A stretch of 64,000 nt of DNA, taken from the IMG/VR virus record IMGVR_UViG_2904584206_000001; one strand, given 5' to 3'. Below, piece by piece: positions 1 to 64,000 of this stretch. The position numbers and the translations under genes are program-made. This stretch comes from an uncultured virus (IMG/VR IMGVR_UViG_2904584206_000001) (lineage: Duplodnaviria > Heunggongvirae > Uroviricota > Caudoviricetes). Position 1 is the stretch's first letter. Each line of letters starts with the position of its first letter. The notes beneath the pieces are model-generated. The model searched no databases and was not told the DNA's origin. It saw nothing but the letters and a program-made list of their open reading frames with translations.

Positions 1-339
1 ATGGCCTCGCGCAGCTTGTCCACATCAGCGACGTTGCTCAAGTACGTTTTCCCCTATCGGGGCGGGCGGATCGTGGAGATGGGAAACAACGGCGGGAACC
101 AGGCGCGCGAGCGGGCGAAATTGCCGCAAGTGCGCGTGCATGACCTCCGGCACACGTATGGCACCCGCCCGCGCGCCGCCGGTGTCTCCGAGGAAGACCG
201 GGCGCTATTGCTGGGCCACGCCAGCAAGAGCATGCCCGAGCACTACGCGACTGGAACGGTCGAGAGCCTGGTCGACCAAGTCAATAAGGTCGAGCTCACG
301 CGGAAGAGGATGACGATCTTACGCGTGGTCAACGGCTGA
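1..339 (+). CDS. Tyrosine recombinase/phage integrase, C-terminal part (cut by window edge or a remnant)
   Basis: HDLRHTYG...LLGH...HYA catalytic HxxR / H / Y motifs. Confidence 0.85.
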   Translation: MASRSLSTSATLLKYVFPYRGGRIVEMGNNGGNQARERAKLPQVRVHDLRHTYGTRPRAAGVSEEDRALLLGHASKSMPEHYATGTVESLVDQVNKVELTRKRMTILRVVNG

Positions 340-392
340 ACAACGTCACGCAAAAAGTCACGCAGGCCGTTTTTGCAGAGACACGAAAAGCA

Positions 393-426
393 AAAGGCCT
401 CTAACGCGGTAACGTTAGAGGCCTTT
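393..426 (-). terminator. Intrinsic terminator-like hairpin downstream of the tRNA-Met 3' fragment
   Basis: Perfect 14-bp stem AAAGGCCTCTAACG-cggtaa-CGTTAGAGGCCTTT. Confidence 0.7.
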
Positions 427-454
427 ATCTGCAAGACTTTCGCCTTAGTGCATT

Positions 455-476
455 TGGTTGCGGGGGCGGGATTTGT
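455..476. repeat. attL core, 22-bp direct repeat; antisense of a tRNA-fMet-like 3' end
   Basis: TGGTTGCGGGGGCGGGATTTGT is identical to 34677-34698; its reverse complement ends CAAATCCCGCCCCCGCAACCA. Confidence 0.85.
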
Positions 477-801
477 TATTCAGAAACAGCGTGTGAAGCT
501 AGCATAGCGCCCTGCCCGCCCCCTGATTATGGAATAGCCTTGCTGTGGACTAAAAGTATATAAAAATCAGCCGATTGGAAATAGATCATGGGCTATTCGA
601 CGTGTCGCCTGGCAGCTGAAACTGCTTGATTTCCTTAGGGTGCGCTGTTCAGCAGCCGATTAAAAGCCACAGCCTACACCCTGCCTAAAATGGACACTGC
701 AATTTTCGCTTTATGCAAAATTCGGATTTTTTTTTGATCTGTCCTCGTTTATCTTCATGCATAGTGGTCTTTCAAACACCTAACATCCATCCAGATGACC
801 T

Positions 802-1758
802 ATGCTTAAAACTACCCTCGCGGCTCTTATTTTTGGTGCCTGTTTTACTGGCCACGCATTCGCTGCAAACTCCGACCCAGATGATGAGGCACTTAATAGC
901 TGCCTCAAGAGTCAACATCGCTCTACGCCTGAGGAGGAGTTTAGTTTGTTTTATCGACTTCAATCCCGTGCTCCGACGGTGATGAGTAACGTAAAACGAA
1001 TTTATTATGGCAAGAAGCTGGATCAATACGGAGACCTCCGCCTTCCTCCTGGGCAGGGACCATTTCCTGTAGCTATCGTTGTTCACGGCGGCAATTGGCT
1101 TGCGGTCGTCAATTCGGATTATATGGCTCCAGTTGCAGAGATTCTTACTAATTCAGGCTTCGCTACGTGGAATATTGAGTACAGCCGTATCGGTAGCGGA
1201 GGAGGATGGCCGGGATCATTTCAATCTATCGCAGCGGCAACAGACTTCGTCCGAGATTTGGCGAAGATATACCCACTTGACCTTAATAGGGTAATGTCTA
1301 TCGGGCACTCGTCCGGTGGACACTATGCGCTATGGATGGCATCTCGTAAAAATATTCGCGAGCTGTCTGAGGTCTTCGTGCCAAATCCTTTACAGCTTAA
1401 GGGGGCAATTGCACTCGACGGTTCGCCGGACATTGACGCTTTCGGGAAGCTTCCACGTGGCAAGGTAATCATCCCTCAGTTAATCGGCTCAACAGAACCT
1501 GCTGTGATTTCTGAACGAATGCGGGATATTTCTCCTACCCTACTTTTACCTACTGGTGGAAAGATATTTATCATCTCCCAAGATAGTGACAGAGCGCCAA
1601 TGCAGCGCGAATATGTGAGGAATGCAAACGCAAAAGGAGACCGTGCGGCGTATGACATTATCTGTCCAGCAAATCATTTCACTACGGCTGATACAGAGAA
1701 TCCTGTGGTTAGAGAAAAGATTATTCGATATTCACATGAAGTTATTGACGCTCGCTAA
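802..1758 (+). CDS. Exported alpha/beta-hydrolase (esterase/lipase)
   Basis: Signal peptide; HGG oxyanion motif; GHSSG nucleophile elbow; C-terminal His (ANHF). Confidence 0.8.
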   Translation: MLKTTLAALIFGACFTGHAFAANSDPDDEALNSCLKSQHRSTPEEEFSLFYRLQSRAPTVMSNVKRIYYGKKLDQYGDLRLPPGQGPFPVAIVVHGGNWLAVVNSDYMAPVAEILTNSGFATWNIEYSRIGSGGGWPGSFQSIAAATDFVRDLAKIYPLDLNRVMSIGHSSGGHYALWMASRKNIRELSEVFVPNPLQLKGAIALDGSPDIDAFGKLPRGKVIIPQLIGSTEPAVISERMRDISPTLLLPTGGKIFIISQDSDRAPMQREYVRNANAKGDRAAYDIICPANHFTTADTENPVVREKIIRYSHEVIDAR

Positions 1759-1771
1759 TACAACGAAAGCG

Positions 1772-1820
1772 AAATGCAAAATGCAAAATGCAAAATGCCC
1801 GCTGGTCGCGGGCATTTTGC
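1772..1820. terminator. Hairpin terminator preceded by a 7-bp AAATGCA tandem repeat (about 4 copies)
   Basis: GCAAAATGCCCGC-tggtc-GCGGGCATTTTGC just after the esterase stop. Confidence 0.6.
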
Positions 1821-1832
1821 TAACTGGAGCAC

Positions 1833-1957
1833 CTGATTACAAGTCCGGCGCGAATTTCAATTTTATCAAATACTTAGCTCATTTTTTGCTTCGCAATTAC
1901 GAATTTTAGCGCCTCGGAAACCCTTACAGGGCCTCGGTCGTTCGGAAATTGCGAAGC
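1833..1957. other. Relic att arm: tRNA-Thr(TGT) anticodon-arm fragment (antisense), IHF-like site, 11-bp inverted repeat
   Basis: CTGATTACAAGTC at 1833-1845; TATCAAATACTTA fits WATCAAN4TTR (1864-1876); GCTTCGCAATT (1888-1898) / AATTGCGAAGC (1947-1957). Confidence 0.45.
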
Positions 1958-2010
1958 GGATTTTATACCGCCAAATGCGAATAGCGTAGTGGCTGTGATA
2001 AATTTGAACC

Positions 2011-3288
2011 ATGAATAAAAATGAAAAGAAATCCATGGCCACCAGGCATATTTCTGCTCAATCGGATTGGGACTTCATCTTTCAAGAGGTGACAGACGCG
2101 TTCTCTCCAGGGGCACCTGTCCAAGAAAAAGACCTCTTCGCCGGGCGAGCTGCACAAATTCTGTCACTTCACGATGCCGTGTTGCAGCGCGGGCGTCACG
2201 CAATAGTCTATGGCGAGCGGGGTGTAGGGAAAACGTCGCTTGCAAATATCTTGCGGCTAGTTATGCATCGACCGAACAAGGAAGTGATTTATGTTCGGGT
2301 AAACGCTGATCCAAATGATACTTTTACCTCTCTCTGGACCAAGGTGTTCAAACGGATTTCCTTTGCAGTCGAGGTGGAGGGTGTTCTACAGAACCGGACA
2401 TTTGCTGACGACATCACTGGCCCTCTTTCCCCTGATGATGTTCAACTGCTCCTCTCCAATTTCTCTCCTAATCAAACTCCCATAATCGTTTTGGATGAGT
2501 TTGACCGGATTTTAGATAAGTCAGTGACCACCCAGGTTGCTGACACCATAAAATCATTGTCCGATTACTCGACGAACGCCACGGTAATTATTGTCGGTGT
2601 AGCCGAGGATGTTTCCAGTCTTATCCTCGGCCACAACTCCATTACGCGTTCGCTCATCCAAGTTCAGATGCCCCGGATGTCTACAGATGAGTTGAGCGAA
2701 ATTATTCTTACTCGGTTTAAGCGATGCGGAGTTAAAACGGACGAAGATGCAGTATGGAAAATGGTCTTTCTATCTCGTGGACTCCCTTACTATACGCACC
2801 TTCTGGCGATGCACTCGGCGCGCTACTGTATCGAGAAGAAGTCCCTTTTCGTAGGCCATGACGATGTGGATCAGGCTATCGGTAGGTCGCTCTCGGAGCT
2901 AGATCAGTCAATCAAGGAGCGCTACCATACTGCAGTTAAAAGCCAGCGGGGAGAGACCTTATATGCGTCTGTCCTTCTCGCGTGCGCGTTGACCCCGCCA
3001 GACGAGCTAGGCCAATTTCAGCAGTCCGCAGTTGCAAGCTCCTTGAATCGTCTCATCCCTGGAAAAAATTATTTGCCGTCCACATATGCACTTCATATGA
3101 ATAGCTTTTGTGAAGAGGAACGAGGTTGCGTCTTGCAACGTTTTGGTTCGTCTCGGAACTTTCGCTATCGGTTTGCTGACCCAATGATGCAGCCCTTCGT
3201 AATCCTCAAGGGGCTTGACGAAGGCAGGTTAAATGATGCTGTGGCGCAAGTTTTTGCAAATCGGAGACAGTTGAACTTGGGAATTTGA
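2011..3288 (+). CDS. AAA+/STAND-like (Orc1/Cdc6-like) P-loop ATPase with probable C-terminal winged helix
   Basis: FAGR; Walker A GERGVGKTS; Walker B IIVLDEFD; GLPYY (GxP); YRFADP. Confidence 0.8.
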   Translation: MNKNEKKSMATRHISAQSDWDFIFQEVTDAFSPGAPVQEKDLFAGRAAQILSLHDAVLQRGRHAIVYGERGVGKTSLANILRLVMHRPNKEVIYVRVNADPNDTFTSLWTKVFKRISFAVEVEGVLQNRTFADDITGPLSPDDVQLLLSNFSPNQTPIIVLDEFDRILDKSVTTQVADTIKSLSDYSTNATVIIVGVAEDVSSLILGHNSITRSLIQVQMPRMSTDELSEIILTRFKRCGVKTDEDAVWKMVFLSRGLPYYTHLLAMHSARYCIEKKSLFVGHDDVDQAIGRSLSELDQSIKERYHTAVKSQRGETLYASVLLACALTPPDELGQFQQSAVASSLNRLIPGKNYLPSTYALHMNSFCEEERGCVLQRFGSSRNFRYRFADPMMQPFVILKGLDEGRLNDAVAQVFANRRQLNLGI

Positions 3289-3385
3289 TCTACGGGACTG
3301 TTCGATTGTGTACATTCTGTGCTGCGCTGCAGTTTTTGTTATTATTCGTTGTTATGTCTGCTGTTTTTGGTCTTTGGAGAAAATC

Positions 3386-3715
3386 ATGAAATCGGTAATT
3401 GCAAAGGTTGTGGACGACCATGATGTGTCTCGTAAGGAACTGAAGGCTTCTGACGTCAAGCCCGCACGAATCAAGGTGGGTGCAGCCACAGTTGTTCGCT
3501 CCCAGCACATGGGAAAATATGGCGCAGTTTTAAAGGTTGAAGTGGCAGCTGCGGACCGCCGCAAGCTTATTCGAGAGACCGCGAAGCAAATCCGCGCCAT
3601 TGTTGAAACTCCAATCACTTCGCAGCAACGTCAACGGGCAACAGAGTTGGCGCGCAAAGCACGTGCAGCGAAAGAGTCGTCAGCGACTGCTCGCTTCAGG
3701 AAAGAAGCCGCTTGA
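3386..3715 (+). CDS. Small basic protein, putative antitoxin of the downstream GNAT
   Basis: GGAG RBS before ATG 3386; stop overlaps the GNAT start. Confidence 0.55.
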   Translation: MKSVIAKVVDDHDVSRKELKASDVKPARIKVGAATVVRSQHMGKYGAVLKVEVAAADRRKLIRETAKQIRAIVETPITSQQRQRATELARKARAAKESSATARFRKEAA

Positions 3716-4284
3716 ACCTGTCGGAAGATGGCTTCACGGGCCTTATTGCAATAAGTGAAGTTGAGCCGACTGAGTTGCATCGTATTGACTCCTTCACCTC
3801 CGGCAGAGATGAACTTGATGAATTTCTTACGCAGCAAGCAGCAGCGTTGCATAGCGATCATTTAAGTCATACCAGTTGCCTTTTTCACACTGACTTCCCT
3901 AGTTTGGTCGGTTTTATAACGCTTTCTAACGACGCGATTCCGCTTAATCAAACGGAGGTCGGGGAGTTGGGGTTAGCGTACCCGGTCTCGCTAAGCTTCT
4001 ACCCTGCCATTAAAATCGGCCGGTTGGCGGTCCATTCTGACTTAAAACGCCAAGGCGTTGGCCGCCGCATTCTTGATTTGGCAGTCGGTGAAATTACCGG
4101 CCAGGCGACCATCACCGCTTCACGCCTGCTTATAACCGATGCCGTCAACGACAAAGAAATTCTTTCTTTCTATGCATCAATGGGCTTTGAAGAGTCGCTG
4201 TGGGCAACGGCGCAAAATCGAAATCACGGACGCGGAAAAGAGCGAGCGACCATCAAAATGATTCGTGACATTTATCATTACTAG
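3712..4284 (+). CDS. GNAT acetyltransferase, AtaT/TacT-like toxin
   Basis: FTSGRDELDEFL, PAIKIGRLAV, acetyl-CoA motif RQGVG, DAVN, FYASMGF. Confidence 0.8.
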   Translation: MNLSEDGFTGLIAISEVEPTELHRIDSFTSGRDELDEFLTQQAAALHSDHLSHTSCLFHTDFPSLVGFITLSNDAIPLNQTEVGELGLAYPVSLSFYPAIKIGRLAVHSDLKRQGVGRRILDLAVGEITGQATITASRLLITDAVNDKEILSFYASMGFEESLWATAQNRNHGRGKERATIKMIRDIYHY

Positions 4285-4306
4285 TGATTTTTAGACGTCG
4301 CGAAAG

Positions 4307-4334
4307 AAAAGGAGCCATTGGCTCCTTTTTTTTT
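4307..4334 (+). terminator. Intrinsic terminator, possibly bidirectional
   Basis: AAAAGGAGCC-att-GGCTCC followed by T9. Confidence 0.8.
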
Positions 4335-4446
4335 GCGCTTCATGCGTCAAAATGCGTCAAATCTCATCCCCGCCAGTAGCACGGTCAGGCCAGGCGGGAC
4401 GGACTTCGGCGCTTGACGCAAATCTGAGTCAAAACCGACCTATGTA

Positions 4447-4482
4447 GCGGGCAGGCGCGGGGTGGGGGCAACCGCGCGCGCA
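4447..4482. other. Putative P2-type cos region
   Basis: GGCGCGGGGTGGGGGCAAC resembles P2/186 cos (GGCG(A/T)GGCGGGGAAAGCA) and lies on the distal side of the portal gene. Confidence 0.4.
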
Positions 4483-4501
4483 GGGCCGGGAAAGTGATTT
4501 G

Positions 4502-4521
4502 TACTGTACGTATATACAGTA
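4502..4521. promoter_or_regulatory. LexA (SOS) box
   Basis: TACTGTACGTATATACAGTA (CTG-N10-CAG), upstream of a umuD-like sequence. Confidence 0.85.
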
Positions 4522-4553
4522 TTATCAAAGAATCACCATCCCTAGTTGTCAAT

Positions 4554-5190
4554 ATGTCACGCCTCACCTACCCCGCGCCGATCCCGCCAGGGAGTCCCGT
4601 CAGGCCCGTGCCGGCCATCCAGTTCGCCGGCGGACCGCTGGCCCTGCACATCACGCACAAGCTGCACGCCGGCTTACCCAGCCCCGCTGCCGACTACACC
4701 GCCGATCCGCTGGACCTGAATCAATACCTGGTGGATCGCGTCGCCTGCACCTTCCTCTTCGATGTGGTCGGCTGGTGCATGAGCGGCGCACATCGTCAAG
4801 GGCGACAAGGTGGTGGTGGACGAACCGCAATACAACAACGGCCGCACCGTGCCCCTGCCCGAGCCGACCGATGATCTGCGGGTGATCGTCAAGGCGGCGA
4901 TGTGGGGTCTGCGCCGGATCTACCGGCCCGAGTTCCTCTACAAGAAGGCCGGCATCATGCTGATGGATCTGGCCGAATGCCAGGCGCGTCAGGCCACGCT
5001 CTTTGGCAGCGGCGTGTCGGCGATGTCATCGGCACCGTTGATGGCGGCCTTCGACAGCATCAACAAGCGTTTCGGACGCGACACCGTGCGCCTGGCCAGC
5101 GCCGCCGGTCCGCACCGCTGGGCGGCGCGCTTCGAGCACGTGACGCCCCATTACACAACCGATTGGGCGGCGCTGCCGCGCGTGAGGTAA
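4554..5190 (+). pseudogene. umuDC: umuD-umuC deletion-fusion pseudogene
   Basis: UmuD-like AGLPSPAADY..LDLNQYLV..TFLF; frameshift near 4790; GDKVVVD joined to the UmuC C-terminus (YKKAGIML...DSINKRFG...TPHYTTDW). Confidence 0.8.
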
Positions 5191-5192
5191 GC

Positions 5193-5555
5193 ATGCAAGT
5201 GATCGTTTATCAGATGCGCCGCAACGGCGTGGAGATTGCCCGGGAGCTGCTGGGTGATGAAGCGCGCAACATCGGGGAGCTGCGCGTGGGCGTCTTCGAG
5301 GATGGAGACCGGCGCCGGCCGATCAAGGGTGCCAGGCTGCAGCGCGACAGCGGGGAGGTCATCATGGAGCTGATGGATGTCCAAGTGGATGCCATCAAGG
5401 CATCGCGCATGGTCATCAAGGGGATCGAACGACGGCAGACCGAACGCGGCGTTGTGGAATTTGCTCAGGCCTGGCTGTGCGTGGTAGCGGGGACACCCTT
5501 ATTGGAGACTTCCCGAGAGAGGTTCTTCAAATCAACCGGCGGCACTCAGCATTGA
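5193..5555 (+). CDS. Hypothetical protein, probably co-transcribed from the SOS promoter
   Basis: ATG 2 nt after the umuC-remnant stop; high-GC codon pattern. Confidence 0.6.
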   Translation: MQVIVYQMRRNGVEIARELLGDEARNIGELRVGVFEDGDRRRPIKGARLQRDSGEVIMELMDVQVDAIKASRMVIKGIERRQTERGVVEFAQAWLCVVAGTPLLETSRERFFKSTGGTQH

Positions 5556-5698
5556 CGCCTTCGTGGCTCAGCTTGTTGTTAGCGCTCGTTTGTCTAAACT
5601 CTATCTTCGACGCACAGAAATTTGGAAGAGCAATTCCCTGCACCTTCTACTAAAACACCCCGGGGATGATATACGGGCGGCTTCCAGAATTTTTCATC

Positions 5699-5929
5699 AT
5701 GCAATCGCTCAACTATAGCTTCGACTATCAAGGATTCGAAATCCTCATCATCGGATACGAAATTGGGGGTGGATGGCGTATGGCGATTGAACTCCGCAAA
5801 GGAAGTGACATTGAGATCATCAGGGATACCGCGACCGTTTATCCGGACTTCGACAGCCTGTGCAGCATGGCTATCTGGACCGCGCATGCAAAGATAGCGA
5901 GCAAAGTAAGAGATGAAGCGCACCAGTAG
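5699..5929 (+). CDS. Small hypothetical protein
   Basis: ORF followed by hairpin 5990-6018. Confidence 0.4.
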   Translation: MQSLNYSFDYQGFEILIIGYEIGGGWRMAIELRKGSDIEIIRDTATVYPDFDSLCSMAIWTAHAKIASKVRDEAHQ

Positions 5930-6244
5930 TTGGAGCGCTGCATATCTGCACGGTCATGGCGCAAGCTGCTCGAATACTTTACTAGAAAAAAGCCCGCTAC
6001 CGGTTGGAAGGCGGGCTTAAACCAAACCACCACACTGATTTGGAGGAGGAGATTTCAATCTATTTCATTGCACCAGCTAAATCAAGGACTTGAAAAACAT
6101 TTAGAAATGCGAAATAGGCAGCAATATGCTACATTCTGATGCCCCCTACTCGGGGGCTTCCCCAATGCAACGCAGGATGCCCCTACACTTGCATCTTCGC
6201 CTCGTAGCATTTGCTGCGAGGCCTTTTTATTTCTACCGATTGAC

Positions 6245-6463
6245 TCACCTGCTGCTCAGGCCGGCTCGCTGCAAGGCAGTTTTCTCGCGCTGATAGTCAT
6301 CACGGCAGTCGATATTACAGAACAGCAAATTCGGCGACACCACCTCATCACAGAAATGGCAGCGGCAGTCTGGCTGAAGAGCTGGCGCTCGTCGGGCGAC
6401 TGCCAGGCCAGCCGCGATAGTACGATAGATGCGGCTGTCCGCGTTGTCGGCGTGATCGCTCAT
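6245..6463 (-). CDS. Small Zn-ribbon protein
   Basis: CHFC...FCNIDC; starts 2 nt after the portal stop. Confidence 0.65.
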   Translation of the reverse strand: MSDHADNADSRIYRTIAAGLAVARRAPALQPDCRCHFCDEVVSPNLLFCNIDCRDDYQREKTALQRAGLSSR

Positions 6464-6465
6464 GG

Positions 6466-7515
6466 TTATTTGCCCTCATTGGTAGGAAGTTGATAGGGAC
6501 GGAAGCGGACCACGTCCTGGCCCGCCCACTCGTTCAAGGAAAGGAACTGCGCCTGCAGCGGCTCAATTTCGTTGCAGCCAAAGACGGCGGCGGCCTTCGT
6601 CACATCGCCGAATCCGCCGGTGTTGTTGGGCATGGTCCCGAGTAATTGCGGCGGTACGCGGTGCGCGGCCAGCACGTCGTCGCGCGTGCAGTTCTTGATG
6701 TTGAAGAATTCGTCCTTGGCGGCGATCTCGGAAACCGGCAGGATCTGCAGGCCATCCTTCTTGCCGCCTGGCGCATAGACAAACAGGTTGCGGAAGTTGC
6801 CAGGACCTTTGCTGTTGCGCATCGCCTCGCGCAGCTTGTCCACGTCATTGACGTTGCTGGCCGTGTCGGTCATATAGAGGATGAAGCCGGCATGCGAGCC
6901 GTTGAGGTAGTAGCGCCGGCGGAAGAGCGTGGCGGATTCGTTGAGCCAGGCCGATTGCAGCGCGCTCACGTATTGAGGCACGCCATATACTTCCTGATTG
7001 ATGTCAGGGGCCTGCAGGTGCCAGATACCGTCCCGCTCAAATTCGTAGGTGTCTCGCCAGCCGTTGACGAAGAAGTAGCGCCCTGGCTCCACGCCCACAC
7101 GCGTATATTTGGCCAATGCCGGCTTGAGGTTCAAGAGCTTGCCCGTCATGCTCTCGCGCCGCTCGGCGTAGCAGTTGCCGAACAACAGGAAGTCCAGCGC
7201 CAGACGCGTGAAGTCGCCACGCGACAAGACGGCGGACGGCTGGAAGGTCGACGCCAGGATATTGACCTTGCACCAGATCGCGCTGGCATGGTGGACGCTG
7301 GCATTCAATGACTTGGCTAGGCCGACCATGCTCAAGGGCGGCTCGTACCAATCGCCATTGCGGTAGCACTCGACGTCGGCCAGCATGTCCCGGCCTTCCA
7401 GCACGGGTGACGGGTCGCCGAAAGAAAACGCCTCAACGGCCGGCGACGGCGCCTCGACCTTGGCCGGCAGGGTATTGTCGGATGCAGCCGCGCGGCGGCG
7501 TGCTCTGTGTTTCAT
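6466..7515 (-). CDS. Q: Portal protein (P2 gpQ)
   Basis: WYEPP, INQEVYGVP, YYLNGSHAGFI, AAHRVPPQL. Confidence 0.95.
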   Translation of the reverse strand: MKHRARRRAAASDNTLPAKVEAPSPAVEAFSFGDPSPVLEGRDMLADVECYRNGDWYEPPLSMVGLAKSLNASVHHASAIWCKVNILASTFQPSAVLSRGDFTRLALDFLLFGNCYAERRESMTGKLLNLKPALAKYTRVGVEPGRYFFVNGWRDTYEFERDGIWHLQAPDINQEVYGVPQYVSALQSAWLNESATLFRRRYYLNGSHAGFILYMTDTASNVNDVDKLREAMRNSKGPGNFRNLFVYAPGGKKDGLQILPVSEIAAKDEFFNIKNCTRDDVLAAHRVPPQLLGTMPNNTGGFGDVTKAAAVFGCNEIEPLQAQFLSLNEWAGQDVVRFRPYQLPTNEGK

Positions 7516-9296
7516 CAGAAGAACTCCATGGAAGAGGTGTTGTTAGCGGTGGTGCCTTCGAAGGGCTCGTAGTCGAGGGCGTGCATGACCGACCAGGCCA
7601 AGTCAGCGTGGCCGGTTTCTTCCGAGCGGCCAGCGTCATAGGTGATGGCGCGGCCGCTGGGCGTGAGTATCTTGCGGATGGCCATGAAGGACTGCGCGAT
7701 GTCAGTCCAGCCTGCATCGAACTGCAGGCGGCCACTGCGGATGATGTTTTGTGCCTTGAGCACCATCCGCGTTTTGACCTCCGGCGAATAGCTGATGGCG
7801 GTGGCACCTGGGAAGAACTGTTTCACCAGGGGATAGACGCCCACGCCCATGCCCGTGGTGTCGATACCGATGTACTGCACGTTGTAGCGGCCGCACATTT
7901 CCTTGATGAGCGCGGCCTGTTCCGCAAAATCTTTGCCGCGCCATTGGTGCCGCTCAAGGATGCGGAAATTGCCGCCAGGGACCAGTGGCGGGGCAATCAC
8001 CGAACAGCCGGCGCTGTCGCCCGTCAGCGAAGGGTCATAGCCGATCCACACAGGGCGGTGGCCGAAGGGGCGTGCCGTGAAGGGCTTGTAGTCGTCCCAA
8101 TCTACCCACGAATCGACCATGCCGCGCTGCAGATCAGCCAGGGGGAACACCGACGCGGAATCGTCGATGAAGTTACACATCAACAGGTTGTCGAACTGGT
8201 CCGGCGAGTATTCGAAGTCGCGCAGTTCGTCGATGTCGAACAGGTCGCAGCCACCGGCCGCCGCGTCCATGATCGTGACGATCTGACGCCAGATTTTGTC
8301 CTCGCCGGTGAAGCCAGATGACAGCCGCTTGTGACTCACATCGATGTTGACCTTCTCTCCCTTGGCGCGGCGCTTGTTGAACGCCTCGCCGGTCCAGAAG
8401 GGATAGGCTTGGTGCGTGGTGGCCGAAGGTGTGGAGAAGTAGGTTTTACGCCACTTTTTATGCAGGGCCATGCCGGACGCCACCTTGTTCAGCTCGGTGA
8501 AATTGTGCGTCCAGAAGAATTCATCGAAATAGAAATTGCCGTGGTAGCCCTGGGCGGTGCGTGCATTCGTTCCGAGGAAATACAGGTGCGCGCCATTGGG
8601 CAGCACGATAGGATCGCCGGACAGCTCAACACCGCATGCGTCCTTCGCAAACTGGATGATGTATTGCTTGAAGACGTGCGCTTGCGATTTCGAGGCCGAC
8701 AGAAAAATCTGATTGCGCCCGGTCTGGATCGCATCAATCAAGGCTTCGCGGGCGAAGTACCAGGTCGCGCCGATCTGGCGCGATTTCAGGATGATGCGAG
8801 TGCGCTCGCTGCCGTTTCGGTACCAGACCTTTTGATAATCGAAGAGCGAATCATTGAAGGCCTCGACGATACGCTGCTGCGCCTCTTCGCTGAACTCGTT
8901 GCGCACCGGTTTCTTCTTCGGTCCGGCATTGCGATTGGCGAGCTTGGGATTGAGGTCGGTTTCGTTTCCGCCCGGCTGCTCATAGCGGCGCACGCGTGCG
9001 GCCTGCACAAGTTGGCGCATGAGGGCGTCGAGTTCCTTGTACTCGCCATTGCCCTTTACTTCCTTGGCGATCAGTTGCACTATGCGCGCTTCAAGGGCAA
9101 TCTCTACGCGCTCAAGGCGCGAGACCTTTTCCCATTCATCCCGGTGCTTCCAGCTATTGACGGTGGAACGCTTAATCTTCAGGTGGCGCGCAATCGACGA
9201 GATGCGCCAGCCCTCGAAATAGAGCCGGCGCGCAACGTGCCGAGGCTCGGCCGCCTGGTCGATGTTGTCCTTGATGTCTTCTGGAATTTCTAACAT
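7515..9296 (-). CDS. P: Terminase ATPase subunit (P2 gpP)
   Basis: LKSRQIGATWYFA, YFDEFFW, GYDP, GHADLAW. Confidence 0.95.
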   Translation of the reverse strand: MLEIPEDIKDNIDQAAEPRHVARRLYFEGWRISSIARHLKIKRSTVNSWKHRDEWEKVSRLERVEIALEARIVQLIAKEVKGNGEYKELDALMRQLVQAARVRRYEQPGGNETDLNPKLANRNAGPKKKPVRNEFSEEAQQRIVEAFNDSLFDYQKVWYRNGSERTRIILKSRQIGATWYFAREALIDAIQTGRNQIFLSASKSQAHVFKQYIIQFAKDACGVELSGDPIVLPNGAHLYFLGTNARTAQGYHGNFYFDEFFWTHNFTELNKVASGMALHKKWRKTYFSTPSATTHQAYPFWTGEAFNKRRAKGEKVNIDVSHKRLSSGFTGEDKIWRQIVTIMDAAAGGCDLFDIDELRDFEYSPDQFDNLLMCNFIDDSASVFPLADLQRGMVDSWVDWDDYKPFTARPFGHRPVWIGYDPSLTGDSAGCSVIAPPLVPGGNFRILERHQWRGKDFAEQAALIKEMCGRYNVQYIGIDTTGMGVGVYPLVKQFFPGATAISYSPEVKTRMVLKAQNIIRSGRLQFDAGWTDIAQSFMAIRKILTPSGRAITYDAGRSEETGHADLAWSVMHALDYEPFEGTTANNTSSMEFF

Positions 9297-9439
9297 GCCG
9301 CAAGCGTAGGCGGCGCGCGCGCGTAGCGGGGACTTTGCCGAGTCGCTATCCCTGATAACAACCCTCACTTGATTGATGCATTTCGCCCATCGGCAGAAGA
9401 TGACGTTATCCGATCAACCGATAACGAGCGCGAAAACTC

Positions 9440-10282
9440 ATGGCAACCAAGAGCAAATTTTTCCGCGTCGCGACCGAGGGCGCGACCACCGACGGCCGTA
9501 GCATCAGCCGCGAGCAAATCCAGCAGATGGCCGACAGCTACAACGTGAAAACCTACGGTGCTCGCGTGTGGGTCGAACACCTGCGCAGCTTGCTTCCTGA
9601 TGGCCCGTTCAAGGCCTACGGCGATGTGCTGGCAGTGAAGGCCGAAGAGGTCGACACCGAGAACGGCAAGCGCCTGGCCCTGTTCGCTCAGATCGAACCC
9701 ACGCCCGCGCTGATCGCCATGAACAAGGACCGCCAAAAGATTTTCACCAGCATCGAGCTGGCCGACAAGTTCGCTGATACCGGCAACTCCTATCTGGTCG
9801 GCCTGGCCGTGACCGACAGCCCCGCCAGCCTGGGCACCGAGATTCTGCAGTTCTCGGCCACCAATCCCAAGGCCTCGCCCTTTACTCCCCGCAAGCTGAA
9901 GCCGGAGAACCTGTTCTCTGAAGCCATCGAGGCCAAGCTCGAATTCGAAGAAGACGGCCCGAGCGTGGCCGAAACCATCAAGCAATTGTTCAGCCGCATC
10001 GGCGGTGGTGAGAAGAAGGCTGATGCCCAGCACGCCGACGTGGTCGCCGCCATGACCGCCGTGGCCGAGAAGGTCGGCGAGTTCGCGCAGTCCGCCACGC
10101 AGGCGGGCAAGGATGTGGCCGAGGCGGTGGCCCGGCTGGAGAAGCTGGAAAAGCGCGTGGGAGATGAATCGACCGCTGCCGAGCAATTCCGCCAAACCAT
10201 CAACCTGACCGACAAGAGCAAAGTGCAGCGCCCGCCAGCCACCGGTGGCGGCAACAGCGGTACCGTGCAGACCGAGTTCTAA
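9440..10282 (+). CDS. O: Capsid scaffolding protein (P2 gpO)
   Basis: EGATTDGR, YLVGLAVTDSPASLGTE. Confidence 0.95.
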   Translation: MATKSKFFRVATEGATTDGRSISREQIQQMADSYNVKTYGARVWVEHLRSLLPDGPFKAYGDVLAVKAEEVDTENGKRLALFAQIEPTPALIAMNKDRQKIFTSIELADKFADTGNSYLVGLAVTDSPASLGTEILQFSATNPKASPFTPRKLKPENLFSEAIEAKLEFEEDGPSVAETIKQLFSRIGGGEKKADAQHADVVAAMTAVAEKVGEFAQSATQAGKDVAEAVARLEKLEKRVGDESTAAEQFRQTINLTDKSKVQRPPATGGGNSGTVQTEF

Positions 10283-10333
10283 GCCACCGGCCGACGAAGC
10301 AACCCATTTCCGCATTTCACTGGAGCAGAACAC

Positions 10334-11377
10334 ATGAAGAATCAGACCCGCGCCGCCTATAACGCCTACACCTCGCGCCTGGCCACGCTCAATGATGTCG
10401 CCGGCGGCGCCGTCCACTCCACCTTCTCGGTGGACCCGAGCGTGCAGCAGAAGCTCGAAGACAAAATGCAGGAATCGTCCGAATTCCTGGGCAGCATCAA
10501 TATCATCGGCGTCGATGAGCTGGAAGGCGAGAAAATCGGCCTGGGTGTGTCCGGCCCCATCGCCAGCCGCACCGATACGCGCGGCGACAAGCGCCGCAGC
10601 ACCCGCGATGCGTCGGCCATGACGAACACCCGCTATCGCTGCGAGAAGACCAATTTCGATACCCACATCACCTATGCCAAGCTGGATGCCTGGGCCAAGT
10701 TCAAAGACTTCCAGACCCGCGTGGCCAATGCGATCCTGAAGCGCCAGGCGCTGGACCGCATCATGATCGGTTTCAACGGCGTGAAGGTCGCGGCGGATAC
10801 CAATCTGACGCAGTATCCGCTGCTGCAGGACGTGAACAAGGGCTGGTTGCAACAGATCCGCGAGAACTCGCCGCAGCGCGTCATGGGCCTGGTCGGCCAG
10901 GACCTGCCCGGCAAGGTGATCATCGGCGGTGGTGCCGGTGCGGACTATGCGAACCTCGATGCTGCCGTATATGACGCGGTGACCAATCTGGACCCGTGGT
11001 ATCAGGACGATACCGGCCTGGTGGTCATCGTCGGCCGTGAACTGCTGCACGACAAGTATTTCCCGCTGATCAACAAGGACAAGGCCCCGACCGAGACTCT
11101 GGCCGCAGACATCATCATCAGCCAGAAGCGTATCGGCGGCCTGCCGGCGGTGCGCGTGCCGTCCTTCCCGGCCAATGCCATGCTGATTACCCGCCTGGAC
11201 AACCTGTCGATCTACTTCCAGAACGGCGGCCGCCGTCGTCGTGTGGTGGACGAACCGAAGGCCGACCGCATCGAGAACTATGAATCGTCCAATGACGCCT
11301 ATGTGATCGAGGACGAGGGCCTGGCCGCCCTGGTGGAAAACGTGGTGCTGCAGGATGCGGCAGCGGGCGGCGCCTGA
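10334..11377 (+). CDS. N: Major capsid protein (P2 gpN)
   Basis: LDRIMIGFNG, LLQDVNKGWLQ, LDNLSIY. Confidence 0.95.
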   Translation: MKNQTRAAYNAYTSRLATLNDVAGGAVHSTFSVDPSVQQKLEDKMQESSEFLGSINIIGVDELEGEKIGLGVSGPIASRTDTRGDKRRSTRDASAMTNTRYRCEKTNFDTHITYAKLDAWAKFKDFQTRVANAILKRQALDRIMIGFNGVKVAADTNLTQYPLLQDVNKGWLQQIRENSPQRVMGLVGQDLPGKVIIGGGAGADYANLDAAVYDAVTNLDPWYQDDTGLVVIVGRELLHDKYFPLINKDKAPTETLAADIIISQKRIGGLPAVRVPSFPANAMLITRLDNLSIYFQNGGRRRRVVDEPKADRIENYESSNDAYVIEDEGLAALVENVVLQDAAAGGA

Positions 11378-12096
11378 TGTCCCGCCTGTCTCCTGCTGCG
11401 CGCCACCGGGAGCGCATGCTCGGCAAGCTGGCGGCGTCCGCCGGCGAGCCGGGCGGCGTGACCACCGGCAGCGCCTATGAGCTGATGCTGATGAAGCTCC
11501 ACGAAGACCGGCGCACGCTGTCCAACATCCAATCCATCGAACGCAAAATCGAGATGAAGGCCACCCTGCTGCCGGCCTATCAGGACTGGATTGATGGCGT
11601 ACTGTCGGGCGGCCGTGGCGCCCACGACGAAGTTCTGGTCAATGTGCTGGTGTGGCACATCGATGTCGGTGACTACGAACGCGCCCTGCAGCTCTCGGCC
11701 TATGCGCTGGAACACAAGTTCACTTTACCGGATCGCTACAACCGCACCTTGCCCACGCTGCTGCAGGACGATTTCGCCGGCGCCAGCCTGGGCGGCAAGC
11801 TGAAGGATGACCCGGCCCGCGCGGCCGAGATCCTGCAACAGGTGCTGGCCATGACCGGCAATGCCGATACCCCCGACCAGGCGCGTGCCAAGGTGCATAA
11901 GGCGCTGGGCCTGGCACTGCTGGAGTTAGTCAATCAGGTGGACGCCGAGAACATCACGGCGGCCACGGCTGACAGGGCCTCGGCTTCGCTGCAGCACCTC
12001 ACCCGTGCGAGCGAGCTGCACCAAGCGGCCGGCGTCAAGAAGGAAATCGAGCGGCTGGAACGGCGACTCAAAAAGTTCGCCGAACCGGCCAAGTAA
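11377..12096 (+). CDS. M: Terminase endonuclease subunit (P2 gpM)
   Basis: SPAARH, IQSIERK, GVKKEIERL; synteny. Confidence 0.9.
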   Translation: MSRLSPAARHRERMLGKLAASAGEPGGVTTGSAYELMLMKLHEDRRTLSNIQSIERKIEMKATLLPAYQDWIDGVLSGGRGAHDEVLVNVLVWHIDVGDYERALQLSAYALEHKFTLPDRYNRTLPTLLQDDFAGASLGGKLKDDPARAAEILQQVLAMTGNADTPDQARAKVHKALGLALLELVNQVDAENITAATADRASASLQHLTRASELHQAAGVKKEIERLERRLKKFAEPAK

Positions 12097-12185
12097 AGAG
12101 CACCCCACGGCGCAGGGGCGGCCCGAGACGGAAGCGACATTGTTCGTCGGATGTCTCGGCCACCGCCCCCCACATATTCAAAACC

Positions 12186-12677
12186 ATGAGCTATATCGAC
12201 GAGGTGCCGGTAACGGCGGGGCCGACCATGCCGGCGGACGTGAAGGCCATCACCAATGACGGCTTTTTCCCCGACATCAGCATGCCAGCCATGCGGGATG
12301 CTATGCGGCTGGATTCGACCGTGACCGACGCGCGCCTGCGTCCGGCCCTGGTGGACGCGATCCTGACCACGAATCGGCTACTGCGTGAATGGCAGGCCAG
12401 TTACCTGGCCAAGGGCATCCAGAAGCTGGAAGAGGTGCCCGCGCTCAAGGTGGACGGCGAAAGCCAGTACGTCGCGCACTACCGTCGTGCCGTCTACAGC
12501 TTCGCCAAGGCAGACATCTTCGAGAGCTATCGGGACTACGACACTACCGCGAGCGCGCTGACCGACAAGAAGAACATGGAATGGATGGACACGGCGCCGG
12601 ACGTGCAGCGCCGTAACGGCCATTGGGCCATCAATGACATTCTCGGCCGCACGCATGCGACCGTGGAGCTGATCTGA
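12186..12677 (+). CDS. L: Head completion protein (P2 gpL)
   Basis: NDGFFP, YRRAVY, YRDYD, C-terminal TVELI. Confidence 0.9.
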   Translation: MSYIDEVPVTAGPTMPADVKAITNDGFFPDISMPAMRDAMRLDSTVTDARLRPALVDAILTTNRLLREWQASYLAKGIQKLEEVPALKVDGESQYVAHYRRAVYSFAKADIFESYRDYDTTASALTDKKNMEWMDTAPDVQRRNGHWAINDILGRTHATVELI

Positions 12678-12886
12678 TGCAGGTGCGCAGCCAGCAGGGC
12701 GACACGCTCGATGCATTGGTGTTTCGCTACCTGGGTGCCAGTAGCGGCTATGTGGAGCAGGCGTTAGCGCTCAATCCAACCTTGGCCGCCTTGGGGGCGG
12801 TGCTGCCATCGGGCACGATGGTCACGCTGCCCACTGCAGCAGAAGCGCCCAGCACCACGCAAGACAGCATCAGCCTGTGGGATTGA
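12677..12886 (+). CDS. X: Tail protein X
   Basis: QGDTLD...NP.LA...LWD. Confidence 0.9.
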   Translation: MQVRSQQGDTLDALVFRYLGASSGYVEQALALNPTLAALGAVLPSGTMVTLPTAAEAPSTTQDSISLWD

Positions 12887-12890
12887 CAAC

Positions 12891-13301
12891 ATGAATACCA
12901 AATCACTGACAAGGGGAAACCACGTTATGGCAGCAGAATCCGCTGGTGGCATCGCTGCCATCCTGAAAATCTACGGCATCAAGGCCGTGCTCGGCATGGT
13001 CGGTGCCGCGCTGCTCTATATCGTCCTGCCGCCGCGCAATCTCGATGGCTCCTTCAACGAAAAGGAGTTCGTGGTGCGTCTGGCCTGCGCTGGGGCGTTC
13101 TCCATCATGTTTGGCGACCTGGCGTTTTCGGTGCTGCTGCAGCATGTGCCGACGATTGCCGCCGTGCTCGGCCCGAAACCGGTCGATTTGATGGTGGGTG
13201 CGCCGGCCTGGTGGATCACTCGGGCGGTGGCGCTGTGGTTTCAGCGACGCCAGGGCAAGGACATTGCCGAGCTGGCGCGCGACGTGAAGGAAACGCTGTG
13301 A
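12891..13301 (+). CDS. Putative holin
   Basis: Hydrophobic helices; lies between X and the endolysin. Confidence 0.65.
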   Translation: MNTKSLTRGNHVMAAESAGGIAAILKIYGIKAVLGMVGAALLYIVLPPRNLDGSFNEKEFVVRLACAGAFSIMFGDLAFSVLLQHVPTIAAVLGPKPVDLMVGAPAWWITRAVALWFQRRQGKDIAELARDVKETL

Positions 13302-13828
13302 ACGCCACCGACAACCGCCGCGCCTTCCTGGGTATGCTGCGCTTCTCCGAAGGCACGTCCAATTCGCCGACCACGCGCGACCGCGGCTATGACCAGATCG
13401 TCGGGCGCACCCGTTTTACCAGCTACGCCGACCATCCGCGCGTGCGCGTCTGGATTCCTCGCATCAAGAATTGGTCCACGGCAGCCGGCGCGTATCAGTT
13501 GCTGATGCGCTACTACGATATCTACCGCAAGCAGCTCGCGCTGACCGGGTTCGGGCCGGAGGTGCAAGACACCATCGCCCTGCAGCAGATCAAGGAATGC
13601 CGGGCCTTGCCGGATATTGATGCCGGCCGCCTGGCCGACGCCATCGCCAAGTGCAAGAACATTTGGGCTTCCTTGCCAGGTGCCGGCTATGGTCAGTTCG
13701 AGCATCGCTACCTGGATCTCGAAAAGGCATTTACGCGGGAAGGCGGCGAAGCCATCTTGCTGCCGACCCTGAAAACCAGCGAGGAACTGCACTTGGCCTT
13801 CCTGGATGCCGGCGGGGTGTTGGCATGA
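13298..13828 (+). CDS. Endolysin, lambda-R-like lytic transglycosylase
   Basis: SEGT, STAAGAYQ, IWASLPGAGYGQ. Confidence 0.9.
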   Translation: MNATDNRRAFLGMLRFSEGTSNSPTTRDRGYDQIVGRTRFTSYADHPRVRVWIPRIKNWSTAAGAYQLLMRYYDIYRKQLALTGFGPEVQDTIALQQIKECRALPDIDAGRLADAIAKCKNIWASLPGAGYGQFEHRYLDLEKAFTREGGEAILLPTLKTSEELHLAFLDAGGVLA

Positions 13829-14394
13829 CGCTGAACGACACCTGGCGCACCCGGTTGCGTGCTGGGCTCGGCGTCAGCTTGCTGGCGGTGGCCTTTATAT
13901 CCGCCTGGGTCATCCAGGGATGGCGCAAGGATGCCGACATTGACCACCTGAAGGCCGGCATTGCCGTGGCCAATCAGGCAGCGGCCGATGCCAGGGCCGA
14001 ACGCACGCAACAGGTGCTGCAGGCCGAGCGCAACGCACGCAACGCTATCCAGGCCATTACCGACAAGCTCACCAATGAAAGGGATGCCGCCCGCCATGAG
14101 AAAGACACTTACATTGCTGGCGTGCGCAGCGGCGCTATCCGGCTGTCAGTCCCCGTCGTCGCTGCAGTGTCCGCCGGGGCCCGTTGCACAGATACCAGCA
14201 CTGCCGGCGGAGCTGGCCAGGAAGCGCGAGCCGAACTTACGCCAGCGGCAGCAGAGTTTTTTGATGACATCGCCAGCGAAGGTGATGACGCCATCCGACA
14301 AAGCAATGCCCTGATCGACGCCTACAACGCCTTGCGCGACAAACTGAATGTACAAGCCCAAGAACCTGCGGGATTACCTGCGCAAGGCCATTAA
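13825..14394 (+). CDS. i-spanin (Rz-like)
   Basis: N-terminal TM, coiled coil, GAIRLSV, RAEL. Confidence 0.8.
   Translation: MTLNDTWRTRLRAGLGVSLLAVAFISAWVIQGWRKDADIDHLKAGIAVANQAAADARAERTQQVLQAERNARNAIQAITDKLTNERDAARHEKDTYIAGVRSGAIRLSVPVVAAVSAGARCTDTSTAGGAGQEARAELTPAAAEFFDDIASEGDDAIRQSNALIDAYNALRDKLNVQAQEPAGLPAQGH
14096..14314 (+). CDS. o-spanin (Rz1-like lipoprotein) embedded in the i-spanin gene
   Basis: Lipobox LSGC; Pro-rich; alternate frame. Confidence 0.7.
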   Translation: MRKTLTLLACAAALSGCQSPSSLQCPPGPVAQIPALPAELARKREPNLRQRQQSFLMTSPAKVMTPSDKAMP

Positions 14395-14833
14395 GGATCT
14401 GGCACAGAATCCGGACAAGCTGCACATCTTCATCGATGAGGGCGGATCGCGTGCCACGGGCACGGCCGGACTCTCCTTCGAGTATGACTATGTGCTGAAC
14501 CTGATCTTGACCGATATCGGCCTGGACCTCGATCTGGTATTCGTGCCGCTGCTGGCCTGGATGCGGGTTCATCAGCGTGAATCCTTCGCCAACCCCGAGA
14601 ACGCCAAGAAAGCCATCCGCTTCGAAGTGGACATGAATAGCGCCGATTCTCTCGATCTGTCGATCAAGCTGGCGCTCACCGAGCGCACCATTGTGAAGCG
14701 GCAGGACGGCGGCCGGCTGGAGATCATCCACGCGGCCGAGCCTCACATCACCCCGCCATTCGCTGATGACTTCTGGCAGCTCTACCAGGGCGATAGTCTG
14801 CTGGCCGAATGGGACGTACCGAAGCTGCCATGA
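14348..14833 (+). CDS. R: Tail completion protein (P2 gpR)
   Basis: MYKP..LR, LSFEY, LTER. Confidence 0.9.
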   Translation: MYKPKNLRDYLRKAIKDLAQNPDKLHIFIDEGGSRATGTAGLSFEYDYVLNLILTDIGLDLDLVFVPLLAWMRVHQRESFANPENAKKAIRFEVDMNSADSLDLSIKLALTERTIVKRQDGGRLEIIHAAEPHITPPFADDFWQLYQGDSLLAEWDVPKLP

Positions 14834-15294
14834 GCGACGATCTGCAACGCCTCGAAGAATGGGCCGGCGCCCTGATCGCCAAGGTGCAGCCGGCGCAACG
14901 GCGCCAGCTGGTGCGCCAGGTGGCCAATGATCTACGGCGCGAGCATGCGCGCCTGATCGCTCAGCAGGTGTCGCCCGATGGTACGCCCTACCCGGCGCGC
15001 AAGAACCGCAAGGAACTACGTGGCAAGTCTGGTCGGATCAAGCGACAGAAAGCGGCCATGTTCAACAAGCTGCGCACGAATATTTACCTGAAGGTCCAGG
15101 CGGATGCCAACCAGGCATCGGTCGGTTTCTTCGGCAAGGTAGCGCGTATTGCTCGCGTGCATCATGAAGGACTACAGGACAAGGTGGCACCGCGCGGGCC
15201 AAGCTACAAATACCCAGCACGGCCTCTGCTGGGATTCAGAAGCGAAGATTTAACCAACGTGCGAGAATTACTGATCCGACATCTGAACTTATAG
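14830..15294 (+). CDS. S: Virion morphogenesis protein (P2 gpS)
   Basis: PDGTPY.ARK, IARVHH.G, YPARPLLG. Confidence 0.9.
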   Translation: MSDDLQRLEEWAGALIAKVQPAQRRQLVRQVANDLRREHARLIAQQVSPDGTPYPARKNRKELRGKSGRIKRQKAAMFNKLRTNIYLKVQADANQASVGFFGKVARIARVHHEGLQDKVAPRGPSYKYPARPLLGFRSEDLTNVRELLIRHLNL

Positions 15295-15304
15295 GAACGC
15301 ACAA

Positions 15305-16156
15305 ATGAACAAGAAAAATGAAGTGAGCGTTATTGTTCTTGAGCAGATCGCCAGCAAAGATATCGTGAGTCTGATCTTTGATGTCGCACCGCGAAAAGTA
15401 TCGTCCAGAGTTGCCAAATCTGCCGACCATATAAACAAGGCTCAACGATTAATTGATGTCGACGATGAGATGGGCTTCATACGGCTAATAGCAGCAGAAG
15501 AAGAATTGGTCGTAGCTATATTTGAACAACTGAAGCTGAATGCCACTCGGATGCCCGAGCATAGTGATTTTATTAAAAAATATAAAAATCACTATGTGAA
15601 GCTTGCCTTTCCGCCTGTGTTGATCTGCTTAGCTAGCATCTTCGAAAACATATTCAGCACCGGAGTTCACCTGGAAGGATTTGAAGGCCTGAGGTGGACA
15701 GCAAATATTGTGCGTAAAAACAATCGAGTCATATTGAGAATCTCTCCCGAGAACAGCAAGAAATCTTTCGATTTAAATCCATTAGACGTGCAGCTAAACC
15801 GGGGGGAAGATGATGAACGTGTTTCGGACGCCGAACTGTTCTTGGAATTCTCTAGATTTATTAGGGAAAGAGCGGGAAAGTCGGTAAAGGAATTCGTAAC
15901 GGATAGGGCCGATTTCAGAAATAAGATCTTGTATGCGGAAGATGCGGGCTTCGCTACTCTTTACGATAAGCTCGGTGAAGTTTATGAAAAAAGCTTTGTT
16001 CCCAGTTACAGACTCCTATTACAAGTGTTAGCGGTTTTGCTCACAAATGTTCCCCTTTCCAAGAGTTGGGGCGTCGTAGAACAATTCATATCTGTCTACC
16101 GAAGAGTGCTATCAGAATGCAAAATTATACAAACGCAAGATAGCGCTCAAAGCTAA
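15305..16156 (+). CDS. AT-rich moron, AbiV-like HEPN candidate
   Basis: IAAEEE, KNHYVK, RNKILYA; inserted between S and V. Confidence 0.5.
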   Translation: MNKKNEVSVIVLEQIASKDIVSLIFDVAPRKVSSRVAKSADHINKAQRLIDVDDEMGFIRLIAAEEELVVAIFEQLKLNATRMPEHSDFIKKYKNHYVKLAFPPVLICLASIFENIFSTGVHLEGFEGLRWTANIVRKNNRVILRISPENSKKSFDLNPLDVQLNRGEDDERVSDAELFLEFSRFIRERAGKSVKEFVTDRADFRNKILYAEDAGFATLYDKLGEVYEKSFVPSYRLLLQVLAVLLTNVPLSKSWGVVEQFISVYRRVLSECKIIQTQDSAQS

Positions 16157-16223
16157 TCCATAATCAGCGTTATCAACCCGCCGGCACGTGCCTTCGCACG
16201 CGCGATCCGGCAACATGGGTTGC

Positions 16224-16868
16224 ATGACGCCCGACCTCTCCGAACTCGTTCGCACCATCCCAAATTTGATCCGTACCGGCAAGATTGCCGAGATCAATGC
16301 GGACAAGGTGCGCGTGCGCTTGTCGCCTTCGTTGCTCACCACCTGGCTGCAGTGGATTGCGCTGCGCGCGGGTGATGTCATCGATTGGTGCCCGCCGTCC
16401 GTGGGCGAGCAAGTCATCGTCTTCTCGCCCAATGGCGACCTGACCCAAGGTAAAGTCCTGGCCGGCCTGTTCTCGGCCGATTCGCCGGCGCCGCAAACCT
16501 CCCTCAATATCCGCTCCATCCACTACCCGGATGGCGCTGTGGTGCTCTACGATTTCAGCAAACACTCGCTGTCAGCCATACTGCCGGCCGGCAGCTCGGC
16601 CCTGGTGAAGGCAGATGCGGTGACCGCCGATGCACAACAAACTACCTGCACCGGCAATGTGACCATCAAAGGCAATCTCGTTGTGGAAGGCTTCAGCGCC
16701 CTGAACAATGGTGCGAAGGTCCTGGGTGGTGACGGTGGCACCGCGATGGTCATCGATGGCGAGGTGAACGCGACCGGCGATGTGAAGGCCGGCAATATCA
16801 GCCTGCGCAATCACCCGCACGGCGAGATCAAGCGCGGTGATGAGAAGTCGGGAGTGCCGCTGCCATGA
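16224..16868 (+). CDS. V: Baseplate spike (P2 gpV)
   Basis: NLIRTG, PSVGEQV, C-terminal HxH (NHPH). Confidence 0.92.
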   Translation: MTPDLSELVRTIPNLIRTGKIAEINADKVRVRLSPSLLTTWLQWIALRAGDVIDWCPPSVGEQVIVFSPNGDLTQGKVLAGLFSADSPAPQTSLNIRSIHYPDGAVVLYDFSKHSLSAILPAGSSALVKADAVTADAQQTTCTGNVTIKGNLVVEGFSALNNGAKVLGGDGGTAMVIDGEVNATGDVKAGNISLRNHPHGEIKRGDEKSGVPLP

Positions 16869-17209
16869 TCGCCATGAACGCCTCTACCGGCAGCAGCATA
16901 TCTCTGCTGGATCACATCCGGCAGTCCGTGCGCGATATCCTCATGACGCCGCTGGGCACCCGAATCTACCGCCGTGCCTATGGATCGGAAATTCCCGAGC
17001 TGATCGACCAGCCCCTGAATGGGGTGACGGTCATGCGCATCTATGCCGCCGTGGCCTATCGCCTGACGCTGTGGGAGCCGCGCATTTCTCTTTCGTCGGT
17101 GAACATCAACCGGGACGCCAGCGGCGCAATCTCTGTGGTGCTGCAGGGCGTGACCAATGGCACCGCTGTCGAATTCTCCGTGCAGATCCGTGAAGGGGCG
17201 ACGCAATGA
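16865..17209 (+). CDS. W: Baseplate protein (P2 gpW)
   Basis: HIRQSVRDILMTPLG, WEPRI. Confidence 0.92.
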   Translation: MIAMNASTGSSISLLDHIRQSVRDILMTPLGTRIYRRAYGSEIPELIDQPLNGVTVMRIYAAVAYRLTLWEPRISLSSVNINRDASGAISVVLQGVTNGTAVEFSVQIREGATQ

Positions 17210-18129
17210 GCTCGCCCATCGACCTGTCGCTGCTGCCGGCACCGCAAGTGCTGGAAACCCTCGACTTCGAAACGATCCTGGCCAGCCGCAAGGCGGCCGT
17301 GCTGGCGCTGCTGCCGGAAGACGAGCGCGAGGCAGCCGCTAATGTGTTGTCCCTGGAGTCTGAGCCGGCTACCAAGCTGCTGCAGGAGAACGCCTATCAA
17401 GAGCTGTTGCTGCGCAACCGCGTCAACGATGCCGCCAAGGCAGTCATGTTGTCGTTTGCCATCGGAGCAGACCTCGACCAGATCGGCGCCAATACCAACG
17501 TGAAGCGCTTGGTATTGGTCGAAGCTGATCCGGACGCCTCGCCACCGGTGGCCGAGGTCTTGGAAGGTGACGATGCGTACCGCCTGCGCATTCAGGAGGC
17601 GCCTGACGCGCTCTCGACGGCCGGCCCGCGCAATGCCTATGAATTCCATGCGCGCAGTGCTGACGGCCGCGTGCTTGACGCGCGCGCCGTCAGCCCAGCA
17701 CCGTGCGAAGTCGTGGTGGCCGTCTTGGCGAACTCGGATAACTGGCAGGCGCCGGCTGACCTGCTGCAAACCGTCGATGCCGCACTGTCGGCCGAGGATG
17801 TCCGGCCCCTGGGCGATCTGGTCTCGGTGGTACAGGGCCAGGTCACCGACTACGAGCTGGAAGCGGTGGTGTATGTCGAGAAAGGTCCAGAGGCGCCCAT
17901 CGCTCTGAACGCCGCCCGGTCGAACGCGGCCGCCATCTCCAAGCCGCTGCGCCCGCTCGGCTATAGCGTCTATCGCAATGCCTACGTGGCTGCACTGAAG
18001 GTCGAAGGCGTGCGCAATGTCGTCGTGAAATCCCCGGCGGCGGACATTCTGTGCGGGCGCACGCAAGCGGCACGCTGCACCGGCATCACGATCACCGCCG
18101 AGGTGCTGGAAGAGGTGGACGATGTATAA
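17206..18129 (+). CDS. J: Baseplate protein (P2 gpJ)
   Basis: IDLSLLPAP, LESEP, STAGP..AY, VRPLGD. Confidence 0.92.
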   Translation: MSSPIDLSLLPAPQVLETLDFETILASRKAAVLALLPEDEREAAANVLSLESEPATKLLQENAYQELLLRNRVNDAAKAVMLSFAIGADLDQIGANTNVKRLVLVEADPDASPPVAEVLEGDDAYRLRIQEAPDALSTAGPRNAYEFHARSADGRVLDARAVSPAPCEVVVAVLANSDNWQAPADLLQTVDAALSAEDVRPLGDLVSVVQGQVTDYELEAVVYVEKGPEAPIALNAARSNAAAISKPLRPLGYSVYRNAYVAALKVEGVRNVVVKSPAADILCGRTQAARCTGITITAEVLEEVDDV

Positions 18130-18742
18130 CCCGGTCCCGACCCTGCCGCCCAATACCACACCCCTGGAGCGAGCTCTTGCGCGCGCGTGCGCCGCCCTGG
18201 CCGACACGCCGGTGCCGCTTCGTCTGCTGTGGAATCCCGACCGCTGCCCGGTGGAGTTGCTGCCCTTCCTGGCCTGGTCCTTTTCGGTGGATCGCTGGGA
18301 CGACACCTGGCCCGAGACCATCAAGCGCGGCACGATCAAGGCCGCCCGCTACATCCACCAGCACAAGGGCACCATCGCTGCCGTGCGCGGCGTAGTCGAA
18401 TCCCTGGGCTACATCATCAAGATCAGTGAATGGTGGCAGACCGAACCGCGCGGACCACGCGGCACCTTCGCGCTTGAGGTCGGCGTGCTGGATTCGGGCA
18501 TCACCGATGAAATGTTCCTCGAAATGGAACGGCTCATTGACGACGCCAAGCCGCTATCGCGTCATCTGACCGGGCTGCGCATCCATCTGGAGACCCGCGG
18601 AAAAATCAATGTCGGCTCCTATGCGCAGTTCGGCGAGGCCATCACGGTCTATCCCTGGTCACCTGAAAGCATTGAGGCAAGCGGCCGGCCATTTATTGGC
18701 TGTGCCACCCACATCATCGAAATCATGAGCATCTACCCATGA
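18122..18742 (+). CDS. I: Tail protein (P2 gpI)
   Basis: LLPFLAWSFSVDRW, HQHKGT, AKPLSRH. Confidence 0.92.
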   Translation: MYNPVPTLPPNTTPLERALARACAALADTPVPLRLLWNPDRCPVELLPFLAWSFSVDRWDDTWPETIKRGTIKAARYIHQHKGTIAAVRGVVESLGYIIKISEWWQTEPRGPRGTFALEVGVLDSGITDEMFLEMERLIDDAKPLSRHLTGLRIHLETRGKINVGSYAQFGEAITVYPWSPESIEASGRPFIGCATHIIEIMSIYP

Positions 18743-19971
18743 GCACCTATTTTTCTATTCCGACCGAGATCGGCGAGGCCCGAATCGCCAATGCTCTGGC
18801 GCTGGGCATTCCACTGAAGCTCACGCACATGGCCGTGGGCGATGGTAATGGCGTCGTGCCGGTGCCCGACCGCAAGCAGACAAGCCTGATCAAGGAACAG
18901 CGCCGCGCCCCGATCAACACTCTCGACAAGGATCCGAAGAACGCCAGCCAAATCATCATCGAACAGGTGCTGCCGGCAGATGTCGGCGGCTGGTGGGTGC
19001 GTGAAATCGGCATCTTCGACGATGCCGGCAACTTGTGCGCAGTCGCGAACTGCCCGCCCAGCTATAAGCCTCTGCTGAGTGACGGTGCCGGAAAGGATCA
19101 GGTCGTGCGCGTTGTCCTGTTGGTGTCGAGCACCGCAGCCGTCGAGCTGAAAATTGATCCGGCGGTGGTGCTGGCCACTCGCAAATATGCGGATGATGCC
19201 ATCGTGGCCTATGCGGCACCGAAAGCGCATACGCATGCCGACCTGGCACCGCTCAAATCCCCGGTGTTCACTGGCCAGCCGGTAGCACCTACTCCGGCGG
19301 CCGGTGCCGATGTGGGGCAGGTGGCCAATATCGAGTTTGTGGCCAGCGCGATTGCTCAAGCCATGGCGGGCGTGATTCCGTTCCTGACGGCTATTCCCGC
19401 AAAGAAGCTGGTCGATGTCGTGATGGTCAAGAGCATTGGCCTGATGGAGTGGGTGGACGTGGCCGGCACTGGCGAGTTTCATGGTTACCGCACCTTGCGC
19501 TGTGGTGCGTTGGAATTTGGCACCACGGCTGCACCTCGATCGTATGAGGCCGATTTGGTCGGCGGGCTTGGTTCGAAGACTAGCCAGGCATCGATTTGGG
19601 CATGGGCGCAGCAGAACGGGCATAGCGTCGCCGCCGCGAGTTGGAGCGCGAAGACGTTCAAGTTTGCCGATGTGGATGCCAATACCTTCCGCTTTCCGGA
19701 TCTGCGTGACGTGTTTCCCCGTTTCACCGGCACCGATGCCGATAACGGCAGTGCGCGCACACTTGGCGCTTATAAGGGCGACACGCTCAAGGACCACAAC
19801 CACGGCCTGATCTTTTCCAGCGGGGTGGGCGGCACTGATGTCGTTCCCTACGGCGCGGGGGGCTCACAAGCCATTGGCACGCGAGCCGTGACCGGTGTTG
19901 TGGCCGCCGGCATCGCAGGCGCAGAAACAGCCCCCAAACATACCGCATTCAATCCACGTATTCACCTCTGA
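18739..19971 (+). CDS. H: Tail fibre (P2 gpH-like N-terminus)
   Basis: MAVGDGNG, GGWWVREIG, DPAVVLATR; FRFPDLR collar. Confidence 0.9.
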   Translation: MSTYFSIPTEIGEARIANALALGIPLKLTHMAVGDGNGVVPVPDRKQTSLIKEQRRAPINTLDKDPKNASQIIIEQVLPADVGGWWVREIGIFDDAGNLCAVANCPPSYKPLLSDGAGKDQVVRVVLLVSSTAAVELKIDPAVVLATRKYADDAIVAYAAPKAHTHADLAPLKSPVFTGQPVAPTPAAGADVGQVANIEFVASAIAQAMAGVIPFLTAIPAKKLVDVVMVKSIGLMEWVDVAGTGEFHGYRTLRCGALEFGTTAAPRSYEADLVGGLGSKTSQASIWAWAQQNGHSVAAASWSAKTFKFADVDANTFRFPDLRDVFPRFTGTDADNGSARTLGAYKGDTLKDHNHGLIFSSGVGGTDVVPYGAGGSQAIGTRAVTGVVAAGIAGAETAPKHTAFNPRIHL

Positions 19972-19973
19972 TC

Positions 19974-20252
19974 ATGCCCCCGATTACTTGCTACCAGACC
20001 GACGACAACGGCATTTTTCTGCATACCGTGACTGCTTACCCCTTCCCAATGGAGGATCGTCTCAACGTGCCTTATCAGGCAGTGCAGACGGCCGTGCCGG
20101 AAATCCCGACTGGACACCGCGCGCGCTGGCTCTCGCCCTTCCGTCCGATGGATCCGGAATACGACACCGCCGGCGAGTGGGTCATCGAAGAAATTCCCGC
20201 GCCGGCGGAACCGGTGGAAGAGCCGACCGCAGAATCCCCGGCGCAAGCCTAA
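19974..20252 (+). CDS. Putative tail fibre assembly protein
   Basis: Directly after the fibre gene; YQTD..G.F. Confidence 0.6.
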   Translation: MPPITCYQTDDNGIFLHTVTAYPFPMEDRLNVPYQAVQTAVPEIPTGHRARWLSPFRPMDPEYDTAGEWVIEEIPAPAEPVEEPTAESPAQA

Positions 20253-20276
20253 ACCGCACTCACTAGGAGTTATCAA

Positions 20277-21452
20277 ATGGCAGCTGACTATCACCATGGC
20301 GTGCGCGTCATCGAAATCAACGAAGGCACGCGCCCCATCCGTACCATCTCCACCGCCGTCATCGGCGTCATCGTCACGGCCGATGATGCGGATGCGACTG
20401 CCTTCCCGCTGGATACCGCAGTTCTGATTACCAATGTTGTCGCGGCGCAGGCCAAGGCTGGCAAGCGCGGCACCATGCGCCGCGTGCTGGAAGCCATTGC
20501 GGCACAAGCTAAACCCCTGGTGGTGCTCGTGCGCGTGGCTGAGGGCGACGACGAAGCCGAGCAAACCAGCCTGGTCATCGGCGGCGTCTCGGCCGAGGGC
20601 CGCTATACCGGTTCCAAGGCTCTCTTGGCGGCGCAAGCCAAGCTCGGCATCAAGCCGCGCATCCTGGGTGCGCCGGGTCTGGATACAAAGGCGGTCACCA
20701 ATGCACTGGCCTCCCTGGCGCAGACCCTGCGCGCGTTCGTCTACGCATCGTGCTGGAACTGCGCCACGGTGGTCGCAGCCACGGCCTACCGTACCGAGTT
20801 TGGCCAGCGTGAGGTCATGCTGATCTGGCCGGAATTCGTCTCGTGGGACACAACCTCGAATGCCGATGTGAGCATCTCGGCCGTGGCCTACGCGCTGGGC
20901 CTGCGCGCCAAGATCGACGAGCAGACCGGCTGGCACAAGACGCTGTCCAATGTGGTGGTGAACGGCCCGACCGGCATCAGCCGGGACGTGTTCTGGGATC
21001 TGCAAGACCCGGCGACGGACGCCGGCGTGCTCAACGCCAAGGAAGTCACTACCCTCATCAACATGAGCGGCTACCGCTTCTGGGGCTCGCGCACCTGCGA
21101 AATCCAGGGCGGTTACTTCCCCTTCGAGAACTACACCCGCACAGCACAGGTGTTGGCCGACACCATTGCCGAGGCGCACATGGTCTATGTCGACCTGCCG
21201 ATGACGCCCTCGCTCGTCAAGGATCTGGTGGCGAGCATCAATGCCAAGTTCCGATCCTTGAAGGCCAGCGGCTACATCATCGACGGTGAAGCTTGGTTCG
21301 ACGAGCAGTTCAACGAAAAGGAAACCCTGAAGGCCGGCCAGCTCGTGATCGACTACGGCTATACGCCAGTTCCTCCCGTGGAAAACCTGCTGTTCCAGCA
21401 GCGCATCACTGACCAATACCTGGCCGACTTCGCCGCGCGCGTCGCCGCCTAA
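20277..21452 (+). CDS. FI: Tail sheath (P2 gpFI)
   Basis: YHHGVRV, PRILGAPG, GWHKTLSN, FWGSRT. Confidence 0.95.
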   Translation: MAADYHHGVRVIEINEGTRPIRTISTAVIGVIVTADDADATAFPLDTAVLITNVVAAQAKAGKRGTMRRVLEAIAAQAKPLVVLVRVAEGDDEAEQTSLVIGGVSAEGRYTGSKALLAAQAKLGIKPRILGAPGLDTKAVTNALASLAQTLRAFVYASCWNCATVVAATAYRTEFGQREVMLIWPEFVSWDTTSNADVSISAVAYALGLRAKIDEQTGWHKTLSNVVVNGPTGISRDVFWDLQDPATDAGVLNAKEVTTLINMSGYRFWGSRTCEIQGGYFPFENYTRTAQVLADTIAEAHMVYVDLPMTPSLVKDLVASINAKFRSLKASGYIIDGEAWFDEQFNEKETLKAGQLVIDYGYTPVPPVENLLFQQRITDQYLADFAARVAA

Positions 21453-21509
21453 TGGGTAGCTGGCCGGTACGCCCGGCCGCCTCCCGACATCACATCATAG
21501 GAGCAAGAC

Positions 21510-22019
21510 ATGGGCATGCCCCACAAACTCAAGGATTTCAACCTGTTCGAGAACGGCATCAGCTTTGCCGGCATGGCCACGGAGGTGACCTTGCCGAAGC
21601 TGTCGCGCAAGATGGAGGAATATCGCGCGGGCGGCATGTCCGGTCCGGTCTCGGTGGACCTGGGCCAAGAAGCCATCCAGCTGGAGTGGACCGCCGGCGG
21701 CCTGGTCAAGGAAGCCCTGAAGCAATACGCGGCCAAGTCCCACGGTGCCGTGCAACTGCGCTTCGCAGGCGCTTACCAGAACGACGATGATGGCTCCGTG
21801 CAGGCGGTGGAAATCACCGTGCGCGGTCGCTATAAAGAAGTGGATATGGGCAATGCCAAGGTGGGCGACGACACCTCGCATAAGTTCAGCATGCCCCTGA
21901 GCGCCTACAAGCTCACCATCGACAACGAAGTGATGTTCGATTTCGACTTCATGAACGGCATCGAGATCGTCGGCGGCGAAGATCGCCGCGCCGACATCCG
22001 TAAGGCTATCGGCCTGTAA
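21510..22019 (+). CDS. FII: Tail tube (P2 gpFII)
   Basis: LPKLSRKMEEYRAGGM, IRKAIGL. Confidence 0.95.
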   Translation: MGMPHKLKDFNLFENGISFAGMATEVTLPKLSRKMEEYRAGGMSGPVSVDLGQEAIQLEWTAGGLVKEALKQYAAKSHGAVQLRFAGAYQNDDDGSVQAVEITVRGRYKEVDMGNAKVGDDTSHKFSMPLSAYKLTIDNEVMFDFDFMNGIEIVGGEDRRADIRKAIGL

Positions 22020-22078
22020 TGGCCAGGCGGCATCCCGCCGCCTGCCTCTCCCAATTCCCAATCTGACAAGGAACCACC

Positions 22079-22396
22079 ATGACCACCACAACCGTCCCCA
22101 AAATCGAAACCGTTGTTGTCGAACTGGACGAACCGCTGGCGCGCGGCAATACCCAAATCACCGAGCTGACCCTGCGCCGCCCCAAGTCCGGCGCCCTGCG
22201 TGGCGTCAGCCTGATGGATCTCATGAATATGAACGTGAGCGCACTGCAGGTGGTACTGCCGCGCATCAGCGAGCCCGCCCTGACGCAGTTCGACGTCGCC
22301 GCCATGGATCCGGCCGACCTGATCAAGTGCGGCATGGAGGTCTCTGTTTTTTTGGCACCGAAGGCGGACCGCGCCTTGGTCTCCCAATCGAAGTAG
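22079..22396 (+). CDS. E: Tail assembly chaperone gpE
   Basis: PKSGALRGVSL, LPRI, MDPADL. Confidence 0.9.
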   Translation: MTTTTVPKIETVVVELDEPLARGNTQITELTLRRPKSGALRGVSLMDLMNMNVSALQVVLPRISEPALTQFDVAAMDPADLIKCGMEVSVFLAPKADRALVSQSK

Positions 22397-22518
22397 AAGA
22401 CGCCATGGCGGACATCGCGACGGTGTTCCACTGGCCACCGGCCGCGATGGATGACTTGGAGCTGGCAGACCTCATGAAGTGGCGCGAGCGCGCCCGAGTA
22501 AGAAGCGGGGCAGAGTAA
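22347..22518 (+). CDS. E' extension reached by -1 frameshift at TTTTTTG
   Basis: T7G at 22347-22354; -1 frame reads MADIATVFHWPP..W. Confidence 0.8.
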
Positions 22519-25143
22519 ATGGCAAATGAACTGAAAATGCAGGTGGTGTTCTCCATGATGGAGAAAATCACCGCCCCGCTGAAGAAGATCGCCAGCGGTG
22601 CCAAGGACACCGGAAAGGCACTGAAGGACACCAGCGACCGGCTGCGCGAACTGAACAAGCAACAAAAAGACCTCGACGGCCTGCGCGACCTGCATCAGGG
22701 CATGCGCAAGACGAATGTCGAACTGTCCACCGCGCAGCAGCGCGTGACCGAGCTGGCGGCCAGGATGAAGGGTGTAGAGAACCCGACCCGCGCCATGACG
22801 CGCGAATTTAATGCTGCCGTGCGCAGCGTCAAATCCCTGCAGGAAGCCAGTGAGCGGCAAGGCACGCAGTATCGCGCCTTGCGCGAACGCTTGGCCGATG
22901 CCGGCATTGGCTCGCGCCAGCTCGCCAACGCGCAGACCTGGCTCAAGAACAGCATCGCCGCCACCAATGCCGAATTGGCCGACCAGCAAAAGAAGCTGGC
23001 CGCTAGCCATCGTCAGCAGCAGGTGATGGCCAATGCCCGCCAGCGTGCCGACAAGCTGCGCAGCACGGCAGGTGGGTTGGCTGCGGCCGGCGTAGGTGCC
23101 ACGGCCAGCGGTGCCGCCATGGGCGCCCCTGTGCTGGCCGGCCTAAAGGAAGCCAAGCACTACGAGACCGAGAACGGCCGCGTGCGTGCGCTCGGCCTGG
23201 GACCGGCCGCCACCGCCGAGGCGATCAAGTTCGCCCGCGACATGAAAACTTACGGCACCAGCCAGCTCGACAACCTGCAGTTGCTGCGCGACGGCATTAC
23301 GGCCTTTGGCGACACGCACCACGCCGAAATGGTCGCGCCGATGATGGCCAAGATGAAATTCGGCAATCACGCTTTCTACGGGGAAGCCGAAGGCGCCGAG
23401 AATGAGCGCAAGTTCATGGACATGCTGAAGGTCATTGAAATGCGCAACGGCACCAAGGACATTGGCACCTTCTCCAAACAGGCCAACATGGTGCAGCAGG
23501 TGCTGACCGCCACCGGTGGCCGTGTGGGGCCCAGCGAATGGCTGAACCTGATCAAGACGGGCGGTATTGCGGCCAAGGGCATCAAGGATGAGGCGTTCTA
23601 TTACCAGATGGAATCCCTGGTGCAGGAAATGGGTGGTAACCGGGTCGGCACCTCGATGATGAGCGCTTACCAGAACCTGTACCAAGGCCGCACCACCAAG
23701 CGTTCCATCGGGATGCTGGCGGACCTGGGCCTGATCGGCGACCAGTCCAAGGTCAAGCATGACAAGGCCGGGCAAGTCTCGTTCCTGAATCCGGGGGCCA
23801 TCAAGGGTGCGGACCTGTTCCGCGAGAACCAATTCGAATGGATGGAGAAAGTGCTCTTGCCGCAACTGGCCAGCAAGGGCATTACCGACGAAAAGGGAAT
23901 TCTCGACGCGATCGGCGGGATCTTCTCGAACCGCACGGCCGCGCAGCTTTTCTCCACCATGTACCAGCAGCGTACGCAGATCCACAAGAACGAGAAACTG
24001 AATCGGGGCGCTGCCAACATCGACGAGCTAGACAAGCTCGGGCGCGACACGGCCAGCGGCAAGGAACTGGAAACCCTGGCCAAGGTGGCGGATTTGAAAT
24101 TGGAGCTGGGAAGCAAGATCTTGCCGCTCTACGCCTCCGGCCTGCAGATGGCCACCAATGCCGTCCAGGCGCTGACCGGCTTCATGGAGCGTAATCCCGC
24201 CACGGCCAAGGCCATGATCGTGGGCTTATCCGCCATCGCGGCGATCATGGTGGTGATGGGGCCGCTGATGCTGGCCCTGGCGTCCGTCATCGGCCCCTAT
24301 GCCATGTTGCACGTTCTGTTTGCGAGGATCGGTCTGCAGGGCAATTTGCTCATGCCCGTCTTGCGGGGTATTGGGACAGTCTTCATGTGGCTGGGACGGA
24401 TCTTCCTGATGAACCCGATTGGCCTAGCGGTGACCGCCATCGCTGCCGCTGCCTATCTGCTGTACCGCAATTGGGAACCCATCGCCGGTTTCTTCGGCAA
24501 CCTGTGGCAGCAGGTACGCGGTGCCTTCGCGGGCGGCCTGGCCGGAATTGGCGTGCTGATCTTGAATTGGTCGCCAGCAGGCCTGTTCTACCAGGCATTT
24601 GCCGGGGTCATGAGCTGGTTCGGTGTCGAGCTGCCGGCCAAGTTCACCGAGTTCGGCGCAATGATCCTGCGCGGCCTAGTCAACGGCATCACCAGCGGCA
24701 TTGGTGCGGTGAAGGATGCGGTGTTGGGTGCCGGTGCCAGTGTCATTGGCTGGTTCAAGGAAAAGCTCGATATTCACAGCCCGAGCCGGGTCTTTGCCGA
24801 GCTGGGCGACTACACCATGCAAGGCCTGGCCGTGGGCTTGAATCGCGGCCAGGACGGCCCGCTGTCTACCGTCAGCAGCCTCGCCGGCAAGCTGGCCAGC
24901 GCCGGCGCGGCCGTGGCCATTGGCGCGGGCAGCATGCCGGCGATGGCCTTTGACAGCCGCCCGCCGATCAGCGCTGCAGGCGGGCAGCCTGTCGTCTACC
25001 AGGGCGACACCGTGCAAATCATTATCCAGCCGACGCCCGGCATGGATGAGCAAGCCATCGCCCGCGCGGTGGCCGCCGAGCTGGACCGTCGCGACCGCAT
25101 GAAGGGGTCGCGTCAGCGCTCGAACCTTGCAGATTGGGATTAA
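22519..25143 (+). CDS. T: Tape measure protein (gpT)
   Basis: Long Ala-rich helical protein; NPIGL, IHSPSRVF; synteny. Confidence 0.9.
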   Translation: MANELKMQVVFSMMEKITAPLKKIASGAKDTGKALKDTSDRLRELNKQQKDLDGLRDLHQGMRKTNVELSTAQQRVTELAARMKGVENPTRAMTREFNAAVRSVKSLQEASERQGTQYRALRERLADAGIGSRQLANAQTWLKNSIAATNAELADQQKKLAASHRQQQVMANARQRADKLRSTAGGLAAAGVGATASGAAMGAPVLAGLKEAKHYETENGRVRALGLGPAATAEAIKFARDMKTYGTSQLDNLQLLRDGITAFGDTHHAEMVAPMMAKMKFGNHAFYGEAEGAENERKFMDMLKVIEMRNGTKDIGTFSKQANMVQQVLTATGGRVGPSEWLNLIKTGGIAAKGIKDEAFYYQMESLVQEMGGNRVGTSMMSAYQNLYQGRTTKRSIGMLADLGLIGDQSKVKHDKAGQVSFLNPGAIKGADLFRENQFEWMEKVLLPQLASKGITDEKGILDAIGGIFSNRTAAQLFSTMYQQRTQIHKNEKLNRGAANIDELDKLGRDTASGKELETLAKVADLKLELGSKILPLYASGLQMATNAVQALTGFMERNPATAKAMIVGLSAIAAIMVVMGPLMLALASVIGPYAMLHVLFARIGLQGNLLMPVLRGIGTVFMWLGRIFLMNPIGLAVTAIAAAAYLLYRNWEPIAGFFGNLWQQVRGAFAGGLAGIGVLILNWSPAGLFYQAFAGVMSWFGVELPAKFTEFGAMILRGLVNGITSGIGAVKDAVLGAGASVIGWFKEKLDIHSPSRVFAELGDYTMQGLAVGLNRGQDGPLSTVSSLAGKLASAGAAVAIGAGSMPAMAFDSRPPISAAGGQPVVYQGDTVQIIIQPTPGMDEQAIARAVAAELDRRDRMKGSRQRSNLADWD

Positions 25144-25152
25144 GGAAAAATC

Positions 25153-25704
25153 ATGATGATGATCCTGGGAATGTTTGTCTTCAGCCTGCCTACGCTGGCC
25201 TATCAGGAACTCCAGCGGCAGACGCAATGGAAGTTCGCCAGCAATTCGCGGGTGGGCCGGCGTGATGCCCTGCAGTTCACCGGCAAGGGGGATGACGCCA
25301 TTACCTTGTCGGGCTGGATCGCACCGGAGCTGACCGGCAGCGCCTTCTCACTGGACGCCCTGCGCCTGATGGCCGATACCGGAAAAAGCTGGTTCCTGAT
25401 CCAAGGTACGGGACGCATCTATGGTTCCTATGTCATCGAGAGCATGGAGGAGGGACGCACAGTGCTGGATGGTTATGGCGATGCCAAGCGCATCGAATTC
25501 ACCATCAAGTTGAAGCGCACAGACGACAGTGTGCTGTCGTCGCTCGGACTGGGCGATATCTCGGATCTGCGCAACATGGTCGACATCGACGGCGTCACGA
25601 ACAGCATCACGGACAAGGCGCGCGACGTGGTCGGCAGTGCCATCGATGGCGTTAAATCCACGGTCGGTGGCATCGTCGGTAAGTTCGGAGGGACTGGCCA
25701 ATGA
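25153..25704 (+). CDS. U: Tail protein gpU
   Basis: MMILGMFVF, Q(F)TG.G.D.ITLSG, IEFTIKLKR. Confidence 0.9.
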   Translation: MMMILGMFVFSLPTLAYQELQRQTQWKFASNSRVGRRDALQFTGKGDDAITLSGWIAPELTGSAFSLDALRLMADTGKSWFLIQGTGRIYGSYVIESMEEGRTVLDGYGDAKRIEFTIKLKRTDDSVLSSLGLGDISDLRNMVDIDGVTNSITDKARDVVGSAIDGVKSTVGGIVGKFGGTGQ

Positions 25705-26930
25705 CCACCACCGCGCCAGCCTTCCGCATTGTCATCGAGGAAAAGGACATCAGCCGCCCTGTCTCCGACAGGCTCATGAGCATCACCTTGCGCGAGTGCC
25801 GGGGTGATGAAGCCGATCAACTGGACATCGAGCTGGACGACGCCGACGGCAAGTTGAAGATTCCGCCCAAGGGGGCCAAGCTGAATTTCTCGCTTGGCTG
25901 GATGGGTTCGCCTCTGGTGGACAAGGGGGCGTTCGTGGTCTCGGAGGTGGAGCACAGCGGTGCGCCGGATCGGCTCACCATCCGCGCCAGGTCGGCCAGC
26001 ATGATCGATGCTTTTCGGCAGCAGCGAGACCGCAGTTTCCATGAGACTACTCTCGGCGCAGTGGTGGATGCCATCGCCGCCGGCAATGGGCTGGCATCGG
26101 GGATATCGGCCGGCCTGCGGTCCATCGCCATCAAGCATCTGGACCAAACACATGAAAGCGATTCCGCACTGCTGCGCCGCCTGGGCAAGAAATATGATGC
26201 GGTGGCCACCGTGAAAAATGACACGTTGTTGTTCATGCCGATCAACGAGAGTCGCACGGCCAGCGGCAAGCCCTTACCGGTGGTGAAGGTGGTGCGTGCG
26301 CTGGGCGACCAGCACCGATATCACAGCTCGGAATCCGATGCGTATAGCGGCGTTCGCGCGTTCTGGATGGATGAGAAATACGGACGCCGCCGCAGTGTCG
26401 TCGCGGGCCAGGCAGGCAACAGCAAGCGCTTGCGCACCACGTTCGCGAATGAGACTGATGCGCGTGCTGCCGCCGTGGCCGAGTGGCAGCGCATTGAACG
26501 TGGCTTGGCCACCTTCGAGATGCAGCTTGCGCTCGGCGATGCCAGCATCATGCCGCAATCGCCTGTAGTGGTTTCGGGATTCAAGGCAGATATCGACGCC
26601 ACGGAATGGCTATCGAAGACCGTCACTCATTCCATCACAGGAAGCGGCTTTACGACGCGCATCGAGTTCGAGACCAAAACCGAACCGGCCGACACTGAGC
26701 GCGAGCTCGATCATGATCCAGAGGAAGGCATCACCGGCGTGAAAGCGGAATGGCACGACAAGGCAAAAAAGAAGAGCAACAAGGGCACTGAGTTGGCAGG
26801 TAAAGCCGACAACGCCAAGACGCTGAAACGGACCTATGCCACCAAGCAAAGTGCCAACCGTGCTGCAGCTCTGGAGTGGGCCAAAATCAAAGAGGTTCGC
26901 GAGATCATCGCGGAGAACAATCTAGATTGA
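25701..26930 (+). CDS. D: Baseplate hub / late control protein gpD
   Basis: EADQLDIELDD, SGAPD, DQTHESD. Confidence 0.9.
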   Translation: MTTTAPAFRIVIEEKDISRPVSDRLMSITLRECRGDEADQLDIELDDADGKLKIPPKGAKLNFSLGWMGSPLVDKGAFVVSEVEHSGAPDRLTIRARSASMIDAFRQQRDRSFHETTLGAVVDAIAAGNGLASGISAGLRSIAIKHLDQTHESDSALLRRLGKKYDAVATVKNDTLLFMPINESRTASGKPLPVVKVVRALGDQHRYHSSESDAYSGVRAFWMDEKYGRRRSVVAGQAGNSKRLRTTFANETDARAAAVAEWQRIERGLATFEMQLALGDASIMPQSPVVVSGFKADIDATEWLSKTVTHSITGSGFTTRIEFETKTEPADTERELDHDPEEGITGVKAEWHDKAKKKSNKGTELAGKADNAKTLKRTYATKQSANRAAALEWAKIKEVREIIAENNLD

Positions 26931-26969
26931 TCAGCACCGAGTGAGATTTTCGTTGCTGATTGCACTCAC

Positions 26970-27767
26970 TTAGCGCGACCAGGCGGCCGAGCGGCCATCT
27001 GTCGCAGCGATGCACTCGCTTAGCAATCCACCGGCTGTCTTGATTATGCTGCCAGCCGAATACGGCTTTCCGTCATAGATGCAATGAGCATTGGAATCCA
27101 TTGCATCACTAGGCGCAGGCATCTTATACAGCAGCCATGCACTTGATGCGGCTAGGAGAAGAACTAATGTCACCAGCGCAAATATCGCCCGCTGCGAGCG
27201 AGAGAACGACGCATCTTTTTCCTTGCAGATCGCACACTCGACCAGAGCATGAATTGGCGCAGTCGAATGTGGAATAGTTTCTTGAGCAAGTGCTGCAGGG
27301 ACAGCAGGAACAGTAGGAACAGCAGGAACAGTAGGAACAGCAGGAACAGTAGGAACAGTAGGAACAGTAGGAACAGTAGGAACAGTAGAAACAGTAGGAA
27401 CAGTAGGAACAGTAGGAACAGTAGGAACAGTAGGAACGATACTGGATTTAGCCACGCCTGCTGCAATCCATTCTTCCAATGTTTTTTTAACTGTCATATA
27501 GTGCTCGATGGGCAGTTCGCGAAAATATTTGATTCCATAATCAGTGATGAAAATTTTATAGATTTCAATCTCTTCGTCGCCGCATATCGCTGCCCATTCC
27601 TTCACCAGCATATTGATTCTTTTTCGCTGATACTCAGTAATTCTTTGTACTTCCTTTTTGGCCTCGCTCAAATTCAGAGTCATCACGTTATTAAACCGCG
27701 GTGCCTCATGAACGTTGCCTTCGATAATTTGGCCAATATCGCGCTGCGCTTCAATTTTTTCTGACAT
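26970..27767 (-). CDS. Bitopic membrane protein: IGQ motif, ORF6C-like region, (VPT)n linker, CxxC, TM helix, DUF1496-like C-terminal domain
   Basis: TM AIFALVTLVLLLAASSAWLLY; CIYDGKPYSAGS...C; same strand as the repressor. Confidence 0.65.
   Translation of the reverse strand: MSEKIEAQRDIGQIIEGNVHEAPRFNNVMTLNLSEAKKEVQRITEYQRKRINMLVKEWAAICGDEEIEIYKIFITDYGIKYFRELPIEHYMTVKKTLEEWIAAGVAKSSIVPTVPTVPTVPTVPTVSTVPTVPTVPTVPTVPAVPTVPAVPTVPAVPAALAQETIPHSTAPIHALVECAICKEKDASFSRSQRAIFALVTLVLLLAASSAWLLYKMPAPSDAMDSNAHCIYDGKPYSAGSIIKTAGGLLSECIAATDGRSAAWSR
27298..27437. repeat. 9-bp tandem repeat GGAACAGTA, 15 full units plus a partial
   Basis: Directly visible; encodes about 16 VP(T/A) triplets in frame. Confidence 0.95.
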
Positions 27768-27887
27768 TCAAAAACCTAATGGTTACTACTGACGCGTTAC
27801 TCCCTGTCACGCGTCGAAGCACACTAAAACATGCGCGGTTCGCCAGACACGCAAAAACGGAACTTGGCGTAAGCGCGCCAGATACTT

Positions 27888-28244
27888 TTATTTCTTTTTT
27901 GCGGCAGATTTTGTGTAAGCACCCTCGGCGACATAGAAGCCTTGAGACGCTGATTTAACCGAAATCGGGACGGCCTCTATGATGGGCGAGTTTTCCGATG
28001 TCAGCACCTTGAGTCTTTCGCCGGGACCGGTAAGAACACAGCGCTTAGAATCGAAAAACGATTGAAGCCTTGTCTGCTCACCCGATGCGGCCATTTTGAA
28101 CGCCGACAGCAAATCCTCGGGCGTTATGCAGGCCACTGTGGCATTGATTGGTTCGATGATGTCTTCGGCTTTGAATTTTGGTGCGTCCGCCAGCGCCGAA
28201 ATGGAAAGCAATGCGCAGAGGCATGCTACGAAAATCTTGTTCAT
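27888..28244 (-). CDS. Exported protein in the immunity operon
   Basis: Signal peptide MNKIFVACLCALLSISALA; two Cys in the mature part. Confidence 0.7.
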   Translation of the reverse strand: MNKIFVACLCALLSISALADAPKFKAEDIIEPINATVACITPEDLLSAFKMAASGEQTRLQSFFDSKRCVLTGPGERLKVLTSENSPIIEAVPISVKSASQGFYVAEGAYTKSAAKKK

Positions 28245-28289
28245 AAATCCCCAAACGCAAGTCGGCACCCTTGCACCGACCTTCATTTT

Positions 28290-28724
28290 TCACTTCTTCT
28301 TTATCGTTTTATGGACCATGACTGGGCCTTGAAGCGTCCCATGGATATCACCAGTAATATACTGGCCAATGCCACCGCCAGCGGTTATGTGTGAGGCGTT
28401 CTTGCTGCCGGTATCAGCGGAGGCCGCACCTTCTAAGATCCCGAGAATTCTTGCTTTTGTTCTCACGTCAATCGTTCGATAGCCATTGAGTAGTTCTTTT
28501 TCATCGTCCTCCAGAACCTCTGCGGATGGGGAGCCGCTGAACAGGAACACTATGTCTACACCCGCCTCGAATAGCCCTTGCAGATAGCCGGAATCCGGCT
28601 TGCGCGATCCATTTTCATAGTTCATCTGGGCATCCCTAGTTACCCCACCGAGGGATGCAAATTTCTCCTGGCTCAAGCCAAGTCGCTTGCGCTCAAACTT
28701 TAAACGTTCTTGAAATGAAGTCAT
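28290..28724 (-). CDS. XRE-family HTH prophage repressor without an S24 peptidase domain
   Basis: RLKFERKRLGLSQEKFA..GGV...Q.NYE.G.R.PD. Confidence 0.9.
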   Translation of the reverse strand: MTSFQERLKFERKRLGLSQEKFASLGGVTRDAQMNYENGSRKPDSGYLQGLFEAGVDIVFLFSGSPSAEVLEDDEKELLNGYRTIDVRTKARILGILEGAASADTGSKNASHITAGGGIGQYITGDIHGTLQGPVMVHKTIKKK

Positions 28725-28740
28725 TTGACTTGAATGTTTG

Positions 28741-28769
28741 TTGACTTGCGGCCGCATGACCGCTATATT
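28741..28769 (+). promoter_or_regulatory. Sigma70 promoter of the early lytic operon
   Basis: TTGACT-17 bp-TATATT; inverted repeat AAGTCA-tt-TGACTT at 28718-28731 is a candidate operator. Confidence 0.65.
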
Positions 28770-28806
28770 CTCGTCATTGCTAAGTGACGTATACAAATTT
28801 TACCCT

Positions 28807-29031
28807 ATGTCTACACCTGCCACTTCATTGCCAATAAGAAATGAAACTGACATTCCAGCTACCAGGGATGTCACATCGGTGGTTATGACCACCCGCCTGG
28901 ATTCTCGCGAGGCGGAAAAAGTCTCGGCCTATGCAGTTCAAGACCATCGAACTCGCTCGTCCTTTCTCCGCCTCATGGTCCTGAAAGGTATTCAGGCGTA
29001 CGAAAAAGAACACCAATCCGCAACCGCCTGA
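28807..29031 (+). CDS. Ribbon-helix-helix-like regulator divergent from the repressor
   Basis: TTRLD...A....RTRSSFLRLMV pattern. Confidence 0.6.
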   Translation: MSTPATSLPIRNETDIPATRDVTSVVMTTRLDSREAEKVSAYAVQDHRTRSSFLRLMVLKGIQAYEKEHQSATA

Positions 29032-29044
29032 CCAGGGGGAACCT

Positions 29045-29287
29045 ATGTACGACGATCCGCGCCACATCCGCGATCACAGAATCGTGATCCGCTGCAACGC
29101 CGACAACTACGCGTTCATGAAGTCGCTCGCCCAGCTGCAGGGTGAAAACTTGGCGACCTTGGCCCACGACATGATGCTGCATATGGCCGTTGAGTTCGTC
29201 GTTGCTCGTGATGTGCCCATAGTAATCAATCAAAACATGCAAACCAAGGCGCTCAAGAGCCACTTTTTAGTGCCTCAAAATGCCTGA
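29045..29287 (+). CDS. Phage hypothetical protein
   Basis: GGGGA RBS; tight operon spacing. Confidence 0.6.
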   Translation: MYDDPRHIRDHRIVIRCNADNYAFMKSLAQLQGENLATLAHDMMLHMAVEFVVARDVPIVINQNMQTKALKSHFLVPQNA

Positions 29288-29477
29288 TATCGAACTGACG
29301 CTGATAAGTCCTGCACTCGTTGAGGCATTGGAAATACTGATGGCGTGCGAGGGATTCGAGACAATCGAAGACGCCGCCGAGTTCGTTTTTTCCGCAGCGG
29401 TTCGTGAAGGTGCAAAGCGTGTTACCGGCAAGGCAAGAGTGCTCTATGCCGTTGAGGGGAAGAAGCCATGCGCGTAA
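29280..29477 (+). CDS. Phage hypothetical protein
   Basis: Overlaps both neighbours. Confidence 0.55.
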   Translation: MPDIELTLISPALVEALEILMACEGFETIEDAAEFVFSAAVREGAKRVTGKARVLYAVEGKKPCA

Positions 29478-29728
29478 TCAGCATTCCATGCCCACACTGC
29501 CAACATCGTGTGAGAGCAGCCAAAAGCCGCACCATGTCGTCAATGATGAAAGAAATCACGTACCAGTGCCAGAACGTCGAATGCGGCCATACCTTCGTGG
29601 CCACGCTTGAGGTCTCGCGCACCGTATCGATGTCGGCCATGCCGAATCCAGAAGTGCGCATTCCGATTTCTTCGCGCGCATTTCTGGCTGCCAAGAACCA
29701 GATGACGCTAGACCTCGCGACCGTCTAA
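29468..29728 (+). CDS. ogr: Ogr/Delta-family zinc-finger late activator
   Basis: CPHC...YQCQNVECGHTF. Confidence 0.9.
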   Translation: MRVISIPCPHCQHRVRAAKSRTMSSMMKEITYQCQNVECGHTFVATLEVSRTVSMSAMPNPEVRIPISSRAFLAAKNQMTLDLATV

Positions 29729-29807
29729 ACGGCCGCCCCACTCCCGACAAATCAATACCTGCCGTGCGCCAAATGGCGCACGCAGGATTCGCTCACCCTG
29801 AAAAAAC

Positions 29808-30035
29808 ATGGCCACGATTACCGATCAGCAAAAAGCCATCAACGCACTCACCTTGATCAGGCTCCGAATGGATGAGGATCTTAAGGAATTCCGCTGCGCG
29901 CAGCGCATGCTGATGCACGAGGCCGCGCTCATCGACGAGGTGCGCTGGAACGTCATCTGGCAAGGTAAGAAAGTCATCTCGAACCGGCTCGCTGCGCGCC
30001 TGCAACGCATTGACGGCCTGCTCGGGGAATGGTGA
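29808..30035 (+). CDS. Phage hypothetical protein
   Basis: Position in the early operon. Confidence 0.55.
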   Translation: MATITDQQKAINALTLIRLRMDEDLKEFRCAQRMLMHEAALIDEVRWNVIWQGKKVISNRLAARLQRIDGLLGEW

Positions 30036-30121
30036 TGCGTAGCGTGCTGAGTTACTTCGTTGCCGGCTTGCTGCTGCTGGCGCCGGCCGTGCTGTCGGCG
30101 CTGGGCTGGGTGAAAGGCTGA
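30035..30121 (+). CDS. 28-aa hydrophobic peptide (not in the ORF track)
   Basis: MRSVLSYFVAGLLLLAPAVLSALGWVKG; TGATG coupling; fills the gap to the next ATG. Confidence 0.5.
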   Translation: MRSVLSYFVAGLLLLAPAVLSALGWVKG

Positions 30122-30123
30122 AC

Positions 30124-30477
30124 ATGCGCTGCGCCCGTATCAAGGATCATGCGTCGTTCCGCCCTGCCACGGATCTGCTGCGCGAGCGTGCGGCACAGGT
30201 GCCAACACCACCGGGTGATGAGGCCGCAAAAGCCGAGCTGGAAAAGGCCATGATGCTGCTGCGCACACGCAAGCGGCCAAACCATCAGATCGGCGTCGCC
30301 TATTCCTGGGCGGCCACTGCCAAGCCGGTGCGCCGGCACATCCTGGCCTTGGCAGGACTCTCGGCGGACCGCTGGGAATCCCCCATTCACTCCTTTACCG
30401 AAGCCGAACGCCTGGCCATGCGCCATGCCGTGCTGCGCGCAATCTCGACCTACGAAAGAGCCCTCAATGCAGTATAG
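30124..30477 (+). CDS. Phage hypothetical protein upstream of gene A
   Basis: Overlaps the gene A start. Confidence 0.6.
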   Translation: MRCARIKDHASFRPATDLLRERAAQVPTPPGDEAAKAELEKAMMLLRTRKRPNHQIGVAYSWAATAKPVRRHILALAGLSADRWESPIHSFTEAERLAMRHAVLRAISTYERALNAV

Positions 30478-32518
30478 AAAAGTCGATGCGAAGACGCGAC
30501 GCCAGCACAAGGCCTTTCTCGATTCGCCTCAGTTTGCCAGCGAACTGGAACGCATCCCACTGAAGTGGCGCGGCCGTGTGGTCAGCCAGGCGCTTGAGCT
30601 CATGTCGGTATGGCACTGGCGCCGGATCTTCGAGCCGGTCGCACTCGATTTCGTACGTGACTTTGCCGCGCACTACGTGCCGGCCGGAATTGATCTTTCG
30701 CAGGATGATGCTGAAATCTGCGCCACTGCCGAGAAGGCGGCCGAAAACGTCAAGAAGATGCTATGGAAGGCGATATCGGACACGCACGCTCGCGACATCA
30801 TCGAGCAGGAATGCAGCGATTACGGCATTGACGTGCCCGAAGTGGACGACGATGACCTGCGCGCGATCATCGCGCGGGTAGTGGACCCACGCTGGTGGCG
30901 CCGTCAACTGCGCAAAGTGGTCGGCCGTGCCTTCGAGGGCGGCAATATCCGTCTTGGCTACGTCCATTACCATGGCGAGCCCTATGCCAGCAATGATGCG
31001 GTGCTGTCGCGCCTGGCGCAGAACAAGCGCAATGCAGCGGCGTTGGAAGCGACGATGGTGCGCAATGAGGCCGGCCAGGAATTCAGCATTGCGGAATTGG
31101 CCGAGAAAACCACCGCGAACAAAACCATTCGTCGGGGTGAGCTGATGTTGCGTATCAATGGTTTTGAGACCATTGCGCGGGAGTGCAAGGACGAAGGTCT
31201 GTTTCTCACATGGTCCTGCCCGTCGCGCTTCCACGCCACAATGCACAGCGGCAAGCCCAATCCGAAATATGACGGCTCAGATCCGCGCACGGCTAACAAG
31301 TACCTGGGCAAGATGACGGCCCTGGCGCGCTCGGCGCTGGCACGGCGTGGCATCGGCCTGTACGGCTTCCGCATTGCTGAACCGCATCACGATGGATGCC
31401 CGCATTGGCACATGCTGGTGTTCGTGCGCGCTCTGCCGGGCTACACCACCCCGCACGTCAAGGACGTGGCTGGCCGCGCTATCCGCGTCATGAAGCGTTA
31501 CGCCTGGCGAGTGGACCGTGGCGAGCCTGGCGCATTCAAGCGCCGGCTTGACGTGAAGCGCATTGACTGGTCGAAGGGCAGCGCCGCCGGCTACATCGCC
31601 AAGTATGTGGCCAAGAACATTGACGGCGTGGCCGACCACAAGACCAAAGAAGGTTACGTGGTGACCACCGACACGGCCGGTGATTATGAGCTGACACCAT
31701 CGGCGCGCGTCGAAGCCTGGGCCGCCCGTTGGGGAATTCGGCAGTTCCAGCAGTGGGGCGGCGCACCTGTGAGCGTCTGGCGTGAGCTGCGCCGCGTGCC
31801 GGCAGACATGGTGCAAGAGGCACCGCCAGCGATGGCCGCTGCCTGGGATGCAGTGCAAAAGGTCGAGGGTGAGAAGCGTGCATGCTGGGCGAGCTACCTG
31901 CGTGCGCAGGGTGGCGCCATCGTGAAGCGCGACGATCTGATGGTCACCCTGGCCAAAGAAACCAAGACTGTCACCGGCCGCTATGAAGAGTGTGAGCGAG
32001 TGATGCCCTATGGCGTGCAATGCCGCCAGATGGCCGGGGTGGTCTTTAAATCCGTTCGGCACACATGGACACCAGTTCAAGGGCACGACGCCCGCGCATC
32101 GGCGGGTTCGGGGTTCCCTTGGACTCGTGTAAATAACTGTACGCAGCCCGCTGGGCCTGACTTTGCGGCTGATGTGTCCTTCGAGCCGAAGACTGCGCCA
32201 GCGCCGGTCACGTTCCAGCCCGACCAGGCCGCACAGATCGATCATGCCTGGCTCGCCCTGGGCGCATGTCCCTGGCCTCGACCGGTGGTGGACGACATAC
32301 CGACCTGGCCAAGGCCAGCCATGACCGCCGATGAACAGCGCCGGGCCCTGGCCGCCTGGGATGCCATCAAGGCGTGCCCCTGGCCACGCGTGGTGCCTGT
32401 GCCGGACAAGTCCCCGCGCCACGGTACGCCTCGCCAGGTCGCCGACTGGCGCGCCGGCCGGCTCGATGTCAGCGAACTTCCGATTGATCCCAACCCAACG
32501 AAAGGGAACGCCCCATGA
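30467..32518 (+). CDS. A: Rolling-circle replication endonuclease (P2 gpA)
   Basis: TWSCPSRFH; HUH EPHHDGCPHWH; YIAKYVAKNIDG; IRQFQ. Confidence 0.95.
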   Translation: MQYRKVDAKTRRQHKAFLDSPQFASELERIPLKWRGRVVSQALELMSVWHWRRIFEPVALDFVRDFAAHYVPAGIDLSQDDAEICATAEKAAENVKKMLWKAISDTHARDIIEQECSDYGIDVPEVDDDDLRAIIARVVDPRWWRRQLRKVVGRAFEGGNIRLGYVHYHGEPYASNDAVLSRLAQNKRNAAALEATMVRNEAGQEFSIAELAEKTTANKTIRRGELMLRINGFETIARECKDEGLFLTWSCPSRFHATMHSGKPNPKYDGSDPRTANKYLGKMTALARSALARRGIGLYGFRIAEPHHDGCPHWHMLVFVRALPGYTTPHVKDVAGRAIRVMKRYAWRVDRGEPGAFKRRLDVKRIDWSKGSAAGYIAKYVAKNIDGVADHKTKEGYVVTTDTAGDYELTPSARVEAWAARWGIRQFQQWGGAPVSVWRELRRVPADMVQEAPPAMAAAWDAVQKVEGEKRACWASYLRAQGGAIVKRDDLMVTLAKETKTVTGRYEECERVMPYGVQCRQMAGVVFKSVRHTWTPVQGHDARASAGSGFPWTRVNNCTQPAGPDFAADVSFEPKTAPAPVTFQPDQAAQIDHAWLALGACPWPRPVVDDIPTWPRPAMTADEQRRALAAWDAIKACPWPRVVPVPDKSPRHGTPRQVADWRAGRLDVSELPIDPNPTKGNAP

Positions 32519-32661
32519 CCGCGTTTCGTGTCGTCGTGCGCACTGCCAGCGCACGCCATTCCTACACCGCCATCGCAGCCCATAGCTGCGACGTGATCGC
32601 CGCTGCCGTCGATCGCTTTGGCGTGTGTTCCGTAACGGCCACCAAGGAGAAAAAACAATGA
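32515..32661 (+). CDS. 48-aa phage hypothetical protein
   Basis: ATGA overlaps on both sides; MTAFRVVVRT...FGVCSV. Confidence 0.55.
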   Translation: MTAFRVVVRTASARHSYTAIAAHSCDVIAAAVDRFGVCSVTATKEKKQ

Positions 32662-33014
32662 ATGCACCCGTGAAATTCGATGTCATCGTCACCACCAGCA
32701 AGCCGCGCGATTTCGTAATGCAGCCCCCGCAGGCCCTGGACCGCATCACGTTCAACACGCCCGACGATGGCGTGCTGGCAGGCTATGTGTCGGTCATTCG
32801 TCAGCACCTGGGCAACGGTGAGCGATTCGCCTGGGTCGAGCTCGACAACGAGCCGGCCGGGCTGTTCCGCGGCGTGCCGTTGGCAGACATCCTCACTTGT
32901 GATGATGCCGGAGACGTGCGCCGCAATAGCCCGAACTGCGAAGCTAGACGTCTATGCCTGAGCGACTACAGCGCGAACATTATCGACAGGGGGAGAATGG
33001 ATGCTCGCAATTAA
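32658..33014 (+). CDS. Phage hypothetical protein
   Basis: AGGAG RBS; coupled start. Confidence 0.55.
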   Translation: MNAPVKFDVIVTTSKPRDFVMQPPQALDRITFNTPDDGVLAGYVSVIRQHLGNGERFAWVELDNEPAGLFRGVPLADILTCDDAGDVRRNSPNCEARRLCLSDYSANIIDRGRMDARN

Positions 33015-33168
33015 AAATCCAACCGCCTGGGGCCAGCTTCTACGAATGCTGGCCGAGCAGGTGGCAAACGAAGTTCTGCAGCAGGCGCCGGAAATAGGCG
33101 GCGATCCTGAAACCGAAAAAGCACTCTATATTCAGCACCATGAAAGCAGCGATCTACGCACGCTATAG
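33001..33168 (+). CDS. 55-aa ORF overlapping the recombinase start
   Basis: GGAG RBS; MLAIKNPTAWGQLLRMLAEQVANEVL...DLRTL. Confidence 0.45.
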   Translation: MLAIKNPTAWGQLLRMLAEQVANEVLQQAPEIGGDPETEKALYIQHHESSDLRTL

Positions 33169-34726
33169 CACCGACAAGCAGCGCGAGGCCTCCATCGAGG
33201 ATCAATTCACCATCTGCACCCGGCGCGCCGAGCGTGAAGAGCTTAAAGTGGCACAGCGCTACAGTGACGACGGGGTATCCGGCTCCACGCCGGTAGCCCG
33301 GCGTGCTGGCGGCGCGCGGCTGCTCATGGATGCGTTCAACGGTCGTTTCGACGTGCTGATAGTGGAAGGCCTGGACCGTCTGTCGCGTGACCAGGTGGAG
33401 CAAGAGCAACTGGTGCGCCGCCTGGAGCACCGCGGCATCGTCATCATCGGCGTGGCCGACAGTTACGACAGCCGCATGGGCGGCCGCAAGATCATGCGGG
33501 GCGTGCGCGGGCTGATCAATGAGATGTTCCTCGATGATCTGCGGCACAAGACGCATCGTGGCCAGGCCGGCCAGGTCGAACGCGGCTATGCGGCTGGCGG
33601 CAAGTCGTATGGCTATGACATCGTGCGCGACCAGCTGGGCAGCAAGTACCAGGTGAACGATGCGCAGGCCGGCTGGGTGCGGTGGATTTTCACGCGCTAC
33701 GCGGAAGGCTGGAGCGTGCAGCGCATCGCCCATGAGCTCAACGCCCGCAAGGTGCCCTCCCCGCGTGCAAGCACGTGGGTGGTTTCGGCCATCTACGGAT
33801 CGCCCAACAAGGGGAGCGGGATCCTGAACAACTGCTTGTATCAGGGCCTCTATATATGGAATCGCTCGCAGTGGGTGAAGGATCCGGACACGGGCAAGCG
33901 GCAGCGGGTAGACCGGCCGCGCGAGGAGTGGCGGGAAATCGATGTACCCGAGCTGCGCATCGTTGATGATGAGCTGTGGCAGACCGTGCGCAAGCGCATC
34001 GATGGCCGGCTACCTGGCCGCAAGCAGGGGGCACCGGTGCGGACCTTGTTCGGCGGACTGATGACCTGCCCCTATTGTGGCGGGGCCATCGTGGCTATCA
34101 ATTCCCGGCTGTACGGCTGCGCCAACAGAAAGGATCGCGGACCAACGGTCTGCAAGGGCATCCACTTCAAGCGGGAGACCGCCGACAAGAACCTGCTGGA
34201 GACCTTGCGCGATGAGCTGCTGTCGCCTGCCGCGCAGGAACAGTTGCGGCGCCAGGTGCAGGCCATCATCGCCGAGCGTCAGCGCAGCAGTGCGGCCGAC
34301 GGCGCAGCGGCGACGGGCCGGCGCAAGGAGCTGGACGGGGAAATTCAGCGGCTGGTGGATGCGATCGCCAGTATCGGTGCCTCTCAGGCGCTGGCGGATC
34401 GGCTGCGAGCGGCCGAGGCCGAGCGCGGCCAACTGGCGGCGATCAAACCAAGAGCCGGCAGTGACGGGCCGTCTGCAGGAGAAATCGGGGAAAGGATCAA
34501 GAAGACTATGGCCAACCTGGAAACCGCCCTGACCGCTGACGTGCAGCAGGCGCGCATTTTGGTAGCCGAGCTCTATGGGAAAATCGATGTCGTCGCCGAG
34601 GGCGAGAATATCTACGCTGAATACAACAATGCCGCTGAGAAACTATTACTAGCTTCTAGCGGCATGTCTCTAAAACTGGTTGCGGGGGCGGGATTTGTCC
34701 GTTATCTACCGTTCAGAATTAGATAG
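33140..34726 (+). CDS. Large serine recombinase (serine integrase)
   Basis: YARYST catalytic Ser; DRLSR; YGY recombinase domain; CPYCG...YGC zinc ribbon; coiled coil. Confidence 0.95.
   Translation: MKAAIYARYSTDKQREASIEDQFTICTRRAEREELKVAQRYSDDGVSGSTPVARRAGGARLLMDAFNGRFDVLIVEGLDRLSRDQVEQEQLVRRLEHRGIVIIGVADSYDSRMGGRKIMRGVRGLINEMFLDDLRHKTHRGQAGQVERGYAAGGKSYGYDIVRDQLGSKYQVNDAQAGWVRWIFTRYAEGWSVQRIAHELNARKVPSPRASTWVVSAIYGSPNKGSGILNNCLYQGLYIWNRSQWVKDPDTGKRQRVDRPREEWREIDVPELRIVDDELWQTVRKRIDGRLPGRKQGAPVRTLFGGLMTCPYCGGAIVAINSRLYGCANRKDRGPTVCKGIHFKRETADKNLLETLRDELLSPAAQEQLRRQVQAIIAERQRSSAADGAAATGRRKELDGEIQRLVDAIASIGASQALADRLRAAEAERGQLAAIKPRAGSDGPSAGEIGERIKKTMANLETALTADVQQARILVAELYGKIDVVAEGENIYAEYNNAAEKLLLASSGMSLKLVAGAGFVRYLPFRIR
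34677..34698. repeat. attR core inside the recombinase 3' end
   Basis: Identical to 455-476; encodes (L)VAGAGF(V). Confidence 0.85.
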
Positions 34727-34879
34727 CCAAAACACACTTATAAGGCAGAGCTTATTTCAGCGGTTTATAAGCTAGAACAAATATCCCCCTTTCTTTGGTG
34801 CAAATTAGTCCTGTCTGCTCCGCACAATTTCTGCAAACGATATTTCAAGGCGACGTCAAAAATCGTACGATGAGAATCG

Positions 34880-34924
34880 TTGAGTTTTTAAATATGGCTG
34901 GATATACTGTATATACATCCAGTG
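34880..34924 (+). promoter_or_regulatory. Sigma70 promoter with LexA box over the -10
   Basis: TTGAGT-17 bp-TATACT; TACTGTATATACATCCAGTG (CTG-N10-CAG at 34907-34922). Confidence 0.75.
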
Positions 34925-35011
34925 CTTATGTTGTCGGCCCTCCGCCATCGCTGGGTGGAACGCCCCGATCAATTCCGTTCGCGGCCAATTTACTTATCAG
35001 ATTGGAAAATT

Positions 35012-36124
35012 ATGACGACGGCTTACAGCGTTTCGAATGCAGTTCCTTTTTCCGCTCTTCCTACCACCAACGGGGTGCAGCAGCAATTTTTTGCGCCCAA
35101 TACAAACGATGGGCCGGCGACTTTCGCTCCCGATGGACTCTCTGCGGCTCCCATTGTTGGCCTCGCGGGACATGCCCTGCAGGGCAACGAGATTCCGGCA
35201 GGAGCGCTGGTCACCCTTTCCTCCTATATCGGCCCGCTATTAAATTCCGGCGCTCTTTGCTGGTTGTTGATCGACTGCGCCGGTGGCGCGCAACAAATCA
35301 CACCTGCGAGCCGAGGCGAGCAAGCTGTCACCTTGGACCAGCTCAATAAGACTGGACGCTCAGGGATTCGCGGACTCGTTGGCAAAGCAAACGCAACTTC
35401 CCCTGCAACTAAGTTCGATTTCTCCACTGCATCGCGCACATTCCGTGACCCGAACACAGGAATTGTTCAGACAAGCTACAACACATCAGTCATTACAGTA
35501 GACGCCAACTTGGCCGGTCCAGTGCTGAACGGCCGTGATCAAGCTGCCGCTTTCACGGCGGGTAGCTGGATCTACCTATATGCCCTCTCCGACGGAAAAG
35601 GGTCCGAAGGTGCAGTCTTCAGCGCAAATCCGCCCTCAGTTGGGCCGAACAACGTTCCTGGCTACCCTTATGTCGTCCTGATCACAGCCCTCTACTGGAC
35701 CAGCCAATCGGTAATTCGACGGGTCGTCGCATCGGGCAATACGGTTTATGAGGCTGCCCAAATTAGCATCGCCGCCTCCGGCAATACCGCTGGATCTGAA
35801 ATCGCGTTCAGTACGGCGCTTGCTTGCCCACCAATTGCACTGCGTTGGAAAGCTCGTATCAATTCGTACATTTCCACCAATTCGGGCGGAGGAGGCACCG
35901 CTTCGGCGAGCTATCGCTTCATTTCTGGATTTGAAGCGAAAGAAATCCCGTTGGGGCAGCCAGTGGCGAATGCGACAGCATATGACAACGAGGAAGTTGA
36001 ATTCCCCAATGTCTCCCAACAGCTCTTCTTGGTGTTTTCTCTTACGTCGGGCCCGGGAAACATCGCGTCGATCCTCACCAACGTGAAGTCTGTCGGCTAC
36101 GTTGTTCCCAATGGAGACAACTGA
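35012..36124 (+). CDS. Orphan tail-fibre / receptor-binding-like protein
   Basis: Fibre-like segment ALQGNEI...AVTLDQL; C-terminal ~250 aa colinear with the fibre at 44321-45307. Confidence 0.75.
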   Translation: MTTAYSVSNAVPFSALPTTNGVQQQFFAPNTNDGPATFAPDGLSAAPIVGLAGHALQGNEIPAGALVTLSSYIGPLLNSGALCWLLIDCAGGAQQITPASRGEQAVTLDQLNKTGRSGIRGLVGKANATSPATKFDFSTASRTFRDPNTGIVQTSYNTSVITVDANLAGPVLNGRDQAAAFTAGSWIYLYALSDGKGSEGAVFSANPPSVGPNNVPGYPYVVLITALYWTSQSVIRRVVASGNTVYEAAQISIAASGNTAGSEIAFSTALACPPIALRWKARINSYISTNSGGGGTASASYRFISGFEAKEIPLGQPVANATAYDNEEVEFPNVSQQLFLVFSLTSGPGNIASILTNVKSVGYVVPNGDN

Positions 36125-36219
36125 GTCTGACAAACACCGTGCACGCAAAAATAGCGAGCAGCGATGGCTAGAGGAAGATTTGTCTTAATCAGACCAGTCT
36201 AGGTCACTTGCCAGCAAAG

Positions 36220-36254
36220 AGAGCCCGGGTACTGAAAAAGACTCGGGCTCTTTT
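36220..36254 (+). terminator. Intrinsic terminator
   Basis: AGAGCCCGGGT...ACTCGGGCTCT followed by a T-run. Confidence 0.65.
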
Positions 36255-36465
36255 AATTAGGAGAAGTCACCCGGATTGAAATTAACTTGAGTATCGAGAA
36301 CGCCATATAAAACTCTGCGGTTTCGATATAAGCCATTGAGAACCAACATTAATGCTCATCCTTGCCAAGGGGGTAGCATCCATTCGGCACCCTCAGTAAC
36401 CAAAAATGTTAAGCTTTTGCACCTCCACATTTACAAACACTTAACAGACTGGCTGGGAAAGACTA

Positions 36466-38004
36466 ATGTCGCTTATTAATGAGTCAAAAATAAATAAACT
36501 TTTCAAGGTTGGGATAATACTGATATCGCTGAGCGCCTTAGTCTTAGTTTTTACTGCAGGAATGACACAAGACGTCAGCTTCGACGCGGCATTCAATCTG
36601 CAAGTCGCAAAAAGCATTTCTCATGATTTGGTTTACTCGTCAACGTATAACCCTAGCTACATTAACGACTATCGAATTACCACCAACGGGCCACTACAGT
36701 ATCTTTGCGCATTGCTTTTGACAATCTTCGGAGACCGGCTTGGATTAGCGCTCACGCTGACTCTAGTAGCGTTCTTTTTCTTATACTCCGCCAAGAAATA
36801 TTCTTCATTAGCCTGGCTCCTTTGCATCACCATCATTTTCACCAGCGCGACTTTCTCAGATCAACTGACGTCGTTTTTGGGTGAAATAACAGCCCTCGGT
36901 TTTTTGATACTTGGACTACATACCATAAGCAACGCTCCATTGAGCCGAAACGAAGCTGCGTCTCTCGCAATGGGTAGTGTCTTCTTCGGCTTTGCTATAT
37001 CAACCAAACTAATAAGTGGTGTAGTCATTCCCTTCTTGGCATTCGGAGTGTGCGCATTGCACCAACCGAAGTTGACGTGGGCGAATTTCACCTCGACCAC
37101 CGTTCGCGCAATTGCTGTAAGCTTGGGAGCGCTCGGTGTCTTTATAGCAAGCTTCTATTTCTCCAGCTTCACATCTGAGCTCTTAGTGAAGTTTTTACAT
37201 GCGGGAAGTCTTGAGATGCCGCCGACTGCACCGGGGCTGGGAAAATTCATTGAACATCATTTCTGGCAGCGCTCAACAGCTGCAGGGAGATACATGCTTC
37301 ATTTAGATTCTTTTTCTAATCCGCTCACGCTACCTTTAATTTTCTTGGCCTCCGCCTTACTTCTAGTTTTCTCTATTTTCTGGGCGCCACTCGTTCTTTT
37401 ATGCGGCTACATTCTCATCTCTGGAATGGATGAGCGTCGTATCATGCTAATTTACTTCCCCCTTTTGTTGGCGGCCGCTTGGTGCGCCTCGAAGCAACTG
37501 AGACAGGTCAGCGAAACACGTAACCAATTCATAACATCAAGAATATTGCCGGCCGCATTTGTAGCAACTACGCTCCTTCTTATTGCGCCGCAAATGCAAA
37601 AAAGCACCCGCCCGGGTCTTATGTTACAGGCAGAGAAATTCGAGAAACTTTTATCGATCAAAAGAGCTGACCTCGCTTCCTTTCCAGTAAATCCAAACAT
37701 CATCCAGATGTCACAAATTATCTCAGCAACACCTGGCAAGGTTTTAACAAGCGGATGGTGGCAATTTCCAGAGTACCAGTTGGCTAGCGGCCGAAATTTC
37801 TACGATAGAACTGCTCCCGCTCCTGCAGAGCAACTAAAGGGAAGAACGGATTTACTGCTGCTTTTTGACAAAAGCTTTAAATGGTATCCGGAAACCTCTA
37901 TTGCGCTTTGCAGCGACGTGATCGCAGAGAGGGGTGATTTGGTTTTCTGCAGGTTCAAACCGGACACAAGACTTAATATTCGAGTTGGAATAGAGCAATC
38001 CTAA
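36466..38004 (+). CDS. Polytopic membrane protein, GT-C (ArnT/Gtr-like) glycosyltransferase candidate
   Basis: About 10 or more TM segments; SFDAAFN acidic motif in the first loop; LGE; STK; low GC. Confidence 0.6.
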   Translation: MSLINESKINKLFKVGIILISLSALVLVFTAGMTQDVSFDAAFNLQVAKSISHDLVYSSTYNPSYINDYRITTNGPLQYLCALLLTIFGDRLGLALTLTLVAFFFLYSAKKYSSLAWLLCITIIFTSATFSDQLTSFLGEITALGFLILGLHTISNAPLSRNEAASLAMGSVFFGFAISTKLISGVVIPFLAFGVCALHQPKLTWANFTSTTVRAIAVSLGALGVFIASFYFSSFTSELLVKFLHAGSLEMPPTAPGLGKFIEHHFWQRSTAAGRYMLHLDSFSNPLTLPLIFLASALLLVFSIFWAPLVLLCGYILISGMDERRIMLIYFPLLLAAAWCASKQLRQVSETRNQFITSRILPAAFVATTLLLIAPQMQKSTRPGLMLQAEKFEKLLSIKRADLASFPVNPNIIQMSQIISATPGKVLTSGWWQFPEYQLASGRNFYDRTAPAPAEQLKGRTDLLLLFDKSFKWYPETSIALCSDVIAERGDLVFCRFKPDTRLNIRVGIEQS

Positions 38005-38143
38005 GCTCGTGTCACACAGGTAATGAGGGCAATTTGAGCCTAGTGATAGTAATCCACGCGACTAAAATTGGCAGAGGATGCTGGCATTCTGCAAAGTCGT
38101 GAGCACGCAGAAACTGTGAAGCTGAAGACGATAGAGTTATGCC

Positions 38144-38262
38144 AAGCAAAAGGCCTGGAACGCTGTCACGTTCGAGGCCTTAATTTGAAAGGCTCTTAAC
38201 CTTTAGATTTGGTTACAGGGGCGCGATTTGCCCGTTATTTACCTTTCAGAATCCGATAGCCA
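38144..38262. repeat. Degenerate third att copy (hairpin + core + RYLPFRIR tail)
   Basis: Colinear with 388-476 joined to 34699-34729. Confidence 0.75.
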
Positions 38263-38300
38263 GCAATGGCGCGGGGGTTCGAGTCCCCCTCCTCGCACCA
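38259..38300 (+). tRNA. tRNA-Leu 3' half only (variable arm, T arm, CCA); att fragment
   Basis: GCCAGCAATGGC-GC-GGGGGTTCGAGTCCCCC-TCCTCGC-ACCA; no 5' half upstream. Confidence 0.75.
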
Positions 38301-38425
38301 GACAATCCATTTAAAGTCAACTACTTAGATACAATGGGCTGTCATTATTTTGGGTGTTTTGGGGCTCTTTTGGCATAAGAATACCAACTTAATGACAGCA
38401 TCATGCCCCTATTTGGAGAGCTGCT

Positions 38426-39244
38426 ATGACTGCTGTGATGATCTGGCTAAACAAGGAGTCTCTGCCTCACTTTGAAGATATCTGGGCAGTAGCAGATACT
38501 CAGGTTTCAAAGGGGGAAAATCCTCTTACCAAGCAAGCGCCTAAGATCTTCTCGATACCGGTGAATTGCTACTGGCCAGGTGAATCTGGCTTCTTCGATA
38601 CGGTCGGCTTCGCAGGCTCCGTAGGAGTGGCCTTTGCAGGTTCCACATTGATCGCCCACAGCGCAGTGCTAGCTGTAACACCTCTTTTTGCGAATCTAAT
38701 CTCAACCTCAAAGGCAGTCCCCACCCTGGAAGGACTCGCCCTGTACTTCCTCGACTTCTTGAAGCAATATTTCCTATCGACCAACGCTATCACGATGCCG
38801 AATGACCGCGCCACCGTCGAATTTTGCTTCTTCGGCCGGTGCCCCCGCTCTGGAGAATTGGGTGCGTTTCGCGGTATATCAGATGTATCTTCTGCAGAGA
38901 TAGGATGTGATCCCGTCCAGTTCGACGAACAGGAAACCGTGATTCATCTAGGAAGCCACAAGGCTGAAATCGCGCAGATGGTGAATGATGAGCGCGCCAG
39001 ACATCCAATTGGATCACTTCCATGGTGGCGATCACCATACCCAGTCATGCGTAGGATAGTGGCCGCCGAACTTTTTTCTGACATTGGCGGCACTACTCTA
39101 CTCGCCATTACTTCAGGTTCCCGCGTACAGACGTACACTCGACCATGGGTACCAGGAGCCGGCCATGCCCATTTCAGCTACTTGGGCACCAATGTAGAGG
39201 TGGAGTTTGACGACTGTAGAGTGGGCCTGCCCAGCCTGTACTGA
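38426..39244 (+). CDS. Ntn-hydrolase / proteasome-beta-like protein
   Basis: N-terminal (M)T, ADTQVS, KIF, GVAFAGS, IGG; GGAG RBS. Confidence 0.6.
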   Translation: MTAVMIWLNKESLPHFEDIWAVADTQVSKGENPLTKQAPKIFSIPVNCYWPGESGFFDTVGFAGSVGVAFAGSTLIAHSAVLAVTPLFANLISTSKAVPTLEGLALYFLDFLKQYFLSTNAITMPNDRATVEFCFFGRCPRSGELGAFRGISDVSSAEIGCDPVQFDEQETVIHLGSHKAEIAQMVNDERARHPIGSLPWWRSPYPVMRRIVAAELFSDIGGTTLLAITSGSRVQTYTRPWVPGAGHAHFSYLGTNVEVEFDDCRVGLPSLY

Positions 39245-39427
39245 GCATATGGACCGTACCGCTGATGCATGCGTTTAATTAGCTAAGAAGCTTTAGCAAG
39301 CTGAGTTCAATGTATGAGCCCCCACCGGATCGCCATACTCAAATTTAAGCGAAGGAACTTTATAATCCTACGGCTAAGATCAAATTGTAGATCTTGCTAA
39401 AACTCAAATAAACTAGGGGAAGCAATT

Positions 39428-40141
39428 TTGGATGATGAAGACGGCAAAGTCCGCCGAAACCTTGTGACTGTGGCCTTTGCAACCATTGCAGGTTCTTTTG
39501 TCAAAATATCGGTAACCAAACTAGCGGTGTTTGGTTTGTCGGTAAGCACGTCCCACCCCGGACGCGTATGGCTGGTTCTATTTCTTGTGCTCGTTTACCT
39601 TATTCAGAGGTATCACTTTTCTGACATCGCCATAAAAGAGCGAAAAGCGCTTGGCGAGAACTACGGTTCTGCTCTCAAGGTTGCAGTAGCTAGGCGTCTT
39701 CAGAAAGACATGCAGAATGTAGTCGTAAAGAAAAAAGCACCGTCGGTGCTGGGGCCGTTTGCGACGGGCACTATTTTCAAACAGGCCCAAGATCTACCAG
39801 ATATAAAGATCTTTAGCGGTACTTTCTTCATTGCTGGCAACCTCGACTATCCCCCTCATGACTTGATCTCAATCCTCCAAAGCGGACATCTGGGCGTGCA
39901 AGGCGCGACATTTTCAAATGCGACAAAAAACGTTGCAAACTCCACCCACGGCCACCTAGTTACGCCATATAACATTCCGAGACGCCAGTACGTAACGCTT
40001 TTACTGCGTGCTACCGCTGAATTCCTATTCAACTCTAAACCATCGGTAAATCTTGTCTTTCCCTACGTGCTAGGAGCTATCGCCAGTGTCATCTGTGCGA
40101 GCGAACTTGGCATGGCGGCATATGCCAGATTGACGATGTAA
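39428..40141 (+). CDS. Hypothetical membrane protein (about 3 TM)
   Basis: Two N-terminal and one C-terminal hydrophobic helices; low GC. Confidence 0.6.
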   Translation: MDDEDGKVRRNLVTVAFATIAGSFVKISVTKLAVFGLSVSTSHPGRVWLVLFLVLVYLIQRYHFSDIAIKERKALGENYGSALKVAVARRLQKDMQNVVVKKKAPSVLGPFATGTIFKQAQDLPDIKIFSGTFFIAGNLDYPPHDLISILQSGHLGVQGATFSNATKNVANSTHGHLVTPYNIPRRQYVTLLLRATAEFLFNSKPSVNLVFPYVLGAIASVICASELGMAAYARLTM

Positions 40142-40153
40142 GAACAATCAGTC

Positions 40154-40294
40154 TCAAAAAGGCGGCCCTGGGTTGACCTCACCAAACGCAATCTGCCAGG
40201 TCTGCCAATAGGCCACCGCCGGCCGTTCAATGCCGCCGAGCCGCTCGATTCCGTAAATAACCATACCTCTTTTAACGAAATAGCAGTCCCACCA
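40154..40294 (-). pseudogene. 3' remnant resembling the 5193-5555 protein
   Basis: GMVIYGIER...VAYWQTW versus RMVIKGIER...VEFAQAW. Confidence 0.4.
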
Positions 40295-40311
40295 AAAAGA
40301 AGAGCCAGCGA

Positions 40312-41358
40312 ATGTCAATCTATTCGAAGCCCATGTACACAAGGGAGCAGGTGAATGCCGCCGGTAGACAACTGGTAAGCGGAGACCCAGATTTACCTAG
40401 CTATATGCCAATAATTGAAAACTGGCGAGCAGCTCATTCACATCCGCTAAACTCCTTTTATGTGACGCTACAGCGGAGGGCTAAGAAGGTCAGTCGCCTA
40501 TCTAATACGGTACAGCGCATAAAGCGCCTAGAGTCAATCTCCGCCAAGCTCAGCGCAAAGGACAGCATGAAATTGTCCCAAATGCAAGACATTGCCGGCT
40601 GCCGAGCGATAATGCCCACCCTCGGTACAGTGGGCAGGCTAGTGGAACTCTATCGCATCTCGCGAACTGTACATAGGTTCAATGGAGTTAAAGACTATAT
40701 CTTGGAGCCGAAAGATACAGGATATCGAGGGATACACTTGAAATACAGTGTCGGCGGTGACAATCCTGACAATCCCTATTACGGATTGAAAGTCGAACTG
40801 CAAATCAGGACCCAACTTCAACACCAGTGGGCAACAGCTGTCGAGGCTGCGGAAACATTTACAGGTCAAGCTCTGAAATCCAACATGGGACAGCAAGCGT
40901 GGCTTCGCTTCTTCGCGTTGATGAGTTCCATTTTTGCGCTGCGAGAAGGCCAACCTACCGTCCCAGGAACTCCATCAAACCAAGAAGACCTGTTCAACGA
41001 AATTGTTGAGCTTGATCGAGCCAACCATATCGAAGCTACCTTCAGTGGGTATCAGGCTATCCTCCCAAAGGTAGAACGACGCAGGAACTCCAAATACTTC
41101 GTAGTGAGATTAGATCCTGTCGCACGCAGGGTATCAGTTCGAGGATTTAGCGGAAGCGAGTCAACAGAGGCAAACCGACTTTATACCGCTCTAGAGAATG
41201 AGATACCTACTGACTCTCCCACCCGCATTGTTCTAGTCTCCGCATCATCTATAAGTGCACTTCGCAGAGCTTATCCAAACTACTTTTTGGATACGACGAC
41301 TTTCTTACAAGAAGTGGTGAAGATTATCCGCCCTGATCGCCAAGGCGCACTCTTCTAA
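40312..41358 (+). CDS. capRel: CapRel-type fused toxSAS toxin-antitoxin (RelA/SpoT domain), anti-phage
   Basis: NWRAAH, RIKR, MQDIAGCR, KDYI..PK..GYRGIH, ELQIRTQLQHQWAT, C-terminal LRRAYPNYFLD (YxxY). Confidence 0.85.
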   Translation: MSIYSKPMYTREQVNAAGRQLVSGDPDLPSYMPIIENWRAAHSHPLNSFYVTLQRRAKKVSRLSNTVQRIKRLESISAKLSAKDSMKLSQMQDIAGCRAIMPTLGTVGRLVELYRISRTVHRFNGVKDYILEPKDTGYRGIHLKYSVGGDNPDNPYYGLKVELQIRTQLQHQWATAVEAAETFTGQALKSNMGQQAWLRFFALMSSIFALREGQPTVPGTPSNQEDLFNEIVELDRANHIEATFSGYQAILPKVERRRNSKYFVVRLDPVARRVSVRGFSGSESTEANRLYTALENEIPTDSPTRIVLVSASSISALRRAYPNYFLDTTTFLQEVVKIIRPDRQGALF

Positions 41359-41437
41359 GCTAACACCGGTGATACCACTCAAGTTTGAAAAACCGGCGGA
41401 TAAGAAAATGTATAAAATTACGGAAATAACAAGGTAA

Positions 41438-42178
41438 GTGGGTAAGAACAATATGCTCTCGAAGAGGGGGATGATTGCAGGACTGGCACTTCTGCTGACT
41501 ACAGGCGCTGGCAGCGCATCTGAGCTTTTGGAAATCTACGGGGACTCGACTCTTATGGGCGTAGATGGGGGTGCCTTAGCGCAGAACCCTTCGGATATAC
41601 GACTCGTTGCATCGCCCGTCCAAGACTTTATTTCGATCCCTGGCTTCGTTATTCACAACTCATCGGTAAGCGGCGATTCAACGAAGACGAGCCTCAATGG
41701 GCATTACGCCAACTTGCGGTGGCCGGAGATGGCCCGAGCGTCGTGTGCGACGGTGATGCTCTTCAACTACGGAATTAACGACAGCCTCACCATTTCTGAA
41801 GATGACTACGTTGCCAACCTAAAGGCAGTTATCAAGCACGCGAGAGAAAACGGTCACGACGTCATTCTCCAGACGCCAAATCCTTCCAGGTTAGGGGGCG
41901 TTGCACACTACGCTGAGATAATGCGAAAGGTAGCGCGCGAGGAAGGCATTCCAGTGATCGATGTTCAGCAATATTTTTCCTCGATCATTCCTGCGTCACG
42001 AAGATCAGAATTTATCCCCGATGGCATCCACCCAAACCAACAGGGCTATGAACTTATCGGGAAGTACATGCAGGTTCGCCTCAAAGAAATTCTGCTAGAT
42101 CGTCGAATCGCTGCCCAACTCCCTTTGAAGGCCGCACGAGAGGTCAAAGAAGGCGCACGCCCCTTCCTCAGAAAATAA
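41438..42178 (+). CDS. Exported SGNH/GDSL hydrolase
   Basis: Signal peptide; GDST, NSSVSG, GIND, DGIHP. Confidence 0.85.
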   Translation: MGKNNMLSKRGMIAGLALLLTTGAGSASELLEIYGDSTLMGVDGGALAQNPSDIRLVASPVQDFISIPGFVIHNSSVSGDSTKTSLNGHYANLRWPEMARASCATVMLFNYGINDSLTISEDDYVANLKAVIKHARENGHDVILQTPNPSRLGGVAHYAEIMRKVAREEGIPVIDVQQYFSSIIPASRRSEFIPDGIHPNQQGYELIGKYMQVRLKEILLDRRIAAQLPLKAAREVKEGARPFLRK

Positions 42179-42246
42179 CATTTGAGTCGTATTCATTCTA
42201 TTCCGGGGCCTTGTTCACCTAGTGACCAAGGCCCCAACTTCGAACA

Positions 42247-42774
42247 CTATTCGGCGGCACCTCTCTTCTTTGATTCGAAGATCACCTGTTCGGCGCGGTG
42301 GTATTTGTCGACGCAGGCGTTGAGCTCCCGCACGATGTCATCGCCTTCGATGGCGAAATCGAGAAGAACGTCAGCAGCCGCTGGCAGAAGGTCGGCTCGC
42401 GCTTCTCGATCCCCAGCGCTGGCAGCTCGGGCAGCGGCGGCTGCACTAGCCGCGTCGACGGCGACTGACAGGCGCACAGCGCCAGTGCGCAGCTTACCGC
42501 GCAAAATATCCATTTGCTTCTTTGCATTGTCTTTCTCCTGTTGAGCGGCTGCCGTTATGGCGGCAACGGCCGCCTGGCCACTGCGTTCAGCCTCTCGGTA
42601 TCGTTCGGTGGCGCTGGCCAGCGCAATGGCATGCTGTTCACTGACCTTCGCCGCCCTGCCCTCATCGATTTGCGCCTGGCGGTGCCCGCCCCATAGGTGG
42701 CCGCCAATCAGGCCCAGACAGAGGGCCAACAGCACAGCACCCAGGGCGGTCGCCACGGTCTGAAGCCGGTTCAT
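42247..42774 (-). CDS. i-spanin (Rz-like)
   Basis: N-terminal TM; GAVRLSV; EGDDIVRELNAC. Confidence 0.8.
   Translation of the reverse strand: MNRLQTVATALGAVLLALCLGLIGGHLWGGHRQAQIDEGRAAKVSEQHAIALASATERYREAERSGQAAVAAITAAAQQEKDNAKKQMDILRGKLRTGAVRLSVAVDAASAAAAARAASAGDREARADLLPAAADVLLDFAIEGDDIVRELNACVDKYHRAEQVIFESKKRGAAE
42282..42527 (-). CDS. o-spanin (Rz1-like), embedded
   Basis: Lipobox LCAC; Pro-rich. Confidence 0.65.
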   Translation of the reverse strand: MQRSKWIFCAVSCALALCACQSPSTRLVQPPLPELPALGIEKREPTFCQRLLTFFSISPSKAMTSCGSSTPASTNTTAPNR

Positions 42775-43346
42775 GGGATCACCTCCAGCGCTCGCTCATA
42801 GATGGCCTTACGTTCGGCAAAGCCATTCGCGTCACCGATGACCGCCGTTTTCTTGCCTCGGTTGACCACGTCGCTGACGCCATCGATGTCGCCGACATCA
42901 GCCCACTTGTTCAGGCCATTAACCGTCCAGAACCAGCCGGCAGCACGACAGCCGTGGACCGGCTCGCACAATAGGCGCGGCTGTTCCACGCAATCCACGT
43001 GAAGCGCCATCATGGCGGCCAGATGGTTGAGGTAGCCTGTGATCTGAATCGGCCCATGGCCTTTCCAGAATCGGCCCGGCGTGGAGCCGTAAGCGGCTGC
43101 GATCCGGATCGCTTCCGGATTGGTGTTACCGAGATCGGCGCGATTATCATAGGCCGCACCGCTGGCCAGTTCCTCCATGAAGCGGAATTGCCCCGATTCA
43201 TGGCCAATCTGCGAGAGGAAGGCCGCAATGCGCAGGCGCGTGTCGATCCCGAATTCCTGCATAGCTGCATTGAGGGGCTCCAAAAACAACGATGCCCGCG
43301 TGGAAGCGGGCATGATGCGTTGGAGCTGGGCAAGCGTGAGAATCAT
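42771..43346 (-). CDS. Endolysin, GH19 family
   Basis: AAFLSQIGHES, GHGPIQITG..N, AAGWFW. Confidence 0.9.
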   Translation of the reverse strand: MILTLAQLQRIMPASTRASLFLEPLNAAMQEFGIDTRLRIAAFLSQIGHESGQFRFMEELASGAAYDNRADLGNTNPEAIRIAAAYGSTPGRFWKGHGPIQITGYLNHLAAMMALHVDCVEQPRLLCEPVHGCRAAGWFWTVNGLNKWADVGDIDGVSDVVNRGKKTAVIGDANGFAERKAIYERALEVIP

Positions 43347-43642
43347 CTTGGTTCTCCTGTATCGGTTGCACGACGGTTGCGGTAGAGCCACCCTCCGGCC
43401 AGCAGACCCGCCACCCCGACGTTCGAGATCACCTCGGCGGGCTGTGGGCTGATGTAGCCATACAGAGGTCCGGTGATCACCCCGAATGCGCCTACGGCCG
43501 AGATGACGTACCACGCGCGCACCAGGTGATTGCTGCGATGGTTCATTCGGTTCAGCGCGAAGACGCAATGAAGGAAGAGCGCGAGGCTGGCGATGAAGTT
43601 GACGACCAGCAGGTAATTGGTAGCGAGCAGGATCTTGGTCAT
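43343..43642 (-). CDS. Holin-like membrane protein
   Basis: Three hydrophobic segments; in the lysis cassette. Confidence 0.6.
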   Translation of the reverse strand: MTKILLATNYLLVVNFIASLALFLHCVFALNRMNHRSNHLVRAWYVISAVGAFGVITGPLYGYISPQPAEVISNVGVAGLLAGGWLYRNRRATDTGEPR

Positions 43643-44043
43643 TTGGATGGCTCCTGGTTGATGTTGCCCCCTCCGAATTTCGTACGCATCCAGCCCAGCC
43701 CCAGCGGGATCACCGTTTGGGAGCTCGCCCCGATCAGAAAGCCGCTGCAGAGCCTGGTGGCCTCCGAGTACTTCCCGGACCAGGCGAACACGTCGGACTG
43801 GATAGCCCAGGCGTGCAGCATGGGGCCGACATAGCCTCCCATGAGCGCGCTGGCGATCAGGATCATCACCGCACGTGGGCGGGAGACCGGGGGCAGGCTG
43901 GAAAGCATGGCCAGACCACCGGCCAGCCCTGCCAGCAGCATCTCGTACTGCAGTCCCAGGAATGACCCTGTAATGGTGATGGTGCCGACGGCAAATGCCC
44001 CCGAGCCGGCACCGATCACTGCCCCTGTTGTTGGTTCTGGCAT
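43639..44043 (-). CDS. Putative holin
   Basis: MPEPTT, LAGLAGG, several TM segments. Confidence 0.65.
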   Translation of the reverse strand: MPEPTTGAVIGAGSGAFAVGTITITGSFLGLQYEMLLAGLAGGLAMLSSLPPVSRPRAVMILIASALMGGYVGPMLHAWAIQSDVFAWSGKYSEATRLCSGFLIGASSQTVIPLGLGWMRTKFGGGNINQEPSK

Positions 44044-44110
44044 GTATGTCCCCGATGGATAAAAAAATAGCCGCCCTCTGGCGGCTGTGTGTTGTGTGCA
44101 GACGTCTGCA

Positions 44111-44320
44111 CTACTCTGCGGCGGCGAGATCCTCCGGAGTGGCAACGGTGAAGTTTGCCGGCAGCGGAGAGCGGGTGAATGCCGTTCCGTCCCACTGTGT
44201 CACATAAAGAGGCGCATCGAAGTCGTCAGCCACCTCCACACCGACCCCGCCTGCAATCTCTTCCAGGAAACCAATCGCGATCAGGCGTTTGGTGGTTTCA
44301 TCGTAAAAGGCCTTTTTCAT
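44111..44320 (-). CDS. Small fibre-associated protein
   Basis: Abuts the fibre stop; WDG motif. Confidence 0.5.
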   Translation of the reverse strand: MKKAFYDETTKRLIAIGFLEEIAGGVGVEVADDFDAPLYVTQWDGTAFTRSPLPANFTVATPEDLAAAE

Positions 44321-45307
44321 TTAGACATCTCCATTCGATACGGTGAAACCGACTCCTTGCAGCAGGCTAGAAACTGCAGAGAGGTTGCCAGCACCACTGG
44401 TCAAGGTAAGGGCACAGACCAGCTGCTGCCCGACGTTCGGGAACACACACTCCTCGGTGTAGTAGGACGTGTCGAGTGCCTGAGCGCATCCCATGTCGAT
44501 ATCCTTGCCTGCGAACGCAGCCAAGAAACGCCACGACGCGGTCGCGGTCCCTCCTCCCGCCGAATTGGACGATAGATAGGACTTGATCCGCGTCACGCCC
44601 AGTTGCGCCCAAGCCGGCCAGGCAAGAGAGCAGTTGGCAACGACCTCGGTCCCACTGGTATTGCCAACCGTCAAAATCGACTGCCATGACGCCTCGAAAT
44701 TGCGCGAACCCCGCATTGCGCAACGACGAATAGCCGTGCCAGTCCAATAGGCGCTGTGGCCAAATACCCAGCTCACGTAAGCACCGAACATATTGGGGCC
44801 TACAGTAGGAGCATTGGTACTCCACACTGCCGTCTCGTTGCCAGCGGCGTCGATCAGGAAGAACAGATTCAGCCACCCTGCTGCAAAAGCCCCGGCCTGG
44901 TCACGTCCACTAGCAACAGGACCGGCCACTGCGGCATCGGCCGAGATCGTCGCAGCGCTGCGCGAAATGACCGTGTCGCCAGTACCGGGATTACGGTAGA
45001 TCCGCTGAGCACACGTGAAGTCATACTTGGTGGCTGGCACCGCCGCATTGCGGTCGCCTCGCAGGCCGCGCACTCCCGAGACTGCCGGAGCGCGACCGAC
45101 AAGCTTTTTGATGGCCAGCAGCAGCTGATTAGAAACAATCTCGCTCGGGACGAGGCCTGCATCGATAATCACCGCCAGAAGTTCGTCTGTCGTCAGATTC
45201 CCCCAAGCAGCTGGGATCAACGATCCTTGCTGCCCTGTCTGCTCATCTTCATCCACGAACTTGCCATTGACCAGGCCAACGCCTGGCACACTCTTCGGAA
45301 AATCCAT
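44321..45307 (-). CDS. Tail fibre of prophage 2
   Basis: MDFPKSVPGVGLVNGKF..GSLIPAAWGN..QLLLAI anchor; follows gp48. Confidence 0.85.
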   Translation of the reverse strand: MDFPKSVPGVGLVNGKFVDEDEQTGQQGSLIPAAWGNLTTDELLAVIIDAGLVPSEIVSNQLLLAIKKLVGRAPAVSGVRGLRGDRNAAVPATKYDFTCAQRIYRNPGTGDTVISRSAATISADAAVAGPVASGRDQAGAFAAGWLNLFFLIDAAGNETAVWSTNAPTVGPNMFGAYVSWVFGHSAYWTGTAIRRCAMRGSRNFEASWQSILTVGNTSGTEVVANCSLAWPAWAQLGVTRIKSYLSSNSAGGGTATASWRFLAAFAGKDIDMGCAQALDTSYYTEECVFPNVGQQLVCALTLTSGAGNLSAVSSLLQGVGFTVSNGDV

Positions 45308-45317
45308 TCTCGTTCCT

Positions 45318-45914
45318 TTATTCGTATTCGAAGAGCACCACAGTGAACGGCGGTGCCCAGCGCTTGATCACGCACTCCACAGCCTCATTCGGGTTCGCAC
45401 CGAAGCGCTCGCCCCAAACGGCAATGCCGAAGCGTCGTCCACCTGCATGCCGGCGACCCAACTTGATCGTCCAGATAAATTGCGCGGCCCAGGTTCCGAA
45501 TCGGGCTTTGCCAAAGCGTGACCGACCGAACCGAGGTGCGCGCCACTCAATGGCAGTTGCATCGGGATAGCCCAGCTCCCGCGCCAGGCTAACGAAGTAA
45601 GCCAGGCTCTGCCCCCCTTGTGCCAAATGCCGGCGCAGGACGGCCGCCTTACGCTGGTCAAAGCTTGGATCGTCAGAAAGGCACTCATCGGGCAATCCCA
45701 TGACCGCCTCCCAGTCGCTGACCAGCTCACGCATCGTGGGCGGGAACAGCTCTGCCAGAAGTGCATCTGCCCGCACATCGATGCGCGCGAACTCAGGCGC
45801 AAGGCCTTGCAGAACTTGATCTACTTCCCCGCCGTAGAACTCTCGATCCCACGCAGGGCCGGGCGGCAGCAGCTGTCGCATCTGTTCCAGGTAGTCCGCT
45901 TCGGTCATAGCCAT
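45318..45914 (-). CDS. Mu gp48/YmfQ-like baseplate protein
   Basis: LLPPGPAW, WE...GLPD.C, GGQS. Confidence 0.85.
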   Translation of the reverse strand: MAMTEADYLEQMRQLLPPGPAWDREFYGGEVDQVLQGLAPEFARIDVRADALLAELFPPTMRELVSDWEAVMGLPDECLSDDPSFDQRKAAVLRRHLAQGGQSLAYFVSLARELGYPDATAIEWRAPRFGRSRFGKARFGTWAAQFIWTIKLGRRHAGGRRFGIAVWGERFGANPNEAVECVIKRWAPPFTVVLFEYE

Positions 45915-46951
45915 TCGATGTCTCCGAAGGTCGCGATCTCATTACGCAGCACCGTGACGTTCGCCGCCGGCACCAGCATCTCGTGATCATCCTCGCCGGC
46001 GGCACCGCTGATGGCTTCATCCTGGTGACTGCGTAGCAATGTCACTCCCAACGACGCTTCCGCCAGGATCACAGCCTTCAACGCCGCCCTCACCGCGGCA
46101 CGCACCGGCCCGGTATCCGGCGTTAGCCTGATCTGGTAGACGATGGGCTTGGGCGTGGGCGCGAGCACGTAGAGCTCACCGGTGGCATGCCGTTTCTTGT
46201 CGAGGTACGCGAACACGGCCGTACGGAAGGCTTCGTTAGGGAATGGATCATCATCCCCATCGCACATGATGAACACGGCCACCGTGCCAGGACCGAGCCA
46301 GTTACGTCGTGTCCAGGCCCTGGTCACGCCGGGATACTCCAGCGCCCAGGTCTCGTAGTCATCGGCAGAACCCCCTTGCGGGACGAGGCGATAGGTCCGC
46401 AGCACCGCTGCCCGCAACTGCTCCAACGTTTCCTGGTTGACCCCACCGGTCATGCCCGCCGAGGTGATCACAGCCTCATCACTCACGCCCAGCACTGGAG
46501 ACACCGCCGTGAGCTTCGTCCCGCCATCGAGATTGCCGGCCGCTCCCGCGACCACAGCGCGGATCGGGACCGCCGTCACTCCGTTGATTACCGTATCTGC
46601 AGTCACGATGACCTGACTGCGATCCGGTGCCTGAAAAAGTGTCCCAGCGTCGACCGGCGCGCCCGTTTGTCCTTCGCACTCCATAGATCCAGTCGCGTAG
46701 GTCGCCGCGCGGTAGCCACGACCCAGCCGCCATTGGGCGTAGCGCAGCAGCATATCCTCGTCGCACTTATCCGGCAGACTCTGCGCGGCGATGTAGTCCT
46801 GGTGCTGGTAGAGGCCAGCCGCCACACCGCTATGCACGCGCGACAGCACTTCGGCATCGGTTCGGCGAAGTGCATCGGTCGAAGTAGCAGGGACCAGATC
46901 TGCCCTCACCCGCTTAATCAAGGCCACGAGGCCAGGAATGTTAAACGGCAT
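45905..46951 (-). CDS. Mu gp47 / baseplate J-like protein
   Basis: GAAGN, PQGGSADDYETWA, GPGTV. Confidence 0.9.
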   Translation of the reverse strand: MPFNIPGLVALIKRVRADLVPATSTDALRRTDAEVLSRVHSGVAAGLYQHQDYIAAQSLPDKCDEDMLLRYAQWRLGRGYRAATYATGSMECEGQTGAPVDAGTLFQAPDRSQVIVTADTVINGVTAVPIRAVVAGAAGNLDGGTKLTAVSPVLGVSDEAVITSAGMTGGVNQETLEQLRAAVLRTYRLVPQGGSADDYETWALEYPGVTRAWTRRNWLGPGTVAVFIMCDGDDDPFPNEAFRTAVFAYLDKKRHATGELYVLAPTPKPIVYQIRLTPDTGPVRAAVRAALKAVILAEASLGVTLLRSHQDEAISGAAGEDDHEMLVPAANVTVLRNEIATFGDIEWL

Positions 46952-47348
46952 TGATCACCCTCCAAAAATCATCGATCTCGATCTGCAATGGCTCATCACC
47001 AAGCAGATCAATCACTGCAGTCATCGTCACGCCGTCGGTACCGGTACGAGCAACCGTCACCGTGACCTGGCTGGCATGGCCATCAGAGACGAACCACGCC
47101 AGCGCCTCTTCACCGAATGCCACAGCATCACGAAGTGCGTCGTCCGTAATGGATCTGCGCTGCAGCAGCCAAACGCGCGAGCCGATCTTGTCATCGGCCA
47201 CCGTGGGGTAGCTATCGGCCCACCAGCCAAGCGGATCTGCTCCATCGTTCGGATCGGATGGATCTGCACGACGCCAACTGAAAAGACTGATGACAGCGGC
47301 CCGCCACAGAACGGCGCGGCGGTCATCCTCAGAAAGCGTCAGGATCAT
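46941..47348 (-). CDS. Mu gp46-like protein
   Basis: AVISLF, GWWAD, GSRVWLL, EALAW. Confidence 0.9.
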   Translation of the reverse strand: MILTLSEDDRRAVLWRAAVISLFSWRRADPSDPNDGADPLGWWADSYPTVADDKIGSRVWLLQRRSITDDALRDAVAFGEEALAWFVSDGHASQVTVTVARTGTDGVTMTAVIDLLGDEPLQIEIDDFWRVINAV

Positions 47349-47893
47349 CCGCCACCTCCCGCCTTCGGCGAGCTGGTAGGGGGGCCATCGTGTTCCTGGT
47401 GGAAGTGCTTACTCAGCGGAACGTTGTCCACGATCACCTCCGGCATCTTCATCGGTCCCGTCGATTCCGCTGTCCCCGAGGCGGCGAGTTTGAAGTCACC
47501 GGTGGCGATGCTGACGGCTTCCTCGGCGATCACCTCATAGCGCTTCGCCTTGACCCGATAGACATCGCACTCGACCTCGATAACGCGTCCCTGCTTCAGC
47601 ACGATCCGTGCACCTTCGTTCGTATAGATGGCAACCTCGCCAGGCTTCAGGTCGGTCGGCCGGTAACGCTTGTCGCTCGGCATGATGACGGCCGCATGAG
47701 AGCGGTCGCCATCAAAGAACAGCGCCAAGCCGCCCGCGCCTGAAAGAGGAATGGAGGTGATGCCGTACTGCTCGAACAGCTCCACATCGTCCTTGCTCTC
47801 CCCGTCGAGGATGCTGACTTGCATGCGCTGGCGGCGCTGGCCAGGCTTGGTTAGCACCACCGTACATCTTGCGATTGGACTGTCGTTGCTCAT
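47345..47893 (-). CDS. Mu gp45-like baseplate spike
   Basis: QYGITSIP, GDRSH, GEVAIY, HxH. Confidence 0.9.
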   Translation of the reverse strand: MSNDSPIARCTVVLTKPGQRRQRMQVSILDGESKDDVELFEQYGITSIPLSGAGGLALFFDGDRSHAAVIMPSDKRYRPTDLKPGEVAIYTNEGARIVLKQGRVIEVECDVYRVKAKRYEVIAEEAVSIATGDFKLAASGTAESTGPMKMPEVIVDNVPLSKHFHQEHDGPPTSSPKAGGGG

Positions 47894-49008
47894 GAATTCC
47901 TTTCCCAATCCGCAGGCAGCAGGTATTCGAAGCCATCTTTCGATTTCTTCAATTTCATGCGCTTGCGTTTGTCATTTGGTTCTGGCTCGAAGCCATCCGG
48001 AGGCGCGACCTTCAGTACCGCCGTCGTACCGGCAGAGCGGGACCGCTTGTAGCTGACTTCCGAAATCAGCATGTCGCGGTCAAAGCCGATAATCCGGTCG
48101 ACCACGCGCACCACCATATTCGGTCGCCACAATGCGCCATTGGACTGATGCCAGCCCTGCACGGTGTAGGTCGCCTCGAGCGCACGACTGATCCGACTTT
48201 CACGCTCCCAGTCGGCCCGCCATTGAGCCAGTTCCTTGGTAATCTGTCCGGACTCCCGAATCACCAGCCGGCGATGCCGAGAGACTCGCGTATCCACAGA
48301 CGAGGCTGCCACCTGTGCGCTGTTCTCTTCGTCATCGTCGTCATCGCTTCCGGACTGCTGCCCCTTGGCCACGTATTCGGAGAACACGTTGGAGAAGTCG
48401 AGATCTGACTCGCCGGTCAAAATGTTCTCGCCGCGAGCCAGTCGATCATGCGCGCGCCCAGCACTCCCAGGCCTGACCATCACCATGCGGCCGTGACCGT
48501 CATCCATTGCCAGAAGCCGGGACAGGGTCAGCAACCGGTCCAGAGATTCGAACACTGTCTCGCCAGGCTTCACCGTATGATCCTTGACCATCGTGCCGTC
48601 ACCTGCCTCATTGATCACAGTGATGCCATAGGGCTTCACCAGTGCGCGGGCAATGTTCTCGATGGTTTGATTACGCCACTGGCCGGGCTTGTCATCCGGA
48701 CAGCAGTCCACCAGATCCGCCGTGAACGAGCGGCCCTTGATTGAGAGGGAGAGCGATTTCGCGTCGTGTCGTACTGGTGTGCCAAAGACGTAGCCGGTCA
48801 GCACTAATTCGCCATCGATGCGCACCTCGCACCGGTCACCCTGACGAATACGCACGTCGCCGCCCTGGTTGCCAGGCCAATCCCACGTCACCGTCAGAGT
48901 AAAATCCCGCGCCAGGCGCAGCACGCCTGCCCCGATATCCACATCCATCCAGCCGGCGTAGTCCTGCCCGTTGACGGTCAACGTCACGATTCCACGATCC
49001 GCCATCAC
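47890..49008 (-). CDS. Mu gp44-like baseplate hub
   Basis: GRSFTADLVDC, GETVFE, GENIL, LWRPN. Confidence 0.9.
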   Translation of the reverse strand: MMADRGIVTLTVNGQDYAGWMDVDIGAGVLRLARDFTLTVTWDWPGNQGGDVRIRQGDRCEVRIDGELVLTGYVFGTPVRHDAKSLSLSIKGRSFTADLVDCCPDDKPGQWRNQTIENIARALVKPYGITVINEAGDGTMVKDHTVKPGETVFESLDRLLTLSRLLAMDDGHGRMVMVRPGSAGRAHDRLARGENILTGESDLDFSNVFSEYVAKGQQSGSDDDDDEENSAQVAASSVDTRVSRHRRLVIRESGQITKELAQWRADWERESRISRALEATYTVQGWHQSNGALWRPNMVVRVVDRIIGFDRDMLISEVSYKRSRSAGTTAVLKVAPPDGFEPEPNDKRKRMKLKKSKDGFEYLLPADWERNS

Positions 49009-50240
49009 GACCTCGCCACTTGCAAGTCGACCGCCGGCACGAAGCCGGCATGCCGAATACGGTTCCGGGAAACGATCTCGGTGCCACGCGATGCGTCTCC
49101 GTAAAGGCGGTAGGCCAGCACCAGCGCCGGCAACGTTGCGGCGGGCGTCTCGGTCCGCAGCCTGACGCCGGCACGCGCTACCGCCGAGAGGTGAGCATTC
49201 ACGGCCTGCCGCGCAGCATCGAGCGTGTCATAGTGGCTCAAGGGTGAATACAGGGCGTACTGGAAGACTGCTTCGGCCAAGTCATCCCTGGCGGCCGCGA
49301 TGTCATCAGCGACCGGGACCTCGGCTGGCGTCGTCACGGTGGCCGCCTGCATATCCAAGCTGGGCGTCGCGCTTGCCGCGACTAGCGGTGCCGGGATCGG
49401 AACAGCCGCGGCATCGAGCATGCCGTTATAGGTCGCCGCGTCTTGCATCAACCCCACCAGGGCGCTCTGTACACCCTGCGCATCCTGGCCACCGGAGACA
49501 GGGGCCTGGGCGAGCGCGGTGATTGCCGCTCCACTGCTCGACACCGAGCTACTGGAACTGCCGAAACTGCTAAACGGCCGTTCCAGATCCGCCAGCGCAG
49601 AGAAGACCGTCGCTCCAAAGGAAGACGGAGCGTTCATCAGCGAATCGACCATCGCGCTAGTGGACGAGAACAGGGAGGACAACGGCTTGATATAGTTATT
49701 GACCGCACCGTAGACGGCCGCCACGTTCGCCTGGATGGCCACCACCTTCACCTTGGCCATGTTCACCGCTGCCATCGCGTCAGAGAACCGGCTGAGTGCG
49801 GAATCCTTGACCGACTTTGCAGACGTCTGCACCTGCTGCGCGGTGTTGGCCGTCGCGATGGGGAAGCCGAGTTCGCCCGCTTCCACAAAGACCAGCTCGA
49901 AGCGCACCACGCCGCCCTCGTCCCAACTATGGCTAGCCGTACAGTCGCTAGTGGCCGTCACCTTCATTCGCCCGTACCAAGGGTGGATGAGCTCCCCCTC
50001 GCCTGGCTTGTCCAGTGCGGCCAGCAGGGCGTCGCGCTCGTCCAGACAAGCTGGGCCGATCACGAAGGCAACAAAGCGGATGGTCCGCGTCTTGCGCCCC
50101 ATATCCTCCACGCGGGGCTTGTCCTTGCCTGGATACTCGAACACCACCACATCCCGGCCGACCGGCGAGGTCTCCGTATTGACACGGAATGGGACGCCTC
50201 GGAAGGAGGCCGGCTTGAGCCGTTTTTTCCAATCACTCAT
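49005..50240 (-). CDS. DNA circularisation / tail protein (Mu gpN-like)
   Basis: ASFRGVPF, EDMGR, LIHPWYG, PALVLAYRLYGD. Confidence 0.9.
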   Translation of the reverse strand: MSDWKKRLKPASFRGVPFRVNTETSPVGRDVVVFEYPGKDKPRVEDMGRKTRTIRFVAFVIGPACLDERDALLAALDKPGEGELIHPWYGRMKVTATSDCTASHSWDEGGVVRFELVFVEAGELGFPIATANTAQQVQTSAKSVKDSALSRFSDAMAAVNMAKVKVVAIQANVAAVYGAVNNYIKPLSSLFSSTSAMVDSLMNAPSSFGATVFSALADLERPFSSFGSSSSSVSSSGAAITALAQAPVSGGQDAQGVQSALVGLMQDAATYNGMLDAAAVPIPAPLVAASATPSLDMQAATVTTPAEVPVADDIAAARDDLAEAVFQYALYSPLSHYDTLDAARQAVNAHLSAVARAGVRLRTETPAATLPALVLAYRLYGDASRGTEIVSRNRIRHAGFVPAVDLQVARS

Positions 50241-52108
50241 CAGTTCCGTCCCAATGTTCTATAGCCGACCTTCGGCGTGATGTTCAGCCCTGGCTGGTTG
50301 GACTGGTTGCTATCAACGCGCATGCCCGCTGGCGCATCTTCGAACCGCACCACCATCTCACCTCTCATGTTCGCGGTCGCGCCAGCACGCCCTGCACCAG
50401 CAATGAGCTGCTGCCGCCAGCCTGCTGGACCGCCGCCTGCGAGCGGAGGCGCATCGCCGGAGCCGGCCCCATTGCCCGCCGCCGTCACTCTCGGGAAAAC
50501 ACCAGGCGCACCAGAGGAAGCCATACCACCAGGGCCCCCAGCCACGACCGGCACCTTGCGGCTGAACACGAAATTGAAGCCGTCGATCAACGGCTGCACA
50601 TAGGGGCGGATGCGATCCCACATGTTCCGGAACCAATCAACGATGGGCTCCCAGTTCTTGATGATCATGCCCAGCGGCGTGAAGCCGAACACCGTCTTGA
50701 TGAATTCCCATCCTGCAGCGAAGCCCGACTTGACGACATCCCACATCTGGCTGAAGAACGGCCCCACCGACCGCCAATTCGCGATCAGGAAGCCGGCCGC
50801 CAATGCGATGAGACGCACGGCGATGCCGATAGGCGTCAGGTTCGAGACGGCCAGGAACAGCTTCGTCGCCATCGTTGCACCCAGCACCGCGATACGCAGA
50901 CCGACGAAACCAACAGCGGCACCCACCAGCCCTTTGATCAGCCAGGGATTAGCTGCCGCCATCGAGGCGATCCCATCTGTGATCGGGCCGGCAACCGCCA
51001 ACAAGCTATTGAGCGGTGGCAGCATCACATTGCCGACGTTGATGCCGAGCGCAATCACCCGATTGGTGAACAGCTGGATGTTGTTCGCCGTGGTCGCTGC
51101 CCGCGCCGCATACTCCTGATTCATGGAGTTGGCGAACTTGGTGGCATCCGTGACCTTGTCCAGGTTCTCCTTTAGCTTGTCCAAGTTGGTCAGCATCGGC
51201 GCAATCGCCTCAATCGACTCCCGGCCGAAAAGCTGCTGCAGCACCGATGCCTGCTTCGGCTTGTCGACTTTGCTCACCGCCGTCAGCACCCGCAGCATCG
51301 TGCCCTGGGCGTCCTTCTGCATATCGACGGCCAGTTTCTTAGCATCGAGCCGCAACGCCTTGAAGGTCTGTTGCTGTTGCTTCGTGGCCGAAGCCCCGGC
51401 CGTCAAGGTCAGGAAGAAGTTCTTCATGCCGGTGGCCGCCACATCCTCCTGGATGCCGACACCCGCCAGCGTGGCACCCATGGCCGCGATCTGGCCCGAG
51501 GCCAAGCCCGCCACCTCGGCCAGTGGGCCGATGCGCGTCACGATGGCCGAGATCTGCTTGGCCTTCGCCGGCCCGGTGTTGCCGAGATAGTTGATCTTGT
51601 CGGACAGCGCGACCACCTCATCCTGCGTCATCCGGAACGAGGTACGCCACTTCGCCATCATCTCGCCGGCCTCGGTGGCGGTCTGGTCAAAGGCCACGCC
51701 CATCTTGACCGCATCCTCGGCGAAGCGAGGCAATTCACTGCGAGCAAAACCAGCCTGGCCACCAGCTGCGACGATGGCTGCGATGTCCTTCGCGGCCATC
51801 GGCAGCCGCCGCGACATCTGCAGCACCTCCTGGTTCATCTGTTTGAACTGGGCCGGCGTATCGAAGTTGACCACCTTCTTGACGTCAGCCATCGCCGATT
51901 CAAAGTCGATAGCCGACTTCGTTGCCGCGATCATGGTGGCGGCGAAGGCCCCACCCTGCACCAGCTCGCCCAGCGAGATCTTCTCGCCCAGGCTGCTCGA
52001 TGTCAGCTGCTTCCGAAATGATGCGACGTTCTTCCGAATGCCGGCCAGCGTCGGAGAGAGCTTGTCGACGCCTGTGATCAGCGCCTTCAACTGAAATTTA
52101 TCTGCCAT
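50240..52108 (-). CDS. Tape measure protein (TP901-like)
   Basis: FESAMADVKKVV, INYLGN, LFGRE. Confidence 0.9.
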   Translation of the reverse strand: MADKFQLKALITGVDKLSPTLAGIRKNVASFRKQLTSSSLGEKISLGELVQGGAFAATMIAATKSAIDFESAMADVKKVVNFDTPAQFKQMNQEVLQMSRRLPMAAKDIAAIVAAGGQAGFARSELPRFAEDAVKMGVAFDQTATEAGEMMAKWRTSFRMTQDEVVALSDKINYLGNTGPAKAKQISAIVTRIGPLAEVAGLASGQIAAMGATLAGVGIQEDVAATGMKNFFLTLTAGASATKQQQQTFKALRLDAKKLAVDMQKDAQGTMLRVLTAVSKVDKPKQASVLQQLFGRESIEAIAPMLTNLDKLKENLDKVTDATKFANSMNQEYAARAATTANNIQLFTNRVIALGINVGNVMLPPLNSLLAVAGPITDGIASMAAANPWLIKGLVGAAVGFVGLRIAVLGATMATKLFLAVSNLTPIGIAVRLIALAAGFLIANWRSVGPFFSQMWDVVKSGFAAGWEFIKTVFGFTPLGMIIKNWEPIVDWFRNMWDRIRPYVQPLIDGFNFVFSRKVPVVAGGPGGMASSGAPGVFPRVTAAGNGAGSGDAPPLAGGGPAGWRQQLIAGAGRAGATANMRGEMVVRFEDAPAGMRVDSNQSNQPGLNITPKVGYRTLGRN

Positions 52109-52274
52109 CCCTATCTCTCATTTGCTCAATACGCCAGGCCTGAGACCGATGCTCCATCAACTGGGATATCGTTCGCTCCAACTCGATCTCAGGATCGACC
52201 TGCCAGAACCATGCGCACTCGTAAGCGATATCGATCAGCTCGCTTGCGTTTCGGAAGTCCCACCCAAGAAAAAA
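52098..52274 (-). CDS. -1 frameshift extension of the tail assembly chaperone
   Basis: T-TTT-TTC slippery site (plus strand GAAAAAA 52268-52274); -1 frame reads AYECAWFW..DP. Confidence 0.7.
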   Translation of the reverse strand, partial: FFLGWDFRNASELIDIAYECAWFWQVDPEIELERTISQLMEHRSQAWRIEQMRDRDGR

Positions 52275-52759
52275 CCTGCGACCGCCCAGTACAGGGAATT
52301 GAGCTCCCGCGCCGACAGCTCGTCCAGAACTTCCTGCTCTTTGCCCGAGCAATGCAGCAGGTACTTGCCGGCCGCGTCGGTATTGATGGTCATGGAACCA
52401 TCCGGGGAGACCCAGTACGGCAAGGCCTTGACCTCCCGCGTGAACTTGCCGGTCGGCTCCTTGAGATCGAACGGGAGTTGCACCTCTTCCTCGTTCTCCT
52501 GGCCCATAAAGAAACCCGCGACTTCCCAGTACAACTGGTTGCGATCCACTGCCGCCAGCTGGTCGACCGAGGATTGCGGAATAGCCGCGCAGGCCACCAA
52601 CAGCCGGGAGGCCGCCTCGGTATTGATCGCCATGGCGTTGTCGCCGGCCATCCAGTACGGCAAGGCGCGAGCTGCACGGATCTGCTGCCCGGTCGGCGAC
52701 TTCAGGGTAATTTCAGTGAGCTGCTGGCCATGGGCCATGATGGGCTTGGAGAGCTTCAT
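52235..52759 (-). CDS. Tail assembly chaperone with a tandem-duplicated domain
   Basis: Two copies of LK.PTG..ALPYW..INT.AA..LYW.VAGFF. Confidence 0.8.
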   Translation of the reverse strand: MKLSKPIMAHGQQLTEITLKSPTGQQIRAARALPYWMAGDNAMAINTEAASRLLVACAAIPQSSVDQLAAVDRNQLYWEVAGFFMGQENEEEVQLPFDLKEPTGKFTREVKALPYWVSPDGSMTINTDAAGKYLLHCSGKEQEVLDELSARELNSLYWAVAGFFLGGTSETQAS

Positions 52760-53115
52760 TGCCAGGTCCCCTTGATGCCGTGGAATTCGAGGCCGGCCTT
52801 TGCATCGTCGCCGGACGTGGTCGGATCGCCCACCAGATAAGCGCCTGTCAGCACGTAGGTTTTCCCGTTCTTGAATTCGCATGTCACGGTCATGTTCGTG
52901 CCCTCGGCCAGCTTGGCGCGCGGGAAGTTCGGCGTATCGACTGCATCGCATTTGATGTACGGCGTGCGCTCCTTTTCCGAGAAGTAGCCCGGCACCACCG
53001 TCTCGCGCGTGGTATCCGTGAGCGGGGCCTCGCAGCCACCGCTGACCACGAGCTGGTCACCGTCGACCTTGATGTAGCAATCGCCTGCTGTTTTTTGTCC
53101 CATAGGATTCTCCAA
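52756..53115 (-). CDS. Tail tube
   Basis: AGDCYIKVDG, NGKTYVL; follows the sheath. Confidence 0.85.
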   Translation of the reverse strand: MENPMGQKTAGDCYIKVDGDQLVVSGGCEAPLTDTTRETVVPGYFSEKERTPYIKCDAVDTPNFPRAKLAEGTNMTVTCEFKNGKTYVLTGAYLVGDPTTSGDDAKAGLEFHGIKGTWQ

Positions 53116-53163
53116 ATGACGCGGCCCGGACTAGCCGGGCCGATAAGGGTTGATCAAGGATGC

Positions 53164-54654
53164 TTACGCCGTTTCCGCGTACTGCAGGCGGAATTGGTTG
53201 AGCAGCGCGAAGATACGCAGCTGGTTCACGTAGTCGGGCGGGAACAGCACATTGAGGCGGTTCGGATTGTTTGCATCGCGCTCCACGATCAGATACTTCG
53301 CAAACAGTGCCGAGTTCTCCACCAGGCCGGCCGTCTCCATGAGCTGATACTCACCGATCAGCTCATTGCGAATCACCGAGGGCGTCACGATGGCGTCACC
53401 CGGCCCGTACTTGGTACCGTCATTGGCCAGCTTGTGGCGACCGTATTTGCTGGTGATGATCGACTGCAGGCGGCGCATGACGGTCCCACTGATATGCATC
53501 GTTTCCGAGTCGTAATACGAATCGTCGGGCTGACCGTAGCTGTTGCGCTGGTAAGTCGTGCGCGCACGCTCGATCTGGACTGCGGAGCCTGCATACTTTT
53601 GCGTCGCGATACCGTTCTTCAGCAGGGCGCTGCGCTCCAGGTAGACGAAGCGCTCACCGGACGGCGCTGGCGTGGAGCCGACCAGTTCACCGGTTTGCGT
53701 GGGGCGCGCCGGATCTGCCGAGATGAACGCTGCCTGACGAGCCGTGTAGGCGGCCACGTCCTCCCAGATCAAATCGGGCTTGGTCGGCTCGAAGCCCTCG
53801 ATGGTCATGTGCGCATCGTTGCGATCCTTCCCGAACGCCGACAGCTGGCCCATCGTCCCACGGCGACCGGTGTAGACATGGCCCCACAACTGCTGGGCGA
53901 AGGACCAGCGGCCCGAGCTGTCATTCATCCACTCCTTGAAGTCATCCAGACTGGCCGAGTCCGAATAGGGATGGCAGATGAATTCGAAGGGCTCATCGCC
54001 GACCAGCGCCAGGAGAGACACCAGATCCGGCGAACCGGCACCACCCGTCAGATTCGTCAAGGTAATTGTGACGCCGGCCGGCGTCTTCTCGTTGGCCGAG
54101 GTGCCCTTGAAGTTCATGGCCAGGCGAATATCGTTGCCGGTATCGCCCTTCCAGCGGCAGGTCAACGTGACCTCCCCTGCAGCCGCAACCGCTTTGACTG
54201 GCAGACTGGCCGCATTGATGGCAGCGGCAATGGCCGCAGCGCTCTCTGCAGCGGTCTGACCGATGACCACCGTCGCACGCACGCGGGTCGCGCCCACGTA
54301 CAGATTCAGCACGCCGCCCTCAGTCGCAACACCGGCAAAGGTAACCTTGCCGGCCGCCGCCGTCCCGGTGTCCACTTTCACCGGCAACACCCAGACCTCG
54401 CCAGCCGGATCAGACTTGCGCCAAGCGGTGTACATGGTGGCGAGCATCGAGCCGGCACCGCCCAAGGCCACGGCATCACTGACGCGTGCCATGGGCTGCA
54501 GCTGGTTGACCAGCAGCACCTGATCATCGTTGACCTGGGCAATCAGGAGGCGACGCAGCGTCGAGGTCGCGCTGTTGGCCAAGCTGTTGTCCATCTCACC
54601 GTAGAACAGCGGCACGTTGGCATCAGCCGGCGTATTGTTGAACGGGACCGTCAT
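53164..54654 (-). CDS. Tail sheath (Mu gpL-like)
   Basis: PLFYGEMDNS, DPARP.QT, TTYQ.N..G, PPDYVNQLRIFA. Confidence 0.92.
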   Translation of the reverse strand: MTVPFNNTPADANVPLFYGEMDNSLANSATSTLRRLLIAQVNDDQVLLVNQLQPMARVSDAVALGGAGSMLATMYTAWRKSDPAGEVWVLPVKVDTGTAAAGKVTFAGVATEGGVLNLYVGATRVRATVVIGQTAAESAAAIAAAINAASLPVKAVAAAGEVTLTCRWKGDTGNDIRLAMNFKGTSANEKTPAGVTITLTNLTGGAGSPDLVSLLALVGDEPFEFICHPYSDSASLDDFKEWMNDSSGRWSFAQQLWGHVYTGRRGTMGQLSAFGKDRNDAHMTIEGFEPTKPDLIWEDVAAYTARQAAFISADPARPTQTGELVGSTPAPSGERFVYLERSALLKNGIATQKYAGSAVQIERARTTYQRNSYGQPDDSYYDSETMHISGTVMRRLQSIITSKYGRHKLANDGTKYGPGDAIVTPSVIRNELIGEYQLMETAGLVENSALFAKYLIVERDANNPNRLNVLFPPDYVNQLRIFALLNQFRLQYAETA

Positions 54655-54887
54655 TTCGACTCTCCTTCATCCGTTGCGGACTTGGCTGCCGACTTGCCGG
54701 CAGGCTTTGCAGTACCGGCGGCGTCATCACTCTTCGCGATGACAACGTCGCCGGAATTCACGGCGCGCACCCAGTAGGCGGTACGCGGTACGCTCCGGCC
54801 CTCGGCCGGAAGATCTTCGTTGCGTTCGGGGTCATGGACAACACGGCCCTCGCCCGGCTTGACGAAAATGGAGCGGTCATTACTCAC
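54651..54887 (-). CDS. DUF2635-like small tail protein
   Basis: VKP..GR.V.DP, YW.R....GDV. Confidence 0.75.
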   Translation of the reverse strand: MSNDRSIFVKPGEGRVVHDPERNEDLPAEGRSVPRTAYWVRAVNSGDVVIAKSDDAAGTAKPAGKSAAKSATDEGESK

Positions 54888-55476
54888 TTGTAAACTCCTG
54901 GTTGATGGTGATTTCAATACGCCCATCCGGGCCGGGGTACTTCAGGTTTTTGTCCGCCATCGGGTCGATAGCGTCCAATTCAAACTTGATGCCTTCGAGC
55001 CTGGGGAGCTCATCGCGTACCACATCCCCCCAGTTCTCGGCCGGCCCCGCCGCATCTCCCCGTCCGAGCTGGAACTCGGTGAGATAGGAGAAGCGATAGA
55101 CGATGCGCGACCGGTTCTGCAGGATCAACTGACCTCCGACGAACTCGATGGGATCAAAGTCCGGCATGGGCTTCCAACCGACCAGCGCCAGCGACAACAG
55201 GCTGCGCACCATATGCACGTCGTCAATGCGCTCCAGGTCCTGACCATTCGGCGCGTCCAGCACCACGACCACATCAAACTGATCGGTGACGTCTTGAGCG
55301 ACCAGGCTCTGGTACTTGTTGCGCTCGGCATCTGAATCGCCGACGATCACATAGGCACAGGGCGTGGCCAGCTTGGCGCTATCCTCCAGCGCCTCCCAGT
55401 CGATACCGCCAAAGATGCGGCGCGCAAAAAAGGGCACGCGGTCGCGCAGCTGCGCGACAACGGGACTCAGCTTCAT
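54880..55476 (-). CDS. Tail terminator-like protein
   Basis: P.AYVI, ALVGWKP, GPDGRIE; synteny. Confidence 0.7.
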   Translation of the reverse strand: MKLSPVVAQLRDRVPFFARRIFGGIDWEALEDSAKLATPCAYVIVGDSDAERNKYQSLVAQDVTDQFDVVVVLDAPNGQDLERIDDVHMVRSLLSLALVGWKPMPDFDPIEFVGGQLILQNRSRIVYRFSYLTEFQLGRGDAAGPAENWGDVVRDELPRLEGIKFELDAIDPMADKNLKYPGPDGRIEITINQEFTSE

Positions 55477-55485
55477 GGGATGTCC

Positions 55486-55956
55486 TTACTTGATAACGAG
55501 GGCTTTTTCGAAGGCTGACTGCAGCATGCGGCGCACCTCTTCACTTCGATCCCCCAGCGCGTCAACCATGTAGTTCCCGCGCGGCTCGACGCGATTGCTG
55601 CCGCTGCCCTTCCCTCCTGCCTTCCGCTTACCGCCAGGCTTGCGCTTGACGCCGTAGTGCAGGAATGCCGGATAGAACTGCTTCATGTCCGAGGTCAACT
55701 GCGGTGCCACCCTGACCAGGAAGCCAGACCGCGATACCTTGAGCTTGATCGAGCGCTGCAGCCGACCCGTACGGCGGCCGGGATAGGCACCAGGCTGGGA
55801 GCGCATCGACTTGCCGACCAGCTTGCGCGCGGCCTGCTGGACCGCACGGCCCGACTGCCGCATGGCACGGCGGATCTGTTTCTTGTCGAAGTCGATCTTC
55901 TTGTCGAAGCCTTCAAAGCCTTCGAGGTGAAGATAGAAGCCTTGATCCTTTGCCAT
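55486..55956 (-). CDS. HK97 gp10-like protein
   Basis: RTGRLQRSI, FYPAFLHYG. Confidence 0.75.
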   Translation of the reverse strand: MAKDQGFYLHLEGFEGFDKKIDFDKKQIRRAMRQSGRAVQQAARKLVGKSMRSQPGAYPGRRTGRLQRSIKLKVSRSGFLVRVAPQLTSDMKQFYPAFLHYGVKRKPGGKRKAGGKGSGSNRVEPRGNYMVDALGDRSEEVRRMLQSAFEKALVIK

Positions 55957-55957
55957 C

Positions 55958-56287
55958 TCAGAGCTCCTCGACTTCCAGCAGGGTGAAGCGCGGTGCGCCG
56001 TTCATCGCCATGGACCGGCGCACCCGGTACACCTGGTCGCCATGCACGATTTCATGGTCCGTGGTGATGCCCAAGATCCGCCGCAGGAAGATGCGATGAG
56101 TCACCTTCTCCTCGATCTGCACGCTCCCCGCATAAGTGGCAGCACCCACCGGTTCGATCTTGGCCCAGCGGCGGCGCTGGCCCCCAAACTCATGCGAGAG
56201 TTCGGCATCGGCCAGCGGCAGATCCTGTCGGTGACGGATCTCGATCCGGCGATTCAATTCGCCGGCCATCGGTTCATCGAGCGCCAT
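55958..56287 (-). CDS. Head closure protein
   Basis: AGELNRRI, WAKIEP, THRI. Confidence 0.8.
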   Translation of the reverse strand: MALDEPMAGELNRRIEIRHRQDLPLADAELSHEFGGQRRRWAKIEPVGAATYAGSVQIEEKVTHRIFLRRILGITTDHEIVHGDQVYRVRRSMAMNGAPRFTLLEVEEL

Positions 56288-56631
56288 TACACCCCCATGC
56301 ACTTACGATACGGTTGCAGCAGGGACAGTGATCCGCGCGGCAACTCGAAGATGTCTCGCACTGCCACCACGTCCGAGCGATGTTCATAGAGGTGACCGAG
56401 GATCAGCAGGATCGCCGCCTGGATGGCAGGATTGACCACCATGGGAGCTGCGCCTGCCGTATCAGCGGCGACGGCTACCGCCATCGCCGCTTCCGACTCG
56501 AACACCTGCCGATTGAGAAACTCCACGGCGGTCGCTTCAGCCGCCCCCAGGTAGATAGCGATGCCGGCATCTTCATCGACCTCGTCTACCTTCAAGTGCA
56601 TCTTGGCGACATCAAGAGAGACGAGGGACAT
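56287..56631 (-). CDS. Head-tail connector (gp6-like)
   Basis: AKMHLKVD, AILLILGHLYEHR, LLQPY. Confidence 0.85.
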   Translation of the reverse strand: MSLVSLDVAKMHLKVDEVDEDAGIAIYLGAAEATAVEFLNRQVFESEAAMAVAVAADTAGAAPMVVNPAIQAAILLILGHLYEHRSDVVAVRDIFELPRGSLSLLQPYRKCMGV

Positions 56632-56634
56632 GGA

Positions 56635-57078
56635 TCAATCCTCCGCGCCACCACCATTGCCGGCATCGGACTCAGCGCCAGCAGACGGAACTTGGTCGCC
56701 CTTCGTACCGTCAGCGCCCTGTGCAGACGTCTGCACAACTTCGCCCTGCTGCCCACCTTCACCGACTTGCGCCCCGTCGGCCAGATTGCCGGCACTCGCG
56801 CCTGCTGGCGGCGCGTTCAGCTTCGTCTCACCCACAGGCGCGGGAGGCTGAGAGCCAGCTGCCGAAGGCGTTTCCTTCTTGGCGCGACCGGTACGGGCGG
56901 GCGCGGTGCCACCTTTAGCGGGTGCAGCCGGTACAACGGGCTCGCTGGCCACGCGCTTCACCAGCGATGCACGCTCCAGCTCGGCCGCCACGGCTTCGGG
57001 AATCGTGGCCTCCTGACCCTTGCGCAGATCGAGGCGGCCATGCATGAGCGACTGAAGCGCAATAACTTTCACATCCAT
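56635..57078 (-). CDS. Hypothetical protein after the capsid gene with low-complexity tail
   Basis: AGGAG RBS; Ala/Gly/Pro-rich C-terminus. Confidence 0.6.
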   Translation of the reverse strand: MDVKVIALQSLMHGRLDLRKGQEATIPEAVAAELERASLVKRVASEPVVPAAPAKGGTAPARTGRAKKETPSAAGSQPPAPVGETKLNAPPAGASAGNLADGAQVGEGGQQGEVVQTSAQGADGTKGDQVPSAGAESDAGNGGGAED

Positions 57079-57141
57079 TGAATTCTCCTAAGCCGGCACC
57101 TGACGGCACCGGCCTTACGTTGAGAGATAGACCAGCGGCGA

Positions 57142-58449
57142 TCAGGCAGCCGGCGTCAGGTCACCCTTGACGAAGGCTTCCGGACGATAGTCCGCCAGCG
57201 CCAGGCGCTCTTCGGCCAGGATCGTGACCAGGTTCTTCACGAAGTCGTCTTCGTTCTGCGTCGCGATGGTGACGCTGGCCTGCTCGCGATCGAAGATTTG
57301 CGCGCCCATCTTGAACGCACCGACCAGGAACTCGTCGAGGGTCATGGACTTGGTCGTGACCACCGGGCGGCCCCACAGACCCGGCTGCGCCGTGGACTGC
57401 GGATTGGTGAAGATGTAGGCACCGGTGGAGTCCTTCTGCAGCTCGATGGCGGTCCAGTCGGCCGGGTTCAGCACGATGCCAGTGGACGGATATTCCGCCA
57501 GCTCTGCCTGCAGCAGCGCCAGGCGCAGCACATCGATGCGCGTGGGGTTGTTGATCACGATGGGCGCGGAGTACTGGCTGGCCTGGGTATAGATACCATT
57601 CAGGTTGTTGCCGATGCCGGAGCCCTTCAGCAGCTGGGCTTCTTCGATCAGCGCCAGGCCGTAACGCAGGCGCGTATCGATGATCGATTGCAGGGCCGGG
57701 AAGTCGTTCATGATTTCCGACGAGGCCTTGATGAAGTGGGCGATCTTGGCCACCACCGATTGCGCCTCGGTCATCGTGATGCTCGACTCGGGCTTCTTCG
57801 TCCCCTCGGCGACCATCCCCGCATTGTTCACGAAGCCGGTTTCCTTGATGTACTGCACCAGGTTCGAGGAGGTCCGGCCCGGCGACAACAGGTCGCGCAC
57901 GGTCAGGCGCTGTTGCGGCAGAGTCACGATGCCGGGCAGGCGATCCGGTGCCACGGCAGCGCCGGCACTGTTGGCGGCGCTGGTGACAGCCTTCACCTGG
58001 ACGGTGATGCTCTTCTTGAAGTTGCCTTCCTTGACGTATTCCTTCAGTTCATCGGACTCGACCACCTGGCCGCCGATGGATTTCAACTCGACCGATGCAG
58101 GGCCAGTGGCGTGCTTATCGAGCTTCTGTTCCGTTTCCTGCAGGCGAGCCTGCAGCTCACCTTGCTTGACCAGCAGTTCATCGACCTTTTTCTTGGTGTC
58201 TTGCGACAGCTCGCCGGCCTTCTCGGCTTCCTTCAGCGCCTTCTCGCCGACTTCCTTCACCTGGTCGCCGATGCGCTTGAGTTCCTTCATGATCGGTTCG
58301 GGGTCACCCTCGAACAGGATGCCACCGGTGCGCACCATGTAGATGAACAGATAGGCGTGCAGGAACTCGCCGGTGTAGGTGATTGCTGCGGCCATCTTCT
58401 TGGAGATAGCCGCGTAGAGTGCGCGAACTTGATTCATAGTTTTCCTCAT
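57142..58449 (-). CDS. Major capsid protein, HK97 fold
   Basis: VAEG..KPES, KIAH, QLLKGSG, LWGRPVV, F.KNLV.I.AEERLAL. Confidence 0.95.
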   Translation of the reverse strand: MRKTMNQVRALYAAISKKMAAAITYTGEFLHAYLFIYMVRTGGILFEGDPEPIMKELKRIGDQVKEVGEKALKEAEKAGELSQDTKKKVDELLVKQGELQARLQETEQKLDKHATGPASVELKSIGGQVVESDELKEYVKEGNFKKSITVQVKAVTSAANSAGAAVAPDRLPGIVTLPQQRLTVRDLLSPGRTSSNLVQYIKETGFVNNAGMVAEGTKKPESSITMTEAQSVVAKIAHFIKASSEIMNDFPALQSIIDTRLRYGLALIEEAQLLKGSGIGNNLNGIYTQASQYSAPIVINNPTRIDVLRLALLQAELAEYPSTGIVLNPADWTAIELQKDSTGAYIFTNPQSTAQPGLWGRPVVTTKSMTLDEFLVGAFKMGAQIFDREQASVTIATQNEDDFVKNLVTILAEERLALADYRPEAFVKGDLTPAA

Positions 58450-59114
58450 GGATTGAAATTGAAGGCTTGCAGCGAAGCCAGGATGCCGCCGTCGGTGCCA
58501 CCGGACTCACTCCGGTCAAGCAGGGTCTTCAGGCCGCGACTGGCGACAATCGTGGCCTGACTCTTCGAGAACCCTGCCTCACGCAAGATGCCCTCGAATT
58601 CGGGGAGGCTCGGCAGCTTCCCGCCATGCAGGCGGGACTTCACGCTGTCGATCAGCGCCTCGGTATTCATGGGGAAGGTCACCGCGCTCACCTCCAGGAG
58701 ATCGAGCTCCTTCAGCGAGCGGGTCCGCTCTTTCTCGTTCCAGCTGTCGTCCAGGACGTAGTAGCCGATGGACAGCCCTTTGACGATCCGGCGCTTCATC
58801 AGGGAATGCGCCTGCGCGGCCAGGGGGATATCGTCCTTCAGCAGGAAGCCCTTCACGCGCAGACCGCGCTCATCCTCCTCCAGCTCGTCATAGCCGCCGA
58901 TGGGCTGCGTCTCATCGTGCTGCCACAGCAACGGCAACGGGTCGCCAGAGGCTTTCAGCCTCGCGAGGCTCTTGGTGAACGCACCCGGCATCACGATGTC
59001 GCGGCCGAGATCCACATTGCCGAAGATCGAGGCATAGCCACTGAAAGTGCCATCGTCCCTCACTTCGTCCGCAATGAAGGGAACGCGCTTGCGCGCCATA
59101 GTCTTGAAGCTCAT
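58446..59114 (-). CDS. HK97-family prohead protease
   Basis: FSGYASIF, LLWQH, GLSIGY, EVSAVTFPMN. Confidence 0.95.
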   Translation of the reverse strand: MSFKTMARKRVPFIADEVRDDGTFSGYASIFGNVDLGRDIVMPGAFTKSLARLKASGDPLPLLWQHDETQPIGGYDELEEDERGLRVKGFLLKDDIPLAAQAHSLMKRRIVKGLSIGYYVLDDSWNEKERTRSLKELDLLEVSAVTFPMNTEALIDSVKSRLHGGKLPSLPEFEGILREAGFSKSQATIVASRGLKTLLDRSESGGTDGGILASLQAFNFNP

Positions 59115-60415
59115 GGTTCTGTCACCTTGTCTCGTGAAAGCCAGGCGTTCAGTGCCTGGCGAACCTGGGTAGCGCCATCGGCACCCAGGCCCAGTTGGTC
59201 GATAGGAAGGAGATTCGATTGCACGGTCAGTGCATCGGCCTGGCCACCATGGACCGGCAAGTTCTCCAGTCGCCGGCACTCGTCGCGGGTCATGATCCCG
59301 TTCTGCACCATCTGACTGTAGAAGGCAGCTCGCGCTTTGCTATCACCGCGCAGCAGACCTTCCAACGAGATCTCTGCGTAGTAGCGGCGCTTCTCCTCCG
59401 GCCGGAGCAGATCCTTCCGGATGGCCTGCTCCAGCTTGACCGCCCACGGCCGCATGGCGAGCGTCACCAGCCAGGTCATCTTCTCTTCCAGGCCGGTGCC
59501 CCAGTTGCTGTCCTTCCCACCGTGGCCGACCAGCGAAGGGTCCACCCGGTACCAGCGGCAGATCTCCTCAATGTTGAATTTGCGGGTCGACAGCAACTCG
59601 GCGTCTTGCGGGTTCATCTTCAATTGCTGGAACCCGGCCCCCTTCTCCATCACCATGACGCTGCCGGTCTTCTGCACCTTGTCCACGTGCTGACGGATGT
59701 CCTCCCGCTGCTCTGGCTTCAGCACCGAGTCCATCATCACCAGTCCGGGCGACTTGAGCCCATTGGTGAAGGTCTCGGCGCTTGCCTTGTCGGCGGCCAG
59801 AGCGGCACCGAACACGTTGGCACCAAAGGCAATCGGCGACAGGCCGTCGATACCGTTCAACGTAAAGGCCGGCACCTCCCACTGATTGGCGGGGGCGATG
59901 ACGCGAGACGTTCCGAGAATCGGATCGTTGTAGTGCCACTCGTAGACGCCGGGCGCAATGCGCCGCCGAGAGATGCACTCCGGGACCAGTGGGATCAGCG
60001 AGGTGATCGTGCGCCCTGCCATCCGCTTCTCGACCCTGGCATACCCGTGCAGCAGCATGCTGGCCATGAAGACCTGCCAGAACGTCGAGGCGGTCATATC
60101 TGCATTCGGCTGGGTATGGATCAGGTAATACAGCTGATGATCACTGGCCGCGATGGGCGTACCGTTCTTGTCCTTCTCATACAAGCCGAAGGGCAACGTC
60201 GAGATCACCTCGGATAGCAGGCGAACGCATGCCATTGCCGTGCTCAGTTGCAACGTGGAATTCACCGTCACGCGCTGGCCTGAGAAGTTGTTGCCCAGCC
60301 AGCCGCGCCAGAAGTCGCCATCCGTCAGCTGGATCTCTCGACCAAGCCAGCCAGAGACCGCGCCGGCCACCGCCGACTTCATGCGGCGGGGCCATGTTTG
60401 CTTATCTGTTTTCAT
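59111..60415 (-). CDS. HK97-family portal protein
   Basis: GLSPI, EEICRWYRV, LLRGD, TRDECRRLENLP. Confidence 0.95.
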   Translation of the reverse strand: MKTDKQTWPRRMKSAVAGAVSGWLGREIQLTDGDFWRGWLGNNFSGQRVTVNSTLQLSTAMACVRLLSEVISTLPFGLYEKDKNGTPIAASDHQLYYLIHTQPNADMTASTFWQVFMASMLLHGYARVEKRMAGRTITSLIPLVPECISRRRIAPGVYEWHYNDPILGTSRVIAPANQWEVPAFTLNGIDGLSPIAFGANVFGAALAADKASAETFTNGLKSPGLVMMDSVLKPEQREDIRQHVDKVQKTGSVMVMEKGAGFQQLKMNPQDAELLSTRKFNIEEICRWYRVDPSLVGHGGKDSNWGTGLEEKMTWLVTLAMRPWAVKLEQAIRKDLLRPEEKRRYYAEISLEGLLRGDSKARAAFYSQMVQNGIMTRDECRRLENLPVHGGQADALTVQSNLLPIDQLGLGADGATQVRQALNAWLSRDKVTEP

Positions 60416-62148
60416 GCAATGATCGGATTCTTCAAAAAGTCGTCCAGGTCGCCGGAGTCCTCGGGTTCTCCGAGCGTCCCGCCAACCGCCATGACCGCCG
60501 CGACCATGCCATCGACACGTCCCGTCGCCCTCTCCTTCGCGATCTTTCGATTGCCCGCTGGATCGGTCAGCAGAACCGCGTTCGCTGCGCACCAAGTCAT
60601 CACGGGATTGCCGTCATGGCGCAGGCGCTGATCGAGCAACATCCGTTCGAACTCATCGATGGCCGGTGCCATGTCCTTGAAGCCCTGTCCAAACGGTAGA
60701 AGGGGTGGCAATGCCACCCCTTCTCGGTTGATCAGATGCTGGAAGTCTTCCAAGCGCCAGCGATCACAATGGATCGCCCGTAAATCGAATGATGCTGTCA
60801 ATGCAGCGGCCCGATTAAGCACCGCGAGACGGTCCACCGCCCGGCCAGGCAGCGCTTCCAAGTAACCGGCATCGCGCCACACCAGATAAGGAACCCGATC
60901 CTTCTCCGCTTTGACGTGCAGCCCATCACCCGGCAACCAAAAATACGGAATGATCCGAGTAACCGGATCTTCCGGCGTGGGGTCCAGCGCCAGCACCAGT
61001 GCGGTCAAGTCCTGCGTGCTGGACAAGTCGAGACCGGCCACGCCGGCCCGGCCGTAGTACGCTTCCAGCGGCTGCTTCTCTTCCTCCTGGCAGGCGAACC
61101 ACACATCTGCCGAGATCCACGGGCTATCAGCCTCGGTCCACTGGCAGAAATTGAGGCGGCGGACAATGGCCTCTTTCGAGGGCATGCCGCGAGCATCGGT
61201 CACCTGCTCACGCAGGTATTTCAAGCCAGGAATGCCGACCGACAGACTCGGATTCGCCTTCTCCCAGCAGCTCTCATCCTGGAACGGATCGTCGCCAGGA
61301 TCGAGCGAGCAAATGAAGGCGAAGAGACTGTCATTCTCTTCCGTGCCAGCAACGACCTTGCAGCCGTACTCGTGATAGCTCCAGCAGACCGACCGCTTGT
61401 CGGTACCGGAATTGGTGATCATGAAGATCAGCGCCTGCTTCCGGCTCTTCGTACCGGCCCGCATCATCTCGATCACCAGCGGCGACTTGTGCTCATGCAC
61501 CTCATCGATCAGGGCCATGTGTGGCCGTGGGCCGGACTGTCCATCGTCCGCACTGATGGTGCGGAAGAAACTGGACGTGGCGTGGTACGCCAGGTTGAAC
61601 TCCTTGCCTTTGCTCCCCGAAGTCACCAGCCGCGCCGCCAACTGGGGCGACTGTTCATACATCGCAATTGCGTCCCGGAACAGGATCTGCGCTTGTTCTT
61701 TCTTGGTCGCCGCCGCGTAAACCTCGGCGCGCTGCTCCCGGTCGGCAGTCAGCCCGAAGAGACCGACGCCCGCCGCGAGCGGTGACTTGCCGCTGCCCTT
61801 GGCCGTCTCGATATATGCCACACGGAATCGGCGCAGACCATCTGGGCCCATCCAGCCGAACAAGCTGGCGACCACGAAGCACTGCCAACCGATCAGCAGG
61901 AACGGGCTTCCCTCAAAGACGCCGCCATTCAGGCAGAGCACTTCCTCGAAGAAGGCGATGGCGTGATTGGCCGCTTCCAGATCCCAGCGTAGGCCGCGCT
62001 TCTTCCCTTCCTTCAGATCGCGCAAGTGCCTCTTGCAGGCATTGCGCACGTCCGGGCCCGCCACCAGCGTGCCTTTAACAACAGCACGCGCGTAGGCGGT
62101 CGCTCGATCAGTCGCTGAAGAACTTGTTCGCGGTTTCCTTGGGCTCAT
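60412..62148 (-). CDS. Terminase large subunit
   Basis: AKGSGKS, IDEVHEH, WEKANP, GLDLS, RVDGMVA. Confidence 0.95.
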   Translation of the reverse strand: MSPRKPRTSSSATDRATAYARAVVKGTLVAGPDVRNACKRHLRDLKEGKKRGLRWDLEAANHAIAFFEEVLCLNGGVFEGSPFLLIGWQCFVVASLFGWMGPDGLRRFRVAYIETAKGSGKSPLAAGVGLFGLTADREQRAEVYAAATKKEQAQILFRDAIAMYEQSPQLAARLVTSGSKGKEFNLAYHATSSFFRTISADDGQSGPRPHMALIDEVHEHKSPLVIEMMRAGTKSRKQALIFMITNSGTDKRSVCWSYHEYGCKVVAGTEENDSLFAFICSLDPGDDPFQDESCWEKANPSLSVGIPGLKYLREQVTDARGMPSKEAIVRRLNFCQWTEADSPWISADVWFACQEEEKQPLEAYYGRAGVAGLDLSSTQDLTALVLALDPTPEDPVTRIIPYFWLPGDGLHVKAEKDRVPYLVWRDAGYLEALPGRAVDRLAVLNRAAALTASFDLRAIHCDRWRLEDFQHLINREGVALPPLLPFGQGFKDMAPAIDEFERMLLDQRLRHDGNPVMTWCAANAVLLTDPAGNRKIAKERATGRVDGMVAAVMAVGGTLGEPEDSGDLDDFLKNPIIA

Positions 62149-62623
62149 TGGGGAAGAGCTCCCCTTGAGGAGCGTTGACGTTCAGGCGCATGCGCGCCGA
62201 TGGGTTCAGGCCGAACGATGCGCCGGCGGTCCGCATCCGATCCTCGGCGCGGTTCGATATCTGCATCCAGACGGACATTTGCTTGTAACCACTGGGCGTC
62301 ATCTCGGAAAAACCTTGCTCGCCCAGCTCGGTGATCTTCTCGCGGGCGCGCTTCCAGTCGCCCCAGGCCTGGCAGTACACCGCCAGTTCGGCCCGGTCGA
62401 CGCGGGACAGCAGCCCCATCACGAGCAGGTCTGCGACGATGCGATTCCATTCTTCGCGCGCATCCTCCGAGAGGAACGCGGGACACTCGGGTGGCGCAGC
62501 CGGTGCGACGACCGGCCGGCCCGCGCCAGCCAGTTCAGCCGCGCTTTTTTTACTGCGATTGCCGCCAATCAGATGCAATGCTGCTGGGATCGGCTTGCGG
62601 CCAGAGTTGGAATTGCCAGCCAT
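62108..62623 (-). CDS. Terminase small subunit (P27 family)
   Basis: GRKPIP, P.CP.FL, YCQAW, FGLNPSAR. Confidence 0.9.
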   Translation of the reverse strand: MAGNSNSGRKPIPAALHLIGGNRSKKSAAELAGAGRPVVAPAAPPECPAFLSEDAREEWNRIVADLLVMGLLSRVDRAELAVYCQAWGDWKRAREKITELGEQGFSEMTPSGYKQMSVWMQISNRAEDRMRTAGASFGLNPSARMRLNVNAPQGELFPNEPKETANKFFSD

Positions 62624-62645
62624 GCTGACCTCCTATGTCGAGATA

Positions 62646-62729
62646 CCCCCCTCCCATATTTCCCGCTCTGAAAAAAAACGGGAGGCGAGCGGTGTGGGAG
62701 AGGCGCGGCCGGAACTTTCGACCCGCCCC
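62646..62729 (-). other. Putative cos/packaging region of prophage 2
   Basis: GGGGCGGGTCGAAAGTT...GAAATATGGGAGGGGGG immediately upstream of TerS. Confidence 0.4.
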
Positions 62730-62830
62730 TGGCCCATTTTGTTGTAAAAATGCAACTTTTATTGAAAAAATGCAACGTTTTGTGCACCAGCCCGCAACCC
62801 AAAGCCGGGCGCGGCTTTCCGGGCGGCTCT

Positions 62831-63076
62831 CTAGCCCTCTGCCACGGCCAATGCAACTGGCGGCATCGAACCACCAAACACAACCAGACCGACCGGCTTA
62901 CCGGCAACCAGCAGCGCGATCTCTTCTTCAGTTGGTTGCCAATACGAGATCACGACCTGTTGCCCGTTGATCTCCGACCAGGTGACAGGTAATGCATCGC
63001 AAGCGATGCGCTCATGGTCCCAGTCCACTGGCGCACCGAGCATGCCGTTGTTACTTGGATGTGAGGTGAAATTCAT
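62831..63076 (-). CDS. Phage hypothetical protein
   Basis: Overlaps the HNH stop; S.W.PT.EE..L..G. Confidence 0.55.
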   Translation of the reverse strand: MNFTSHPSNNGMLGAPVDWDHERIACDALPVTWSEINGQQVVISYWQPTEEEIALLVAGKPVGLVVFGGSMPPVALAVAEG

Positions 63077-63381
63077 TTCCGGTTCCAATGATGGTTTCGA
63101 TCTAAAGGCAGGCCGAATTCATCGCAGCCGCGCATGACACCGCTCTTCTCCATTTGCTGCTTGATCGAGTCATGGCATGGCTTGCATAAGGACTGCAGGT
63201 TCGTTGGGTCGGAGAACTTTGCTTCGTCACCGCGATGCGGCTCGATGTGGTCAACAACGGTGGCCGCGGTAACGCGGCGTTGCTCCGCGCAGAACTGGCA
63301 AAGCGGTTGCTTCTGAAGCTGGTGATAACGCAACCGGTACCACGCCTTCGTCCCATAAAGATGTCTATAAGCTGCTGCCAT
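63073..63381 (-). CDS. HNH endonuclease (packaging-associated)
   Basis: PLCQFC, VVDHIEPHRGD, NLQSLCKPCH. Confidence 0.9.
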   Translation of the reverse strand: MAAAYRHLYGTKAWYRLRYHQLQKQPLCQFCAEQRRVTAATVVDHIEPHRGDEAKFSDPTNLQSLCKPCHDSIKQQMEKSGVMRGCDEFGLPLDRNHHWNRK

Positions 63382-63598
63382 TGCTCGGCAACTGTTCAAC
63401 GAATTCGCGTGACAAATCGATGTCAAGCGAGACACCCACAAAGGTAATCACTGCCTCAATCTCGCCTTCGCTGGTTATCGGTCGCAAGTCAATGCGCGTC
63501 ACCCCAGGAACGACCGTACCGTCCGGCATCACAACCCGCGTTCCCATTCCACTACCATCGCTCACAATCTTGAGCTTCTGATCGTTCCACCTTGCCAT
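63365..63598 (-). CDS. Phage hypothetical protein
   Basis: GAGG RBS; first ORF of the late operon. Confidence 0.5.
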   Translation of the reverse strand: MARWNDQKLKIVSDGSGMGTRVVMPDGTVVPGVTRIDLRPITSEGEIEAVITFVGVSLDIDLSREFVEQLPSNGSSL

Positions 63599-63735
63599 GA
63601 CCACCTCGACGATGAAGAGCGCCGGTGAACGAAGCTTCCGGGCCGGCGCGCTGATTCGGAAAACTGAAAATAGAGACATCTGCAGTTCGTTACTGGTGGC
63701 CGCGTATGGCGGCGGCCTCGCCAATAATTCAGGCG

Positions 63736-63771
63736 AAAAAAAACCGCGCAGCGGATGCTTGCGCGGTTTTT
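63736..63771. terminator. tR'-like terminator
   Basis: A8-CCGCGCA...TGCGCGG-T-run hairpin. Confidence 0.7.
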
Positions 63772-63799
63772 ACGGACTTGTGACGTGTATCGGATTGGG

Positions 63800-63829
63800 A
63801 CTATAAATTGCACCGATTTATGCAGTCAA
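63800..63829 (-). promoter_or_regulatory. pR'-like late promoter
   Basis: TTGACT-18 bp-TATAGT, about 30 bp upstream of the terminator. Confidence 0.55.
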
Positions 63830-63853
63830 GCGATTTCTGTGGAAAAGTAGATT

Positions 63854-64000
63854 CTAACTTTCGTGCAGCTCGGCCGAGCGGATCCCGATGACATCGCGGT
63901 AGGCCGCCAACGCCTGGACCTCAACCTGCTTCAGTCGCTCATGGATCTTGTTACGTTGATTGTGCACATTGCGGATCGGCACTTTAGCGCGATCAGCGGC
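63854..64000 (-). CDS. C-terminus of a probable Q-like antiterminator / late regulator (partial)
   Basis: Open frame AADRAKVPIRNVHNQRNKIH...ES* directly before the promoter-terminator pair. Confidence 0.4.
   Translation of the reverse strand, partial: AADRAKVPIRNVHNQRNKIHERLKQVEVQALAAYRDVIGIRSAELHES

Follow-up and report, generated by a model that had tools for sequence, protein, structure and literature searches.

A short peptide is shared by the C-terminal tail of an immunity repressor (R) and the N-terminus of a membrane-anchored protein (M) in the uncultured virus record IMGVR_UViG_2904584206_000001, of which a stretch of 64,000 nucleotides is referred to here as the window. The locus raises the question of whether this likeness is genuine and whether it could connect the control of lysogeny with the inner membrane. 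To our knowledge, no route from a signal to the repressor has been established for the P2-like phages of Burkholderia, Ralstonia, and Herbaspirillum. The available text of a 2011 survey gives the repressors of RSA1 and CTX as not identifiable (PMC3448106).

The shared motif

The shared motif was confirmed as a real observation. In R, the C-terminal region reads ...HITAGGGIGQYITGDIH GTLQGPVMVHKTIKKK, and IGQYITGDIH occupies positions 28341–28370 of the minus strand; M starts with MSE followed by KIEAQRDIGQIIEGNVH, and IGQIIEGNVH lies at 27708–27737, also on the minus strand. Direct counting gave 8 identities at 17 positions plus the conservative pairs D/N and I/V, exactly as an earlier note on this DNA had claimed, and 8 of 18 in a wider in-register window. 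The same note had the repressor ending with the motif; its coordinates were correct, but the motif is not the literal end of R, since 16 more residues come after it.

The motif comprises about 18–28 residues with the build h-x-h-x-G-x-h-G-Q-x-h-x-G-[DN]-h, and alignments of both protein families showed its glycine and glutamine to be invariant or nearly so. In the 18 core columns, V (2.3), G (2.3), Q (2.0), I (1.8), and N (1.6) were enriched, and L (0.07), P (0.10), and K (0.59) were depleted. The note had described the motifs of known amyloid signaling pairs as G/Q/N-rich; for bacterial BASS motifs, the available text reports an abundance of the residues G, N, Q, V, and I and a scarcity of K, P, and L (bioRxiv 10.1101/2020.01.06.895854), which the composition of the R/M motif matches.

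A position-specific motif model, trained on 11 other clades with the window's own clade left out, was applied to the 876 six-frame open segments of at least 40 amino acids in the window (87,600 residues). The best site was the N-terminus of M (24.9 bits) and the second best was the tail of R (24.6 bits), followed by a third site with 10.1 bits. Both copies (positions in Table 1) are located in termini for which the AlphaFold2 monomer models show disorder.

Table 1. Position of R, M, and neighboring features in the window
Feature	Position	Strand	Basis
Membrane-anchored partner M, 265 aa	26970..27767	-	phrog_6521 'membrane protein'
M residues 227-265, small beta domain, DUF1496-like	26973..27089	-	Pfam sub-threshold, AlphaFold2
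M residues 178-214, CxxC, basic stretch, TM helix (~194-214)	27126..27236	-	Alignments, AlphaFold2
M residues 111-158, (P-T/A-V)n repeat linker	27294..27437	-	Read from sequence
M residues 41-110, three-helix domain, Flk_N / ORF6C-like	27438..27647	-	AlphaFold2 and weak matches
M N-terminal motif KIEAQRDIGQIIEGNVHEAPRFNNVMTL	27675..27758, core 27705-27758	-	Best site in window, 24.9 bits
Exported-protein ORF, 118 aa, optional insert (moron)	27888..28244	-	Between R and M
Immunity repressor R, XRE/434-type, 144 aa	28290..28724	-	Pfam HTH_3, PHROG phrog_8
R Lys-rich end (TIKKK) and stop codon	28290..28307	-	Homologue comparison
R tail motif HITAGGGIGQYITGDIHGTLQGPVMVHK	28308..28391, core 28338-28391	-	Motif model 24.6 bits, G/Q conserved
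R residues 73-104, two helices, E..LL.GYR.LD.R.KA.VLG	28413..28508	-	AlphaFold2 and conservation
R residues 1-63, helix-turn-helix DNA-binding domain	28536..28724	-	AlphaFold2, PDB matches
Divergent control region, two TTGACTTG direct repeats and early-promoter-like site	28725..28769	+	Repeats, promoter match

Repressor, control region, and exported protein

The start of R was set by the alignment of homologues and by an identical 144-aa database protein. The helix-turn-helix (HTH) domain was the sole Pfam match of R (HTH_3, E 1.4e-5, above the cut-off), and phrog_8 was matched with E 2.2e-12. The HTH part matched P22 C2 (E 2.4e-7) and the 434 repressor, with PDB matches spanning residues 3–72. 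AlphaFold2 predicted helices at residues 4–15, 19–25, 30–38, 45–53, and 58–63 (pLDDT 87–93), so that R has the N-terminal five-helix HTH domain of 434/P22 C2-type repressors; the TM-score by target against P22 C2 chain 2r1j_L was 0.85. Foldseek returned only HTH matches for the R model, none of them at E ≤0.001. The S24 autocleavage domain was rightly said to be missing: a Pfam scan of R at E up to 1 found no S24 peptidase.

Two more helices (residues 73–84 and 87–104), containing conserved columns of repressor alignment A3, may take part in dimerization. Residues 104–144 were predicted to be disordered, with pLDDT below 50 in the tail motif, and the motif is followed by a basic end (KKK or RKKK) in nearly all repressor homologues. 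A word-based search with the tail alone (residues 101–144) retrieved only three close relatives. Since tail-less repressor homologues (Fc22) exist, the tail is dispensable for repression as such.

The direct repeats in the control region (28725–28732 and 28741–28748) are a putative operator, and the sequence TTGACT-17-TATATT at 28741–28769 agrees with a promoter in 10 of 12 positions. A signal-peptide protein had been placed between R and M, and the ORF found there indeed has a signal-peptide-like start, MNKIFVACLCALLSISALA, as judged by eye; it had no Pfam or PHROG family, and a hairpin (27864–27881) lies past its stop codon.

Membrane-anchored partner

M matched phrog_6521 with E 2e-27, its residues 9–264 covering profile positions 7–235 of 243. 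Homologues came mostly from Herbaspirillum and also from Ralstonia phages, and a scan of genome contigs with M found a single locus. In the alignments of homologues, motif residue G17 is invariant and Q13 is conserved in at least 90%; pLDDT of the motif was below 50.

AlphaFold2 placed the helices of the three-helix domain at residues 45–62, 66–77, and 87–108. The assignment to Flk_N (PF27202) has weak support from precomputed matches on 11 relatives of M and from a weak hhalign alignment of 52 columns with E. coli Flk (E 0.031), and a local Pfam scan found no Flk_N match on M itself. The best fold matches of the M model, the Sak C-domain and the Red-beta C-domain, were weak (VIA Z 7.6, below the informative level for helical bundles), and this search barely probed the beta domain. 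The (P-T/A-V)n linker is missing in the other 18 aligned homologues and disordered in the model. It is followed by the cysteines C178 and C181, invariant in alignment A1 and conserved in at least 90% in alignment A4, and by a long predicted helix (residues 179–215). Since positive charges precede the transmembrane helix, M should have an N-in topology with the motif exposed to the cytoplasm. The terminal beta domain, modeled with five strands (pLDDT ~90), is probably periplasmic; it matched DUF1496 (PF07383) with 19.4 bits and E 7.2e-4, the gathering cut-off being 20.2, and one relative of M was named a DUF1496 protein by its source.

The N-terminal motif and the membrane anchor are the sole constant parts of the partners, and the rest is modular. 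Many M-type partners have no periplasmic domain at all, and some motif-bearing ones have no three-helix domain. In the partners of loci L053 and L082 the motif stands directly before the transmembrane helix and would therefore be their sole cytoplasmic part; these two clades are among those carrying the co-variation signal described below. Pfam searches found no NOD, TPR, or WD match in the partner and nothing above the cut-offs in eight alternative partners and inserts.

Occurrence of the motif pair in related loci

Co-occurrence of the two motifs in homologues, which the earlier note had proposed to check, was found: at all 42 loci with a relative of M, including those of Ralstonia phages RSA1 and RsoM1USA, a homologue of the repressor was encoded upstream and in the same orientation. 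The same pair was present in Burkholderia phages phiE202, AP3, KS5, Carl1, and vB_E555, in two further Ralstonia prophage-type records (YO188_2 and YO034_1), and in E. coli phage 520873. The gap between the genes of R and its partner varied from 21 to ~800 bases and was larger where other genes had been inserted.

A search that started from repressor homologues yielded 34 loci. The tail motif occurred in seven of them, six of which also had a partner with the N-terminal motif, while none of the 27 loci lacking the tail motif had such a partner (Fisher's test, ~5e-6 by hand arithmetic; four of the seven positive loci had served to train the motif model). This co-occurrence is mostly due to a single lineage that has both features rather than to numerous independent gains. 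One repressor with an intact tail motif comes from a remnant prophage in which no partner lies within 8 kb, so the tail of R may have a function of its own. One genome encodes three repressor paralogues, each with a motif variant of its own. The motif also differs between clades, for example IGQ.I.G..H in clade A and FHG.VGQ in clade B.

A motif-only profile searched against 1.84 billion protein representatives gave 13 matches at E ≤0.001, namely 12 partner-type N-termini and one large protein built of SGNVVVTGNVTAS repeats. Neither repressor tails nor architectures of immune type were among them; a profile of 29 positions has little power, and such a search cannot therefore show absence.

Co-variation and origin of the likeness

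Co-variation of the motifs, likewise proposed as a check, was evident in the comparison of 14 clades. The score of cognate pairs was 45.0 versus 29.7 for non-cognate ones, a value reached by none of 500,000 shuffles, and the cognate partner ranked first for 8 of the 14 repressor clades. The cognate partner ranked third in the window's own clade and ninth of 14 in the Burkholderia clade, where the cognate pair was not closer than non-cognate ones. In-register identity across 12 clades was 7.5 of 18 columns for cognate pairs versus 5.4 for the others, again with 0 of 500,000 shuffles reaching this value. The strongest co-varying columns were the alternating hydrophobic positions -12, -10, and -2.

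Two other sources of this likeness were considered. Four control comparisons with other segments of R and M showed no cognate advantage, which rules out shared composition as the cause of the cognate effect. Identical residues were encoded by the same codon at 66 of 152 positions versus 56.1 expected, which argues against recent gene conversion; the small excess leaves room for an old exchange.

Proposed mechanism

Because the two copies of the shared peptide change in step, an undescribed physical link between repressor and membrane is suggested. We propose that R and M form a lysogeny module of two genes in P2-like (Peduoviridae) prophages and that it operates by direct and specific motif-motif binding, and we assign this reading a probability of roughly 45%. 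The tail of R and the motif of M, whose genes are presumably co-transcribed, would pair strand on strand in the same register, and M would hold, titrate, or assemble part of the R pool at the inner membrane. The membrane-held fraction would set the amount of free repressor guarding the early promoter, and the effect of M on R could be either antirepression or stabilization. Different motif variants would prevent cross-talk between co-resident prophages.

The conserved, co-evolving peptide thus points to a connection between lysogeny control and the inner membrane. If the connection is direct, it would represent a new way to set repressor activity and a specificity code between co-resident prophages. 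Since the partner gene belongs to the repressor's module, it could also be relevant to engineering temperate phages into lytic forms.

We found no description of a repressor-tail/membrane-partner motif pair in the published literature, nor any report of amyloid signaling linked to a prophage repressor or of a tail-anchored prophage antirepressor. The matches listed for amyloid signaling with HTH and transmembrane products of adjacent genes included none on the R/M pair. The words HTH, XRE, repressor, transmembrane, and phage are all absent from a deep-learning motif paper (PMC12261475). In the available text of the phage genome papers, supplementary tables aside, the genes are only annotated.

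Alternative explanations

Co-variation at identical positions would also be predicted by a shared receptor, that is, a common third site bound by both motifs, with M acting as a competitor or decoy. Such a site could be a groove on the helical part of R, the three-helix domain of M, or a host protease or chaperone. It would agree with the partnerless remnant repressor that keeps its tail and with the resemblance of the three-helix domain to phage peptide-binding C-domains (Red-beta C-domain in complex with the SSB tail, Z 7.6), although the level of this fold match is uninformative for helical bundles. However, partners without the three-helix domain still bear the motif, and the AlphaFold2 model leaves the tail undocked from the core of R. 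Moreover, prophages of a single genus, and even a single genome, contain different motif variants, which disfavors a fixed host receptor. On balance, we regard a third site as unlikely.

An amyloid-like templating switch was proposed in the earlier note, and in its two-gene form clustered M would build a cross-beta nucleus that templates the tail of R, converting the repressor into an inactive polymer and causing RecA-independent induction. The polarity pointed out in the note, the C-terminus of one protein and the N-terminus of its neighbor, does match amyloid signaling pairs. Fungal HET-s/NWD2 shows the same pairing of C-terminal and N-terminal motifs in neighboring genes. According to the available text of its report, BASS11 of E. 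coli is the Bab/Agp pair (bioRxiv 10.1101/2024.11.07.622273). R/M shares with BASS1-10 (Bell/NLR), BASS11, and HET-s/NWD2 a short motif common to the products of neighboring genes, and its paired motifs resemble each other more than those of different loci, as in BASS pairs, the Burkholderia clade excepted. The layout of adjacent genes, the length of ~18–28 residues, the BASS-like core composition, glycines at likely turns, a conserved glutamine facing inward, the closer likeness of cognate pairs, and the disorder of both termini in the monomer models all favor templating; the match of the motif profile to the repeat protein is a lead only.

The differences are considerable. Unlike in BASS/HRAM systems, the N-terminal motif is carried by a membrane-anchored protein and not by an NLR or TPR (Agp) sensor, and the C-terminal motif by an XRE HTH repressor instead of a cell-death effector (Bell, HeLo, TIR, CHAT). 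The setting is lysogeny control, not immunity, and R/M is known here from sequence and models. The spacing of the two genes also sets R/M apart. There is neither an oligomerizing sensor of the NLR or any other type nor a cell-death effector, many partners lack any sensing domain beyond the membrane, and the low-powered profile search placed the motif in no immune-type architecture. An irreversibly convertible repressor would also put stable lysogeny at risk. Templating of R by M is therefore rather improbable in our estimation. We likewise give little credence to self-templating, prion-like cross-beta assembly of R and M as a lysogeny switch in which motif variants would add a second layer of immunity specificity to operator recognition. 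If the assembly were amyloid-like, amyloid signaling would extend beyond immunity and cell death into gene regulation; if the prion-like reading were true, R/M would be the first amyloid signaling pair controlling a transcription factor, and a phage-borne one.

The interpretation of the earlier note was supported only in part, and its three-gene envelope-sensing module, consisting of an exported protein, a transmembrane sensor, and the repressor, did not hold up. The three genes are adjacent and co-oriented in the window, and the M encoded there has a small, probably periplasmic domain. However, only 5 of the 42 related loci contain a relative of the exported protein, and at locus L051 this position is occupied by an unrelated exported protein. 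The exported protein is thus an optional insert, and the module consists of two genes rather than three. Partners without a periplasmic domain are common, which also speaks against envelope sensing as a general principle. As a general model, the three-gene module is already contradicted, and we consider it very unlikely.

Short G/V/I-rich peptides match easily, and both genes are subject to the codon and composition bias of one genome, but the likeness can hardly be a functionless relic of partial duplication or a side effect of shared composition, considering that the likeness is kept while the rest of the two proteins has diverged to ~25–35% identity, the glycine and glutamine of the motif barely vary, synonymous sites are nearly random, the cognate effect is missing from control segments, and no other site in the window exceeds 10.1 bits.

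Comparison with other regulatory systems

The antagonist SinI of Bacillus subtilis, the small product of a neighboring gene, pairs with the XRE-type repressor SinR via a terminal segment homologous to the C-terminal oligomerization segment of SinR; this shared segment is helical, and SinI is soluble. The SinR/SinI complex (1b0n) was among the fold matches of the R model. In contrast to SinR/SinI, the segment shared by R and M is disordered and of beta type, and M is membrane-anchored; the sequence relation is limited to the HTH.

Phage proteins that inactivate a repressor without cleavage, by binding or sequestration, include Qtip of vibriophage VP882, which collects the repressor in foci, Tum of phage 186, and Ant of P22. 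These proteins are soluble, are made only on a signal, and are not known to have a motif in common with the repressor. Unlike them, M is membrane-bound and encoded downstream on the repressor's strand.

The logic of R/M would resemble that of Mlc only in that a membrane protein would keep a repressor at the inner membrane: Mlc is held there by PtsG through folded domains and a metabolic signal, with no known shared motif. M resembles Flk (Flk_N, PF27202), a tail-anchored cytoplasmic flagellar regulator of enterobacteria, in having a helical module with a membrane anchor C-terminal to it; the N-terminal beta motif of M has no counterpart in E. coli Flk.

A peptide shared by the repressor and its membrane-anchored partner

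The lysogeny region of the P2-like prophage lies between tail gene D and the early operon. The immunity repressor R carries HITAGGGIGQYITGDIH, followed by 16 further residues of which the last three are KKK, and its membrane-anchored partner M begins with MSE and then KIEAQRDIGQIIEGNVH. The likeness of these peptides had been pointed out in the earlier note, and its coordinates and count proved correct: 8 of 17 positions are identical. A position-specific motif model trained on 11 other clades, with the window's own clade excluded, was run over the 876 six-frame open segments (87,600 residues) of the whole window. Its two best sites were those in M (24.9 bits) and R (24.6 bits), and the third-ranked site reached only 10.1 bits, which places the shared motif far above chance. 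Alignments of the R and M families show an invariant glycine in x-G-[DN] and a nearly invariant glutamine.

Residues 1-72 of R match the P22 C2 and 434 repressors (E 2.4e-7). The host is probably Herbaspirillum, the genus named for M's nearest relatives and for a database protein of 144 aa that is identical to R. Two direct repeats ahead of R are its candidate operators; the second overlies the -35 element of an early-promoter-like TTGACT-17-TATATT site.

Features of the lysogeny region and its surroundings (window coordinates)
Feature	Position	Strand	Remarks
Tail gene D	25701-26930	+	
M, 265 aa	26970-27767	-	phrog_6521, E 2e-27
CxxC of M	27225-27236		just ahead of membrane helix
Linker repeat of M	27294-27437	-	about 16 tandem copies of a 9-base unit coding P-T/A-V
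Motif site in M	27705-27758		
Hairpin	27864-27881		
ORF with signal-peptide-like start	27888-28244	-	no family in Pfam and PHROG scans
R, 144 aa	28290-28724	-	HTH_3 above Pfam cut-off; PHROG phrog_8
Motif site in R	28338-28391		
Two TTGACTTG direct repeats	28725-28769		16 bases apart; range takes in the promoter-like site
Arc-like gene, early operon	28807-29031		
Replication gene, early operon	30425-32518		

Recurrence of the pair

The motif was found to co-occur in homologues: in all 42 loci compared, each with a relative of M (two Ralstonia phage records, one Herbaspirillum genome contig, and 39 viral contigs), an R homologue lies upstream of an M homologue on the same strand, and both the repressor tail and the partner N-terminus contain the motif. 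The pair was also found in the Burkholderia phages phiE202, AP3, KS5, Carl1, and vB_E555, and in two further Ralstonia prophage-type records. In E. coli phage 520873 it takes a dialect other than the GQ type of the window: the repressor has ...GGNNRIAGRDYNE and the small next ORF has ...GSNNRVAGRDFHE ahead of a hydrophobic end, with 9 of 13 positions identical.

As an independent sample, 401 genomes of the order were searched. R homologues occurred in 39. This search and a companion one together gave 34 loci, although not all matched places yielded a locus. The tail motif was present in seven, five of which had a partner within 1.5 kb. Once two loci were extended, a sixth partner was seen 3.4 kb downstream, beyond inserted genes, its motif identical to its own repressor's tail at 8 of 16 positions. 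The seventh, in a remnant prophage, retains nothing downstream, and no partner for its orphan repressor was found within 8 kb. None of the 27 tail-less loci had a terminal motif match within the 1.5 kb scanned per side; the single match among them (11.4 bits) is internal and on the opposite strand. Fisher's test for tail motif against partner gave about 5e-6 by our own arithmetic, with four of the seven positives belonging to the model training set. Because the tail-less homologues are more distant, much of this association reflects a single lineage having both features.

In one Herbaspirillum genome, each of three paralogous repressors (L046, L047, and L048) has its own motif variant. The orphan repressor tail of L048 matches the partner of prophage L047 at 8 of 14 positions, and the L047 repressor matches its own partner at 7 of 16; cross-talk in trans is conceivable.

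Co-variation of the two copies

The two copies vary together from clade to clade.

Examples of motif dialects in repressor tails and partner N-termini
Clade	R tail	Partner N-terminus
Window clade	ITAGGGIGQYITGDIH	IEAQRDIGQIIEGNVH
Second Herbaspirillum clade	TFHGSVGQQITGDI	DFHGEVGQAVIGDV
Third clade	GDIGQNIYGNI	GDVGQNVFGNI
Ralstonia-like clade	VRVKGDVGQYVAGDV	VAVDGDVGQLVAGNV
L071 (locus with tandem partners)	IRIQGNVRSFVLGDVIH	IEIEGNMDQFVAGNVIH

After dereplication to 21 pairs, cognate motifs had a best ungapped score of 40.4 and non-cognate motifs 32.1, a result reached by none of 100,000 shuffles. Aligned in register, 24 cognate pairs agreed at 7.46 of 18 columns and non-cognates at 5.71 (0 of 200,000 shuffles). 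A test on 12 clades, meant to limit the effect of relatedness, gave 7.5 against 5.4 identical columns, with 0 (identity) and 1 (score) of 500,000 shuffles reaching the observed values. Adding the pairs from the E. coli phage and from the locus with the distant partner brought the total to 14 clades, for which the values were 45.0 and 29.7 (0 of 500,000 shuffles), and the cognate partner ranked first for eight repressor clades. Against this trend, the cognate of the window's clade ranks third, and that of the Burkholderia clade ranks ninth of 14, without a cognate advantage. The signal is strongest at the alternating hydrophobic columns -12, -10, and -2, and at -3.

Four control comparisons, made with different 45-residue stretches of these proteins in 11 clades (three short-partner clades excluded), revealed no cognate effect (19.4/18.1, 16.8/16.5, 18.7/19.1, and 18.4/18.7, cognate/non-cognate), while the motifs of these clades gave 45.7 and 32.4; shared composition is therefore not the explanation. 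Recent gene conversion was likewise rejected: of 152 positions with identical residues, 66 share the codon, where codon usage predicts 56.1. Since neither accounts for the likeness, selection acts on the peptide.

Partner architecture and predicted structures

The partners of the window, the Burkholderia phages, and RSA1 consist of the motif, a three-helix domain, a CxxC, a membrane helix, and a beta domain. The 175-aa Herbaspirillum proteins and the 270-aa protein of locus L088 have the same order without the periplasmic domain; the latter retains the CxxC (CNAC), which is kept in partners with the three-helix domain and may have a metal or redox role. The motif stands directly ahead of the membrane helix and beta domain in loci L053, L082, and L083 and database protein P0072, and ahead of only a hydrophobic end in E. 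coli phage 520873. L071 encodes two tandem paralogous partners downstream of one repressor (2082-2657 and 2960-3400); both carry the motif, and their multi-helix membrane domain is unrelated to that of M. The constants are the N-terminal motif and the membrane anchor. We infer that the motif is cytoplasmic, as signal peptides are absent from all partners and positive charges precede the helix.

AlphaFold2 predicted an HTH domain (1-63), helices 73-84 and 87-104, and a low-confidence tail (104-144, pLDDT <50) in R. The M model comprises disordered residues 1-40 bearing the motif, a three-helix domain (45-108, pLDDT 73-92), a disordered linker, a long helix (179-215) containing the conserved CxxC and the transmembrane stretch, and a small beta domain (229-264) scoring slightly below the DUF1496 cut-off. 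In relatives of M, the three-helix domain bears a precomputed PF27202 (Flk_N) annotation. Its alignment with E. coli Flk is weak (E 0.031); its best fold matches, the C-terminal domains of 80-alpha Sak and Red-beta, both have Z 7.6, a level uninformative for helical bundles. The P-T/A-V repeat is absent from the other 18 aligned M homologues and looks like a recent, length-variable expansion; the two closest loci (L004 and L005) have M proteins of intermediate length.

The gap between R and M accepts inserts: the exported protein and then a hairpin in the window, a transposase in RSA1, an IS element in RsoM1USA, and a HicAB-like pair with a 463-aa gene in L088. An unrelated exported protein occupies this position in L051 (2004-2411).

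Possible mode of action

We propose, with a probability of about 0.45, that the motifs of R and M bind each other directly and specifically, and that M would tether, titrate, or assemble a fraction of the R pool at the inner membrane. M could act as an antirepressor keeping R off DNA or, the other way, stabilise or concentrate R. Direct binding is suggested by the restriction of co-variation to the motif, by the presence in the co-varying set of the L053 and L082 clades, in which the motif is the sole cytoplasmic part of the partner, by the coexistence of motif variants within one genus and one genome, and by co-variation toward identical residues at matching positions, which fits strands stacked in register. 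Such coexistence of variants would suit prophages that must avoid cross-talk, and it speaks against a fixed host receptor. Binding of both motifs to one common third site is a doubtful alternative: it would account for the orphan repressor tail in the remnant prophage, but agrees poorly with such minimal partners and with a single host having several variants.

Amyloid-like templating between the motifs is a possibility, somewhat less likely still. Layout, length, and composition agree with the published BASS and Bab/Agp motif pairs (bioRxiv 10.1101/2020.01.06.895854; 10.1101/2024.11.07.622273), but the defining sensor and effector classes are missing. The top match of a motif-only profile was P0064, a 1,454-aa repeat protein with 12 matching stretches (units such as SGNVVVTGNVTAS); hence the motif is like one rung of a repetitive protein, probably a beta helix.

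The earlier note had read the region as a three-gene envelope sensor made of an exported protein, a transmembrane sensor, and the repressor. Its shared motif held up, and co-varies; the three-gene sensor is very improbable, since a relative of the exported protein occurs between R and M in only 5 of 42 loci and many partners have no periplasmic domain. The exported protein is an insert outside a two-gene module, with membrane anchoring, rather than envelope sensing, as the constant. That the likeness is an inert relic is hardly credible given its conservation and the flat control segments.

Comparison with known systems

By layout, amyloid signalling motif pairs are the nearest known kind. The R-M pair shares three sequence-level features with them and lacks the two carrier-level ones (sensor and effector), and is therefore not assigned to them. 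In SinI/SinR, the antagonist has the repressor's own terminal segment, a logic like that of the R-M pair, and the SinR/SinI structure 1b0n was among the fold matches of the R model. Non-cleaving antirepressors, Qtip among them, offer a further parallel. In the openly accessible main texts searched, no account was found of a repressor sharing a terminal motif with a membrane protein. In the accessible text of phage genome papers these genes are annotated only, and one such text states that the RSA1 and CTX repressors could not be identified (PMC3448106). In Ralstonia phage RsoM1USA, the repressor homologue (L002:2402-2839), beside an IS2-type insertion, is annotated only as a misc_feature, and the paper on this phage gives the gene an unusual GTC start; its tail motif is intact.
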